Below, one piece after another: positions 1 to 64,000 of a stretch of 64,000 bases of DNA. Each line of letters starts with the position of its first letter. Within the stretch, counting starts at the first letter, position 1. This stretch comes from Rubrivivax sp. (GTDB taxonomy: Bacteria > Pseudomonadota > Gammaproteobacteria > Burkholderiales > Burkholderiaceae_C): assembly GCA_045864135.1 (NCBI GenBank), contig BTVT01000023.1:1964-65963 (forward strand), read 5' to 3'. The notes under the pieces were generated by a model. It did not search any database. It had not been told where the DNA came from and was given only the letters and a program-made list of their open reading frames with translations. The position numbers and the translations under genes are program-made.

Positions 1-95
1 AGCCGCGCTACGAGACCGGCACGGCCGCCGCCCCGACGACGGCGCAGTTCACGATCTCCAAGCGCGCGCCCGACGCGGCACCCGCCGCAGCCTGA
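1..95 (+). CDS. 3' end of a CDS truncated by the window edge (PRYETGTAAAPTTAQFTISKRAPDAAPAAA*)
   Basis: Open frame from position 3 to TGA at 93-95 with GC3-rich codons; no recognisable motif. Confidence 0.4.
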   Translation, partial: PRYETGTAAAPTTAQFTISKRAPDAAPAAA

Positions 96-174
96 GGGCC
101 GCGACACAGCGCACGGCACGGGCGGGCCGCAGCACCCGCCCGCTGCAGAACATCATCCGAGAGCGAGGTACGAG

Positions 175-618
175 ATGACGGTGATTTCCGACTTCATGCA
201 GAACGACCACGTCGAGATCGACGCCATCGCCGAGCGCGCCACCGCGGCCGCCGCGGCGGGCGATGCGGCCACGATGGCGCGCGAAGGCGCCGAATTCCTC
301 AAGCGCCTGCAGCTGCACATCGACCAGGAGGAGAAGCTGCTCTTCCCCGCGTTCGAGGAGCGCAGCGGCATGAGCGAAGGCGGCCCGAGCGTGCAGATGA
401 AGATGGAGCACGACGACATGCGCCCCATCCTCGAGCAGTTGCACGCGGCCGTCGCCGGCAAGGACAAGGCCGGCTACCAGAAGGCCTCGAAGGCGCTGTT
501 CGACATCCTGGTGCCGCACAACCAGAAGGAGGAGCAGATGATGTATCCGATGCTCGACGACACCATGGGCGCGGATGCCAGCGCCCTGCTCGCCGAAGTG
601 AAGGCGATGGCGGCCTGA
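175..618 (+). CDS. Hemerythrin (HHE) domain protein
   Basis: H...HxxxEExxLFP and H...HxxKEExxxYP repeats; GAGG-like RBS upstream. Confidence 0.85.
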   Translation: MTVISDFMQNDHVEIDAIAERATAAAAAGDAATMAREGAEFLKRLQLHIDQEEKLLFPAFEERSGMSEGGPSVQMKMEHDDMRPILEQLHAAVAGKDKAGYQKASKALFDILVPHNQKEEQMMYPMLDDTMGADASALLAEVKAMAA

Positions 619-764
619 GGCCAGCCTCGTCCGGCGTGCGCCGCGACCGCGGGCGGCACGCGCGATCCGCACGGGCCCGCATGTCGGGCCCGTTCGCATG
701 GCGGGTTCGCATTGCGGGCGCCAAATCTAGAATCCGCGGCTTCGCGTCGCCACCGGAGCCCCGC

Positions 765-2576
765 ATGGACACCCGCACCTCGCCGATCGGTCCCCGCCTG
801 CAAAGCCTGCGCGAGGCGATGGCGCGCGCAGGCGCCACGGCGCTGCTGATCCCTTCGGCCGACCCGCATCTCTCCGAATACCTGCCCGAGCGCTGGCAGG
901 CGCGGCAGTGGTTCTCGGGCTTCACCGGCTCGATGGGCACGCTGGTCGTCACGGCAGACGACGCCAGGCTCTTCGCCGACAGCCGCTACTGGGACCAGGC
1001 CGAGCGCGAGCTCGCCGGCAGCGGCATCGCGCTGGAGAAGATTCCCACCGGCAACTCCGCGGCGCATGTCGACTGGCTCGCCGCGCAGGTGCCCGCAGGC
1101 GGCTGCGTCGCCGTCGACGGCCAGGTGCTCGGCCTGGCCGCCGCGCAGGCGCTGCAGGCCGCGCTGGACCGCGCGGGCGTTGCCCTGCGCACCGACCTCG
1201 ATCTCGTCGACGCCGCCTGGCCCGGGCGCGCCGCGCTGCCGGCGGCAGCCGTCTACGAACACCGGCCGCCGCAGGCCTCGACGCCGCGCGCTGCCAAGCT
1301 CGCCCGGCTGCGCGAGAGCCTGGCGCAACACGGCGCCACGCATCACTTCGTCTCCACCGTCGACGACATCGCCTGGATCACCAACCTGCGCGGCAGCGAC
1401 GTGAGCCACAACCCGGTCTTCCTCGCCCACCTGCTGCTGGACGGCAGCAGCGCCACGCTCTTCGTCGGCGAGGGCAAGATCGACGCCGCGCTGCGCGACG
1501 CGCTCGCCGCCGACGGCGTGCGCCTGGCGCCCTACGCCGGAGCGGCGCCGGCGCTGGCCGCGCTGCCGGCCGACGCCGTGCTGCTGCTGGACCCCAGGCG
1601 CGTCACGCAGGGCCTGCGCGCGGCGGTGCCGGCCGCGGTGCGCGTGGTCGAGGCCATCAACCCGAGCACGCTGGCCAAGAGCCGCAAGACCGAGGCCGAG
1701 GCCGCGCAGGTGCGGCAGGCGATGGTCGAGGACGGCGTCGCGATGTGCGAGTTCTACGCCGCCTTCGAGGCGTCGATGGCGCGCGGCGAGGCCTGGGACG
1801 AGCTGAAGGTCGACGAGCACCTGACGGCTGCGCGCGCGCGCCGGCCCGGCTTCGTCGGCACGAGCTTCGGCACCATCGCCGGCTTCAACGCCAACGGCGC
1901 GCTGCCGCACTATCACGCCACGCCTGCGGCCGTCTCGCGCATCGAGGGCGACGGCCTGCTGCTCATCGACAGCGGCGGCCAGTACCTCGGCGGCACCACC
2001 GACATCACGCGCGTGTGGCCGATCGGCAAGGTGAGCGCGGCGATGAAGCGCGACTACACGCTCGTGCTCGCGGGGACGATCGCGCTGTCGCGCACGCGCT
2101 TCCCGCGCGGCACGCTGTCGCCGATGCTGGACGCCATCGCGCGCGCGCCGCTGTGGCAGCACGGCCTGGACTACGGCCACGGCACCGGCCACGGCGTGGG
2201 CTACTTCCTCAACGTGCACGAAGGTCCGCAGAGCATCAGCCGCGCCGTGCCCACGCCCGAGATGGCGATGGAGCCGGGGATGATCACGAGCATCGAGCCC
2301 GGCCTCTACCGCAGCGGACAGTGGGGCGTGCGCATCGAGAACCTGGTGCTCAACGTCGCCGCGACGCAGGATGTCGACGGCGGCTTCGGCGAGTACCTCG
2401 ACTTCGAGACGCTCACCCTCTGCCCGATCGACACCCGCTGCATCGAGCGCAGCCTGCTGCGCGCCGACGACATCGCCTGGCTCGACGCCTACCACGCCCG
2501 CGTACGCGAGCGCCTGTCGCCGCAGCTGCAGGGCGCGGCGCTCGCCTGGCTGCAGGAACGCACGCGGCCCTTGTGA
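765..2576 (+). CDS. Xaa-Pro aminopeptidase (aminopeptidase P, M24B)
   Basis: DPHLSEY, DSGGQYLGGTTDITR, HGTGHGVG, VHEGPQ, EPGLY, GVRIEN motifs; TAGAAT -10 box at 728-733. Confidence 0.93.
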   Translation: MDTRTSPIGPRLQSLREAMARAGATALLIPSADPHLSEYLPERWQARQWFSGFTGSMGTLVVTADDARLFADSRYWDQAERELAGSGIALEKIPTGNSAAHVDWLAAQVPAGGCVAVDGQVLGLAAAQALQAALDRAGVALRTDLDLVDAAWPGRAALPAAAVYEHRPPQASTPRAAKLARLRESLAQHGATHHFVSTVDDIAWITNLRGSDVSHNPVFLAHLLLDGSSATLFVGEGKIDAALRDALAADGVRLAPYAGAAPALAALPADAVLLLDPRRVTQGLRAAVPAAVRVVEAINPSTLAKSRKTEAEAAQVRQAMVEDGVAMCEFYAAFEASMARGEAWDELKVDEHLTAARARRPGFVGTSFGTIAGFNANGALPHYHATPAAVSRIEGDGLLLIDSGGQYLGGTTDITRVWPIGKVSAAMKRDYTLVLAGTIALSRTRFPRGTLSPMLDAIARAPLWQHGLDYGHGTGHGVGYFLNVHEGPQSISRAVPTPEMAMEPGMITSIEPGLYRSGQWGVRIENLVLNVAATQDVDGGFGEYLDFETLTLCPIDTRCIERSLLRADDIAWLDAYHARVRERLSPQLQGAALAWLQERTRPL

Positions 2577-3508
2577 GCCAGACCCACGACCGCGCGGCGC
2601 CGCGGGCGCTGGGCATGGACCTCGGCGGCACGAAGATCGAGGCCCTGCTGCTCGACACCGAGGGCCGCGAGCACTGGCGCGAGCGCGTGCCCACGCCGGG
2701 CGACGGCTACGACGCCATCCTCGACGCGATTGCGGGCCTGGTGGCTCGTGCGCGGCAGGCGAGCGCCCTGCCCTTCACCCTGGGCCTCGGCACCCCGGGC
2801 AGCCTCACGCCCGAAGGCCTGCTGAAGAACAGCAACACGACCTGCCTGAACGGCCGCCCACTGCAGCGCGACCTGCAGCAGCGGCTGCAGATGCCGCTTG
2901 CGATCGACAACGACGCCAACTGCCTGGCGCTGAGCGAAGCCACGGACGGCGCCGGGGCGGGCGCCGAAGTCGTCTTCGCGGCGATTCTGGGCACCGGCGT
3001 CGGCGCGGGCATCGCGGTGCACGGCCGCGTGCTGCGCGGCGCCAACGGCATCGCCGGCGAATGGGGCCACAACCCGCTGCCCTGGGCGGTCGTCGGCGAG
3101 GATCCGGCACCGCGCTGCTACTGCGGCAAGGCCGGCTGCATCGAGACGCTGCTGAGCGGCCCGGCGCTTGCGCGCGACCACGCCGCGCACGGCGGCGGCG
3201 TGCTGACCGCCGCGCAGATCGCAGCCGCCGCTGCGGCCGGCGACGCCCTCGCACAGGCCACGCTCGAACGCCACGCGGTGCGGCTGGCGCGGGCCCTGGC
3301 CGGCGTCATCAACCTGCTCGACCCCGAGGTCATCGTGCTCGGCGGCGGCCTCTCGCGGATCGCGCAACTCTACGAACGCGTATCCGCGCTGTGGAGCCGC
3401 TGGATCGCCAGCGGCGGCCAGCGCGACACGGTACGCACCCGGCTTGCACCCGCGCGGCACGGCGACGCCTCGGGCGTGCGCGGCGCGGCGTGGATAGGGC
3501 GCGGCTGA
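2573..3508 (+). CDS. ROK family sugar kinase (fructokinase/Mak-like)
   Basis: DLGGTK, NDANC, GTGVGAG, GEWGH, CYCGKAGCIE; GTG start overlaps the upstream stop (GTGA). Confidence 0.92.
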   Translation: MSQTHDRAAPRALGMDLGGTKIEALLLDTEGREHWRERVPTPGDGYDAILDAIAGLVARARQASALPFTLGLGTPGSLTPEGLLKNSNTTCLNGRPLQRDLQQRLQMPLAIDNDANCLALSEATDGAGAGAEVVFAAILGTGVGAGIAVHGRVLRGANGIAGEWGHNPLPWAVVGEDPAPRCYCGKAGCIETLLSGPALARDHAAHGGGVLTAAQIAAAAAAGDALAQATLERHAVRLARALAGVINLLDPEVIVLGGGLSRIAQLYERVSALWSRWIASGGQRDTVRTRLAPARHGDASGVRGAAWIGRG

Positions 3509-3681
3509 GCCCTCGATCGCTGCGCACCACAAGCTTCGATTCAACGCGCACCGTTGCGGCGGCCAGGGATGCAAGCCAGGCCCCAGGAGCCTGGCAATGG
3601 CGATGCCGAGCGAAGGCACGACGAGGGACAACGCGACTGCGGCTAAGCCCCTCCCGTTGAGCTTTGAAGTGCAAGCCATGA

Positions 3682-3716
3682 CTTGCATTTCGACCGAATT
3701 CGGTCAATATTGCAAG
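3682..3716 (+). promoter_or_regulatory. Putative antitoxin operator palindrome
   Basis: Perfect 14-bp palindrome GACCGAATTCGGTC (3692-3705) flanked by inverted CTTGCA/TGCAAG, directly before the HTH start codon. Confidence 0.6.
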
Positions 3717-3718
3717 CC

Positions 3719-4030
3719 ATGGCTGACATCGTACGACTCCCCGACGAACTGGGCGGGCAGCTTCAGGCGCGCCGCAGGGCGCTTGGGCTGAGCAAGTCCG
3801 AACTGGCGCAGCGTGCCGGCAAGGTGCGCGAAGTGGTCTATCGACTGGAAGCGGGAGCCGACAGCACGGTGTCCTCGCTGCTGGCCGTTCTGGGCGCGCT
3901 GGGTCTGGCACTGCGCCTCGAGCCCGTGGGCCTGCCCACGGCCGAAGAGGTGGCGCGGCGCTTTCGCATGGACGACGAGTCGGACGGCGGCGGCGATGGC
4001 GAGGATGGGGACGACCACCGTGCGGCCTAG
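3719..4030 (+). CDS. XRE/HipB-like HTH antitoxin with acidic C-terminal tail
   Basis: ARRRALGLSKSELAQRAG...YRLEAG HTH pattern; overlaps the downstream HipA-like gene. Confidence 0.85.
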   Translation: MADIVRLPDELGGQLQARRRALGLSKSELAQRAGKVREVVYRLEAGADSTVSSLLAVLGALGLALRLEPVGLPTAEEVARRFRMDDESDGGGDGEDGDDHRAA

Positions 4031-5264
4031 CGGTCTGCCCGAACGCGTGCGCGCGCTCGACGTTTCGATCGGCGAGCGCGCGCGTGCCGGCCAGTTGCTG
4101 AAGACCTCGATCTACGAGTTCCGCTACCTGAGCGCGCAAGCCGATCAGGATGCCGTCGCCTTGCTGATGGCCGCGCGCGAGCGCCTGACCTGGCAGGACG
4201 GCGATCTGTTCGCGCCCATGGACCAGAACCTTCCCGAAGGCGACCTGTTCCTACGCATCCGCCAGCTCTTTCCGAAGCAGGCCATGACGCCGATGCACCT
4301 GCTGGCGCTGATCGGCGCCAACGGCATCGGGCGCCTGGGTTACCGGCTGCCCGACGCACCAGCGCCCGCCCTGCCGCCGCCCATCGGCAAAGCGAGCCTG
4401 TTGAAGACGCGCTTCAGCCCAGCGGTGTTCGACGAGCTGGTCGCGGCCTACCTGAGCACCGGCGCAGGGATCGCCGGCATCCAGCCCAAGATCATGGTGC
4501 CCGAGCGCGCGACGGTGCCCATTCCCTCGCTGATCGTGAAGGCGGGCAGCGCCGCCTATCCTGGGCTGACCGCCAACGAGTTCCTCTGCCTGTGCGCCGC
4601 GCGGCGCGCAGGCCTCGAGGTGCCGGGCTTCGACTTGTCCGACGACGGGCAGATGCTGGTGCTGGACCGCTTCGACCTCGTGACGCAGGCCGACGGGCGC
4701 CTCGAGCGCCTGGGCTTCGAGGACATCGCTGCCCTCGCCGGCCTGCGCGTGCGCGACGTGCTGGCCGACCGCAAGTACCAGGGCAGCTACGAACGCGTGG
4801 CCGAGTTGCTGCGCCTGCTCCAAGTGCCAAGCGTCAATCTGCAGCGCTTCTTCCGCCAGGTGGCCTTCTCGGTGATGGTCCGCAACGGCGACGCCCACCT
4901 GAAGAATTTCGGCGTGCTCTACCGGAATGCGTCGGATGTCTGGCTCGCGCCGATGTTCGACGTCGTGACCACGGCCATCTACACCTACAGCCGCTATCCC
5001 GGCGGCCCCGAGCTCGAGGATCGCACCCTGGCGCTGAAGCTCTTCGCCGGCCGGCGCGCGACCAGGGCCTACCCCTTGCGCGAGGAGCTGCTCGACTTCG
5101 GCCGCCGCATCTGTGGCGTCGGTCAGCCCGCGCGCGAGCTGGACATCCTCGCGCAGGCAATGCAGGAGACGCTGCAAGAGGCGCGCAGCGACGAGCGCAT
5201 TCCCGCGCCCTTGCTGACGAGGATGCGCAGCGCCTGGAACGAGGGTCTCGCGCTGGCGCACTGA
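4005..5264 (+). CDS. hipA: HipA-family Ser/Thr kinase toxin
   Basis: AGIQPK Gly-loop/Lys, NGDAHLKNF catalytic loop, LAPMFDV; start uncertain (3996 or 4005). Confidence 0.88.
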   Translation: MGTTTVRPSGLPERVRALDVSIGERARAGQLLKTSIYEFRYLSAQADQDAVALLMAARERLTWQDGDLFAPMDQNLPEGDLFLRIRQLFPKQAMTPMHLLALIGANGIGRLGYRLPDAPAPALPPPIGKASLLKTRFSPAVFDELVAAYLSTGAGIAGIQPKIMVPERATVPIPSLIVKAGSAAYPGLTANEFLCLCAARRAGLEVPGFDLSDDGQMLVLDRFDLVTQADGRLERLGFEDIAALAGLRVRDVLADRKYQGSYERVAELLRLLQVPSVNLQRFFRQVAFSVMVRNGDAHLKNFGVLYRNASDVWLAPMFDVVTTAIYTYSRYPGGPELEDRTLALKLFAGRRATRAYPLREELLDFGRRICGVGQPARELDILAQAMQETLQEARSDERIPAPLLTRMRSAWNEGLALAH

Positions 5265-5337
5265 GCGTGCCGAGCCCACCAAACGACCGCCGGGCCGTCC
5301 AGCGCGCAGCGCCGCGCCGGCCCGGCCCTTGCGCTCC

Positions 5338-8154
5338 CTACGCCGGCCGATTGATCCGCGCGTTCAGCCCCTGGCGCAGCAGTTCGGCGACGTCGGCGAG
5401 GTGCGCGCGCGCCTCGGCGCTCAGGCCGGGGCGGCGCTGCGCGGTGTCGATGCGCACGAGCAGGCCGTGCGCCTGCTGGCGCAGCAGGCTGCGCTGGTCG
5501 GCGCGGCCCTGGGCGCTCGGGCGCAGCAGCACCGCGGCCAGGCGCGCCGCGTGCTCGCGCTGCAGGTCGCGCCGCAGCGCGGGGATGTCGCCGGCACGCG
5601 CCTCGAGTTCGCTCCAGACATCGCGCGCGAACTGGGCGTAGAGCTCGGAGAGCGCCAGCGCCCGGCCCGGCTCGGCCTTGCCCTGGCCGTCCAGGATGCG
5701 CTGCGCGACGCCATCGCTCATCAGCTGGCCGAGCAGGGCGCGCTGCAGCTCGAGCAACTGATCGGCCGGCGAGAAATCGGTCGCCAGGTTGGTCTCGCCG
5801 CCGAAGAGGGCGTCGGTGCGCTCCAGGTAGTCGGGCGCGAGGCGCCGCTGCAGCGTCGGCGGCAGCACCAGCGCATCGGCGCCGAAGAAGTGGCGCGAGA
5901 GCGCCTGCAGCGCCGCACGCTGCAGCGCGGGCTCCACCGGCTGCAGCGGATCGCGCCCGCTGCCGGGGAAATCGCGCAGCGTGCGCACGCCGCCGATCTG
6001 GCGCGCGAGCACGCCGCCGGCGCGCGCCATCTCGCGGATCGCGTAGACGACCGAGCGACGCAGCACCGCGTAGTCGGCATCGGGATCGAGATCGCGCGTG
6101 GCCTGGCGCTGCAGCAATTCGCGCGCGATGACGATGCGCTGCTCGGCAAAGGCCACCGGGTCGTCGCCGAGGTCGAACACGAGCGACTCCGGGTCGATGC
6201 CCAGGCCGTTGTCCTCGTCGGTGCCGTAGGCCAGTTGCGGCTCGGCGCTGCGCGCGGCCACGCGCTGCAGCTCGGCCTCTTCCTGCTCGGCGGTACTGCC
6301 CGGCGGCATGGGCTTGTAGGCGTACTCGATGGCCCAGTCGTCGTAGGGCCCGAGGTTCTTCTGGAACGCCGGCAGCGGCTGCGACGCGCCCGGCGGCGCG
6401 AGGTTCAGCGGCGCGTACTCCATCACCGAGCCGGCCAGACCGTGCGTGCGCACGAACTCGGGGTCGTTCATCTGCGCCATCGTGTAGGCGCGCGAGCTGC
6501 GGAAGTTGTGCCGCAGGCCCAGCGTGTGGCCGACCTCGTGCATCGTCACGTCAGTGAGGTAGTCCTGCACGAAGGCCTCGGCTTCGGGGCTGGCCGGGTC
6601 GATCTCGCCGCGCGCCTCGAGCACGTCGAGCGCGTAGGCGAGCTGCTCGGCAGCGAAGTCGGCGTGGTCGCAGGCGCCGATCGTGGCGGCGCCGTCGGGG
6701 CCGGCCTCGACCTGGGCGCCGAACTGCATCAGCCGCGACCACTCCAGCGGCGAGGCGCGACTGGACAGCACCTGCGAGCGCAGCGCGCGCAGGTTGCGCG
6801 AGGACAGGCTCTCGATGCCGATGTCGGCGTCGAGGATCTCGCCGCTGCGCGGGTCGACCTGGCTCGGGCCGATGGCGCCGAAGTTCGGGCTCGCGTTGGT
6901 CATCCAGCGCAGCGAGGCGGCGGCGACATCGAGCGTGTCGAAGTCGGCATCGTCGGGCTGGATCTTCGCGACGATGGCGTTCCGAAAGCCGATCTTCTCG
7001 AAGGCGCTGTTCCAGCCGAGCACGCCGCGCAGGATGGCGCCGCGGTACTTCAGCGGAATGCTGCGGTCCAGCCAGAAGGTGATGGGCTTGACCGGCTCCG
7101 AGATCTCGGCGGCAGGATCCTTCTTCTCGAGGCGCCAGCGGTTGACGAAGCGCCGCTGCGGCGTGCGCGCGAGATCGTTCGAGAAGTCGGCGACGTTGGT
7201 CGTGAAGTAGCCGATGCGCGGATCGGCGCGGCGCGGCGCCATCGGCTGCGCGGGCAGTTCGGCAAAGGCGTAGTGCAGGCCGAGGAACAGGCTGCGCGCA
7301 TCGGGCAGGAAGCGCGGCTCGCTGGGCTGCAGCGCCGGCGGCACGGGCACCGGCGTCGGCCCAGGCTGCATGAGCACCGCCGTGGCGAAATGGGCCTGCA
7401 CCTCGAACACCGTCTCGGCGGCCTTGCCGCGCACCGCGGTGATGGCCGAGTTCGCGCGGTCCATCGCGAAGTTCTGCCGATAGCTGCGCTGCAGGCGCAG
7501 CCCCAGGCCGAGCAGGTCGCCCAGCAGCATCGGATTCGCCTCGACCAGCACGCTCTTGCGGTCGGGGTGCGGCTGGCTGGCCACCGCGGCGCTGCCCAGC
7601 AGGCTCGCCGAGAAGCCCGCGCGCACCGCGCGCCCCTCGGGCGTGCCGGCCGCGGCCTCGAACGAGGTGTTGCGCGCCAGCAGTTGCACCTGGTTGTGCA
7701 CGCGGTGGAACTCGACGGTCTGCTGGCGCCCGAAGCTGCCCCAGCGCCCGATCATGGTGCCGCCGAAGAAGCCGCGCTCGCCGATGCCCTGCGCGATCTT
7801 GGGGCCGAAGAAGAAGGGCTTGCCGAAGTCCTCGGGGCGCAGCTCGAACCAGAACTTGTCGTCCTTCTGCCAGACGGTGATGAGGCCATCGATGCGGCGC
7901 GCGTCCTTGACCACGGCGCCGAAGGGCTGCGGCTGCCCCGGCGGCGTCGGCGCCGCGGCAACGGCCGGTGGCCGCGCCCCGGGCGACGCCGCGGCGGGAG
8001 CGGAGGCCTGCGCGGCGGCGGGCGACGCCCCCGTGGCCGTGGCCGCGGCCGCGGACGGCGTGGCCGCCTCTGCCGCGGGCCGCAGGTTGGCACAGCCGGA
8101 GGCGGCCAGCGCGGCCGCCACGGCGAGGAAGGCCGGAACGCGTGTTCGCTTCAT
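5338..8154 (-). CDS. Secreted/lipoprotein zinc-dependent Met-zincin metalloprotease (EcxA/DUF5117-like)
   Basis: HEVGHTLGLRHNF zinc motif, GSVMEY Met-turn, RADPRIGYF; signal peptide ending ASGC. Confidence 0.85.
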   Translation of the reverse strand: MKRTRVPAFLAVAAALAASGCANLRPAAEAATPSAAAATATGASPAAAQASAPAAASPGARPPAVAAAPTPPGQPQPFGAVVKDARRIDGLITVWQKDDKFWFELRPEDFGKPFFFGPKIAQGIGERGFFGGTMIGRWGSFGRQQTVEFHRVHNQVQLLARNTSFEAAAGTPEGRAVRAGFSASLLGSAAVASQPHPDRKSVLVEANPMLLGDLLGLGLRLQRSYRQNFAMDRANSAITAVRGKAAETVFEVQAHFATAVLMQPGPTPVPVPPALQPSEPRFLPDARSLFLGLHYAFAELPAQPMAPRRADPRIGYFTTNVADFSNDLARTPQRRFVNRWRLEKKDPAAEISEPVKPITFWLDRSIPLKYRGAILRGVLGWNSAFEKIGFRNAIVAKIQPDDADFDTLDVAAASLRWMTNASPNFGAIGPSQVDPRSGEILDADIGIESLSSRNLRALRSQVLSSRASPLEWSRLMQFGAQVEAGPDGAATIGACDHADFAAEQLAYALDVLEARGEIDPASPEAEAFVQDYLTDVTMHEVGHTLGLRHNFRSSRAYTMAQMNDPEFVRTHGLAGSVMEYAPLNLAPPGASQPLPAFQKNLGPYDDWAIEYAYKPMPPGSTAEQEEAELQRVAARSAEPQLAYGTDEDNGLGIDPESLVFDLGDDPVAFAEQRIVIARELLQRQATRDLDPDADYAVLRRSVVYAIREMARAGGVLARQIGGVRTLRDFPGSGRDPLQPVEPALQRAALQALSRHFFGADALVLPPTLQRRLAPDYLERTDALFGGETNLATDFSPADQLLELQRALLGQLMSDGVAQRILDGQGKAEPGRALALSELYAQFARDVWSELEARAGDIPALRRDLQREHAARLAAVLLRPSAQGRADQRSLLRQQAHGLLVRIDTAQRRPGLSAEARAHLADVAELLRQGLNARINRPA

Positions 8155-8173
8155 GCCGAGTGCCCCGGTCGTC

Positions 8174-9838
<1,665 letters not shown>

Positions 9839-10072
9839 GGCGATGCAGGACGGCAGTCCTGAAGGAAGATCGAGAAACGAGGGGAGCGCGGGCGGTTGCG
9901 GCGCCGCAGGGCTTGGGCGCGGACTTGAACGCGCCGAACCGGGCATTATCGTCGGTCACCCGCCCGCGCAGCTCGACCCGCGCAATCGCCGTCCGGTCGC
10001 AGGGCGGCTTGAAATCGGCCGCTGCCGGTGCAAGATCGGGGGCGTCGGGAGGTCCGGCATCGGGAGGACGCA

Positions 10073-10489
10073 TTGAACGGTTCCGTCATCACCACCAGCG
10101 GGGACGAAGGCTCGCTGCTGCGCATCACCCACATCGTCTACGGCCTGCATGCGCTGGGCCTGGCGATCGGCGCCTTCGGCGCGGCGACGGTGCTCGGCTC
10201 CTTCCTCTTCGGCTGGCCGTCGATCGTCGCGGTCATCCTGAACTACGTCTATCGCGGCCAGGCGCGCGGCACCTGGCTCGAGTCGCACTTCGGCTGGCAG
10301 ATCCGCACCTTCTGGTACGCGCTGCTGTGGGCGGTGATCGTCGGCGTCGTCTCGCTGCCTCTGACGCTCGTGATCATCGGCTTCGGCACCTGGGTGCTGG
10401 GCATGATCGTCCTGGGCGCCTGGGCGATCTACCGCATCGGCCGCGGCTGGATCCGCCTGAACGACCGCCAGCCGATGCCGATGGCCTGA
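10073..10489 (+). CDS. Small membrane protein (DUF4870-like)
   Basis: TTG start 7 nt after GGAGG; three hydrophobic segments; WLESHFxWQIRTFW motif. Confidence 0.75.
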   Translation: MNGSVITTSGDEGSLLRITHIVYGLHALGLAIGAFGAATVLGSFLFGWPSIVAVILNYVYRGQARGTWLESHFGWQIRTFWYALLWAVIVGVVSLPLTLVIIGFGTWVLGMIVLGAWAIYRIGRGWIRLNDRQPMPMA

Positions 10490-10500
10490 GCGCCTGCCGG

Positions 10501-10548
10501 CGCCTATGCCGACGCCTATGCCAGCGCTTTAGGCCGGCGTTCATGCCG
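10501..10548 (+). repeat. Degenerate 12-nt tandem repeat (CGCCTATGCCGA-like, about 4 units)
   Basis: cgcctatgccga cgcctatgccag cgctttaggccg gcgttcatgccg. Confidence 0.55.
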
Positions 10549-10659
10549 GCCTTCCTGCGCTGCGCCCGCGGCAACGCGAAAAATTCGCGCCCGCGGGCTT
10601 CAGTTCGCGCGCCGCAGGCCGATGACCGGACCAAGCCCCGAGCCCCGAGCCCCGGCATC

Positions 10660-11376
10660 ATGCAAGCCCTGCCCCCCACCCCCAAGCGCGCGCTGATCGT
10701 CGACGATCAGCTGCTCGTCCGTGCCGGCGTCGCGGCGCTGCTGGAAGCCATGCCCGAGTGGCAGTGCGTGGGCACGGCGGCAAGCCCCGAGGCCGCGGTG
10801 CAGGCCTGCCTCGACGAGCGGCCCGACCTGGTGCTGCTGGACCTGCACCTGCCGAGCGCCACCCCCGCGCCGCAGGCCGGGGCCGCGAGCACAACCGTGC
10901 CGCAGGCCCAGGCCGGCAGCACGACCGCGCCGCAGGAGCTCGAAGGCATTGGCCTCGCGCGCACCCTGCTGAGCCTGCAGCCGCGGCTGCGTATCCTCGT
11001 GCTCTCCGGCCGCACGCAACCCGAGGTGGTGCGCGCGGCCTTGCGCGCGGGCGCCTGCGGGTTCATCGGCAAGGACTTCGTGCACGAGGAACTGCAGCAG
11101 GCGCTGCACAGCGTCGTCGCCGGCCACCGCTGGCTGAGCCCGGCGCTTGCCGCCGCGCTGCGCGATCAGGAGCGCACGACGCCGGCCCTCACCGGACGCC
11201 AGCGCGACGTGCTCACGCTGCTGGCGCGCGGGCAGTCGAACAAGCAGATCGCGCGCAGCCTGGGCGTGAGCGTGAAGACGGTCGAGTACCACCGTGCCGA
11301 GCTGATCGCCCGCCTGGACCTGCACGACGTCGCCAGCCTCACGCGCTTCGCCGTGGCGCAGGGCCTGGCGAGCTGA
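10660..11376 (+). CDS. Orphan NarL/LuxR-family response regulator
   Basis: IVDD...LLDLHLP...FIGK receiver; [22 protein letters not shown] LuxR HTH. Confidence 0.88.
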
Positions 11377-11409
11377 GAGTTCGCCGGGCACGCCGCCCAA
11401 GCGCCGCGC

Positions 11410-11455
11410 GGCAGACGCCACGCGGCAGACGCGGCAGACGCGACACGGCAGACGC
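11410..11455 (+). repeat. Four copies of GGCAGACGC
   Basis: Copies start at 11410, 11424, 11433 and 11447, just upstream of a TACAAT -10 box (11472-11477). Confidence 0.65.
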
Positions 11456-11621
11456 GGCACGAGCTTGCACCTACAATCGCCGCCGCACCCCGTGGCCCAG
11501 TCTGCCGGGGCGCAGCCGAATCCGGCTTCATTCGAAGACCCCTCGCGGCCCTGGACTGGAACGCCCCGACACGGGCGACCGCGCGCCGCGACCGATGGTC
11601 CGACACGGACCCTTTCCCCTC

Positions 11622-13076
<1,455 letters not shown>

Positions 13077-13118
13077 AGGCTCGCTGCGCGTCGACGCGCG
13101 CGCTGGCGGTCCAGCGGT

Positions 13119-13610
13119 CTAGTGGCCGCCGCGCAGCAGCACTTCGCCTTCGATCTCCACCGGGATGCCGAAGGGCAGCTCGGCCATGCCGACCGCGCTG
13201 CGCGCGTGCGCGCCGCGCTCGGGGCCGAAGACCTCGAGGATGAGATCGCTGAAGCCGTTGATGACGGCGGGCTGGCGCTGGAAGCCCGGCGCCGAGTTGA
13301 CCATGCCGAAGACGCGCAGCCAGCAGGCGATGCGGTCCAGGCTGCCCAGCGTGCGCGCCAGGCTGCCGAGCATGGCAAGGCCCGTGAGGCGCGCCGCCCG
13401 GTAGGCCTGCTCGGGGGTCACCGCCGCACCCACCTTGCCCAGCGGCTGGGCCAGCGAGCCGTCGACCTCGGTCGGGCCGTGGCCGGAGATGAAGGCGCGC
13501 TCGCCCGCGACGCGCACCCACGGAAAGGGCAGGCTGGCGCCGGGGGGAAGTTGCAGCGGCGCAGGCAAGCTCAGGCCGAGGGCCTGCAGGCGGGCTTCGA
13601 TGTTCGACAC
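13119..13610 (-). CDS. RidA-superfamily protein (Rid1/Atu1372-like)
   Basis: ISGHGP, GFSDLILEVFG...HARSAVG...PVEIE; GTG start after GGAGG. Confidence 0.88.
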   Translation of the reverse strand: MSNIEARLQALGLSLPAPLQLPPGASLPFPWVRVAGERAFISGHGPTEVDGSLAQPLGKVGAAVTPEQAYRAARLTGLAMLGSLARTLGSLDRIACWLRVFGMVNSAPGFQRQPAVINGFSDLILEVFGPERGAHARSAVGMAELPFGIPVEIEGEVLLRGGH

Positions 13611-13662
13611 GGGAACCTCCATCGCGGGACGGCGATGGCGCATGGTAGGGGCATGGCAGACA

Positions 13663-13698
13663 CTGGCCGTGGCGCTGGCCGTGGCGCTGGCCGTGGCG
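13663..13698 (+). repeat. Perfect 12-nt tandem repeat CTGGCCGTGGCG x3
   Basis: Three exact copies in the divergent rid/plsY promoter region, upstream of TACACT. Confidence 0.85.
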
Positions 13699-13762
13699 GC
13701 GCCCCGTCTACACTGCGCCGCCGCCTCGCCTCGCCGTGCCCTCGTCCGCATCCGCGCTCGCC

Positions 13763-14524
13763 ATGGTCTACCTGAACAGTCTCGTCGCCGTTGCCATCGC
13801 CTACCTGATCGGCTCGCTGTCCTTTGCCGTCATCGTCAGCCGGGTCATGGGCCTGTCCGACCCGCGCAGCTACGGCTCGAAGAACCCGGGCGCGACCAAC
13901 GTGCTGCGTTCGGGCAACAGGATCGCGGCGGTGCTCACCCTCGCCCTCGATGCGCTCAAGGGCTTCGTGCCGGTGCTGGCAGCCGGCCTGCTGGCGCCGC
14001 GCCTGGGCTTTGGCGAAGCGACCGTGGCCTGGGTCGGCCTCGCGGCCTTTCTCGGCCACCTGTTTCCGGTCTTCTTCCGCTTTCGCGGCGGCAAGGGCGT
14101 GGCCACCGCGGCCGGCGTGCTGCTCGGCCTGAACCCGCCGCTCGGCCTGGCCACGCTGGCCACCTGGCTGATCATCGCCGCCTTCTTTCGCTACTCGTCG
14201 CTGGCAGCGATCGTCGCCGCGGTGTTCGCGCCCTTCTACCAGATGCTCATCTGGGGCGGCGGCGTCGCGCTGCTGCCGCTCATCGCCATGAGCCTGCTGC
14301 TGCTCTGGCGCCACGGCGGCAACATGCGCAAGCTCATCCAGGGCCGCGAATCGAAGATCGGGCAGAAGCCCGCGCACGGCGCCGGACACAGCGCCGGACA
14401 CGGCACCGGACGCACCACCGCCCCCAAGGCCGCAGCGAGCGCATCGGCCGCGCCGCATCCGGCCGCTGCAGGCGCACCGCCCGGCCACCGCAGGAACAAA
14501 CGCAAAGGACGCAGACGACCATGA
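13763..14524 (+). CDS. plsY: Glycerol-3-phosphate acyltransferase PlsY with C-terminal extension
   Basis: GSKNPGATNVLR, DALKG, GHLFPVF..F.GGKGVAT, RHxxN motifs. Confidence 0.95.
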   Translation: MVYLNSLVAVAIAYLIGSLSFAVIVSRVMGLSDPRSYGSKNPGATNVLRSGNRIAAVLTLALDALKGFVPVLAAGLLAPRLGFGEATVAWVGLAAFLGHLFPVFFRFRGGKGVATAAGVLLGLNPPLGLATLATWLIIAAFFRYSSLAAIVAAVFAPFYQMLIWGGGVALLPLIAMSLLLLWRHGGNMRKLIQGRESKIGQKPAHGAGHSAGHGTGRTTAPKAAASASAAPHPAAAGAPPGHRRNKRKGRRRP

Positions 14525-14865
14525 TCGAACGCTTCGACGTCGGCCCCCGCATGTCGGAGATGGCCGTGCACCAGGGCGTCTGCTGGCTCGCCGGCCAGGT
14601 CGCCGAAGACGACAGCCAGGACATCCGCGGCCAGACGCGGCAGGTGCTGGCCGCCATCGACGCGCTGCTTGCGCGCGCCGGCAGCGACAAGACGAAGATT
14701 CTGCGCTGCCAGATCTTCCTCGCCGAGCTCGCCGACTTCGCCGCCATGAACGAGGTCTGGGAGGCCTGGGTCGCCCCCGGCCACACCCCCCCGCGCGCCA
14801 CCGTCCAGGTGGCCCTGGCAAGGCCGCAGTGGAAAGTCGAGATGGTCGTCACCGCGGCGCAGTAG
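14521..14865 (+). CDS. RidA-superfamily protein (YoaB/Rid2-like)
   Basis: RMSEMAVH, LAGQVA, MNEVWEAW, PPRATV, VEMVVTAA; ATGA overlap with plsY. Confidence 0.9.
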   Translation: MIERFDVGPRMSEMAVHQGVCWLAGQVAEDDSQDIRGQTRQVLAAIDALLARAGSDKTKILRCQIFLAELADFAAMNEVWEAWVAPGHTPPRATVQVALARPQWKVEMVVTAAQ

Positions 14866-14942
14866 CGTGCGGTAGCGGCACTGGCGGCAAGGCAAGGCAG
14901 CGGCGCTGTCCCATCGGCGCTGGCTGTGGCCTGCGCCGCGAC

Positions 14943-15566
14943 CTACAAGCCCAGCCGCGCCAGATCGCCGCGGCCCTGGCGCATCAGCACCGGTTCGTCG
15001 CCGGTGAGGTCGATCACGGTCGTCGGGGCCATCGGGCAGGCGCCCGCGTCGACCACCGCCTGCACCAGCTTCTCGTAGTGCTCGCGGATCTCCGCGGCGT
15101 CGTTCAGCGGCTCGCTCTGGCCGGGCGGGATCAGCGTCGTGCCCAGCAGCGGGGCGCCGAACTCCTCCAGCAGCGCCTGCAGCGCCTTGTGCGCCGGCAC
15201 GCGCAGGCCGATGGTGCGCCGCGAGGGGTGGCTCAGACGCCGCGGCACTTCCTTAGTCGCCTCGAGGATGAAGGTGTAGGGCCCGGGCGTGCCCAGCTTG
15301 AGGATGCGGTACTGGCGGTTGTCGACGCGGGCGTGGCTCGCCAGTTCCGAGAGATCGCGGCACAGCAGCGTGAGGTGGTGCTTGTCGTCGACGCCGCGCG
15401 CACGGCGCAGCTGCTCGGCCGCGGCCTTGTCGTCGAGCCGGCAGACGAGCGCGTAGCTCGAGTCGGTGGGCACCGCGGCCAGGCCGCCCGCCTGCAGGAT
15501 CTGCGCGGCCTGGCGCAGCAGCCGCGGCTGCGGATTGAGCGGGTGGACTTCGAAGTACTGGGCCAT
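14943..15566 (-). CDS. Sua5/YciO/YrdC-family protein (YciO-like TsaC paralog)
   Basis: MAQYFEVHPLNPQ, PTDSSYAL, TPGPYTFIL, RRTIGLRVP. Confidence 0.9.
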   Translation of the reverse strand: MAQYFEVHPLNPQPRLLRQAAQILQAGGLAAVPTDSSYALVCRLDDKAAAEQLRRARGVDDKHHLTLLCRDLSELASHARVDNRQYRILKLGTPGPYTFILEATKEVPRRLSHPSRRTIGLRVPAHKALQALLEEFGAPLLGTTLIPPGQSEPLNDAAEIREHYEKLVQAVVDAGACPMAPTTVIDLTGDEPVLMRQGRGDLARLGL

Positions 15567-15636
15567 CGCAGGCGTCGGGCCCTCGCCGGGCGTGCTCGAT
15601 TCGTGGGTTCGGTTCGCGGCTTCGCTGCGCGCTCGC

Positions 15637-17877
15637 TCAGCGCGTGAGCTTGATGCCGCCGCGCATCTTCTCGCCCGCGGGCAGCACGGCCGCGGCGTCG
15701 ACGCCCGGCGTTGCCGCGGCACCCGGTGCCGCGGCCAGTCCGGCGAGATCGAGGAAGAAAGCATACTGCCGCGCCCATTGCCGCGGGCGCTCGGCAAGGC
15801 CGGCCTCGCCGTCGTGGCCGGCATTCATCTCGACGTGCAGCAGCACCGGGTTGCGGTCGGTCTTGCGTGCGCGCAGCCGCGCGACGTAGCGCGCCGGGCC
15901 GTCGAAGGGCACGCGGGTGTCCCACAGCGCGGTCGTCACGAGCATGGCCGGGTAGTCGCGCGCGGCGATGTTGTCGTAGGGCGACCAGGCCGCCAGCGCG
16001 TCGTGCCCGGCGCGCTCGCGCGGATCGCCCCACTGGCTCCACTCGGGCGCGGTGAGCGCGAGCGTCGGGTCGAGCATCGCCCCCAGCACGTCGACGAAGG
16101 GCATGTCCAGCACCATGCCGCGATAGCGCGCGCCCGCCCGGTTGGCCACCGCCGCCACGAGCAGGCCGCCGGCCGAGGCACCCTGGGCGAACACCTTGCC
16201 CGCGGCGGCCCAGCGTTCGGCGACGAGGTAGTCGGTCACGTCGACGAAATCGTCGAAGCTGCGCGGCTTGGCCGCGCCGCGCGCCGCGTCAAACCAGGCG
16301 CGGCCGAGTTCGCCGCCGCCGCGCACATGCGCCAGCGCGATCACGAAGCCGCGCTCGAGCAGCGACAGGCGCTGCACGCCGAAGAGCGGCTCGAGGCTCT
16401 CGCCGTAGGCGCCGTAGCCCTCGACGAGCAGGGGCGCGCTGCCGTCACGGCGCGCGCGCCCCTCACGCCAGGCGACCGTCACCGGAATGCGCGCGCCATC
16501 GCGCGCCGGGGCCCACAGCAGCTCGCTGCGGTAGGCGGAAAGCTCATGGCCCTTGACCGGCTCCTGGCGGCGCGAGAGCTCGCGCCCGCTGGCGAGGCTC
16601 AGCTCCAGCGTCAGCGGCGGCCGCACCAGCGACTGCTGAACGACCTGCACGCGCGCCGCGCGCGCGTCGCGGCTGTCGCCCAGCGCCACCGTGCCGCCGG
16701 TCGCGGCGTCGACGACGCGGCGCTCCTGCCCCTGGGCGTCGAGCACGCGCACGCGGCGCCGTGCCTGCACCCGCTCCTCGACGACGATCGCCGCGTCGAA
16801 GGCCTGCATGCCCTCGAGCACGACGCCAGCGCGCGCGGGCAGCAGCGTGCGCCAGCGCGCCGGCTGCGCCAGGTCCTCTGCCGCCAGCAGCGCGAAGTCG
16901 GGCGCCTCGGCGTTGCTGCGCAGCAGCCAGCGGTCGCCGACATGCTCGGCCTGCACGCGCACGCCCGGGCGCCTGGGCAGCAGCACGCGCGCGGCCTCGG
17001 TCGGCGCGTCGGCCGGCACGCCGCGCAGCTCGGTGGTGTCGGCGCCGAAGACGTCGATCAGCACCCAGCGCCGCGAGGCGCTCGCGCGCACGCCGACGAA
17101 GAGGCCGGCGTCGGCCTCCTCGTGCACGAGCACGTCGCTGGCGACTTCGCTGCCGACCTGGTGGCGCCAGACCGCGCCGCGGTGCAGCGTCACCGGGTTC
17201 TGGCGCACGTAGAAGAGCGTGCCCTTGTCGGCGGCCCAGGCAAAGCCCTCCTGCACGCCGCGCAGGCGCTCGGGCTGCAGGCGCCGCGTCTGCAGGTCCT
17301 GGATGTAGAGGTCGAAGCTGCCGCGCCCCTGCACGTCCTCGGTCCAGGCGAGCCAGCGCCCGTCCGGGCTCGCCTGCACCTGACCGAGGCTGTAGCTGCG
17401 CTGCGCGATCGCGTGCTGCGGCAGGTCCAGCAGCACCTCGGCGCGCGCCGCCGGGTCGGGCGCCTCGGGCGTGCCGCGGCGGCGCATCACGCGCGGATGG
17501 TCGACGCCCGGCGCGTACTGGCGCCAGATCCACCAGCCGTTGTCGTAGACGGGGACCCCGGTCTCCGCGGGCGCGATGCGCGAGAGGATCTCCTGCTGGA
17601 GTTTCTCGCGCAGGCCGCGCAGGGGCGCGAGCACCGCCTCGGTGTAGCGGTTCTCGGCCTCGAGCTGGCGCAGCACCTCGGGCCGCTTGGCGCGGGGGTC
17701 GTCGTCGCGCAGCCACTGGTACTCGTCGCGCCGCTCGCCGAAGGGGCCGGACGCCGCCTGCGCGCGGGACTCGACCTGCGGCGGTGCCGGCAGCGCCTGC
17801 GCTGCCAGCCCCTGCGCCTGCGCCTGCGCCAGCGTCCAGCACAGGACGAGCGGCAGCAGGCAAGGCCAGGGGGACAT
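15637..17877 (-). CDS. S9A oligopeptidase B-like serine peptidase, probably secreted
   Basis: RRDEYQWLRDD N-terminus, GASAGG nucleophile, DTRV, AGH; N-terminal signal; start may be 17889. Confidence 0.88.
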   Translation of the reverse strand: MSPWPCLLPLVLCWTLAQAQAQGLAAQALPAPPQVESRAQAASGPFGERRDEYQWLRDDDPRAKRPEVLRQLEAENRYTEAVLAPLRGLREKLQQEILSRIAPAETGVPVYDNGWWIWRQYAPGVDHPRVMRRRGTPEAPDPAARAEVLLDLPQHAIAQRSYSLGQVQASPDGRWLAWTEDVQGRGSFDLYIQDLQTRRLQPERLRGVQEGFAWAADKGTLFYVRQNPVTLHRGAVWRHQVGSEVASDVLVHEEADAGLFVGVRASASRRWVLIDVFGADTTELRGVPADAPTEAARVLLPRRPGVRVQAEHVGDRWLLRSNAEAPDFALLAAEDLAQPARWRTLLPARAGVVLEGMQAFDAAIVVEERVQARRRVRVLDAQGQERRVVDAATGGTVALGDSRDARAARVQVVQQSLVRPPLTLELSLASGRELSRRQEPVKGHELSAYRSELLWAPARDGARIPVTVAWREGRARRDGSAPLLVEGYGAYGESLEPLFGVQRLSLLERGFVIALAHVRGGGELGRAWFDAARGAAKPRSFDDFVDVTDYLVAERWAAAGKVFAQGASAGGLLVAAVANRAGARYRGMVLDMPFVDVLGAMLDPTLALTAPEWSQWGDPRERAGHDALAAWSPYDNIAARDYPAMLVTTALWDTRVPFDGPARYVARLRARKTDRNPVLLHVEMNAGHDGEAGLAERPRQWARQYAFFLDLAGLAAAPGAAATPGVDAAAVLPAGEKMRGGIKLTR

Positions 17878-17913
17878 GGCGGCCATCATAGGCGGCAGCG
17901 CCGCGCGCAGCAC

Positions 17914-20403
17914 TCAGCGCGCGGCCGCGGACGCGGCATCTGCACGCGACGCGTCGGCGCGCTCCGGCGCGCCCGCCGCGCCGTCGGACGCCGCCGCGCG
18001 GTGGTGCCAGTAGCGCGCATCGAGCTCGCGCTGGCAGTGCATGCTGCCATCGGCGCGCCAGCTCCAGGCGCCGCAGCGGTCGCTGCGCAGCAGCGCGATG
18101 CCATGCGTGGCGTAGCGCGCGACGACGTCCGGCGCCGGATGGCCGAAGCGGCTGCGGTAGGCCGCTTGCACCAGCGCCACGCGCGGCGCCACCGCCGCGA
18201 GGAAGTTGCCGCTGGACGAGGTGCGGCTGCCGTGGTGCGGCACCAGCAGCACGTCCGCGCGCAGCTTCGTGCCCAGGCGATCGACCAGCGCCAGCTCCTG
18301 CGCGCGCTCGATGTCGCCGGTGAGCAGCGCCGAGCCCTGCGCAGCCTGGACGCGCAGCACGCAGCTCTGCGCGTTGGATCGGCTCGGCTTGCGCGGCGCG
18401 CGCCCGTCTTCGTCGTCCGGGTGCAGCATCTCGAAGTCGACGCCGTCCCATTGCCAGCGCTGGCCGGCGTGGCAGCGCTGCTGCGGCAGCGGCCACGCGC
18501 GCAGCGGGTGATCGTCCGGCAGCGAGCTGCCGAGCTGGCGCACCGGCATGCGCCGCAGCAGCGAGGCCGCGCCGCCGACGTGGTCGGCATCGCGATGGCT
18601 GAGCAGCAGCAGGTCCACCGCACGCTCGCCGCGCGCGCGCAGCAGCGGCAGCAGCACGCGCTCGCCGGCATCGGCGTCGACGCCGTACTGCGGGCCGGTG
18701 TCGTAGACCAGCAGGTGCTGCTGCGTGCGCACCAGCACCGCCGTGCCCTGGCCGACGTCGAGCGCCAGCAGCTCGAAGCGCCCGGGCGGCGGCCGCTCGG
18801 GCAGCGGCGCCAGCAGCGGCAGCAGCAGCGGCAGCCCGAGCAGGCGCAGCCGCCACGGCAGCGGCAGCACCAGCACGAGGCCGCCGAGCAGGCCCAGCAG
18901 CGCGGCCCAGGGCGGCGCCACGGGCACCGTCCACTGCGCCCAGGGCAGGCTGGCCAGCCAGCCAAGCCAGCGCAGCAGGGCCGTCGCCAGCAGCGCGTCC
19001 AGCGACCACAGCGGCGGCAGCAGCACGCCCAGCAGCGACAGCGGCATCAGCAGCAGCGTGACCCAGGGGATCGCCACCAGGTTGGCGACGAAACCCACCA
19101 GCGACAACTGCTGGAAGAAGAGCAGCGACAAGGGCGCCAGGCCCACCGTGGCCACCGCCTGCGTGTGCAGCGCCCGGCGCAGCGCCTGCCCCGCGCGACG
19201 GCCCACGCCGCGGCCCTCGGCCGCCGCGGGCGGCAGCGAGGGCACCGGGTCGGACACCATCAGCAGCGCGACCGCGACGAAGGACAGCCAGAAGCCCGGC
19301 TGCAGCAGCGCCCAGGGGTCGGCCAGCGCCACCGCGACCGCCGCCGCCAGCAGCACGAGCGGCCCCGGCCAGTGCCGCCCGGCGCTGCGCAGCAGCACCA
19401 CGATGGCCAGCATCAACACCGTGCGCTGCGCCGGCACGCCCCAGCCCGCCAGCAGCGCGTAGCCGGCGGCCAGCGCAAGCCCGCCCCAGCGCGCCGCGAT
19501 CGGCGCCGGCAACCGCAGCGGCAGCGACCCGGCGCGGCGCCAGCCCCAGCCGACCAGGGCCGAAGCCAGCCAGGCGAACAGGGTCACGTGCAGCCCGCTG
19601 ATGGAGACCAGGTGCGCGACGCCGGTGACGCGGAAGACCTCCCAGCCGGCGCGGTCGATCGCGCCCTGGTCGCCGATCGCCAGCGCCGCCAGCAGCCCGG
19701 CGGCCTCGGCATCGGGCACCGTGGCCTCGAGGCGGTCGCGGATGGCCTGCCGCGCGCGCTGGACCGGGAAGCCCGCCGCATCGTCCAGCCGCCGCGCCTC
19801 GTTGCGCGCGCGCGTGCGCACGCTGCCGCTGGCGCGCAAGCCCTGCTCGAAGAGCCAGAGCTCGGCGTCGAAGCCATGCGGATTGATCTGCCCGTGCGGC
19901 TGCCGCAGCCGCACCGTGAAGCGCCAGCGCTGCCCCGCGCGCAGCGCCTCGGGCCCGGGCGCAGCACCGGCGCCGGCCGCGTCCTCGTCGCCGTACCACC
20001 AGCCCAGCGACAGGCGCCGCGGAACCGTCACCGCCTGCCCGAGCCGCTCTGCCGACTCCACCTCGAAGACGAAGCGCGTGCCCGCGGCACTGCGTTGCGG
20101 CAGCGAGGCCACGACGCCGACCACCTGCAGGTCCTGCCCCTCGAGCGCCGCCGGCAAGGCCTCGGCCAGCCGCTGCGCAGCGCGCCAGTCGGTGCTGCCG
20201 AAGGCGATCGCGGCCAGTGCCAGCGCCCCGAGCGCCGTCACCCACGCCCGCCGCAGCCCGCGCCGCAGCACCAGGGCCGCAAGCAGCAGCCCCCCGGCGC
20301 CGACCAGCCCCGCCTGCAACCCACCCGGCTGCAGGGTCGCCTGCTGCAGTTGCAGGCCCACCCCCAGCAGCCAGGCCAGCGTCCACGCCAGCACGCGTTC
20401 CAA
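17914..20403 (-). CDS. comEC: DNA internalisation competence protein ComEC/Rec2
   Basis: HLVSISGLH competence domain; DVGQG, SHRDADHVGG, VPHHGS MBL domain; TTG start 7 nt after GGAGG. Confidence 0.92.
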   Translation of the reverse strand: MERVLAWTLAWLLGVGLQLQQATLQPGGLQAGLVGAGGLLLAALVLRRGLRRAWVTALGALALAAIAFGSTDWRAAQRLAEALPAALEGQDLQVVGVVASLPQRSAAGTRFVFEVESAERLGQAVTVPRRLSLGWWYGDEDAAGAGAAPGPEALRAGQRWRFTVRLRQPHGQINPHGFDAELWLFEQGLRASGSVRTRARNEARRLDDAAGFPVQRARQAIRDRLEATVPDAEAAGLLAALAIGDQGAIDRAGWEVFRVTGVAHLVSISGLHVTLFAWLASALVGWGWRRAGSLPLRLPAPIAARWGGLALAAGYALLAGWGVPAQRTVLMLAIVVLLRSAGRHWPGPLVLLAAAVAVALADPWALLQPGFWLSFVAVALLMVSDPVPSLPPAAAEGRGVGRRAGQALRRALHTQAVATVGLAPLSLLFFQQLSLVGFVANLVAIPWVTLLLMPLSLLGVLLPPLWSLDALLATALLRWLGWLASLPWAQWTVPVAPPWAALLGLLGGLVLVLPLPWRLRLLGLPLLLPLLAPLPERPPPGRFELLALDVGQGTAVLVRTQQHLLVYDTGPQYGVDADAGERVLLPLLRARGERAVDLLLLSHRDADHVGGAASLLRRMPVRQLGSSLPDDHPLRAWPLPQQRCHAGQRWQWDGVDFEMLHPDDEDGRAPRKPSRSNAQSCVLRVQAAQGSALLTGDIERAQELALVDRLGTKLRADVLLVPHHGSRTSSSGNFLAAVAPRVALVQAAYRSRFGHPAPDVVARYATHGIALLRSDRCGAWSWRADGSMHCQRELDARYWHHRAAASDGAAGAPERADASRADAASAAAR

Positions 20404-20420
20404 GGCGTTGCCTCCCCTGT

Positions 20421-20468
20421 CTTGCGGTCCCTCTTGCGGTCCCTCTTGCGGACGCTCTTGCGGCCCGC
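20421..20468 (+). repeat. 12-nt tandem repeat CTTGCGGTCCCT (about 4 units)
   Basis: Two exact and two degenerate copies immediately upstream of the comEC RBS. Confidence 0.8.
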
Positions 20469-20603
20469 CGCTGCCTGCCTTGGCCGGACAGTGTAGAGGG
20501 CCGATCCGCTGCCTCGCGCGGCCGCGCCAGACCCCGGGCGTTACCATGCGGCCCCGGCCTTTTCGCCGCCCCGCCTTGCGCGCTTCCCCGAGGAACCCCA
20601 CCC

Positions 20604-21065
20604 ATGTCCATCCCGGCCCGCCTGCAGGAGCTCGGCATCACGCTGCCGCCCCTGGCCACGCCCGCTGCCGCTTACGTGCCCTTCGTGCGCACGGGCAATC
20701 TCGTCTTCATCTCCGGCCACATCGCGCGCCGGGACGGCAAGCCCTGGGTCGGGCAGCTCGGCCTCACCATGACGACGGCCGAGGGCCAGCAGGCCGCGCG
20801 CGCCATCGCCATCGAGCTGATGGGGACGCTGGCCGCCGCGGTCGGCGGCGACCTCTCGCGCGTCACGCGCATCGTCAAGGTGATGAGTCTGGTCAACAGC
20901 GTGGCGACCTTCACCGAGCAGCACCTCGTGACCAACGGCTGCTCGGAGCTGCTCGTGCAGGTCTTCGGCCCGGAGGTCGGCGCGCATGCGCGCAGCGCCT
21001 TCGGCGTGGCGCAGATCCCCACCGGCGCCTGCGTCGAGATCGAACTCATCGCCGAAGTGCAGTGA
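20604..21065 (+). CDS. RidA-superfamily protein (Rid1/Atu1372-like), second paralog
   Basis: AAAYVPFVRTGNLVFISGH, NGCSELLVQVFG, HARSAFGV, VEIE. Confidence 0.9.
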   Translation: MSIPARLQELGITLPPLATPAAAYVPFVRTGNLVFISGHIARRDGKPWVGQLGLTMTTAEGQQAARAIAIELMGTLAAAVGGDLSRVTRIVKVMSLVNSVATFTEQHLVTNGCSELLVQVFGPEVGAHARSAFGVAQIPTGACVEIELIAEVQ

Positions 21066-21565
21066 CGCACACCTCCCGTCGGCGCCTTGGGCTTGCGGCG
21101 ATCGCCGTGCTGAGCGTGGCTGCGGTGGGCGCCGCGCTCTTCACGCAGTACGCGTGGGATCTGCAGCCCTGCCCCTGGTGCGTGCTGCAGCGCGCGATCT
21201 TCTGCGCGCTGGCGCTCGTCGCGCTGCTGGGCGCGCTGCTGCCGGCGCTGCTGCAGCCGCTCTTCCTGCTGCTGTCGCTCGTCGGCGCGGGGCTGGGCTT
21301 GGCGGCTGCCACCTGGCAGCACTTCGTCGCGGCGGAGCAGGCCTCCTGCGCCATGACGCTGGCCGACCGCCTCATCGGCGACCTGGGCCTGGACGCGCGC
21401 TGGCCCGAGGTGTTCATGGCCACCGCCGCCTGCGCCGACAAGCCGCAGCTCATCGGCCTGCCCTACGAGTACTGGAGCGGTGCGCTGTTCGCGCTGCTGC
21501 TGCTGGCGGCGCTGTGGCTGCTGCTGCGCGGCAAGCCCCGGGAGCGCAACCGCTTTCGCCGCTGA
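21062..21565 (+). CDS. dsbB: Disulfide bond formation protein B
   Basis: PCPWCVLQR motif, second Cys pair (SCAM...AC), TM helices; GTGA overlap. Confidence 0.88.
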   Translation: MTHTSRRRLGLAAIAVLSVAAVGAALFTQYAWDLQPCPWCVLQRAIFCALALVALLGALLPALLQPLFLLLSLVGAGLGLAAATWQHFVAAEQASCAMTLADRLIGDLGLDARWPEVFMATAACADKPQLIGLPYEYWSGALFALLLLAALWLLLRGKPRERNRFRR

Positions 21566-21628
21566 TGATCACCGCCACACACGTGCGAAGGCAGGCACCC
21601 ATGACCGACGAGCACAGGAGGCTCGCGC

Positions 21629-22855
21629 ATGACTGAGGAGAGCGCTTTGGACGCCGACGTACTGGTGGTGGGCGCGGGCCCGGCGGGCCTGGCGCTGGGG
21701 GCTGCGCTCGGCGACCTGGGCCTGCGCGTGACGCTGCTCGAGCAGCAGCCGCTGGCGGCATTGCAGGAGCCGGCCGAGGACGGGCGAGAGATCGCGCTGA
21801 CCCATCGCGCGCGGCGCGCGATGACGACCCTCGGGCTGTGGCAGCACCTGGACGAGGGCGAGGTCTCGCCGCTGAACAAGGCGCACGTGATCGACGGCAG
21901 CTCGCCGCTGGTGCTGCACTTCGGCCAGCGCAGCGGCAGCGACGAAGGGCCGCTGGGCTGGCTCGTGCCCAACCACCTGATCCGCCGCGCCGCCTGGCGC
22001 GCGGCAGGCGAACGGGCAGGCGTGCAGGTGATCGCCGAGGCGCGCGTCGTCGGCATCGAGCGCGACGAGCAGGCCGCCCGCGTCAGCCTGGCCGACGGGC
22101 GGCGCCTGTCGGGCCGGCTGCTGGTGGCGGCCGACAGCCGCTTCTCGTCCATCCGCCGCATGGCCGGCATCGGCGCGGCGATGCACGACTTCGGCCGCAG
22201 CGTCGTCGTCGGCCGCGTGCGCCACGAGCGCGACAACGAGGGCGTGGCCTGGGAGTGCTTCCGCTACGGCAACACGCTGGCGATGCTGCCGCTGCTCGGC
22301 AACATCAGCTCGGCCGTGGTGACGGTGGGCAGCGAGCGTGCGCCCGAGTGGCTGGCACTCGCCGACGACGAATTCGCCGCGCGCATCCAGGCGCAGACCG
22401 AGGGGCGCCTGGGCGCGATGCAGGCCGCCGGGCCGCGCCACCACTACCCGCTGGTGGGCGTCTACGCGCAGCGCTTCGCGGCACCGCGCCTCGTCCTCGT
22501 CGGCGACGCCGCGGTCGGCATGCACCCGGTGACCGCGCACGGCTGGAACTTCGGCATCTACGGCGTGGAGCTGCTCGCGCGCGAACTCGGCGCCGTGCAT
22601 CGCCGCGGCGGCGACGTCGGCGCGCTGGCGCCGCTGCTCGCCTACGAACGCAAGCACCGCCTGCACACGCTGCCGATCTGGGCCGGAACGAACGCGATCG
22701 TCAGCCTCTTCACCGATGAGCGCCGCGTGCCCAGGCTCGCGCGCCGCGCGGTGCTGGCGCTGTCCGAACTCGCGCCGGGGCTGAACCGCGTCATCAAGGC
22801 GGGCATCGAGTACCAGCTCACCGGCGGGCGCAGCAGCCTGCAGCGCATGAACTAG
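21629..22855 (+). CDS. ubiM: UbiH/UbiM-family flavin hydroxylase (probably UbiM)
   Basis: GAGPAG, EDGREIALTH, AADSRFS, GDAAVGMHPVTAHGWN. Confidence 0.82.
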   Translation: MTEESALDADVLVVGAGPAGLALGAALGDLGLRVTLLEQQPLAALQEPAEDGREIALTHRARRAMTTLGLWQHLDEGEVSPLNKAHVIDGSSPLVLHFGQRSGSDEGPLGWLVPNHLIRRAAWRAAGERAGVQVIAEARVVGIERDEQAARVSLADGRRLSGRLLVAADSRFSSIRRMAGIGAAMHDFGRSVVVGRVRHERDNEGVAWECFRYGNTLAMLPLLGNISSAVVTVGSERAPEWLALADDEFAARIQAQTEGRLGAMQAAGPRHHYPLVGVYAQRFAAPRLVLVGDAAVGMHPVTAHGWNFGIYGVELLARELGAVHRRGGDVGALAPLLAYERKHRLHTLPIWAGTNAIVSLFTDERRVPRLARRAVLALSELAPGLNRVIKAGIEYQLTGGRSSLQRMN

Positions 22856-22981
22856 ATCCGTGACGCGCTCGTGCAGGCGCAGCGCGCGCGGCGTGCCGAG
22901 CGTGATGGCAAAGCGAGTGGAACCAGGAAGGCCGGTGGCGCTTGCGTAGCGGCAGGCGCAGGCTGCCTTCGCATCGGGTGC

Positions 22982-23090
22982 GCCATATCTGGCACGCAAA
23001 TAGAGATTGTGGGCCAGATATGGCCGTTATGACTTGCCATGTCGGCTGGTGATATGGCATGATTTGGCCTACTAACCCGCATAGCGGGTC
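22982..23090 (+). promoter_or_regulatory. Putative operator repeats of the second HTH-HipA module
   Basis: GCCATATCTGGC (22982-22993) and its exact reverse complement (23013-23024); ACCCGC-ata-GCGGGT at 23076-23090. Confidence 0.5.
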
Positions 23091-23094
23091 AAAT

Positions 23095-23427
23095 ATGGCC
23101 CATGAAGTCACCCAACTGCTTCCTCTGGAAGTTCTGAAGTCCGTCGAGTTGCTGGGCGAGCGCATCCGCACCGCCCGGCTGCGTCGGCGCTTGGGCATGG
23201 ACGAGCTGGCCAAAGCCTGCGGCATCGGCCGTCGCACGCTGTACCGCATCGAGAGCGGCGAGCCTGGCGTGGCGATCGGCTCCATGCTGGCGGTGCTGTG
23301 GAAACTCGGCTTGCTCGACACCGTTCGCGCGGTCGCCAGCCCGGACGACGATGAGCACGGGAAAATTCTCGAAGCGGCCCGGCGGCCGCAGCGCGTGCGT
23401 GTGCCCGCGTCCGACAACGACTTCTGA
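23095..23427 (+). CDS. XRE-family HTH antitoxin
   Basis: LGERIRTARLRRRLGMDELAKACGIGRRTLYRIESGEPGV. Confidence 0.87.
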   Translation: MAHEVTQLLPLEVLKSVELLGERIRTARLRRRLGMDELAKACGIGRRTLYRIESGEPGVAIGSMLAVLWKLGLLDTVRAVASPDDDEHGKILEAARRPQRVRVPASDNDF

Positions 23428-23439
23428 TACGGGGCACCC

Positions 23440-24714
23440 ATGGCTGCCCCAGAAGAATCCTGCTACGTCCATGTCCAGTTGCCCGGCTCCTTCGAGTGGG
23501 TGCCGTGCGCCTCGTTGAAAGTCCGTGAAGTCGGTGCCGGTGCGTTCCAGGGCACCTTCACCTACGGCAGGCGCTATCTCGAACGGCCGAACGTCATGGC
23601 GCTGGACCCTTTTCACCTGCCTCTTTCCGGAAAGCCGCTGTACTTCACGAAGCTCAAGGGCATTCCCGGCGCGCTGCGCGACGCCAGTCCCGACGCCTGG
23701 GGCCGCCGCATCATCCAGGCCCGTCTGGCACGGCCCGAGGCTGACCTCACCGAGATGGCGTACCTGCTCAACGGCCCCGACGATGGCGCCGGGAACCTGC
23801 GCTTCGGTCTTTCCGTCGAGCCCCCAGGCCCCGCGCGACCGTTCAACCGCACACACCAACTGCGAGCGCTCACCGAGGCCGCCGAACAACTGGAAGAGAC
23901 CGGCAAGCTGCCGCATGAGATTCTGGAGCGCCTGGAGCCCGGCACCAGCATGGGTGGCGCGCGTCCGAAGGTCACGGTGGAGGACCAGCAGCGCATCTAC
24001 CTGGCCAAGCTGCCCGAGAAGCGGGACCAGCACGACATGCAGCGCATCGAGTACGCCACGCTCGAGCTTGCCCGCGCGGCGGGCCTGCGCGTGTGCGGCA
24101 CCCGCCTGGAGTCCATCGGCAAGGCCGAGGCCCTGATGCTGCTGCGCTTCGACCGCGAGTGGAATCCAGACGCCCAGGCCTACGCACGCCACGGGCTGGT
24201 CTCCGGCCTCACGGTCCTGGACGCCGAAGACGGCTACACCGGCCGCGAACGTTGGTCCTATCGCCTGCTGGCCGACGAACTGCGCCGGTGGTCCGTCAAG
24301 CCCGACGAGGACCGGCGCGAGCTGTTCATGCGCATGGCCTTCAACGCGATGGTGACCAACAACGACGATCACCCGCGCAACCACGCCCTGTTGCACACCT
24401 CTTCCGGTTGGCGACTCTCGCCGGCCTACGACATCGTGCCGGTTCCACTCGTGTCGCAGGAGCGCCGCGACCTGGCGCTGGAAGCCGGGCGATTCGGTCG
24501 TGTGGCCAGCCTCTACAACCTGTTGTCGGACTGCGGTGCCTTCGGGCTGTCCACCCAGGAAGCCCAGGCGCTCATCGACAACATGCTCAGCGTCGTCAAG
24601 GGTTGGCGCGAGTTCTTCGCCGGACACAACGTGGAAGCCCGCTCCATCGACATGCTGGAGCAGGCCATCCTGCCGGACTGCTTCTACCGCACCGAGCCCG
24701 TCGCGGCGCCTTGA
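23440..24714 (+). CDS. hipA: HipA-family kinase toxin (second, divergent copy)
   Basis: DASPDAWGRR, TSMGGARPK, RFDR, NNDDHPRNH, LSPAYD. Confidence 0.9.
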   Translation: MAAPEESCYVHVQLPGSFEWVPCASLKVREVGAGAFQGTFTYGRRYLERPNVMALDPFHLPLSGKPLYFTKLKGIPGALRDASPDAWGRRIIQARLARPEADLTEMAYLLNGPDDGAGNLRFGLSVEPPGPARPFNRTHQLRALTEAAEQLEETGKLPHEILERLEPGTSMGGARPKVTVEDQQRIYLAKLPEKRDQHDMQRIEYATLELARAAGLRVCGTRLESIGKAEALMLLRFDREWNPDAQAYARHGLVSGLTVLDAEDGYTGRERWSYRLLADELRRWSVKPDEDRRELFMRMAFNAMVTNNDDHPRNHALLHTSSGWRLSPAYDIVPVPLVSQERRDLALEAGRFGRVASLYNLLSDCGAFGLSTQEAQALIDNMLSVVKGWREFFAGHNVEARSIDMLEQAILPDCFYRTEPVAAP

Positions 24715-24810
24715 CAGTCAGCGCGTTGAACAAAGCTCGCCTGGGGATCGCTCGAGGTCGCACAGGGGCGCTGCAGTGCTGGAGGAAGGCACGGTGGCGC
24801 ATGCCGCCAG

Positions 24811-26211
<1,401 letters not shown>

Positions 26212-26241
26212 GGCGTGGACCTCTTTCTACCGCTCGGTTCG

Positions 26242-26341
26242 CTCCCTCGCCCCGCTTGCGGGGAAAGGGTGGGGTGAGGGGCGGTGCGGCGGCATGCCTG
26301 CACCCTCACCCCCACCCTCTCCCGCCGGGCGGGAGAGGGAG
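26242..26341. repeat. Inverted pair of REP-like palindromic elements
   Basis: CCCTCACCCCCACCCTCTCCCGC-CGG-GCGGGAGAGGG (26303-26339) and an inverted degenerate copy (26242-26281). Confidence 0.8.
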
Positions 26342-26349
26342 TCTTCGCC

Positions 26350-27405
26350 TCAGCGCAGTGCGGCGTTGATCTTCTCGAGCGCTGCGCGGCCCGGGCAGAG
26401 CTCGGCGTCCTGCAGCGCGTTGAGCGGGCGCTGCACGGTGTTCAGCGCGGCGTGCAGGTCGCGCGGCTCGGGGTCGACGTAGAGCAGGCCTGTCGCGATC
26501 TCGCCCTGCTCGGCCAGTTGCTGCACCAGGTTCATCGCCGCGCGGCGGTCGCTCGGGTCGTAGCCTTCGTGCAGCTTGCGCAGGCGCATCACGCTGCCGT
26601 CGGCCTGCGGCAGCTCGAGCACCTCGTCGGGCGCAGGCTCGGCGATCACCTCCTTGGCGAGGTCGATGAAGTCGATGCGGCCCACCGCCTCGTTGTGCGC
26701 GCGCACGTGGTCGTAGCTGCGCGTGCTGCCGGCGTGATTGTTGAAGGCCACGCAGGGGCTGATGACGTCGAGCAGCGCCGCGCCACCGTGCGCGATCGCG
26801 CCCTTGATCAGCGGCACGAGCTGCGCCTTGTCGCCCGAGAAGCCACGCGCGACATAGGTGGCGCCCAGCTGCAAGGCCATGCCGATCAGGTCGACCGGGT
26901 TCTCGGTGTTCTCGACCCCCTTCTTGCTCTTGCTGCCGCGGTCGGCGGTGGCGCTGAACTGGCCCTTGGTGAGGCCGTAGACGCCGTTGTTCTCGACGAT
27001 GTAGACCATGCGCACGCCGCGGCGCATGGCGTGCGCGAACTGGCCCAGACCGATCGAGGCCGAGTCGCCGTCGCCGCTGATGCCGAGGTAGAGCAGTTCG
27101 CGGTTGGCCAGAGCCGCGCCGGTGAGGACGCTGGGCATGCGGCCGTGCACCGTGTTGAAGCCGTGGCTGGCGCCGAGGAAGTAGTCCGGCGTCTTGCTGC
27201 TGCAGCCTATGCCCGAGAGCTTGGCGACGCGGTGCGGCTGGATGTCCAGCTCCCAGCAGGCCTGCACGATGGCGGCACTCACGCTGTCGTGGCCGCAGCC
27301 CGCGCACAGCGTGCTGACCTTGCCCTCGTAGTCGCGCCGCGTGTAGCCGACCTTGTTGCGCGTGAGCGAGGGGTGGCGCAGCCGCGGCTTGGCGATGTAG
27401 GTCAT
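26350..27405 (-). CDS. 2-oxoacid:ferredoxin oxidoreductase beta subunit
   Basis: STLCAGCGH, SGIGCSS, HGR, GDGDSASIG, NNGVYGLTKGQFS. Confidence 0.92.
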   Translation of the reverse strand: MTYIAKPRLRHPSLTRNKVGYTRRDYEGKVSTLCAGCGHDSVSAAIVQACWELDIQPHRVAKLSGIGCSSKTPDYFLGASHGFNTVHGRMPSVLTGAALANRELLYLGISGDGDSASIGLGQFAHAMRRGVRMVYIVENNGVYGLTKGQFSATADRGSKSKKGVENTENPVDLIGMALQLGATYVARGFSGDKAQLVPLIKGAIAHGGAALLDVISPCVAFNNHAGSTRSYDHVRAHNEAVGRIDFIDLAKEVIAEPAPDEVLELPQADGSVMRLRKLHEGYDPSDRRAAMNLVQQLAEQGEIATGLLYVDPEPRDLHAALNTVQRPLNALQDAELCPGRAALEKINAALR

Positions 27406-29261
27406 GTCGTCGTCCTTTCGCGGCGCGGCGCCACGGCCAGCGCGTGCACGTGCTCGACGATGGCCTCGGTGATGAAGCGCGCGGTGATCGGCGTGCCGTC
27501 GAAGTGCAGCACCTTGACCAGGCGCTCGGGGTCGATCTCGAGTTCGTTGACCAGCAACGAGCGCATCTGCGCGTCGCGGTTCTGCTCGACGACGAAGACG
27601 TGGTCGTGCCCGGCGATGAAGTCGACGACCGACTGCGGGAAGGGGAAGGCCTTGAGCCGCATCGCGTCGAGGAAGATGCCTTGCGTGGCCAGGCGCGCCA
27701 GCGCCTCCGCCATCGCCGGCGCCGTGCTGCCGAAGTGGATCACGCCAAGCCGCGTCTTCTTCGCCGCGGGCTGCAGCTCGGGCTGCGGCACGAGCGTGGC
27801 CGCGGTCTCGAACTTCTTCAGCAGCCGCTCGACGTTGTAGACGTAGTCGGGGCCGGCCTCGCTGTAGACCGCGTAGGGGTTGCGCGTCGTGCCGCGGGTG
27901 AAGTAGCTGCCCTTGCTCGGGTGCGTGCCCGGCAGCGTGCGCCATGGGATGCCGTCGCCGTCGACATCCTTGTAGCGGCCGAAGTCGAAGCCGGCCTCGA
28001 GCTGCTCGGCGCTCAGCAGCTTGCCGCGGTCCATGCGCCGCGCGTCGTCCCAGGCAAAGGGCTTGCACAGCCGCTGGTTCATGCCGATGTCGAGGTCGGT
28101 CATCACGAACACCGGCGTCTGCAGCCGGTCGGCCAGGTCGAGCGCGGCGGCCGCGTACTCGAAGCACTCGCCCGGATCCTGCGGCAGCAGCATCACGTGC
28201 TTGGTGTCGCCGTGGCTGGCGTAGGCGCAGCTGATCAGGTCGGCCTGCTGCGTGCGCGTGGGCATGCCGGTGCTCGGGCCGCCGCGCTGCACGTTGATGA
28301 TGGTCGCCGGGATCTCGGCGAAGTAGGCGAGGCCTATGAACTCGGTCATCAGGCTCACGCCCGGGCCGCTGGTCGCGGTGAAGGCGCGCGCGCCGTTCCA
28401 GCCCGCGCCGGTGACGATACCGATGGCGGCGATCTCGTCCTCGGCCTGCACGATGGCGTAGCGCGCTTCGCCGGTCTCTGGGTCATGCCGCAGCCGCTTG
28501 CAGTAGCTCGTGAAGGCCTCGGCCACCGAGGTGCTGGGGGTCAGCGGATACCAGGCGCAGACGCTTGCGCCGCCGTAGACGGCGCCGAGCGCCGCAGCGC
28601 TGTTGCCGTCGACGAAGATGCGCTCGCCCACGGTGTCGGCGCGCCGCACCTTCAGGCCGATGCCCGGGTGGCGCGGCGGCTGCAGGTGGTCCTTGGCGAA
28701 GCCGCGGCCGGACTGCAGCGCGCGCAGGTTGCTCTCCAGCAGCCGTTCCTTGCCCTTGTACTGCTCGGCCAGCAGCTCCTCGAGCACCTGCGCGTCGATG
28801 TCCATCAGCGCCGAGAGCGCGCCCAGCACCATGATGTTCTTGAACAGCGTGCGCTGGCGCGGGTCCTCGTAGGTGGCGTTGCAGATCGCCGTGACCGGCA
28901 TGCCGATCACCGTGATGTCGCGACGGAACGCGCTCTCGGGCATCGGGCGCGTGCTGTCGTAGAACAGGTAGCCGCCGGGCTCGATCTCGGCGAGGTCGCG
29001 CTCCCAGGTCTGCGGGTTCATCGCCACCATCATGTCGACGCCGCCGCGCCGGCCCAGCCACCCCTCCTGCGAGACGCGCACCTCGTACCAGGTCGGCAGC
29101 CCCTGGATGTTGCTCGGGAAGATGTTGCGCGGGCTCACCGGCACGCCGGTGCGCAGGATGGCCTTGGCGAAGAGCTCGTTGGCCGAGGCCGAGCCCGAGC
29201 CGTTGACGTTGGCGAACTTGACGACGAAGTCGTTGACGGCCTCGATGCGGTTGATCGTCAT
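27402..29261 (-). CDS. 2-oxoacid:ferredoxin oxidoreductase alpha(-gamma) subunit
   Basis: NVNGSGSAS, YPLTPST, EDEIAA, ATSGPG, QRGGPSTGMPT. Confidence 0.92.
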   Translation of the reverse strand: MTINRIEAVNDFVVKFANVNGSGSASANELFAKAILRTGVPVSPRNIFPSNIQGLPTWYEVRVSQEGWLGRRGGVDMMVAMNPQTWERDLAEIEPGGYLFYDSTRPMPESAFRRDITVIGMPVTAICNATYEDPRQRTLFKNIMVLGALSALMDIDAQVLEELLAEQYKGKERLLESNLRALQSGRGFAKDHLQPPRHPGIGLKVRRADTVGERIFVDGNSAAALGAVYGGASVCAWYPLTPSTSVAEAFTSYCKRLRHDPETGEARYAIVQAEDEIAAIGIVTGAGWNGARAFTATSGPGVSLMTEFIGLAYFAEIPATIINVQRGGPSTGMPTRTQQADLISCAYASHGDTKHVMLLPQDPGECFEYAAAALDLADRLQTPVFVMTDLDIGMNQRLCKPFAWDDARRMDRGKLLSAEQLEAGFDFGRYKDVDGDGIPWRTLPGTHPSKGSYFTRGTTRNPYAVYSEAGPDYVYNVERLLKKFETAATLVPQPELQPAAKKTRLGVIHFGSTAPAMAEALARLATQGIFLDAMRLKAFPFPQSVVDFIAGHDHVFVVEQNRDAQMRSLLVNELEIDPERLVKVLHFDGTPITARFITEAIVEHVHALAVAPRRERTTT

Positions 29262-31096
29262 GTACCGGCTCCCACGCGCTTGTTCGCGGGCGTGCTGTCG
29301 CGGCAGGCCGGGCCCGCCTTGGGGGTGATGAGCAGGAACTTCTGCATGTCCCAGGCGCCGGTGGGGCAGCGCTCGGCGCACAGGCTGCAGTGCAGGCAGA
29401 CGTCTTCGTCCTTGACCATCACGCGCGTGGTCTTCAGCGGCCCGCTGACGTACAAGGCTTGGTCGAGGTTCTGCGCCGGGGCCTTCAGCCTCGTGCGCAG
29501 GTCGTCCTCGTCGCCGTTGTGGGTGAAGGTGATGCAGTCCATCGGGCAGATGTCGACGCAGGCGTCGCACTCGATGCACAGGCGGTCGGTGAACACCGTC
29601 TGCACGTCGCAGTTGAGGCAGCGCTGAGCCTCCTTCCACGCCGTCTCGAGGTCGAAGCCGAGCTCGACCTCGACCTGCATGCTGGTGAGCGTCTGCTCGG
29701 CCGGCGCCCACGGCACCTTGAAGCGCATGTCGTTGGTCGGCGCGTTGTCGTAGCTCCACTCGTGGATGCCCATCTTCTGCGACACCAGATTGGTGTAGGG
29801 CGGCGGGCGCTTGGCGACGTCCTCGTCGTGGCAGAAGCGGTCGATCGACACCGCGGCCTCGTGCGCCTGCGCCACCGCCGTGATGATGTTCTTCGGCCCG
29901 AGCGCCGCGTCACCGGCGAAGAAGACGCGCGGCAGCGTCGACTGGAAGCTCGTTTCGTCGAGCACGGGCAGACCCCAGCGGTTGAACTCGATGCCGGCGT
30001 CGCGCTCGATCCATGGGAAAGCGTTCTCCTGGCCGACGGCGATCAGCACCTCGTCGCAGGGCAATTCGACATCCGGCGCGCCGGTGGGAACGAGGCTGCG
30101 CTGCCCCTTCTCGTCGTAGCGCGCCTCGACGATCTGGAAGCGCATCGCCACCAGCCGCCCGCCCTCGTGCACGAAGGCCAGCGGCACGTGGAAGTCGAGG
30201 ATGGGGATGCCTTCGTGCATCGCGTCCTCCTTCTCCCAGGGGCTGGCCTTCATCTCCGCGAAGCCGCTGCGCACGACGACCTTCACGTCCTCGGCACCCA
30301 GGCGCCGCGCGCTGCGGCAGCAATCCATCGCCGTGTTGCCGCCGCCGAGCACGAGCACGCGCCTGCCGACCGACTTCACGTGCCCGAAGGAGACCGAGGC
30401 CAGCCACTCGATGCCGACGTGGATGTGCCCAGCCGCCTCCTGCCGGCCCGGGATCTGCAGGTCGCGCCCGCGCGGCGCGCCGCTGCCGACGAAGATCGCG
30501 TCCCAGTCCTCGGCCAGCAGTGCCTTCAAGGAATCGATGCGCTGGCCCGCGCGCAGCTCGACGCCCAGGCCCAGGATGGTGCCGACCTCCTCGTCGATCA
30601 CGCTCTCGGGCAGGCGAAAGCGCGGGATCTGGCTCCACATGAAGCCGCCGGCCTTCTTCTCCGCCTCGAACACGGTCACCGCGTAGCCCTGCAGCGCGAG
30701 ATCGCGCGCGACGGTCAGGCTCGCCGGCCCGCCGCCGACGCAGACCACGCGCTTGCCGTTGCGCGGCTCGGGGCGCGGGATCATCGCGCGGATCTCCTGC
30801 CCCTTGAAGTCGGCGGCCACGCGCTTGAGCCGGCAGATCGCCACCGGCTCGGGCTTGCCGAGGTTCTTCTCCTCGACGCGCGAACGCCGGCACGCCGGCT
30901 CGCAGGGCCGGTCGCAGGTGCGGCCGAGGATGCCCGGGAAGACGTTGGCGACCCAGTTCACCATGTAGGCGGCGTCATAACGCCCCTGGGCGATCAACCG
31001 GATGTACTCCGGCACGGGGGTGTGGGCAGGGCAGGCCCACTGGCAATCGACGACCTTGTGGAAATAGGCCGGGTCGGACACATTGGTCGGCTGCAC
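29258..31096 (-). CDS. GltD-like FAD/NAD(P) oxidoreductase with N-terminal Fe-S and C-terminal 2x[4Fe-4S] domains
   Basis: CQWACP, CDRPCEPAC, GGGPA, GGGNTAMD, CIECDACVDICP, CLHCSLCAERCP; GTG start after AAGGAG. Confidence 0.88.
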   Translation of the reverse strand: MQPTNVSDPAYFHKVVDCQWACPAHTPVPEYIRLIAQGRYDAAYMVNWVANVFPGILGRTCDRPCEPACRRSRVEEKNLGKPEPVAICRLKRVAADFKGQEIRAMIPRPEPRNGKRVVCVGGGPASLTVARDLALQGYAVTVFEAEKKAGGFMWSQIPRFRLPESVIDEEVGTILGLGVELRAGQRIDSLKALLAEDWDAIFVGSGAPRGRDLQIPGRQEAAGHIHVGIEWLASVSFGHVKSVGRRVLVLGGGNTAMDCCRSARRLGAEDVKVVVRSGFAEMKASPWEKEDAMHEGIPILDFHVPLAFVHEGGRLVAMRFQIVEARYDEKGQRSLVPTGAPDVELPCDEVLIAVGQENAFPWIERDAGIEFNRWGLPVLDETSFQSTLPRVFFAGDAALGPKNIITAVAQAHEAAVSIDRFCHDEDVAKRPPPYTNLVSQKMGIHEWSYDNAPTNDMRFKVPWAPAEQTLTSMQVEVELGFDLETAWKEAQRCLNCDVQTVFTDRLCIECDACVDICPMDCITFTHNGDEDDLRTRLKAPAQNLDQALYVSGPLKTTRVMVKDEDVCLHCSLCAERCPTGAWDMQKFLLITPKAGPACRDSTPANKRVGAGT

Positions 31097-31360
31097 GGGC
31101 TTGGCTCTCCTTGCGGTCTCCCCGCAGCGCACCGCAGCCCTGCCCCGCCCGAGGGCCCGGGCCGCGCGCACGCCGCGATGCGTGCAGGTCAGTCTATGCC
31201 AGCCCCCAGGGGGTCGATACCGGGTCAAACCATGCGGCCGGGCGGGGCATGGCGCGCGCCGATCCGACCGGGTCGAACATGCCCCCGAAGTCGCCATGCT
31301 GCCCGCGGTGATGCCGCTGCCGACCGTCGACCCTGGGCTTACCATGGTCCAAGGGTGGTC

Positions 31361-31389
31361 TTGACCATATGTACGCTTTATCGTACGCC
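31361..31389 (+). promoter_or_regulatory. yefM-yoeB-type promoter/operator
   Basis: TTGACC at 31361; two GTAC cores at 31371 and 31383, 12 bp apart, as in YefM TGTACA-type operators. Confidence 0.5.
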
Positions 31390-31434
31390 TTGGGGCGCCC
31401 TACCCCCCCTCTTCTACTCTCGAAGCTCAATCGG

Positions 31435-31677
31435 ATGACCACACTGACCGCCAGCGAAGCTCGTGCGAACCTGTATCGCCTGATCGATCAAGCCGCGCAA
31501 TCGCACAAGCCGGTATTCATCTCGGGCAAGAGACAGTCCGCGGTTCTTGTGTCCGAAGAAGACTGGAACGCAATCCAGGAAACGCTGTTCCTGCTCTCCG
31601 TGCCCGGCATGCGGGAGTCCATCAAGGAGGCCATGGCCGAGCCTTTGAGCGAAAGCTCGAAGGAGCTCGACTGGTGA
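31435..31677 (+). CDS. yefM: Phd/YefM-family antitoxin
   Basis: TASEARANLYRLID...AVLVSEEDWNAIQETLFLLSVPGM. Confidence 0.92.
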   Translation: MTTLTASEARANLYRLIDQAAQSHKPVFISGKRQSAVLVSEEDWNAIQETLFLLSVPGMRESIKEAMAEPLSESSKELDW

Positions 31678-31937
31678 GCTGGACGATCGTCTATTCGGAG
31701 CATGCACAGAAGGATGCCAGGAAGCTCGCTGCCGCAGGCCTGCGCGACAAGGCGCAGGAGTTGCTGAGCTTGATCGCGAACGATCCCTTTCAGCACCCGC
31801 CCTCGTTCGAAAAGCCGGTCGGTGATCTTCAAGGCGCCTTTTCGCGCCGGATCAACATTCAGCACAGGCTGGTCTACGAGATCTTCGTCGAGGAGCGCAC
31901 CGTCAGGGTTCTGCGCATGTGGACGCACTACGAGTAG
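31674..31937 (+). CDS. yoeB: Txe/YoeB-family mRNase toxin
   Basis: EKPVGDLQGAFSRRINIQHRLVY, C-terminal WTHYE; GTGA overlap. Confidence 0.92.
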   Translation: MSWTIVYSEHAQKDARKLAAAGLRDKAQELLSLIANDPFQHPPSFEKPVGDLQGAFSRRINIQHRLVYEIFVEERTVRVLRMWTHYE

Positions 31938-31999
31938 CGAGACCTGGTGCCACTCGTCGTCAGTGATGACATTCGGCACACGCTTGCTATGATTCGAGG

Positions 32000-32287
32000 A
32001 TGAGGCCCTTCAGGTGGTCGGCTGAGAAGAATGCCCTGCTCGAGGCCGAACGCGGGATCTCCTTTGAAGAGATCACGGTTGCCGTGGAAGCCGGTGCGCT
32101 GCTCGAGCTTGTGCCGCACCCAAACCCGAAGAAGTACCCTCGGCAGAAGGTCATGGTCGTGGAAGTCGCCGGATACGCCTACCTGGTGCCCTTCGTCGAG
32201 GAAGGCGACCACTTCTTCCTGAAGACGATCATCCCCAGCCGCAAGGCCACCCGAGACCTCATCGCCAAGGAGTCGGACGATGTCTAA
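32000..32287 (+). CDS. BrnT-like (DUF497-type) toxin
   Basis: FRWSAEKN...ERGISFEEI, HPN...YP, LKTIIPSRKAT. Confidence 0.8.
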   Translation: MRPFRWSAEKNALLEAERGISFEEITVAVEAGALLELVPHPNPKKYPRQKVMVVEVAGYAYLVPFVEEGDHFFLKTIIPSRKATRDLIAKESDDV

Positions 32288-32594
32288 GCTGGATCCTTAC
32301 GAGCTCGAAGTCCTCCAGGCCTACGAATCGGGCAAGCTCAAGCCCAGCGCGGGCAAGGCCGAACTTCAACGCCTGCGCGCCGCGGCGCGAGCGACCGCGA
32401 TCAAGGACAAGCGCGTCAATATCCGCCTGTCGTCGGTGGATCTTCAGGACATCCAGGCCCGGGCACTCGAAGAAGGGATGCCGTATCAGACCCTGATCGC
32501 AAGCGTCCTGCACAAGTACGTCACGGGCAGGCTGTCCGAGAGCCGGCCGCCTGCAGCAGGTGCAAAGCGGCGTCACACTCCTCGCTCGAGCTGA
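32280..32594 (+). CDS. Partner antitoxin (C-terminal RHH/CopG-like)
   Basis: KDKRVNIRLS...GMPYQTLIASVLHKY; overlaps the toxin stop. Confidence 0.78.
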   Translation: MSKLDPYELEVLQAYESGKLKPSAGKAELQRLRAAARATAIKDKRVNIRLSSVDLQDIQARALEEGMPYQTLIASVLHKYVTGRLSESRPPAAGAKRRHTPRSS

Positions 32595-32691
32595 CGCGTG
32601 ACGGCAAGGCTGCCCGAGGGTCGCGGTGCGCTTCAGCCCGCTGGTGCGAGCTGGAACACGCGCAAGGCCTTGTCGCGCCACCCTCCCTCCA

Positions 32692-33956
32692 TCACGCCCC
32701 CACCTCATGCACCCGCGTGTGCGGATGCACCGCGTGCCGGATCGCCGGGTCCCAGCGCACGGCCAGCGCGAGCAGCACGCACAGGGCGCCGAAGAAGGCC
32801 GTCGTCCAGCCCGAGCCGCCGTGCTCGAGCAGCCAGCCGCAGGCGGCTGCACCGACCGGGTTGAGCAGGAAGGCGAAGAGCCGGAAGCTGCTGTTGACGC
32901 GGCCCTGCAGCGTGTCGGGGATCAGCGCGATGCGGTAGCTGAACTGCACGACGTCGTAGAGCGGGCCGAAGAGGCTGGCCAGCGCGTAGACGGCGCCAAG
33001 CGTCCACGGCCCCGGGCACAGCAGCAGCAAGGGGATGCAGAGCGCGCGCACGCCCACGCTCAGCAGGATGGCGTGGCCGAAGGACAGCTGCCGCGCGATC
33101 ACGCCGCCGAGCAGCGCGCCGACGATCGCGCCGACGCCGCCCAGCGAAAAGACGAGGCCGATCTGCGCGGCGCTTGCGCCGCGCTCCTGCGCCAGCACGA
33201 TCAGCAAGAGCGGCAGTGCGGCGTTGATGCCGTTGAGCACGCTGGTGACGAGCGCCATGTCGCGCACCACGCGCTGCTGCCACAGCCAGCGCATGCCTTC
33301 GGCGACCTCGGCACGCAGCGGCCGCGGCTGGCGCTCGCGCGACGGGGCAAACGAGGTGCGCAGCTTCCATACCGCGACGGCGCCCAGCAGATGACTCGCC
33401 GCATCGACGACGAAGGGAAAGCCGCGCCCGACCGCCTGGTAGAGCGCGCTGCCCACCGCGGGGCCGACGATCGCCGCCGCGGCGAAGCCGGCCTGGTTCT
33501 GCGCCGTGGCCTGCGGCAACTGGCGCGGCGCGACCACGCGCGGCAGGGCCGCGGTTTCGGCGATGTTGAAGAAGACGTGCAGCGCGCCCTCGACGATCGC
33601 GACGAGGTAGATGTGCGCGATCGTCAGCACGCCCATGGCCATCGCCAGCGGCACGCTGACGACCGCCACAAGCCGCGCCGCGTGGCAGACGAGCATCACG
33701 CGGCGGCGGTCCCAGCGGTCGATCAGCGCGCCCACCGGCAGGCTCAGCAGCAGGTAGGGGACCATGCGCAAGGCGGTCGCCCAGCTCGCCTGCACCGGCG
33801 AGCTGGTGAGCGCGAGGATCAGGATCGGGTAGATGATCCCCGAGGCCTGCGCGCCGACGTTGGTCGCGAGCTGCCCGCTCCACAGCAGCATGTATTCGCG
33901 CTGGCGCCACAGCGGCAGCTCGGCTGCAGGCTGCGGCCGGGCAGCGCCTGGCGTGC

Positions 33957-33960
<4 letters not shown>
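32692..33960 (-). CDS. MFS transporter (DHA3/EntS-like)
   Basis: [13 protein letters not shown] motif A, about 12 TMs; GTG start overlaps the parC stop. Confidence 0.88.
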
Positions 33961-36263
<2,303 letters not shown>

Positions 36264-36391
36264 GAAGGGGGATCAGGCCGACCCAGGCGGCTGGGCGCGG
36301 CTGCGGTGCAAAGCGGGGGATTTTGGCGCAGCGCCCGTTGGTCTCTCGTCAGCCCTGCGAACCCCGCCACCACCTTGCTGCGGGACAATCA

Positions 36392-36414
36392 CGAACCTCG
36401 CTTGCGAAGGTTCG
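36392..36414 (+). promoter_or_regulatory. Putative operator palindrome of the PIN module
   Basis: CGAACCT-cgcttgcga-AGGTTCG, directly after a GACAAT -10-like hexamer (36384-36389). Confidence 0.55.
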
Positions 36415-36430
36415 GCATTTGGAGCATTTC

Positions 36431-36679
36431 ATGAGCCAGCAGACGATCGAAGTCGAAATCGACCCTAGCGGACGAGTGCGTCCCCTGGATCCGCGTATCC
36501 CGGTCCCTGCAGGACCTGCCTTGCTGACGCCGCTGGGCACGCGAGTGTGCGAGTCCACGTCTCACACACATACATCGATGGAAGACTGGCACGACCTGGT
36601 CGGCGCCCTCGCCGGTTCGCCGAACTGGCGTGAGGATCCACAAATGATCCAGCAGCGGCTGCGCGACGACTGGCGATGA
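36431..36679 (+). CDS. Putative antitoxin of unrecognised fold
   Basis: GGAG RBS; 82 aa; ATGA overlap with the PIN gene; C-terminal DPxxIQxxLRDDW. Confidence 0.7.
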   Translation: MSQQTIEVEIDPSGRVRPLDPRIPVPAGPALLTPLGTRVCESTSHTHTSMEDWHDLVGALAGSPNWREDPQMIQQRLRDDWR

Positions 36680-37056
36680 ACGGTGGCGTTGCGCATCTGC
36701 TGGACACCAACCTCGTCATCGGCCTGCTGAAAGGCTATGCGCCTGCAGTGAGCCTGGCCGACGAATCAGGACTCGAACCGGGGCGCATCGGCGTCAGTCT
36801 CATCACGCGGATGGAATTGCTCGGCTTCCCAGACCTCGGCGAAGACGAAGAAGAAGCGGTTCGCCGCTGGCTTGGGCTCTGCCGCGTACTTCCCATCGAC
36901 GAGGCGACCGAGGCGCGTGCCATCGCCTTGCGGCGCCGTCGGCTCTTGCGTCTGCCTGATGCGATCGTCGCCGCGACGGCCTTGGTTGCAGGCGCTCGCC
37001 TGGTGACACTCGACGAGCGCCTGGCACGCGTGTTCGAAAGTGAAATCGGCGCCTGA
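36676..37056 (+). CDS. PIN-domain (VapC) toxin
   Basis: LLDTNLVI, ITRMELL, LPDAIVAATA, VTLDERL. Confidence 0.9.
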   Translation: MNGGVAHLLDTNLVIGLLKGYAPAVSLADESGLEPGRIGVSLITRMELLGFPDLGEDEEEAVRRWLGLCRVLPIDEATEARAIALRRRRLLRLPDAIVAATALVAGARLVTLDERLARVFESEIGA

Positions 37057-37082
37057 GAATTTCGCTCGAGGAGCCGCTGCAC

Positions 37083-38723
37083 TCACCCCCCCTGCCGCAG
37101 CCGAAAGCGCTGCAGCTTGCCGGTCTCGGTGCGCGGCAGCGAGTCGCGGAACTCGATGGCGCGGGGGTACTTGTAGGCGGCGATGCCCTGCTTGCAGAAG
37201 TCCTGCAGTTCCTTCACGAGTGCGGCGCTGCCCTCGTGGCCGGGCTTGAGGACGACGAAGGCCTTGGCGATCTGGCCGCGTGCTTCGTCGGGGATACCGA
37301 CGACGCCGCACTCGGCCACCGCCGGGTGCTGCAGCAGCACGCTCTCGATCTCGGGCCCGGCGATGTTGTAGCCGCCGGTGATGATCATGTCGTCGGTGCG
37401 CGCCTGGTAGACGTAGTAGCCGTCCTCGTCGACGAGGTAGGCGTCGCCGGTGAGGTTCCAGCCGTTCTGCACGTAGACCGCCTGCCGTTCGTCGGCGAGG
37501 TACTTGCAGCCGGTGGGCCCCTTGATGGCCAGGCGGCCGACCTGGCCCGGCGGCAGCGCCCGGCCCTCGTCGTCGAGGATGCAGGCGCGGTAGCCAGGCA
37601 CCGGGACGCCGGTGGCGCCCGGTTTGGAGTGCGCCTCGTCGGCGCTGATGAAGATGTGGAAGAGCTCGGTCGAGCCGATGCCGTCGATGATCTCGATGCC
37701 GGTGGCGTCCTTCCACAGCTTGCGCGTGGCCGCGGGCAGCGCCTCGCCGGCGCTCACGCACTTGCGCAGCGCGGACAGGTCCGGCCGCGGCGACAGCGTC
37801 GGCAGCGCGAGCGCGATCGCGCGGTACGAGGTGGGCGCGGTGAAGCAGACGGTGACGCGGTGGCGCTCGAGGGTGGCGGGCAGCGAATCCGGCGAGGTGC
37901 GCTCGATCAGCACCATCGATGCGCCGACCGAGAGCGGGAACATCAGCAGGCCGCCCAGGCCGAAGGTGAAGGCCAGCGGCGGGCTGCCGAAGAAGCGGTC
38001 CTCGGCGGTGGCGCGCAGCACGTGCAGCGGCCAGCAGCGGCAGCCGGCGATGACGTCGCGGTGAAAGTGCATCGTGCCCTTGGGCACGCCGGTGGTGCCC
38101 GAGGTGAAGGCCATCAGCGCCGTGTCGTCGGCGGCGGTGTCCACGCTTGCGAACGCGGGCGGCTGTGCCGCCATCTCGGCCTCGAGCGAAGCCGCGCCCT
38201 CGTCGCCGTTGAAGAGCAGCGGCACGCCCAGCTGCGGGCACTCGGCCCGCACCGCCAGCAGCGCGTCGGCGATGCGCGCATCGCACAGCGCGTGCGTGAT
38301 CTGCGCCTTGTCGATGATGGCCTTCAACTCGCGCTCGCGCAGCAGCGGCATCGAGCCGACCGCGATGCCGCCGGCCTTCATCACGGCGAGCCAGCAGGCG
38401 GCGTACATGGGCGTGTTGGCGCCGCGCAGCAGCACGCGGTTGCCGCTGACCATCCCCATGCGATGGACGAGCACGCCGGCGATGCGGCAGACGCGCGCGT
38501 GCAGCTCGGCGTAGGTCCACGAGAAGGTCTTGCCTTCGCGTTCGCCGATCAGCGCGATGCGATCGCCGTGGCCCTGCTCGATCCAGCGGTCGAGCAGCTC
38601 GGCGGCGACGTTCAGGCGCTCGGGCAACTGCAGCTCCGGCCGCTCGAAGATGAACTCGGGCAGGGCCGAGGGCGGCGGCAGGTTGTCGCGGGCAAAGGTG
38701 TCGACGTAGGCGCTCGTGGCCAT
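37083..38723 (-). CDS. Benzoate-CoA ligase family enzyme (2-aminobenzoate-CoA ligase-like)
   Basis: SAYVDTFARDNLP start, FTSGTTGVPKG, SAGEALP, DGIGSTE, PRTETGKLQRF. Confidence 0.87.
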   Translation of the reverse strand: MATSAYVDTFARDNLPPPSALPEFIFERPELQLPERLNVAAELLDRWIEQGHGDRIALIGEREGKTFSWTYAELHARVCRIAGVLVHRMGMVSGNRVLLRGANTPMYAACWLAVMKAGGIAVGSMPLLRERELKAIIDKAQITHALCDARIADALLAVRAECPQLGVPLLFNGDEGAASLEAEMAAQPPAFASVDTAADDTALMAFTSGTTGVPKGTMHFHRDVIAGCRCWPLHVLRATAEDRFFGSPPLAFTFGLGGLLMFPLSVGASMVLIERTSPDSLPATLERHRVTVCFTAPTSYRAIALALPTLSPRPDLSALRKCVSAGEALPAATRKLWKDATGIEIIDGIGSTELFHIFISADEAHSKPGATGVPVPGYRACILDDEGRALPPGQVGRLAIKGPTGCKYLADERQAVYVQNGWNLTGDAYLVDEDGYYVYQARTDDMIITGGYNIAGPEIESVLLQHPAVAECGVVGIPDEARGQIAKAFVVLKPGHEGSAALVKELQDFCKQGIAAYKYPRAIEFRDSLPRTETGKLQRFRLRQGG

Positions 38724-38842
38724 GGGTGGGTGCTCCGAAGACGGATGGGAGGGATGCTGCGATGATCCCGCCATCGCCGCGCGGCGGAACCGGGAAAAGC
38801 GCCGATGCGGGTCGAATGCCGGCCGCATGCACGAAGGATTCT

Positions 38843-38870
38843 TTGACGATATAGTTTAGAAGTCAACTAA
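38843..38870. promoter_or_regulatory. AT-rich candidate operator in the ligase/kynB divergent region
   Basis: TTGAC...GTCAA and TAGTT-N8-AACTA inverted repeats in an otherwise GC-rich stretch. Confidence 0.4.
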
Positions 38871-38943
38871 TTGAACCCTCGCCGCGAGGCGCCCCCACGA
38901 GGCCGCCCCGCGGCCATCCGCGGGAAGCGCTGCCGCGCCTGCC

Positions 38944-39576
38944 ATGCACGGAAAGCTCTGGGACATCTCACCGCCGGTGGACGCGCACTCGCCCGTCTTC
39001 CCCGGCGACACGCCTTATCGGCAGCAATGGGCCGCCACGCTCGGCCCGGGCTGCCCGGTCAACGTCAGCGCGATCACGCTGTCGCCGCACGTCGGCGCGC
39101 ATGCCGACGCGCCCCTGCATTACGCGCCGGAGGGCGAGGCCATCGGCGCGCTGCCGCTTGCGCCCTTCCTCGGGCGCTGCCGCGTCGTCCACGCCATCGG
39201 CTGCGGGCCGCTCGTGCGCTGGGAGCATCTCGCGCACGCGCTCGTCGAGCTGCCGCCGCGCGTGCTCGTGCGCACCTGTAGGCATGCCGTGCAGGACCGC
39301 TTCGACGCGCAGCTCACCGCCTTCGCCCCCGAGACCGTCGAGCGCCTCGCCGATGCCGGCGTGCAGTTGATCGGCATCGACACCGCCAGCATCGATCCCG
39401 CAGAGAGCAAGACGCTGCCAAGCCACCAGGTGATCCGCCGCCGCGGCCTGCGCGTGCTCGAGAACCTGATGCTGGACGAGATCGCCGAGGGCGACTACGA
39501 GTTGATCGCGCTGCCGCTGCGCCTGATGAGCGCCGACGCCTCGCCGGTGCGCGCGGTGCTGCGCGCCCTGCCCTGA
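38944..39576 (+). CDS. kynB: Kynurenine formamidase
   Basis: SPHVGAHADAPLH metal motif, GIDTASIDP, DASPVRAVL. Confidence 0.94.
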   Translation: MHGKLWDISPPVDAHSPVFPGDTPYRQQWAATLGPGCPVNVSAITLSPHVGAHADAPLHYAPEGEAIGALPLAPFLGRCRVVHAIGCGPLVRWEHLAHALVELPPRVLVRTCRHAVQDRFDAQLTAFAPETVERLADAGVQLIGIDTASIDPAESKTLPSHQVIRRRGLRVLENLMLDEIAEGDYELIALPLRLMSADASPVRAVLRALP

Positions 39577-39591
39577 TCCGAAGGAGAACGC

Positions 39592-40875
39592 ATGACCCTG
39601 CCCGACCGCCCCGCCGCGCTGGCGCTGGACGCCGCCGACCCGCTGGCCCCGCTGCGCGCGCAGTTCGAAATCCCCCCGGGGCTGATCTACCTCGACGGCA
39701 ACTCGCTGGGCGTGCTGCCCCGGGCGACCGCGGCACGCGTGCAGCAGGTCGTGCAGCAGGAGTGGGGCCAAGGCCTCATCGGCAGCTGGAACAGCGCGGG
39801 CTGGATGGCGCTGCCGCAGCGCGTGGGCGACAAGATCGCGCGCCTGGTCGGCGTCGGCGAGGGCGAGCTGGTGTGCGCCGACTCGACCTCGATCAACCTC
39901 TACAAGGTGCTGGCCGCGGCGCTGTCGATCGTGCAGGCCGATGCCGGCGCGGCCTCGCGCCGCGTGGTCCTCTCCGAACGAAGCAACTTCCCGACCGACC
40001 TCTACATCGCCGAGGCGATCTGCCGCGAGCGCGGCTTCACGCTCGAACTGGCCGAGGCCGACGGGATCCCGGCCCGGCTCGATGCGCGCGTGGCGGTGCT
40101 GATGCTCACGCACGTCAACTACCGCAGCGGGCGCATGCACGACATGGCCGCGCTGAGCGCTGCGGCGCACGCGGCCGGGGCCCTCGCGGTCTGGGACCTC
40201 GCGCACAGCGCCGGCGCGGTGCCGCTGGCGCTTGCGCGCGACGGCGCCGACTTCGCCATCGGCTGCGGCTACAAGTACCTCAACGGCGGCCCCGGCGCGC
40301 CGGCCTTCGTCTGGGTGCATCCGCGTCATGCCGGGCGCTTCTGGCAGCCGCTGGCGGGCTGGATGGGGCACGCCGCGCCCTTCGAGTTCACGCCCGAGTA
40401 CCGGCCGGCCGCGGGCATCGCGCGCTACCTCTGCGGCACGCCCGCGGTGCTGGCGATGGCCGCGCTCGAGTGCGGCGTCGACACCGTGCTGGCCGCCGAG
40501 CCGCTGGGCGGCATGGCCGCGCTGCGCGCCAAGTCGCTGGCGCTCACCACGCTCTTTGCCGAGCTGGTCGAAGCGCGCTGCGCCGGGCATGGCCTGTCGC
40601 TCGTCTCCCCGCGCGAGGCCGACCGCCGCGGCTCGCAGGTCTGCCTGACGCGCACCGAAGGCGGCTACGCGATCATGCAGGCGCTGATCGCGCGCGGCGT
40701 CGTCGGCGACTTCCGCGCCGGCAGCGGCGCGCTGCCCGACATCCTGCGCTTTGGCTTCACGCCGCTCTACACGCGCTTCGTCGACGTCTTCGACGCGGTC
40801 GAGCATCTGCACCAGGTGCTTCTCACCGGCGAGTGGAGGCGGCCGGAGTTCAACCGCCGCCAGGCCGTGACCTGA
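39592..40875 (+). CDS. kynU: Kynureninase
   Basis: YLDGNSLG, DSTSINLYK, WDLAHSAG, GCGYKYLNGGPG. Confidence 0.95.
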   Translation: MTLPDRPAALALDAADPLAPLRAQFEIPPGLIYLDGNSLGVLPRATAARVQQVVQQEWGQGLIGSWNSAGWMALPQRVGDKIARLVGVGEGELVCADSTSINLYKVLAAALSIVQADAGAASRRVVLSERSNFPTDLYIAEAICRERGFTLELAEADGIPARLDARVAVLMLTHVNYRSGRMHDMAALSAAAHAAGALAVWDLAHSAGAVPLALARDGADFAIGCGYKYLNGGPGAPAFVWVHPRHAGRFWQPLAGWMGHAAPFEFTPEYRPAAGIARYLCGTPAVLAMAALECGVDTVLAAEPLGGMAALRAKSLALTTLFAELVEARCAGHGLSLVSPREADRRGSQVCLTRTEGGYAIMQALIARGVVGDFRAGSGALPDILRFGFTPLYTRFVDVFDAVEHLHQVLLTGEWRRPEFNRRQAVT

Positions 40876-40932
40876 GCGCGGGCTCGATCCGCACGCGCCC
40901 TCACTCCACCACCCCTCGAAGGAGAACGCCGC

Positions 40933-41793
40933 TTGAGCCCCGCCGATCCCCATCCCGAACGCGGCGAAGACCTCGTGCGCGCCGAGCGCGCCAAGCTCGA
41001 CTTCAGCCGCGACATGGCCTATGGCGACTACCTGCGCCTCGACCAGGTGCTGAGCGCGCAGCATCCGCTGTCGCCCGCGCACGACGAGATGCTCTTCATC
41101 ATCCAGCACCAGACCAGCGAGCTGTGGATGAAGCTGATGCTGCACGAGCTGCAGGCCGCCGCGGCCAGCGTCGCCGCCGACCGCCTGCAGCCGGCCGTCA
41201 AGATGCTGGCGCGCGTGGCGCGCATCATGGAGCAGCTCGTGCACGCCTGGGACGTGCTGGCGACGATGACGCCGCCCGAGTACAGCGCGATGCGCGGCTA
41301 CCTCGGCAGCAGCAGCGGCTTCCAGAGCTGGCAGTACCGCTGCATCGAGTTCGGCCTGGGCAACAAGAACGCCGCCATGCTGAAGCCGCACGAGCACCAT
41401 CCGGCGCGGCTGGCGGCGGTGCGCGCGGCCTTCGAGGCGCCCTCGCTCTACGACGAGTCGCTGCGCCTGCTGGCGCGGCGCGGCCTGCCGGTGCCCGCGA
41501 GCCATCTCCAGCGCGACTGGACCCAGCCCTACGAGGCGAGCGACGCCGTCGCCGCCGCCTGGCTCGAGGTCTACCGCGACCCCGAGCGCCACTGGGACCT
41601 CTACCAGCTCGGCGAGGAGCTCACCGACCTGGAAGACGCCTTCCGCCTCTGGCGCTTTCGCCACGTGACGACGGTCGAGCGCATCATCGGCTTCAAGCGC
41701 GGCACCGGCGGCACCAGCGGCGTCGGCTACCTGCGCAAGATGCTCGACGTCGTGCTGTTCCCCGAGATCTGGAAGCTGCGCACGGACTTGTAG
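40933..41793 (+). CDS. kynA: Tryptophan 2,3-dioxygenase
   Basis: [35 protein letters not shown]; TTG start after AAGGAG. Confidence 0.95.
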
Positions 41794-41812
41794 CGCGATC
41801 CCGCGCGCACGC

Positions 41813-42235
41813 TCAGACCGTCGCCGCCGCGGCCTTGACGCGTGGGTAGAAGTTGCGGTCCTCGTCGCGCATGCGCTCCCACAGGCAACGCAGCGTCTCG
41901 TTGGCCGCGGCGCGGAAGCCCGCGGCGTCGGCGCGCACGCGCTGCTCGGTGTTCCAGCGCCCGGCGAAGGCGGTGAAGGCCTCGACGATGGGGGCCATGC
42001 CGGTCTGGAAGCGCGTGCCAAGGCTGGCGAGGGCGGCGTCGCCCGAGCGCTGCAGCGCCGGGTAGAGGGCGCGGTCTTCCGCCGCCAGGTGCAGCTTGAT
42101 GATCGAGCTCATCGCGACCACTTCGCCTGCGATGGCCCTGGCGTTCTCGTCCACCCCGACGCGGCTGAGGCGGCGCAGGTTGTCGATGTGACGCAGGATC
42201 GCGAGGTGCTGCTGCTCGAACTTGTCGATGTTCAT
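41813..42235 (-). CDS. Hemerythrin-like cation-binding protein
   Basis: MNIDKFEQQH...HLAAEDRALYP...RMRDEDRNFYP. Confidence 0.8.
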   Translation of the reverse strand: MNIDKFEQQHLAILRHIDNLRRLSRVGVDENARAIAGEVVAMSSIIKLHLAAEDRALYPALQRSGDAALASLGTRFQTGMAPIVEAFTAFAGRWNTEQRVRADAAGFRAAANETLRCLWERMRDEDRNFYPRVKAAAATV

Positions 42236-42285
42236 CGGGCGACTCGGGTAGTGGTACGGCTTGGCGCCCGATGGCCTGGCGGCAT
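42232..42285 (-). CDS. Candidate 17-aa upstream ORF (MPPGHRAPSRTTTRVAR)
   Basis: Strong AAGGAGG before the ATG at 42285; its stop overlaps the hemerythrin ATG (ATGA). Confidence 0.35.
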   Translation of the reverse strand: MPPGHRAPSRTTTRVAR

Positions 42286-42310
42286 GGGCCCTCCTTCTCT
42301 CGGCGCCGTG

Positions 42311-42339
42311 AAGGGAATTCACGATAAGTGAAAACCCTT
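42311..42339. promoter_or_regulatory. Nested inverted repeat, candidate operator
   Basis: AAGGG-aa-TTCAC-gataa-GTGAA-aa-CCCTT upstream of the hemerythrin unit. Confidence 0.45.
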
Positions 42340-42409
42340 GTTCGCGGAAATGTTCACGCACCGACCTGCCGGCTGCCGCGGCGGCCGCCGGCCCGAGCCC
42401 GAGCGCAGG

Positions 42410-43546
42410 CTACTGGTAGACGACGACCCGGTCGCCGACCTTCACCTGCTCGTAGAGCCACTTGGCGACCTGGTAGTCGCGCAGCTGGCTGCAGCCGTGC
42501 GAGCCGCTTTCGTAGCCCTTGTCGGCGAAGTCCTGCGAGAAGTGGATCGCCACGTTGCCGTCGTAGAAGATGGCGTAGGGCATGGGCGTGCGCTCGCCGA
42601 AGATCTTCGAGACGGTGTCGGCGTTCATGTACCAGATGCGGAATTCGCCCTCCGGGCTCTCCCAGCCCGGCCGCGCGAAACGGGCCTCGCGCGTGAAGCG
42701 CACCGCACCGTCGACGACGTAGGACATCTTGCGCTGCTGCTTGGAGATGCAGACCACGCGCCCGCTGGCGCAGCGCGGGTCGAGCTCCTGCGACAGGCTG
42801 CTGGCCGGCGCCGCGTCGAACAGCTCGGCGTAGCGCGGGTTGCGCGTGCGGCGGATCAGCGGCGCCCAGCTGCGCTCGTCCATCACCTCGCTGGCGGGCA
42901 GGCCCAGGCGCACGCGCCAGGCGGCCACGGCCTGCTGCGTCGGCTCGTCGAATCGACCGTCGATCGCGCCCTTGTAGACGCCGACCTGCTTCAGCCGATG
43001 CTGCATCTCCTTGACGTAGCCGGGCTGGGTCGAGGCCGTGAACCAGGGGCCGACGTCGGTGTTGCTCAGTTCCGCGGCGGTGGGCGGCCTGGAGCGTGCG
43101 GCAAGCGCCTCCCAGGTCTTGCCGTCGACGATGCCGCTGGCCCGCAGGCCGGCCTCGCGCTGGAACTTGAGGACCGCCTCGCGGGTGCGCCCGTCGAAAT
43201 GGTCATCGACATCGTAGACGGCCAGGAACTTCGCCTGCCGCAACCGCACCTGCAGTTCGCGCACCAGCGGCGAGCGCATGCGCGGGCGCAAGTCCTGCGG
43301 CAGCGGCAGTAGCGCCTCGGTCGCCGTGCGGGCGGCTGCGGCAGCGGCAGCCGCAGCCGCATGAGCTGTCGTCGACGCCTCTGCCGCCCGTGCGTGGCCA
43401 CCCAGGGCGGCGACAAGCGCGCCCAGCACGAGCGCGTGCACGAGCGTCAGGGGCCGCGGCGGGGGGCGTGATCCGGATGGGGATCGGGGCTGGGATCGGA
43501 AGGGCGGTCGAAACAAGGGGCTGGGGTCGGCGGGGTTCGGACTCAT
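42410..43546 (-). CDS. L,D-transpeptidase with two peptidoglycan-binding domains
   Basis: Two AVxxFQ/W...GL..xG PG-binding-like repeats; AIH...SHGC catalytic motif; signal peptide. Confidence 0.87.
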   Translation of the reverse strand: MSPNPADPSPLFRPPFRSQPRSPSGSRPPPRPLTLVHALVLGALVAALGGHARAAEASTTAHAAAAAAAAAARTATEALLPLPQDLRPRMRSPLVRELQVRLRQAKFLAVYDVDDHFDGRTREAVLKFQREAGLRASGIVDGKTWEALAARSRPPTAAELSNTDVGPWFTASTQPGYVKEMQHRLKQVGVYKGAIDGRFDEPTQQAVAAWRVRLGLPASEVMDERSWAPLIRRTRNPRYAELFDAAPASSLSQELDPRCASGRVVCISKQQRKMSYVVDGAVRFTREARFARPGWESPEGEFRIWYMNADTVSKIFGERTPMPYAIFYDGNVAIHFSQDFADKGYESGSHGCSQLRDYQVAKWLYEQVKVGDRVVVYQ

Positions 43547-43635
43547 CGCACGAAATTATGCGTTGCGGCGGACGCGGCGCAGGCGCGCGCCGCAGCCGCG
43601 CGCTGCTGCACGCGCCAAATGTCACCGTGGGCAGC

Positions 43636-44607
43636 TCAGTCCAGCCGCAGGCCGATGGCCTTGACGAGGCTGCCGAAGCGCTCGCGCTCGTGATCCTGGT
43701 GTTCGACGAAGGCCTCGCGGCTCATCGGCGCGGCCTCGGCGCCAAGCGCACGCAGCACCTGCACCACCTCGGGCCGCGCGAGCGCCTTGTTGACCTCGTC
43801 GTGCACGCGCGCAAGCACCGCCGCCGGGGTGCCCTTGGGCGCGTAGATGCCGAACATCGTGTCGGCGTTGAAGCCCTTCAAGCCCGCCTCGTCGAGCGTG
43901 GGCACGTCCGGGAAGAGCGGCGAGCGCTTGGGGCTGCCGATGGCCAGCAGCCGGATCTTGCCCTCCTTCAGGTGCTTGAGGCCTGGACCCGGATCGAACC
44001 AGAAGTTGAGCTGCCCGTTGAGCACGTCGATCAGCGCGGGGCCCGCGCCCTTGTAGGGCACGTGCGTCGTCTTCACGCCGGCCATGCGGTCGAACATCTC
44101 GGCCGCGAGGTGCGGCGAGCTGCCCTGCCCCGGCGTGCCGTAGCTCAGCTTGCCCGGGTTGGCCTTGGCGTAGGCGATGAAGTCCTGCACCGTCTTCACC
44201 GGCAGCGCGTCGTTGACCTCCAGGTAGACCAGCACGCGCGCCACCGCGGCCACCGGCACCAGTTCCTTCTCGGGGTCGTAGCCCATTTTGGTGTAGATGA
44301 GCGGGTTGATGGTGATGGCGCCGCCGGAGCTCATGAGGAAGGTGTAGCCGTCGCCGGCCGCGCGCGCGACCTCGAGGCCGCCGATGTTGCCGCCGGCCCC
44401 GGGCTTGTTCTCGATCACCAGCGGCTGCTTCAGCGCCTCCGACAGATGCGGCCCGAGCGCACGCGCCATCGCATCGGCCGCGCCGCCGGGCGGGAAGTTG
44501 ACGACGAGGCGAATCGGCTTGGCCGGCCAGGTGTCGGCCAGCGCGCTGCCGGCGAGGGCAAGACCGGCGAGAAGGGACAGCAGCAGGCGGCGAGGCAGAC
44601 GCGTCAT
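43636..44607 (-). CDS. Bug/TctC tripartite tricarboxylate transporter substrate-binding protein
   Basis: WPAKPIRLVVNFPPGG, ENKPGAGGNIG, HVPYKGAGPA. Confidence 0.93.
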   Translation of the reverse strand: MTRLPRRLLLSLLAGLALAGSALADTWPAKPIRLVVNFPPGGAADAMARALGPHLSEALKQPLVIENKPGAGGNIGGLEVARAAGDGYTFLMSSGGAITINPLIYTKMGYDPEKELVPVAAVARVLVYLEVNDALPVKTVQDFIAYAKANPGKLSYGTPGQGSSPHLAAEMFDRMAGVKTTHVPYKGAGPALIDVLNGQLNFWFDPGPGLKHLKEGKIRLLAIGSPKRSPLFPDVPTLDEAGLKGFNADTMFGIYAPKGTPAAVLARVHDEVNKALARPEVVQVLRALGAEAAPMSREAFVEHQDHERERFGSLVKAIGLRLD

Positions 44608-44830
44608 CGTGGAGTCTCCGGGCTCGGGTTCGGGATGGAGCACAAGCGACTTCGAGCAGCCTTGCCGCTCGGGCAACGCCCGCGAGGCCGCGTCAAGAAG
44701 TCGCATCAAGAGGTCAGGGTCAAGGGCAGCTCGCACTCTCGCCAGCGCAACCGGGCCCAGCAATGAGGCAAAACACGTAGAAGCGTCGCGTGCAGGCTGC
44801 AGCGATGCGCCTTGGTTAGAGTCGCGGCCC

Positions 44831-45277
44831 ATGTCTGCCCGGCCGCCGCTGCTGTTCGCGCTCCAGGGCCCGTGGCGGCGCGTCTTCTACGTCGCCGTCT
44901 ACGAGGCGCTGGCGATCGCCGTCGTCACCCTCGCGCTGCTGATCGGCGAGCAGGACCTGCCGACGGCCAGCGGCCTGGCCATCGGCAGCTCGGCCATCGC
45001 CATGGCCTGGAACGGGGTCTTCAACGTCTTCTTCGAGCGCTGGGAAGCGCGCCAGCCGGTGCGCGGGCGCAGCGCCAGGCGCCGCATCGCGCACGCCCTC
45101 GGCTTCGAGGGAGGCCTCACCTTCTGGCTCGTGCCCTTCATGGCCTGGTGGCTGGACGTGGGCCTGTGGCCGGCGCTGCTGTTGGACCTGGCGATGCTGC
45201 TCTTCTTCCTCGTCTACACCTTCGTCTTCACCTGGGCCTTCGACCGCCTGTTCGGGCTGCCGGCGGCCGCCGCCTGA
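44831..45277 (+). CDS. PACE-family (AceI-like) efflux protein
   Basis: RRVFYVAVYE, WNGVFNVFFERWE, RRIAHALGFEGG, YTFVFTWAFD. Confidence 0.88.
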   Translation: MSARPPLLFALQGPWRRVFYVAVYEALAIAVVTLALLIGEQDLPTASGLAIGSSAIAMAWNGVFNVFFERWEARQPVRGRSARRRIAHALGFEGGLTFWLVPFMAWWLDVGLWPALLLDLAMLLFFLVYTFVFTWAFDRLFGLPAAAA

Positions 45278-45311
45278 GGGCGACGCGGCCGCCCGTCACG
45301 CGCCACGCAGC

Positions 45312-47950
45312 TCAGGCCCGCTCGCCGACCCAGCCCGCCACCGAGGCCAGCGCCTTGGGCAGCGCGGCGGCGTCGCTGCCGCCGGCCATCGCCAGATCCG
45401 GCTTGCCGCCGCCCTTGCCGCCGACCTGGGCGGCGACGAAGTTGACGAGCTCGCCGGCCTTCACGCGGCCCATCGCGTCGGCGGTGACGCCCGCGGCGAG
45501 CTGCACCCTGCCGCCCTCGACCGCGGCGAGCACGATGGCCGCGCTCTTCAGCTTGTTCTTGAGCTGGTCCAGGGTCGTGCGCAGCGTGGCCGCGTCGGCA
45601 CCGTCCAGGCGTGCGGCGAGCACCTTCAGGCCCTTCACGTCGACCGCCTTCGCGGCAAGCTCGTCGCCCTGCGCCGAGGCCAGCCGCCCCTTGAGCGCGG
45701 TGACTTCCTTCTCGAGCGTGCGCGCGTGCTCGAGCACCGCATCGACGCGGCCGTCGACTTCGGCGGGTGCCACCTTCAGGCGTGCGGCCACGCGTTCGAG
45801 CCTGCCTTCGAGCTGCTGCAGGTAGGCCAGCGCGTTGTCGCCGGTGACCGCCTCGACGCGACGCACGCCCGCAGCGATCCCGGTCTCGGCGACGATCTTG
45901 AAGAGGCCGATGTCGCCGCTGCGCTGCACGTGCGTGCCGCCGCAGAGCTCGCGGCTCGTGCCGATGTCGAGCACGCGCACCTCGTCGCCGTACTTCTCGC
46001 CGAAGAGCATCATCGCGCCGAGCTTCTGGGCTTCTTCCAGCGGCAGCACGCGCGCCTGCGTCGCGGTGTTGGCGAGGATCTCGGCGTTGACGATGGCCTC
46101 GACCTGCGCGATCTGCGCCTCGCTCATCGGGTGGTTGTGCGCGAAGTCGAAGCGCGTGCGCTCCGGCGTCACGAGCGAACCCTTCTGCTGCACGTGGGCG
46201 CCCAGCACCTCGCGCAGCGCCTTGTGCATCAGGTGCGTGACGCTGTGGTTGCGCATGGTGCGCGCGCGCGGCTCGGCATCGACGCGGGCGACGAAGCCGT
46301 CGCCGAGCTCGACCTCGCCCTCGACGATGCGGCCCTGGTGGCCGTGCACCGCGGCCTGGATCTTCACCGTGTCCTCGACCAGCACGCGCGCGCGCGCGTT
46401 GCGCAGCTCGCCGCGGTCGCCGACCTGGCCGCCGCTCTCGGCGTAGAAGGGCGTGTGGTCGAGCACGACGACGACGTCGTCGCCGGCCTTGGCCCGGGTC
46501 ACCGCGCTGCCGTCGACGTAGATCGCCACCACCTTGCTGTGCTCGCACACCAGGTGCTCGTAGCCGTGGAAGTCGGTGTCGTCGCCGGTGTAGGAAAGCC
46601 CGGCCGCCATCTTGAACTTCGCCGCGGCGCGCGCCTGTTCGCGCTGGCGGCCCATCGCGGCGTTGAAGCTGGCCTCGTCGACGACGACGCCGCGCTCGCG
46701 GCAGACGTCGGCGGTGAGGTCCAGCGGGAAGCCGAAGGTGTCGTGCAACTTGAACGCGGTCTCGCCGTCGATCTGCTGCGCGCCCTGGGCGAGCGCCGCT
46801 TCGAGGATCTCCATGCCGTTGGCGATGGTCTGGAAGAAGCGCTCCTCCTCGACCTGCAGCACTTCGGTCACGCGCACCGCCTCGCGGCGCAGCTCGGGGT
46901 AGGCCTCGCCCATCTCGGCGGCCAGCGGCAGCACGAGTTTATGGAAGAAGGGCTTGCGCGCGCCCAGCTTGTAGCCGTGGCGGATGGCGCGGCGGGCGAT
47001 GCGGCGCAGCACGTAGCCGCGGCCCTCGTTGCCGGGGATGACGCCGTCGGTGACGGTGAAGGCGCAGGCGCGGATGTGGTCGGCGATGACCTTGAGGCTC
47101 GGCGTCTGCAGGTCCTTGACCCAGTCGGCGTCACGCGCCCCGCCGGCATCCAGCACCGCGTCGCGCGTGGCCGCGAGCAGGGTCGCGAAGAGGTCGATCT
47201 CGTAGTTGCTGTGCACATGCTGCAGCACCGCGGCCAGGCGCTCGAGGCCCATGCCGGTGTCGACACTGGGCTTGGGCAGGCGGTGCATCGTGCCGTCTTC
47301 GGTGCGGTTGAACTGCATGAAGACGTTGTTCCAGATCTCGATGTAGCGGTCGCCATCCTGCTCCGCGCTGCCCGGCGGGCCGCCCGCGACCTCGGGGCCG
47401 TGGTCGTAGAAGATCTCGCTGCACGGGCCGCAGGGGCCGGTGTCGCCCATCATCCAGAAGTTGTCGGACTGGTAGCGCCCGCCCTTGTTGTCGCCGATGC
47501 GCACGATGCGCTCGGCCGGCAGGCCGATCACCTTGTGCCAGATGTCGTAGGCCTCGTCGTCCTCCTCGTAGACGGTGGCCCACAGGCGCTCGGGCGGCAG
47601 CTTGAAGTAGACGGTCAGCAGCTCCCAGGCGTACTTCAGCGCGTCGTGCTTGAAGTAGTCGCCGAAGCTGAAGTTGCCGAGCATCTCGAAGAAGGTGTGG
47701 TGCCGCGCCGTGTAGCCCACGTTCTCGAGGTCGTTGTGCTTGCCGCCGGCGCGGATGCACTTCTGCGCCGTCGCCGCGCGCTGGTAGGGCCGCTTGTCGA
47801 AGCCGAGGAACACGTCCTTGAACTGGTTCATGCCCGCGTTGGTGAAGAGCAGCGTCGGGTCGTCGCCCGGAACGACCGGGCTGGAAGCGACGACCTGGTG
47901 CCCCTTGGAGGCGAAGTAGTTCAGGAAGGTGGAGCGGATCTCGGCGGCTT

Positions 47951-47954
<4 letters not shown>
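45312..47954 (-). CDS. alaS: Alanine--tRNA ligase
   Basis: [31 protein letters not shown], HxxxH editing motif, ELCGGTH, GGKGGG. Confidence 0.98.
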
Positions 47955-48684
<730 letters not shown>

Positions 48685-48722
48685 TTAGATCGACGCAGCG
48701 GCGGCCAGGTCCCACGGCGCGA

Positions 48723-49646
48723 TCAATCCAGCCCCGTCTGCGCCCGCCAGGCGCGCGCCTGGCCATCGAGCCAGTCGCGCAGGGCGACGAGTGCCGGATG
48801 GTGCGCCTTGGCCTCGGGGTAGATGAGGCGGTAGCTGCGGTCGCTGTAGTGCGGGCGCTCCACCAGCACGCGCAAGCGGCCCTCGCGCAGCGCCGGCTCG
48901 GCCAGCAGCTGCGGCACGAGCGCCGCGCCCTGGCCGCGGCTGGCGGCGGCGATGAGCATCGAGAACAAGTCCATGCGCGGGCCGGCGAGGTCGCCCTCGA
49001 CGTGCAGGCCCTGCGCCTCGAACCAGCCGCGCCAGGCCTGCGGGCGCGTGGCCATCTGCAGGAGCGGCAGCCGCGCGACGTCGGCGGCGCGCAGGCGCGT
49101 GCGCGAGGGCAGCCGTGCGGCCAGCAGCTCGGGGCTGGCCACCGCGACCATCGATTCGCGCATCAGGTGCAGCGAGTCGCTGCCCGGCCAGGGCGCGCCG
49201 CCGGCGTGCAGCGCGGCGTCCAGGCCGCTGTCCTCGAACAGGAAGGGCTGGATGCGCGTCGTCAGGTTGAGCGTGATGTCCGGGTGGCGCGCGTGGAAGT
49301 CGGAGAGCCGCGGCAACAGCCATTCGGTGGCGAAGGTCGGCACGACGCCGAGCTCGAGCACGCCGCGCCCGCTGCCGCTGGCCATCAGCGAGAGCGTGTC
49401 GCGCTCGATCTCGTCCAGCCGCGCGCGCACCGTGCGGCCGTAGGCTGCGCCCGCCTCGGTCAGCAGCACGCCGCGGCGGCCGCGGCGAAAGAGCTTGACG
49501 CCAACAAACGACTCGAGGCCGGCGATCTGGCGGCAGACCGCGCTCTGCGTCACCGACAGCTCCTCGGCCGCCCCGGTGTAGCTGCCGTGGCGGGCCGCGG
49601 CCTCGAAGGCTGCGAGCGCGGCGGTGGACGGGATCTTGCGGCGCAT
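48723..49646 (-). CDS. GcvA-type LysR regulator (GcdR-like by context)
   Basis: [32 protein letters not shown]; divergent from gcdH. Confidence 0.9.
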
Positions 49647-49756
49647 GCTTGGTTTCGGTGTGCGTTCTGCGAATACCAGAGTGCAAGAATAGCGGTTGTC
49701 ATGGCGCGCGGGCATGCCGAGAATCCGCGTTGATCTCAACGCAGCCGGAGCACGAC

Positions 49757-50950
49757 ATGACTTCTTCGAACAGCAAGGTGAGCTTTCACTGGGACGACGC
49801 GCTGCTGCTCGACCAGCAGCTCACCGACGACGAGCGCGCCGTGCGCGACGCCGCCCACGCCTACTGCCAGGACAAGCTGCTGCCGCGCGTGCAGCTGGCC
49901 TTCCGCGAGGAGAAGACCGACGCGACCATCTTCCGCGAGATGGGCGAGCTCGGCCTGCTGGGCGCCACCATCCCCGAGAGCTACGGCGGCGCCGGCCTGA
50001 ACTACGTCTGCTACGGCCTGATCGCGCGCGAAGTCGAGCGCGTGGATTCGGGCTACCGCTCGATGATGAGCGTGCAGAGCTCGCTGGTGATGGTGCCGAT
50101 CAACGCCTTCGGCAACGAGGCGACCAAGAAGAAATACCTGCCCAAGCTGGCCACCGGCGAGTGGATCGGCTGCTTCGGCCTGACCGAGCCCAACCACGGC
50201 TCGGACCCGGGCAGCATGATCACCCGCGCCAAGAAGGTCGACGGCGGCTACTCGATCAGCGGCACCAAGATGTGGATCACCAACAGCCCGATCGCCGACG
50301 TCTTCGTCGTCTGGGCCAAGGACGACGGCGGCCAGATCCGCGGCTTCGTGCTCGAGAAGGGCTGGAAGGGGCTCTCGGCGCCGGCCATCCACGGCAAAGT
50401 CGGCCTGCGCGCCTCGATCACCGGCGAGATCGTCATGGACGAGGTCTTCTGCCCCGAGGAGAACGCCTTCCCCGAGGTGCGCGGCCTGAAGGGCCCCTTC
50501 ACCTGCCTGAACAGCGCGCGCTACGGCATCGCCTGGGGCGCGCTGGGTGCGGCCGAGGACTGCTACCACCGTGCGCGCCAGTACGTGCTTGACCGCAAGC
50601 AGTTCGGCCGGCCGCTGGCGGCCAACCAGCTGATCCAGAAGAAGCTCGCCGACATGCTGACCGAGATCACGCTGGGCCTGCAGGGCTGCCTGCGCCTGGG
50701 CCGCATGAAGGACGAGGGCAGCGCCGCGGTCGAGATCACCTCGATCATGAAGCGCAACAGCTGCGGCAAGTCGCTGGACATCGCGCGCATGGCACGCGAC
50801 ATGATGGGCGGCAACGGCATCAGCGACGAGTTCGGCGTCGCGCGCCACCTCGTCAACCTCGAGGTCGTCAACACCTACGAGGGCACGCACGACGTGCACG
50901 CGCTCATCCTCGGCCGCGCGATCACCGGCATCGCGGCGTTCTCGAACTGA
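49757..50950 (+). CDS. gcdH: Glutaryl-CoA dehydrogenase
   Basis: [39 protein letters not shown]. Confidence 0.94.
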
Positions 50951-50954
50951 GGCC

Positions 50955-52145
50955 GTGAACGCCGGCCGCCCCGCGCCGCTGGCCGGCGTGCGCGTGCTCG
51001 ATCTCTCGCGCGTGCTCGCCGGCCCCTGGGCCACGCAGGTGCTGGCCGACTACGGCGCCGAGGTCATCAAGGTCGAACGCCCGGGCAGCGGCGACGACAC
51101 GCGTGCCTGGGGGCCGCCCTGGTGGGGCGGGGCCGACGAGCGCATGTCGGCCTACTACCTGAGCTGCAACCGCGGCAAGCGCTCGGTGGCGCTGGACATC
51201 GCCAGCCCCGAAGGCGCCGAACTCGTGCGCAGCCTCGCGCGCGAGGCCGACGTCGTCGTGGAGAACTACAAGGTCGGCCAGCTCGCCAGGTACGGGCTGG
51301 ACTACGCGAGCCTCTCGGCGATCAACCCGCGCCTGGTCTACTGCTCGATCACCGGCTACGGGCAGGACGGCCCCTACGCCCAGGCCGCGGGCTACGACTT
51401 CGCGATCCAGGCCACCGGCGGCCTGATGAGCCTCACCGGCGAGAAGGAAGGCACGCCGGGCAGCGAGCCGCAGAAGGTCGGCGTCGCGGTGGCCGACCTC
51501 TTCACCGGCCTCTACGCGACGACGGCCATCCTCGCCGCGCTGCGCCAGGCCGAGTCGAGCGGGCGCGGCTGCCACATCGACGCCGCGCTGCTCGACGTGC
51601 AGGTGGCGATGCTCGCCAACCAGGCGAGCAACCACCTGGTGGGCGGCACGACGCCCACGCGCATGGGCAACGCGCACGCCAACATCGTGCCCTACCAGGT
51701 GCTGGCCACCGCCGACGGGCACATCGTGCTCGCCGTCGGCAACGACGGCCAGTTCCAGCGCCTGTGCAAGCTCGTGGGGCACGACGAGGTCGCCACCGAC
51801 CCGCGCTTTGCCACGAACAGCGCGCGCATCGCGCACCGCGACGAGCTCATCGCCATCATCGCAACCTGGATGCGCCAGCGGACAACCCAGGCCTGGTGCG
51901 ACCTGCTGGAGCCGACTGCGGTACCCTGCGCGCCCATCCTGAACCTGCCGCAGGTCTTTGCGCATCCGCAAGTGGTGCACCGGGGCATGCAGGCGCAGCT
52001 TCCCGACGCCCGGGGCCGCGCGCTGCCGACGGTGCCCAATCCGATGCGCTTCGACGGTGTGCGTGCGATGGCGCCGCAGGCGCCGCCGACGCTGGACGAA
52101 GACGGCGCGGCGATCCGCGCGGGCCAGGGATGGAAGCCTCGCTAA
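50955..52145 (+). CDS. CaiB/BaiF family III CoA-transferase (glutarate CoA-transferase-like by context)
   Basis: DLSRVLAGPW, GDDTRAWGPP, NRGKRS, GYDF. Confidence 0.9.
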   Translation: MNAGRPAPLAGVRVLDLSRVLAGPWATQVLADYGAEVIKVERPGSGDDTRAWGPPWWGGADERMSAYYLSCNRGKRSVALDIASPEGAELVRSLAREADVVVENYKVGQLARYGLDYASLSAINPRLVYCSITGYGQDGPYAQAAGYDFAIQATGGLMSLTGEKEGTPGSEPQKVGVAVADLFTGLYATTAILAALRQAESSGRGCHIDAALLDVQVAMLANQASNHLVGGTTPTRMGNAHANIVPYQVLATADGHIVLAVGNDGQFQRLCKLVGHDEVATDPRFATNSARIAHRDELIAIIATWMRQRTTQAWCDLLEPTAVPCAPILNLPQVFAHPQVVHRGMQAQLPDARGRALPTVPNPMRFDGVRAMAPQAPPTLDEDGAAIRAGQGWKPR

Positions 52146-52177
52146 CCCCCTTGCCCCTTGCCCGCTCGACCCGCCCC

Positions 52178-53656
52178 ATGGACACCAAGACCTCGCCGCT
52201 TGCCACCCTCGCCGACCCCAGCCTGCTGAAGACCGACGCCCTGATCGGCGGCAACTGGGTCGCCGGCCCCGCGCGCTTCGAGGTGCATGACCCCGCCACC
52301 GGCCAGACGCTCGCCAGCGTGGCACGCCTGGCCGCCGCGCACGCGCACGAGGCCATCGTCGCCGCCGACAAGGCCTGGCCGGCCTGGCGCGCCAAGACCG
52401 CGAAGGAGCGCCACGCGATCCTGATGAAGTGGTTCGCGCTCCTGAACCAGCATGCCGACGACCTGGCGCGCATCATGACCGCCGAGCAGGGCAAGCCGCT
52501 GGCCGAGGCGCGCGGCGAGGTCGTCTACGGCGCGAGCTTCCTCGAGTGGTTCGCCGAGGAAGGCCGGCGCCTCTACGGCGAGACCATCCCGACCACCGAC
52601 GGCAACAAGCGCTACCTCGTCATCCGGCAGCCGATCGGCGTCTGCGCCGCGATCACGCCGTGGAACTTCCCGATCGCGATGATCACGCGCAAGGTGGCAC
52701 CCGCGCTCGCCGCGGGCTGCACCGTGGTCATCAAGCCGGCGGAGGCGACGCCGCTGTCGGCGCTGGCGGTCGCCGAACTCGCGCAGCGCGCGGGCATGCC
52801 CGCGGGCGTGCTCAACGTGCTCACCGCGGACGCCGCGGGCTCGATCGAGATCGGCAAGGTGCTGTGCGCAAGCGACGCCGTGCGCCACCTCTCCTTCACC
52901 GGCAGCACCGAGGTCGGCCGCATCCTCGCCGCGCAATGCGCACCGACGGTGAAGAAGCTGAGCCTCGAGCTCGGCGGCAATGCGCCCTTCATCGTCTTCG
53001 ACGACGCCGACCTCGACAGCGCGGTCGAGGGCGCGCTGGCCAGCAAGTACCGCAACGCCGGCCAGACCTGCGTCTGCACCAACCGCTTCTACGCGCAGGC
53101 CGGCATCTACGAGGCCTTCGTCGAGCGGCTCGCCGCACGCGCCCAGGACATCAAGGTCGGCAACGGCTTCGAGGCCGGCGTCAACCAGGGCCCGCTGATC
53201 GACAACCAGGCGGTCGCCAAGGTCGAGGCGCATGTCGCCGATGCGCTGGCCAAGGGCGCGCGCCTGGTGGCCGGCGGCAAGCGCCTGGGCGAGCGCTTCT
53301 ACGCGCCCACCGTGCTCGCCGACGTGAACTCGGAAATGCAGTGCGCGCGCGAGGAGACCTTCGGCCCGCTCGCGCCCGTGTTCCGCTTCCAGACCGAGGC
53401 CGAGGCCATCGCCGCCGCCAACGCCACCGAGTTCGGCCTCGCCAGCTACTTCTACAGCCGCGACGTGGGACGCATCTTCCGCGTCGCCGAGGCGCTGGAG
53501 TACGGCATGGTCGGCATCAACACCGGCCTCATCTCGACGGCCGAAGTGCCCTTCGGCGGCGTCAAGCAATCGGGCCTGGGGCGCGAGGGCGCGCGCCAGG
53601 GCATCGACGACTACGTCGAGCTGAAGTACCTGTGCCTGGGAGACATCCTGAAGTAG
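52178..53656 (+). CDS. gabD: NAD(P)-dependent succinate/glutarate-semialdehyde dehydrogenase
   Basis: ITPWNFP, FTGSTEVG, ELGGNAP, GQTCVC, EETFGP. Confidence 0.92.
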   Translation: MDTKTSPLATLADPSLLKTDALIGGNWVAGPARFEVHDPATGQTLASVARLAAAHAHEAIVAADKAWPAWRAKTAKERHAILMKWFALLNQHADDLARIMTAEQGKPLAEARGEVVYGASFLEWFAEEGRRLYGETIPTTDGNKRYLVIRQPIGVCAAITPWNFPIAMITRKVAPALAAGCTVVIKPAEATPLSALAVAELAQRAGMPAGVLNVLTADAAGSIEIGKVLCASDAVRHLSFTGSTEVGRILAAQCAPTVKKLSLELGGNAPFIVFDDADLDSAVEGALASKYRNAGQTCVCTNRFYAQAGIYEAFVERLAARAQDIKVGNGFEAGVNQGPLIDNQAVAKVEAHVADALAKGARLVAGGKRLGERFYAPTVLADVNSEMQCAREETFGPLAPVFRFQTEAEAIAAANATEFGLASYFYSRDVGRIFRVAEALEYGMVGINTGLISTAEVPFGGVKQSGLGREGARQGIDDYVELKYLCLGDILK

Positions 53657-53659
53657 GCC

Positions 53660-53695
53660 TTGCGCGGCGGGTTGTGCGGCGGGTTGCGCGGCGCG
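53660..53695 (+). repeat. 12-nt tandem repeat TTGYGCGGCGGG x3
   Basis: ttgcgcggcggg ttgtgcggcggg ttgcgcggcgcg between convergent stop codons. Confidence 0.7.
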
Positions 53696-53699
53696 AGGC

Positions 53700-54620
53700 T
53701 CACTCTTCGTCGTTGGCGGCGGCCAGTTGCCCTCGCGGCGGCAGGCGCTCGATCGCTTCGGCGGCGTCCGCGCCCAGCGTGGCCATCTGCGCCGCCTGGG
53801 CGAGGGCGCGGCGCAGCAGGTCCTCGGCGTGTTCGCCGTGCTCGGGGAAGGAGGCCAGACCCATGCGCACGCCGACGCGGCGCTCGCGCCCGGTGATCGA
53901 GAAGGGTTGCGTGAGCGCCTGCGCGAGCTTGCTCGCCACGCGCTGCCCGGCGTCCGCCGCGTCCAGCCAGGCCAGCAGCACGGCGAAGGTGTCCGCGCCG
54001 AGCGAGGCGACGACGTCGCTGGCGCGCAGGCCCGAGCGCAGGCGCACCGCGACCTTGCGCTTGAGCACGTTGGCGGCTTCCACCCCCAGCGCCGCCTCGG
54101 TCGCCGCCAGGCCCTCGATGCGCAGCACCACCAGCGCCATCGGCGCCGGCTCGCGCGCGCGCAGCGCGACCAGGTGCGTCATGTGCTCGAGCAGCTGCGT
54201 GGGGTTGGGAAGCCCGGTGGCGAGGTCCGTCGCGTAGGCCTTGCGCGCGGCGGCCTCGAGCCGCTTGCGCTCGACCGCCAGGCGCAGCGCGCGCGCGAGG
54301 TTGGCGGTGTCGGTCGGCGGCAGCACGTCCTGCACGCCGGCCTGGATCAGCGCCAGCGTCTGCGCCACCCCGGGCTCGGGGGCAATCGCCACCACGGCGA
54401 GATCCAGCCCGGCCTGCGCCAGCGGCGGCCACTCGGCCAGCGCCGCCAGCGCACCGGGCTCGCACGCATCGACGAGCAGCGCGTCCAGCCCGCGCGTCTG
54501 CAGGCTTGCCGCGGCCTCGGCAAGCGTCGGCGCGTGATGCACGACGAAGGGGCCGAAGGACGAATCCCACAGGTCCACCGGCCGGGCCGAGACGCAGAGG
54601 AGGTGGATCGGGGCAGTCAT
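53700..54620 (-). CDS. Receiver-like domain plus degenerate GGDEF domain protein
   Basis: GVQDVL...LARALRLAVER linker, TDLATGLPN, RASD-VVASL-GADTF. Confidence 0.82.
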   Translation of the reverse strand: MTAPIHLLCVSARPVDLWDSSFGPFVVHHAPTLAEAAASLQTRGLDALLVDACEPGALAALAEWPPLAQAGLDLAVVAIAPEPGVAQTLALIQAGVQDVLPPTDTANLARALRLAVERKRLEAAARKAYATDLATGLPNPTQLLEHMTHLVALRAREPAPMALVVLRIEGLAATEAALGVEAANVLKRKVAVRLRSGLRASDVVASLGADTFAVLLAWLDAADAGQRVASKLAQALTQPFSITGRERRVGVRMGLASFPEHGEHAEDLLRRALAQAAQMATLGADAAEAIERLPPRGQLAAANDEE

Positions 54621-54710
54621 GACCGAAGCGAGCAGACGAAGCTCGCAGGGTAGTGCCCGAGCGCGCACCGCGCGAGGGGGAAAGCCCGGTCAGCGGCGCG
54701 GCGGGAAAGC

Positions 54711-54784
54711 TGGAGCGGGCGAAGGGAATCGAACCCTCGTATGAAGCTTGGGAAGCTGCCGTTCTGCCATTGAACTACGCCCGC
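54711..54784 (-). tRNA. tRNA-Gly (CCC)
   Basis: GCGGGCG/CGCCCGC acceptor stem, CTTCCCAAG anticodon loop, GGTTCGATTCC T-loop, encoded CCA. Confidence 0.97.
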
Positions 54785-54942
54785 AGCGCGCCCTGGAAGG
54801 GCACCCGCGGAGGATACATCAGCGCAGGCGACTCCAGCCACTCTCGGTCGCCCTCTCCTCCTTCGACCCCGGCCCGTGGCATCGCCGCTGCCTTGACCCG
54901 CACCAAGTCCGCCAGGCCGGGGGCAGGCTAGAGTGCCCGCCG

Positions 54943-55353
54943 ATGACACGCGTGGCAGGGCTGGTGAATCGGCGCAAGTGGGCATCGGCCTTGCCGGTGC
55001 TGCTGGCGCTGCTGGCGCAGCTGCTGCTGGTCCAGTTCGACAGCTGGCACCACGCGCGCATGCTCGCGCAGGGGCCGTGGTCGACGCAGGTGTGCCGCAG
55101 CTCGGTGGCGACCGATGTCTTCGCCCGCGCGGAGTCAAGCACCAGCCTCACCGATCAGGCACCGGGCGGCACGGGGCACGGCCCGACCTGCTGCTCGCTC
55201 GCCGGGCTGGCCACGCCGCTGCCAGCCGACGTCGCCGGCCACGCCATCGGCCCCGCCACGGGCTCGGAACGGCCGCTCCCGTCGACCCGCCAGCCGCGGG
55301 CCGAGACCCCGTCGCGGGTCACCGCGGCGCGGGGTCCGCCCACGCGCGCCTGA
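54943..55353 (+). CDS. DUF2946-like leader protein (CruR/CutF-like)
   Basis: N-terminal TM segment, xVCxS, HGPTCC, Pro-rich spacer, C-terminal ARGPP; sits upstream of a TonB receptor. Confidence 0.72.
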   Translation: MTRVAGLVNRRKWASALPVLLALLAQLLLVQFDSWHHARMLAQGPWSTQVCRSSVATDVFARAESSTSLTDQAPGGTGHGPTCCSLAGLATPLPADVAGHAIGPATGSERPLPSTRQPRAETPSRVTAARGPPTRA

Positions 55354-55592
55354 GGCCCCACCTCCCCTGCCCGGCAGACGCTGACCCGGCGCCAGCCGGA
55401 GGGGAGGCGTACGGCTGCCGATCCCCCTCCGAAGCACGCGCGCCCCGGGAGTCCGTCCCCGGGCGGATGCGTGCGCCGACTCTCCCCTGCTGCCCGAGCC
55501 GCGCTGGCCGCGGCCCTTGCGCCGCGCCTGTGTCGCGCCCGTACCGCGCCTGCCTCGCGCTCGTGCAGCACCGATCCGAATCCGAATCCCTC

Positions 55593-57893
55593 ATGAACTC
55601 ATCGACATCGTTTCGCGCCGGTCGCGCGGCACGCCCGCTGCGCCGCGCGCGCCTTCCCCACCGTCAGGACCTGCTGGGCCTGGCCATCACGCTGCTCGCC
55701 GCGGCGCCCGCCGCGGCGCAGAGCTCGGCGCGGGACACCGTGCTGATCCAGGGCCAGCGCGCGGCCGCAGCCGGCGCGCCGACGACCCTCGACGCTGACG
55801 CCCTGCAGCGCCTGCGCGCGGCGCAGGGCGACAGTGCGGCGCTGCTGCTCCGCGTGCCCGGCGTATCGCTGCAGGCGGCCGGCGGCGCTTCCAGCCTGCC
55901 GGCGCTGCACGGCCTGGGCGGCGACCGCGTGCGCGTCAGCGTCGACGGGCTGGACCTCATCGCCTCCTGCCCCAACCACATGAACCCGCCGCTGTCCTAC
56001 CTCGATCCCGCCGCCGTCGCCTCGCTCGAGGTCTACGCCGGCATCTCGCCGGTGAGTGCCGGCGGCGACAGCATCGCCGGCAGCATCGTCGCGCGCACGG
56101 CCGACCCCGTCTTCGCGCCGGATGAACAGACCTTGCTGACGAGCGGCGAACTCGGCGCCCATGCGCGCAGCAACGGGCGCGGCATGGGCGTCAATGCCCG
56201 CGCCAACCTGGCCAGCTCGACCCTCGCCCTGGCCTACGGCGCGGCGCGCTCGCGCGCCGACAACTACCGCGCCGGCGGGGACTTCAAGACGAGCGTGCAG
56301 ACCGGCCGCAACGGCCACACACTGCCGCTGGACGAGGTCGGCTCCAGCGCCTACGACACGCGCAACCAGACGCTCACCCTCGCCCATCGCGGGCCACGGC
56401 ACCTGCTCGAGGCGCGGCTGGGCTACCAGGAGGTGCCCGAGCAGCTCTACCCGAACCAGCGCATGGACATGCTGGGCAACCGGCAGTGGCGCGGGCAGCT
56501 GCGCTTGCAGAAACGCTTCGACTGGGGCCGCTTCGAGGCGCGTGTGTTCCAGGAGGACGTCGACCACACGATGGACTTCGGCGCCGACAAGCGCTTCTGG
56601 TACGGCAGCCATTCCGGCACCGGCAGCGCCTGCAGCCCGGTGCGCTTCGCGGGTGATCCCCAAGGCACCTGCGCCGCCGGCATGCCGATGAAGACGGCCA
56701 GCAGCCACCGCGGCCTGAGCTCGCGCGCCGACATCGCGTTCGGCGACAGCGACACGCTGCGCCTGGGCGCCGAGTGGCTGGCCTATCGGCTGGACGACTG
56801 GTGGCCGCCTTCGGGCGGCGGCATGGGCCCGGGGACCTTCGACAACATCCGCGACGGCCGGCGCGATCGCGGCGTGCTCTACGGCGAGTGGATCGCGCGC
56901 CCGAGTTCCGCCTGGTCCTGGACGGCCGGCGCCCGCGTCGAACGCGTGCGCAGCGACGCCGGCACGGTGCACGGCTACAACACGCTGAGCAGCGCGCCGG
57001 GCGGCCAGGCGGCCGAAGCCGCCGCCTTCAATGCCTCGTCCCGGCGGCGCACCGACGACAACCTGGACCTGTCGGCGATCGTGCGTCACGCCTGGTCGAG
57101 CACCGTCGACCTGGAGGGCGGCATCGCGCGCAAGGTGCGCTCGCCCAACCTGTACGAGCGCTACACCTGGTCGTCCTGGGCGATGGCGGCGACGATGAAC
57201 AACTTCGTCGGCGACGGCAACGGCTATGTCGGCAACCCCGATCTGAAGCCCGAGGTCGCGCATACCGTCTCGGCGACGATCGACTGGCACGCCGCCGACC
57301 GCTCGTGGAGCCTGCGCGCCACGCCCTACCTGACCGAGGTCGACGACTACATCGACGCCGTGCGCCGCAGCACCTGGACCGCGGGCAAGTTCAACGTGCT
57401 CGGCCTGGCCAACCAGTCGGCGCGCATCGTCGGGCTGGACATGACGGGCCGGGCAGCCCTGCCCGGCCTGCCCGGGGGCGAATGGACGCTCGAGGGCGTG
57501 CTCAACCTGACCCGCGGCCGCAACCGCGACAGCGGCGACGACCTGTTCCAGATCATGCCGGCCAACCTGCGCGTGTCGCTGAGCCACCGGCTCGGGAGCT
57601 GGCAGAGTGCGCTGGAAGTGGTGTCGGTGGCGCCCAAGAGGAGGATCAACGACGTCCGCAACGAGATCGCCACGCCCGGCTACACGCTGCTGAACCTGCG
57701 CACGGGCACCACCTGGGGCCGCGTGCGCCTGGACTTCGGCATCGACAACCTGTTCGACCGGCACTACGCCCTGCCGACCGGGGGCGCCTACATCGGCCAG
57801 GGGACGACGATGAGCATCAACGGCGTGCCCTGGGGCGTCGCCATGCCCGGGCCGGGGCGTTCGCTGTACCTGGCGGTCCAGATGGGGTTCTGA
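55593..57893 (+). CDS. TonB-dependent receptor, OprC-like copper transporter
   Basis: Plug with CPNHM (CxxxM) and HTM (HxM); [16 protein letters not shown]-terminal Phe. Confidence 0.88.
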
Positions 57894-57908
57894 GCACCGG
57901 CGGGGCCG

Positions 57909-57976
57909 GGCAATCGACTGCCCGGCAATCGACTGCCCAGCTGTCGACCGGCTATCGACCGGCCCTCGACCGCCTG
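57909..57976 (+). repeat. 15-nt tandem duplication followed by an 11-nt TCGAC-periodic array
   Basis: GGCAATCGACTGCCC x2 (57909-57938), then TCGACC at 57944, 57955 and 57966. Confidence 0.75.
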
Positions 57977-58077
57977 CCCGCGGCACAATCCCGGGCGTCC
58001 CCGACGCCTGGGCCCGCGGGCCGAGGCCACCGGCCTCCTCCCCCGGACGCAAGGTCCGCTGCCGCCCTTGTCACGCC

Positions 58078-58776
58078 ATGCACGACGCGCCTGCCGACGG
58101 CTCCCCCCACCACCGCTCCGTGCGCAGCTACGTGCTGCGCGCCGGCCGCATGGGCAGCGGGCAGGAGCGCGCGCTGGCCGAGCTGGGGCCGCGCTTCGTG
58201 CTGCCCTTCCAGCCCCGGCCGCTGGACTTCGCCGCCGTCTTCGGCCGCAGTGCGCCGCGCGTGCTGGAGATCGGCTTCGGCATGGGCGGCGCGACGGCAG
58301 CCATCGCCGCGGCGCAGCCGGGGGTCGACTTCCTCGGCGTCGAGGTGCACGAGCCCGGCGTCGGCGCGCTGCTCAAGCGCATCGGCGAGATGGGCCTGGC
58401 CAACCTGCGCATCGTGCGCCACGACGCGGTCGAGGTGCTGCAGCAGATGATCGCGCCGGACTCGCTTGCCGCCGTGCACGTCTTCTTCCCCGACCCCTGG
58501 CCGAAGAAGCGCCACCACAAGCGCCGCCTGATCCAGCCGCCGCTGGTGGCGCTGATCGCCAGCCGCCTGGTGCCCGGGGGCGTGCTGCATTGCGCCACCG
58601 ACTGGGAGCCCTACGCCGAGCAGATGCTGCAGGTGCTGAGCCAGGAGCCGCTGCTGCGCAACACTGCGGCGGGCTACGCGCCGCGCCCGGACTACCGCCC
58701 GCTGACCAAGTTCGAGGCGCGCGGGCTGCGCCTGGGGCACGGCGTGCGCGACCTCGTCTTCACTCGGCCCAGTTGA
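58078..58776 (+). CDS. trmB: tRNA (guanine-N7)-methyltransferase
   Basis: [43 protein letters not shown]. Confidence 0.95.
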
Positions 58777-59617
58777 CCATGCCCGTGTAGGCCGTCAGCA
58801 GCACGATCGCGCCAAAGGCGATGCGGTACCAGGCGAAGACGCGGAAGTCGTGCGTCGAGACGTAGCGGATCAGCCAGCGGATGCACAGCAGCGCCGACAC
58901 GAAGGCCAGCAGCGAGCCGACGGCGAACACCGGCAGGTCGCTTGCGGCCAGCAGCGCGCGCTGCTTCCAGACCGAATAGACGCCGGCGCCGATCAGCGTC
59001 GGGATGCCCAGGTAGAAGCTGAACTCGGTGGCGGCGCGGCGCGAGAAGCCGAGCACCATCGCGCCGATGATGGTGGCGCCGCTGCGGCTGGTGCCGGGGA
59101 TCAGCGCCAGGCACTGCAGCAGTCCGACCTTCAGCGCGTCCAGCGCGCTCATGTCGTCCACCGCCTCGACGCGCGCGCGGCGGCCGCCTTGCAGGTCGCG
59201 TTCGCCGAAGCGGCGGCGATGCCGCGCCTCGGCCCACAGGATGACGAGGCCGCCGACGATGAAGGCGCTGGCCACCGGCAGCGGGTGAAAGAGATGGCGC
59301 TTGACCAGCGAGCCCAGCGTCAGCCCCAGCACGACGGCGGGGACGAAGGCGATCAGCACGTTGCGCGCGAAGCGCCGCGCCACGGCCTCGCGGCGAAAGC
59401 CGCGCACGGTGTCGAGCAGGCGCTGGCGATACTCCCAGACCACGGCGAGGATCGCGCCGGTCTGGATCGCGATCTCGAAGACCTTCGCGGTCTCCCCCGT
59501 GAAGTCCAGCAGCGAGCCCGCGAGGATCAGGTGCCCGGTCGACGAGATCGGCAGGAACTCGGTCAGGCCCTCGACCACGCCCAGCACGGCGGCCTTCAGG
59601 AGCAGCAGGGAATCCAT
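58760..59617 (-). CDS. uppP: Undecaprenyl-diphosphate phosphatase BacA
   Basis: [23 protein letters not shown]; overlaps the 3' end of trmB by 17 nt. Confidence 0.95.
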
Positions 59618-59703
59618 GGTTCGGGCGCGCGGCCGGCCGCAGGCAAGGGCCGCTGGGGGTGGGCAAGGGCGCGGATGATAGTGGTGGGAATCGCCGGTTA
59701 TAG

Positions 59704-59723
59704 TACTGACCAGTCAGTCAGTA
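59704..59723. promoter_or_regulatory. TetR-type operator palindrome
   Basis: TACTGAC-cagtca-GTCAGTA, 15 nt before the TetR start. Confidence 0.7.
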
Positions 59724-59738
59724 GACGATCCGCAGACG

Positions 59739-60458
59739 ATGAGCACGCAGCGTTCGCCCGGCCCGGCCCGTCCGAGCCATCCGCCGGGCCCATCCGGCCT
59801 GAGCGGCCCGCTCCAACCTGCGCGCCCGGCCCGCCAGCGCCGCAAGGAGATCCGCCCGCAGCAGCTGCTGGACGCGGCCCTGCCGCTGTTCGTCGAGAAG
59901 GGCTTTGCCGCCACCCGGGCCGAAGAGGTGGCGCGGCGCGCCGGCGTCTCCAAGGGCACCCTCTACCTCTATTTCCCGAGCAAGGAAGAGCTCTTCAAGG
60001 CGGTCGTGCGCCACCACGTCGCCGCCTTGATCGGCGAGGCCGGGCAGATCGTCTCGGTGGCCGAAGGCGGCACGGCCGAGTTGATGCGCGCGCTCTTCGC
60101 GCAGTGGTGGGCGCGCGTGGCGGCCTGCGAGGTCGGCGGCCTGCACAAGGTCGTGCTCGCCGAGGCGCGCAACTTCCCCGAACTCGCGCAGTTCTACGTC
60201 GACGAGGTGGTGCAGCCTGCGCGCCGGCTCTTCGAATCCCTGATCCGGCGCGGCATCGAGCGCGGCGAGTTCCGCCCCGTCGACCTGCCCGCCACAGCCC
60301 ACGCGGTGATGGCCCCGATGATCTTCCTCCTCCTGCACGCCCATTCCTTCGCTGCCTGCCCGGTGCGCGGCTTCGAGCTCGACCCGGTCGCCACCCTGAA
60401 CGCGCACGCCGCGCTCGTCCTCGACGGGCTGCGCCGCCGCGACAAGGGCACGCGATGA
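59739..60458 (+). CDS. TetR/AcrR-family regulator
   Basis: [37 protein letters not shown]. Confidence 0.92.
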
Positions 60459-61696
60459 GCCGCCGCGCCCGCGCGACGGTGATCGTCCTGGTGGTGCTGG
60501 TCGCGCTCGGGCTGGCGCTTGGCCGCGCGCTGCAGCGCCGGCAGCAGGCCGCGCAGGACGCGGCGGCCGCGGCAAGCGCGCCGCCGCAGGCGCTCGAACT
60601 GCTGCCGCGCGACCTCGTGCGGGCGATCCCGCGCGAGCTGGCCAGCACCCTGCCGGTGTCCGGCGGGCTGGAGGCGGTGAACACCGCGCTCGTCAAGGCC
60701 AAGGTCGCTGCCGAGCTGCGCGAGCTGGCCGTGCGCGAAGGCGATGCCGTGCAGGCCGGCCAGCTCATCGGCCGGCAGGACGCGACCGAAGTGCAGTGGC
60801 GGCTGCGCCAGGCCGAGGACCAGGCCGCCGCCGCGCAGGCACAGCTCGACATCGCCGAGCAGACGCTGGCCAACCACCGCGCGCTGCTCGCGCAGGGCTT
60901 CATCTCGCGCAACGCCCTGGACACCGCCGTGCACAACGCGGCCGCGGCCCGCGCCTCGCTGCAGGCCGCGCGCGCGGGCGCCGAGATCGCGCGCAAGGCC
61001 GTGCAGGACACCGAGCTGCGCGCGCCGATCGCCGGCCTCGTGGCCCAGCGCCTGGCGCAGCCCGGCGAGCGAATCGGCGTCGACGGCCGCATCGTCGAGA
61101 TCGTCGACCTCGCGCGGCTGGAGCTGCCGGCGGCGATCCCCGCCGAGCAGGTCGGCGCGCTGCGCGTGGGCCAGCGGGCGCGGCTGCAGGTCGATGGCCT
61201 GGGCCAGCCGCTGAGGGCGCGCGTGGCGCGCATCAACCCCTCGACGCAGGCCGGCACGCGCGCGGTGATGGCCTACCTCGCCGTCGAGCCGGCGCCGGGC
61301 CTGCGCCAGGGCATGTTCGCCCGCGGCAGCATCGAGCTCGAGCAGCGCATGCTGCTGACCGTGCCGGCAAGCGCGCTGCGCAACGAGCGCAGCACGCCGC
61401 AGGTGCTGGTCGTCGAGGACGGCCGCGCGATCGCCCGGCCGCTGGTGCTGGGCCGGCGCGGCGAGGCCGACTTCGGCGCCGGGCCCGAGGCGGCCGCCGA
61501 GGTGCAGAGCGGCCTGCCCGAGGGCGCGCAGGTGCTGCGCGCCAGCGTCGGCAACCTGCCCGCGGGAACGCGGCTGCAGTTGCCGGCCGCAGCGGGTGCT
61601 GCCGGCGCTGCCGGCACAGCGGGTGCTGCCGGCGCCGTCAGCGCCGTCAGCGCCGCCCACGCGGCGAGCGCCGCGGCCGCGGCGGCCCGCCCCTGA
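60455..61696 (+). CDS. RND efflux periplasmic adaptor (MFP)
   Basis: N-terminal TM, lipoyl half-motifs ([17 protein letters not shown]), coiled hairpin; ATGA overlap. Confidence 0.9.
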
Positions 61697-61711
61697 GCAA
61701 GGCGCCCGGCC

Positions 61712-64000
61712 ATGTGGTTCACCCGCCTCTCGATCGCCAACCCGGTGCTGGCGACGATGGTCATGCTGGCCTTCGTCGTGCTCGGGCTCTTCAGCTATCA
61801 GCGCCTGTCGATCGACCAGTTCCCCGACGTCGACATCCCGACCGTCGTCGTCCAGGTCGACTATCCCGGTGCCGCGCCCGAGATCGTCGAGGCCGAGGTC
61901 ACCAAGCGCATCGAGGAGGCGGTCAACACGGTCGCCGGCATCGACACCGTGTTCTCGCGCTCCTACGAAAGCAGCTCGGTCGTCGTCGTGCAGTTCAACC
62001 TCGACGTCGACGGCCGCCGCGCCGCCGAGGACGTGCGCGAGAAGGTGGCCCTCGTGCGCCCGCTGCTGCGCGAGGAGGTGAAGGAGCCGCGCATCTCGCG
62101 CTTCGACCCCGCGGCGCAGCCGATTTTCAACGTCGCGCTGATCTCGCCGGACGGCAGCGCCAGCGCGCAGGCGCTCACCACCTTCGCCACGCAGGTGCTG
62201 CAGAAGCGGCTGGAGAACGTGCGCGGCGTCGGCGCGGTCAGCATCGTCGGCGGCGTGGCGCGCGAGATCGGCATCCAGCTGCGTCCGCAGGCGCTGCAGG
62301 CGCTGGGCGTGAGCGTCGAGCAGGTCGTCACCGCGGTGCGCAGCGAGAACCAGGAGCTGCCGCTGGGTGCGCTGCGCGCAGCGGCGCAGGAATCGATGGT
62401 GCAGCTGCGCGCCCGGGTGAAGGACCCATCGACCTTCGGCGACATCGTCGTCGCCCGTCGCGGCGCCGACGGCGTGCCGGTGCGGCTGGGGCAGGTCGCC
62501 GACATCGTCGACGGACCGCAGGAGGCGCAGTCGCTGGCGCTCTTCAACGGCCAGCGCACGGTGCTGCTGTCGGTGCAGAAGAGCCAGGGCGAGAACACCA
62601 TCGCCGTCGCCGACGGGCTGACCCAGGCGCTGGCCGCGGCACAGCCGCTGCTGCCGCCGGGCATGCGCACCGAGGTCAACCGCGACAACTCGCGCGCGAT
62701 CCGCGTCTCGGTCACCAACGTGCGGCAGACGCTCTTCGAGGGCGCGCTGCTCACCGTGGGCATCGTCTTCCTGTTCCTCAACAGCTGGCGCTCCACCGTC
62801 ATCACCGGCCTGACGCTGCCGATCGCCCTCATCGGCACCTTCATCTTCATGGACGCCGGCGGCTTCACCATCAACACGGTCACGCTGATGGCCTTGTCGC
62901 TGTGCGTGGGCCTGCTGATCGACGACGCCATCGTCGTGCGCGAGAACATCGTGCGCCACGTGCAGCTGGGCAGGAACGCGCACGACGCGGCGCTGGCCGG
63001 CACCAACGAGATCGGCCTCGCCGTGCTGGCGACGACGCTGTCCATCGTCGCCGTCTTCCTGCCCATCGGCTTCATGGGCGGCATCGTCGGGCGCTTCTTC
63101 CACCAGTTCGGCATCACCATCGTCGCTGCGGTGCTGATCTCGATGTTCGTCAGCTTCACGCTGGACCCGATGCTCTCCAGCGTCTGGCACGACCCGCAGG
63201 CGCACGGCCGTCCCGAGGGGCCGCCGCGGGGCCTGTACGAGCGCACGCTGGGCCGCGTCACCGCGCTCTTCGACCGCCTGACCGACTGGCTGGCCGACGC
63301 GTACACGGCGATCCTCGCCTGGTCGCTCGTGCACCGCGTGAAGACGGTGGCGATCGCCGTCGCGACCTTCGCCGCGAGCTTTGCCATCCTGCCGCTGGTG
63401 GGCGCCGAGTTCGTGCCGCAGGCCGACTTCTCGGAGACCATCGTCAACTTCCAGACGCCGGTGGGCAGCTCGCTCGAGCTGACCGAGGCGCGCGCACGCC
63501 AGATCGACGCCGCGCTGCGCGAGCTGCCCGAGGTGCGCCACACGGTGACGACGATCAACAGCGGCTACGCGCTGGGCAGCAACGTCGGCTCGATCTACGT
63601 GCGCTTAGCCGACCGCAGGGAGCGCACGCGCAGCGTCGCGCAGATGACGCCGGCACTGCGCCAGCGCCTGGCGCGCATCCCCGGCGTGACCATCACCAAC
63701 ATCGGCATTCCCGACCTCGGCGGCGGCAAGACGCTGCAGTTCTCGATCCAGGGGCCGGACCTCGACGAACTGGCGCGGCTGTGGCGGCAGGTCGGGCCGC
63801 GGCTGGCGGCGATCCCCGGCCTCGTCGACCTCAACAGCTCGCTGCAGGCCGACAAGCCGACGGTGGCCATCCGCATGAAGCGCGAGGCCGCGGCCGACCT
63901 CGGCCTGAACACGAGCGCGGTCGGCAGCGCGCTGCGCGTGCTGGTGGCCGGCCAGACCGTGGGCAACTGGCGCGCCGACGACGACGAGACCTACGACGTC
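61712..64000 (+). CDS. RND efflux permease (AcrB/AcrD/AcrF family), truncated by the window edge
   Basis: MWFTRLSIANP, IDQFPDVDIP, GLLIDDAIVVRENI, AVFLPIGFM. Confidence 0.93.
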   Translation, partial: MWFTRLSIANPVLATMVMLAFVVLGLFSYQRLSIDQFPDVDIPTVVVQVDYPGAAPEIVEAEVTKRIEEAVNTVAGIDTVFSRSYESSSVVVVQFNLDVDGRRAAEDVREKVALVRPLLREEVKEPRISRFDPAAQPIFNVALISPDGSASAQALTTFATQVLQKRLENVRGVGAVSIVGGVAREIGIQLRPQALQALGVSVEQVVTAVRSENQELPLGALRAAAQESMVQLRARVKDPSTFGDIVVARRGADGVPVRLGQVADIVDGPQEAQSLALFNGQRTVLLSVQKSQGENTIAVADGLTQALAAAQPLLPPGMRTEVNRDNSRAIRVSVTNVRQTLFEGALLTVGIVFLFLNSWRSTVITGLTLPIALIGTFIFMDAGGFTINTVTLMALSLCVGLLIDDAIVVRENIVRHVQLGRNAHDAALAGTNEIGLAVLATTLSIVAVFLPIGFMGGIVGRFFHQFGITIVAAVLISMFVSFTLDPMLSSVWHDPQAHGRPEGPPRGLYERTLGRVTALFDRLTDWLADAYTAILAWSLVHRVKTVAIAVATFAASFAILPLVGAEFVPQADFSETIVNFQTPVGSSLELTEARARQIDAALRELPEVRHTVTTINSGYALGSNVGSIYVRLADRRERTRSVAQMTPALRQRLARIPGVTITNIGIPDLGGGKTLQFSIQGPDLDELARLWRQVGPRLAAIPGLVDLNSSLQADKPTVAIRMKREAAADLGLNTSAVGSALRVLVAGQTVGNWRADDDETYDV

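Follow-up and report, generated by a model that had tools for sequence, protein, structure and literature searches.

A divergent DUF2946/CruR-type leader peptide with adjacent cysteines upstream of an OprC-like copper receptor gene in Rubrivivax

In Bordetella pertussis, CruR (Bp2923) is the leader of cruR-crtA(bfrG)-bp2921; 45 residues separate its Cys motif from an RAPP motif located three residues from its end, and the C90S+C93S double replacement keeps expression but largely loses the copper response (Roy et al. 2022, PMC9426467). Its arrest has been toeprinted, experiments on CruR and on other peptides have demonstrated arrest at RGPP and RAPP, and RGPP is the strongest published RAPP-like arrest motif, most robust in several contexts, EF-P-resistant and enriched before TonB- and copper-related genes (PMC12992588). 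Stable products of DUF2946 family proteins have not been detected and their action is in cis; OprC-type receptors are reported neighbours of CruR homologs. A second described member is CutF of Rhodobacter capsulatus, a DUF2946-type exported nascent-chain copper sensor (PMC9973294; bioRxiv 10.1101/2025.02.05.636593).

In this work, we analyzed a locus of a Rubrivivax species within a 64-kb window (the whole stretch of DNA under analysis), for which a preliminary description had proposed a copper-sensing arrest leader with Cys-Cys and RGPP variants in front of an OprC-like receptor. Our results make it probable that this leader is a diverged metal-sensing arrest peptide of the CruR/CutF class (DUF2946) controlling an OprC-like importer in cis. 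The features of the locus are the following.

54890-54942, + strand: conserved upstream block with TTGACC (54893-54898) and TAGAGT (54929-54934), from comparison with the ortholog locus L001
54943-55353, + strand: leader gene (uORF), 136 aa, ATG at 54943 and TGA at 55351-55353; putative divergent DUF2946/CruR-type arrest peptide
54982-55035, + strand: hydrophobic export/anchor segment, residues 14-31, following R10 R11 K12 and with a Kyte-Doolittle peak (19-mer) of 1.88
55093-55095, + strand: codon of Cys51, a semi-conserved family cysteine (..QVC..), without variation in its column of alignment A1 or among the 14 lineage variants
55151-55751, + strand: C>G bubble of rut-like RNA, rich in C and poor in G, from the leader 3' half through the spacer to the receptor 5' end
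55177-55194, + strand: H79-G-P-T-C83-C84, putative metal-sensing site, with vicinal Cys-Cys instead of CxxC
55330-55341, + strand: putative R130-G-P-P arrest motif, residues 130-133, with T-R-A between it and the stop
55354-55592, + strand: intergenic spacer, 239 nt, 46% C and 32% G, presumed site of regulated termination
55593-57893, + strand: OprC-like TonB-dependent copper receptor, 766 aa, ATG at 55593, plug and barrel domains found
55968-55982, + strand: C126-P-N-H-M130, plug half of the CxxxM-HxM copper site, aligned to ACPNRM of OprC
56565-56573, + strand: H325-T-M327, barrel half of that site, H and M invariant in 77/77 orthologs

The observation itself was confirmed, since all the elements described are present: the 136-aa ORF with its N-terminal hydrophobic segment, Cys83-Cys84 and Arg130-Gly-Pro-Pro three residues short of the stop; TAGAGT 8 nt before the ATG, with no GGAG-type Shine-Dalgarno sequence; and a TonB receptor carrying CPNHM (residues 126-130) and HTM (residues 325-327). 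The receptor does follow the leader, although after 239 nt and not the 240 nt initially given. No PepSY or chaperone gene was found 3' of the receptor, as had been stated; trmB lies there, as does uppP/bacA on the opposite strand, and a divergent tRNA-Gly gene is located upstream of the leader gene. The assignment of the leader as first gene of a two-gene unit with the OprC-like copper receptor is supported. The leader also contains a third cysteine, Cys51, additional to those previously described.

The window is 72% GC and spurious long ORFs are plentiful in it, which would favor the reading that there is no regulator here, but either a chance ORF in GC-rich DNA or a small copper-handling protein, exported or anchored in the membrane, that acts in trans with the receptor. 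Several observations argue otherwise. The GC3 of the leader ORF is 0.91, like that of real genes in the genome, versus 0.60 in the overlapping antisense ORF. Its ortholog at the L001 locus is 80% identical, of equal length and free of indels, and in this comparison omega is 0.58 in the leader frame, the other frames giving 1.5 and 0.81. The motif blocks differ from the ortholog by silent changes and the replacements concentrate in the linkers, with 0.07 versus 0.41 replacements per codon, respectively, for blocks that were delimited once the alignment had been seen. By these measures the leader ORF is a genuine gene, and the comparison with the ortholog shows its motif blocks to be under purifying selection. 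On the basis of the GC3 value and the independent profile match described next, its pattern exceeds chance. As, in addition, the terminal RGPP and the C>G spacer constitute a regulatory anatomy, and family members act in cis without detected stable products, we regard the absence of a regulator as highly improbable.

The relationship to DUF2946 had been left to an HMM search, which gave a mixed answer: the Pfam profile (PF11162) aligned with the leader over practically the whole profile (positions 2-117 of 117), but at 14.7 bits (E = 0.053), below the gathering cut-off of 23.7 bits. The leader ortholog P0004 scored 20.5 bits on the same profile. An HMM of 23 leaders located upstream of orthologous receptors, built without the leader sequence, matched the leader with E = 2.5e-7 and 26.7 bits among 832 ORFs. 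Furthermore, a phmmer search of 1.84 billion representative proteins returned, besides the ortholog, a single match, P0005 (E = 9.5e-4), which is a canonical CTTC/RAPP DUF2946 protein reaching 33.8 bits on PF11162. The proposed homology to the DUF2946/CruR/CutF leader peptides therefore holds, on the independent profile and the match to canonical P0005, and by sequence comparison the leader is a divergent DUF2946/CruR homolog. The anatomy of the family is also recognizable in it: (i) a segment predicted by hydropathy to be an N-terminal signal peptide or an N-in/C-out membrane segment, which agrees with the family consensus RR..W.LALLALL and whose residues 18-31 show zero amino-acid replacements between the two lineages, (ii) R-A/G-P-P about three residues before the stop, (iii) a distance of about 45 residues between the cysteines and the arrest motif, and (iv) the leading position in a copper-related unit, followed by a long C>G spacer. 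Against a CruR-type reading count the missing CXXC hallmark and the score short of Pfam gathering.

The C-terminal motif had been presented as part of the variation, an idea that we do not maintain. Of the 23 canonical relatives examined, 10 have an RGPP tail, and a second DUF2946 gene of this genome, with a canonical CxxC and located in front of a PCuAC gene, carries RGPP too; the motif is already published (PMC12992588). In alignment A1 its R is almost invariant and PP is invariant.

The cysteines are where the leader departs from the canonical form. The CxxC hallmark was not found in it; the sequence reads H79-G-P-T-C83-C84, and MAFFT aligns C83 to the almost invariant first-Cys column. Cys83 and Cys84 precede Arg130 by 46 and 45 residues, and in canonical leaders these distances are 45-48 residues for the first cysteine of CxxC and 42-45 for the second, so that the 46-residue spacing initially pointed out falls within the canonical range and would place the pair just outside the exit tunnel. 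The replacement of CxxC by a vicinal Cys-Cys is real, but it represents a local variant and not a new class, because DUF2946 leaders without CxxC are common, both among the family relatives examined and in published data (PMC9973294). Cys-Cys leaders are restricted to one narrow lineage, with 14 variants in which the cysteines are invariant, and no Cys-Cys ortholog was found in forty related genomes. Their frequency in the profile search of a word-indexed database is biased, since one subfamily ("EHCSALKLYQM") accounted for 109 of 123 clusters. Three origins fit the sequences equally: a change of HCPxC to HGPxCC, the loss of the last Cys from a CCxxC form such as L031 and L098 have, or the deletion of two codons in GPACPVCS, present in L045. 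The contig of L029, the closest species-level receptor ortholog (74%), begins inside the leader tail (ARGPPSPHA*), and the contigs with P0005, the nearest canonical leader, end directly after the gene.

Because the double Cys replacement in CruR loses the copper response, an altered Cys arrangement could be copper-blind. In such a case, the loss of CxxC would have left a constitutive arrest peptide and a permanently anti-terminated receptor gene, with any copper control exerted elsewhere. The retained expression of the CruR C90S+C93S mutant fits this possibility, as do the restriction of Cys-Cys to one young lineage, which leaves little time for selection to show, and an overall omega of 0.58, a relaxed value. 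However, the protein sequence HGPTCCSLAGLATPLP is fully conserved with respect to L001 despite three silent changes (G80, T82 and C84) and zero replacements; H79, C83, C84 and RGPP are invariant in the 14 lineage variants, whereas 35 other positions, T82 among them, vary; and the exact spacing to RGPP has been retained without an indel. We consequently consider a copper-blind leader unlikely.

The cysteine pair might alternatively belong to a working arrest sensor whose signal has changed, Cys-Cys (with His79) responding to another thiophilic metal, to Cu(I) only or to the redox state, the latter being considered because adjacent cysteines, unlike CxxC, are poor at forming an intramotif disulfide. 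The ligand set is indeed unlike the canonical one, published family clusters with other ligand sets adjoin nickel and cobalt genes, and the canonical CxxC leader before the PCuAC gene means that the two leaders of this genome could be specialised. Nevertheless, the gene under control encodes an OprC-like receptor with an invariant, copper-specific CxxxM/HxM site, which argues for a copper signal and makes a changed signal, in our opinion, quite improbable; a different metal specificity of the Cys-Cys leader is speculation.

The receptor assignment deserves some detail. OprC was its sole sequence match in the PDB, and with an AlphaFold2 model of the receptor (pLDDT 74, pTM 0.78; below 50 at residues 127-130 of the CPNHM motif) Foldseek placed OprC chains at ranks 1-28 (best E = 7e-45, TM 0.83), the next transporter appearing at E = 1.7e-36. 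C126, M130, H325 and M327 are invariant in 77/77 receptor orthologs, which are 51-74% identical and spread over Betaproteobacteria and Gammaproteobacteria. Taken together, the best sequence and fold matches and the invariant CxxxM/HxM show that the receptor is OprC-like, as had been proposed. The ligands are found at nearly equal numbers in both proteins (126/130/325/327 here, 143/147/323/325 in OprC, which uses His323 and Met325; PMC8610252), but identity is only about 20% and CPNHM contains an additional, invariant His at the position of an Arg in OprC. In line with its TIGR01778 score of 105.7 bits, under the equivalog cut-off of 472.45 bits, the sequence belongs to a subfamily separate from the OprC/NosA equivalogs. 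It is likewise set apart from CrtA (BfrG) by the features described for the latter, namely no conserved Cys/Met, an invariant cavity His and usually an adjacent PepSY_TM gene (PMC12914433), whereas the receptor studied here has invariant Cys and Met ligands and no PepSY neighbor. About 45 of the 77 orthologous receptors lack a DUF2946-type leader within 1.8 kb, and other ways of controlling the receptor are therefore possible.

Upstream of the leader gene, the conserved block shows 5 differences in 53 nt relative to L001, with a 23-nt indel farther upstream, and presumably acts as promoter, 5' UTR or weak ribosome-binding region. The TAGAGT sequence had been taken as a -10-like box of a possibly leaderless transcript. 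Yet a sigma-70 promoter scan of the locus called none, no -35 element is found at 17 bp from TAGAGT, and TTGACC at 54893 lies 30 nt away, too distant for a -35/-10 pair; a leaderless start is therefore without support, and a weak ribosome-binding site is an equally good reading of TAGAGT.

Downstream of the leader, the spacer is 85% identical to that of L001, a conservation about equal to that of the coding sequence. The C>G bubble is the longest run with C-G of at least 8 per 100 nt in the window, YC dimers amount to 25 per 100 nt in it versus 15 in the background, and the skew is alike in 13 of 15 orthologous loci. The genome encodes Rho (680 bits), the locus scan revealed no intrinsic terminator, and an Rfam search detected a tRNA only, with no riboswitch or leader RNA. 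The base composition and its recurrence in orthologous loci support that the leader 3' half and the spacer form a rut-like C>G bubble, as in cruR. A CutF-like stem-loop at the leader 3' end and spacer was considered and dropped, as the fold was no better than that of shuffles (z = -1.3).

Translational control of the CutF type would imply that metal prolongs stalling, that the ribosome melts a structure over the receptor start and, thus, that copper induces the receptor. CutF, a DUF2946 member, acts in this way, and no obvious Shine-Dalgarno sequence precedes the receptor ATG. Nonetheless, across the 239-nt spacer a ribosome stalled at 55336-55341 is too far away to open a structure at 55593; short spacers go with the CutF mode, the long one found here agreeing better with the CruR mode; the fold energy mentioned above points in the same direction; and copper induction of a copper importer makes little physiological sense. 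We find this alternative very unlikely.

The most likely mechanism would then be a copper-controlled arrest coupled to Rho attenuation, as in CruR; by analogy with this Bordetella system we infer the stalling, the binding of copper by Cys-Cys, the sign of the regulation and the Rho dependence. Translation of the leader would bring its N-terminal segment to the membrane or the Sec machinery, and the ribosome, having nearly reached the stop codon, would arrest at R-G-P-P while Pro132 occupies the P site and Pro133 the A site. Under copper scarcity, this arrested ribosome would bar Rho from the C-rich leader 3' half and the 239-nt spacer, and RNA polymerase would read on into the receptor gene. 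When the metal is plentiful, the nascent chain would bind copper, Cys83, Cys84 and perhaps His79 being the likely ligands; arrest would be released, the ribosome would terminate and Rho, gaining access, would end transcription in the spacer, switching the importer off.

Compared with the known systems, the locus resembles CruR most extensively: (i) in both, the first gene is small and encodes an N-terminal export segment and a semi-conserved Cys around position 51, (ii) some 45 residues separate the cysteines, putative sensors in the present case, from a C-terminal R-x-P-P located three residues from the stop, (iii) the spacer is long and C-rich, measuring 239 nt here and 162 nt in Bordetella, and the C>G bubble sets in within the 3' part of the leader, and (iv) a TonB-dependent copper importer is encoded downstream. 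It differs in having Cys-Cys, RGPP and a Pfam score below the cut-off, where CruR has CXXC and RAPP, in a receptor that is OprC-like (Cys/Met/His site) and not CrtA-type, and in the absence of a PepSY_TM gene. In CutF, too, about 45 residues separate a Cys motif from a Pro-rich stalling motif at the C-terminus; in contrast, CutF has CxxxC and PPP, a short spacer and a stem-loop over the downstream start site, and induces a detoxifying oxidase in an EF-P-dependent manner, whereas the target here is an importer behind a long unstructured spacer. The RAPP/RGPP peptides ApdA, ApdP, ApcA and SecM variants also combine, in a small exported protein, a C-terminal RGPP with a same-strand gene downstream (PMC12992588), but they monitor the Sec and YidC machinery, while a metal-ligand motif and a copper receptor gene downstream characterize the leader described here.

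The vicinal Cys-Cys, with His79, could make the leader a functionally distinct nascent-chain sensor, with a threshold, redox dependence or metal selectivity unlike those of the canonical CxxC leader of the genome. As adjacent cysteines hardly close an intramotif disulfide, the sensor might remain reduced and able to take up its ligand even in the oxidising periplasm, or else Cu(I) might be bound with another geometry; we consider such a distinct function rather unlikely. Unless the Cys-Cys leader is copper-responsive, the locus would be a further instance of a regulatory module that is widespread and has been described before, here preceding an OprC-like copper importer. It can be viewed as a natural "mutant" to be set against the canonical leaders that precede the same receptor family and against the canonical copy in its own genome. 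Should it respond to copper, the CruR/CutF switch would need thiolates at the right distance rather than the CxxC geometry, which would narrow the models of how a metal-binding signal travels from outside the tunnel to the peptidyl-transferase centre.

The small gene preceding the OprC-like receptor gene lies in the sequence as the preliminary description had it, with its open reading frame, its motifs, the TAGAGT box and a receptor carrying CPNHM and HTM. The features of the region are (window positions):

upstream of the leader, - strand: neighbouring GGDEF gene
54711-54784, - strand: tRNA-Gly(CCC) gene, 5' of the leader
54929-54934, + strand: TAGAGT, 8 nt 5' of the leader ATG
54943 (ATG) to 55351-55353 (TGA), + strand: leader gene, 136-codon frame; R10 R11 K12 and then hydrophobic residues 14-31 at the N-terminus (19-mer hydropathy peak 1.88)
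55177-55194, + strand: H79-G-P-T-C-C, which holds C83 and C84
55330-55353, + strand: leader C-terminus, R130-G-P-P-T-R-A-stop
between leader and receptor, + strand: spacer of 239 nt
55593 (ATG), + strand: receptor gene, 766 aa, Plug and barrel domains found; CPNHM at residues 126-130, HTM at residues 325-327
downstream of the receptor: trmB, then uppP/bacA on the opposite strand, then a TetR gene

In agreement with the preliminary description, annotation of the neighbouring genes revealed no PepSY or chaperone gene 3' of the receptor, trmB, uppP/bacA and the TetR gene lying there instead. Sequence inspection found no GGAG-like ribosome-binding site ahead of the leader ATG. The tRNA-Gly(CCC) gene, identical in L001 (the orthologous locus on a metagenome contig), points away from the leader, and the 158-nt gap between them must therefore accommodate the promoters of both.

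Chance open reading frames abound in this window of 72% GC, and four lines of evidence from composition and comparison show that the leader frame is coding. With a GC3 of 0.91 it resembles the neighbouring genes (0.94-0.96), whereas the overlapping antisense frame has 0.60. L001 has the identical gene order (CoA-transferase, aldehyde dehydrogenase, GGDEF, tRNA, leader, receptor, trmB, bacA, TetR), and its leader has the same ATG and 136-codon frame with zero indels, whereas the non-coding flanks do contain indels. Comparison of the two loci gives an NG86 omega of 0.58 for the leader frame; in the other two frames it is 1.5 and 0.81. Purifying selection is focused on the motifs: the 28 replacement codons are far from evenly spread, with 0.41 per codon in three linkers versus 0.07 per codon in the family-conserved blocks (Fisher p = 5e-6, with blocks delimited only after the alignment had been seen), and the conserved blocks hold 10 silent changes, including three in G80, T82 and C84. 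The protein database contains 14 distinct leader variants across dozens of contigs, one of them annotated in 'Rubrivivax sp. SCN 71-131'; 35 of the 136 positions vary among them, while C51, H79, C83, C84 and RGPP are invariant. That the leader is without any regulatory role seems to us scarcely probable. At window 54991-54993, gene callers place the start of the ortholog at codon 17 (an ATG in L001, TTG in the window), behind an AGGTGG-like site; as this start drops the conserved RR..W N-region, the 120-aa database entries are probably truncated gene calls.

The proposed analogy with the DUF2946 leaders CruR and CutF turned out to be homology. The Pfam DUF2946 profile aligns with the leader end to end (positions 2-117 of 117), although its 14.7 bits fall below the cut-off of 23.7; the L001 leader reaches 20.5 bits. 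Among 1.84 billion representative proteins, a full HMMER scan returned only two relatives, the ortholog cluster and P0005, a canonical leader with CTTC and RAPPSLA (39% identity, E = 9.5e-4; 33.8 bits on PF11162). The strongest test came from the leaders of the receptor's own orthologs. We fetched 80 receptor-ortholog loci (51-74% identity; Rubrivivax, Azohydromonas, Dechloromonas, Azonexus, Rhodoferax, Chromatiaceae and others), many of which have an upstream small ORF ending in R[AG]PP. A profile of 23 such leaders, with the window and L001 left out, matched the window leader at E = 2.5e-7 and the L001 leader at 1.7e-6 among 832 candidate ORFs, and on this match the leader is a divergent CruR/CutF-family homolog, in the position typical of the family.

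Within this family the Cys-Cys of the leader is genuinely non-canonical. Besides C51, its only cysteines are C83 and C84, located 46 and 45 residues before the Arg, versus 45-48 and 42-45 for the canonical CxxC cysteines, which places the pair where the canonical one lies and agrees with the 45-residue spacing reported to matter (Roy et al. 2022, PMC9426467). In the MAFFT alignment C83 occupies the nearly invariant first-Cys column. The suggestion of a vicinal pair in place of CxxC held. Two relatives (L031, L098) carry CCxxC; third-Cys loss, a two-codon deletion or conversion of HCPxC into HGPxCC may each have given rise to the pair, all three fitting the alignments equally well. Of the species-level receptor orthologs, the closest one (74%; Burkholderiaceae MAG_31, L029:1-31) sits on a contig that starts within the leader tail, ...ARGPPSPHA*, and lacks the Cys-motif part that could have revealed the ancestral state.

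Leaders that depart from CxxC are not uncommon in the family. A large single-Cys subfamily, mostly from Chromatiaceae, has an EHC[SA]ALKL[YF]QM block 49 residues before RAPP and made up 109 of the 123 clusters listed in one search (loci L050, L051, L058, L063; proteins P0010-P0123); it adjoins, upstream, the same OprC-like receptor family, and most members had no precomputed Pfam match in the search table. The L099 leader has one Cys only, and Ozturk et al. described 29 sequence clusters with differing Cys/His ligand sets. An altered ligand or redox specificity of the leader is decidedly unlikely. The Cys-Cys-only form was confined to this narrow lineage in the searches made. Four Rubrivivax loci retain CALC, as HCALC, with T-G-P-P replacing the terminal R-[AG]-P-P (L036:2471-2839, L049:1041-1892, L073:2106-2759, L105:2297-2761), and the L088:2308-2721 leader ends in Q-A-P-P; both ends lack the Arg essential for arrest in the studied RAPP peptides.

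RGPP, in contrast to its initial reading as a variant, is no departure from the family motif. It ends 10 of the 23 canonical relatives examined, as well as a second, canonical DUF2946 gene of the same genome (G000:C1:176912-177247, locus L007:1501-1836, outside the window; CVLC...RGPPSLG, 38.4 bits), which directly precedes a PCuAC copper-chaperone gene, with a DsbD/CcdA-like gene on the opposite strand. In Fujiwara-type mutagenesis (2025) RGPP gave the most robust, EF-P-resistant arrest, and small exported RAPP/RGPP proteins are enriched upstream of TonB- and copper-related genes (PMC12992588).

The OprC-like nature of the receptor was confirmed. Its only PDB sequence match is OprC of Pseudomonas aeruginosa, whose plug ACPNRM aligns to SCPNHM, and C126, M130, H325 and M327, invariant in 77/77 alignable orthologs, correspond to OprC Cys143, Met147, His323 and Met325 (PMC8610252). 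All 77 likewise share CPNHM as plug motif; its invariant additional His stands at the position of an Arg in OprC. The best 28 fold matches of the AlphaFold2 model (pLDDT 74, pTM 0.78; unreliable at residues 127-130) are OprC chains (E = 7e-45, TM 0.83), the next transporter following at E = 1.7e-36. Judged by its 105.7 bits, far under the OprC equivalog cut-off of 472.45, the receptor is a separate OprC-like subfamily. A CrtA/BfrG-like receptor was rejected, since a conserved Cys or Met is absent from that family and PepSY_TM usually comes next in the gene order (PMC12914433), whereas here Cys and Met are invariant. OprC-type receptors are among the genes following CruR homologs (Roy et al. 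2022, PMC9426467). For about 45 of the 77 orthologous receptors (L029-L108), the preceding 1.8 kb contain no DUF2946-like ORF, which makes the leader an optional add-on to the receptor family; at three loci two such ORFs stand in tandem 5' of one receptor gene (L084:1209-1592 and 2254-2793; L099:1212-1616 and 2429-2839; L106:1204-1542 and 2265-2696).

Taken with the homology, the anatomy of the locus suggests that it is probably a CruR-type attenuator. On the + strand a C-rich, G-poor tract extends from the Pro-rich 3' half of the leader (~55151) across the spacer to ~55751. No other tract of this kind in the 64-kb window is as long, and it has 25 YC dimers per 100 nt versus 15 overall; the cruR rut site was mapped within a similar 'C>G bubble' (Roy et al. 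2022, PMC9426467). The spacer itself (46% C, 32% G) shares 85% identity with L001, a level close to that of the coding sequence, and of 15 orthologous loci whose leader is adjacent, 13 have the same C>G skew (median C/G 1.42 versus 1.02 for the locus). The genome encodes Rho (680 bits). The promoter/terminator scan found neither an intrinsic terminator nor a sigma-70 promoter at the locus, no Rfam family was detected in the spacer, and its fold is no more stable than shuffles (z = -1.3). A long, unstructured spacer fits Rho attenuation as in CruR; translational unmasking as in CutF goes with short spacers in which a stem-loop covers the following start site, and we regard it as highly unlikely here. 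Just 5' of the receptor ATG, at 55577-55588, lies a GAATCC hexamer repeat of two copies (three in L001); relative to a GTG further upstream, at 55563, this indel would preserve the reading frame.

As a CruR-type attenuator, the leader would be translated, its N-terminal segment contacting the membrane, and the ribosome would arrest at R-G-P|P, almost at the stop codon; in CruR the third and fourth RAPP codons, the two Pro codons, occupy the P and A sites (PMC12992588). The stalled ribosome would keep Rho from the C-rich RNA, allowing transcription of the receptor gene. C83 and C84, 46 and 45 residues before Arg130, would then lie just outside the tunnel, and copper on the nascent chain, likely bound by both and perhaps by H79, would release the arrest. 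Cu(I) binding by adjacent cysteines is possible, as reported for Cox17. With the ribosome gone, Rho would terminate in the spacer and the importer would be off, a sensible physiological outcome for copper repression of an OprC-like importer. A copper-blind relic would be compatible with CruR C90S+C93S, which retained expression and lost most of the copper response; we consider it unlikely.

The module of arrest-peptide leader, long C-rich spacer and copper TonB receptor has been described before and is widespread, with published censuses of >2000 (Roy et al. 2022, PMC9426467) and 5334 homologs (Ozturk et al.). What is new, from sequence comparison, is a lineage-specific Cys-Cys in place of the hallmark CXXC, at canonical distance and apparently constrained, in a genome that also retains a canonical copy. 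As both CXXC and a score above the Pfam threshold are lacking, the leader is classed as a variant within the known family and not as a plain member. Its mechanism is not new; the Cys-Cys leader is a useful natural test of the tolerance of the sensing motif to change.
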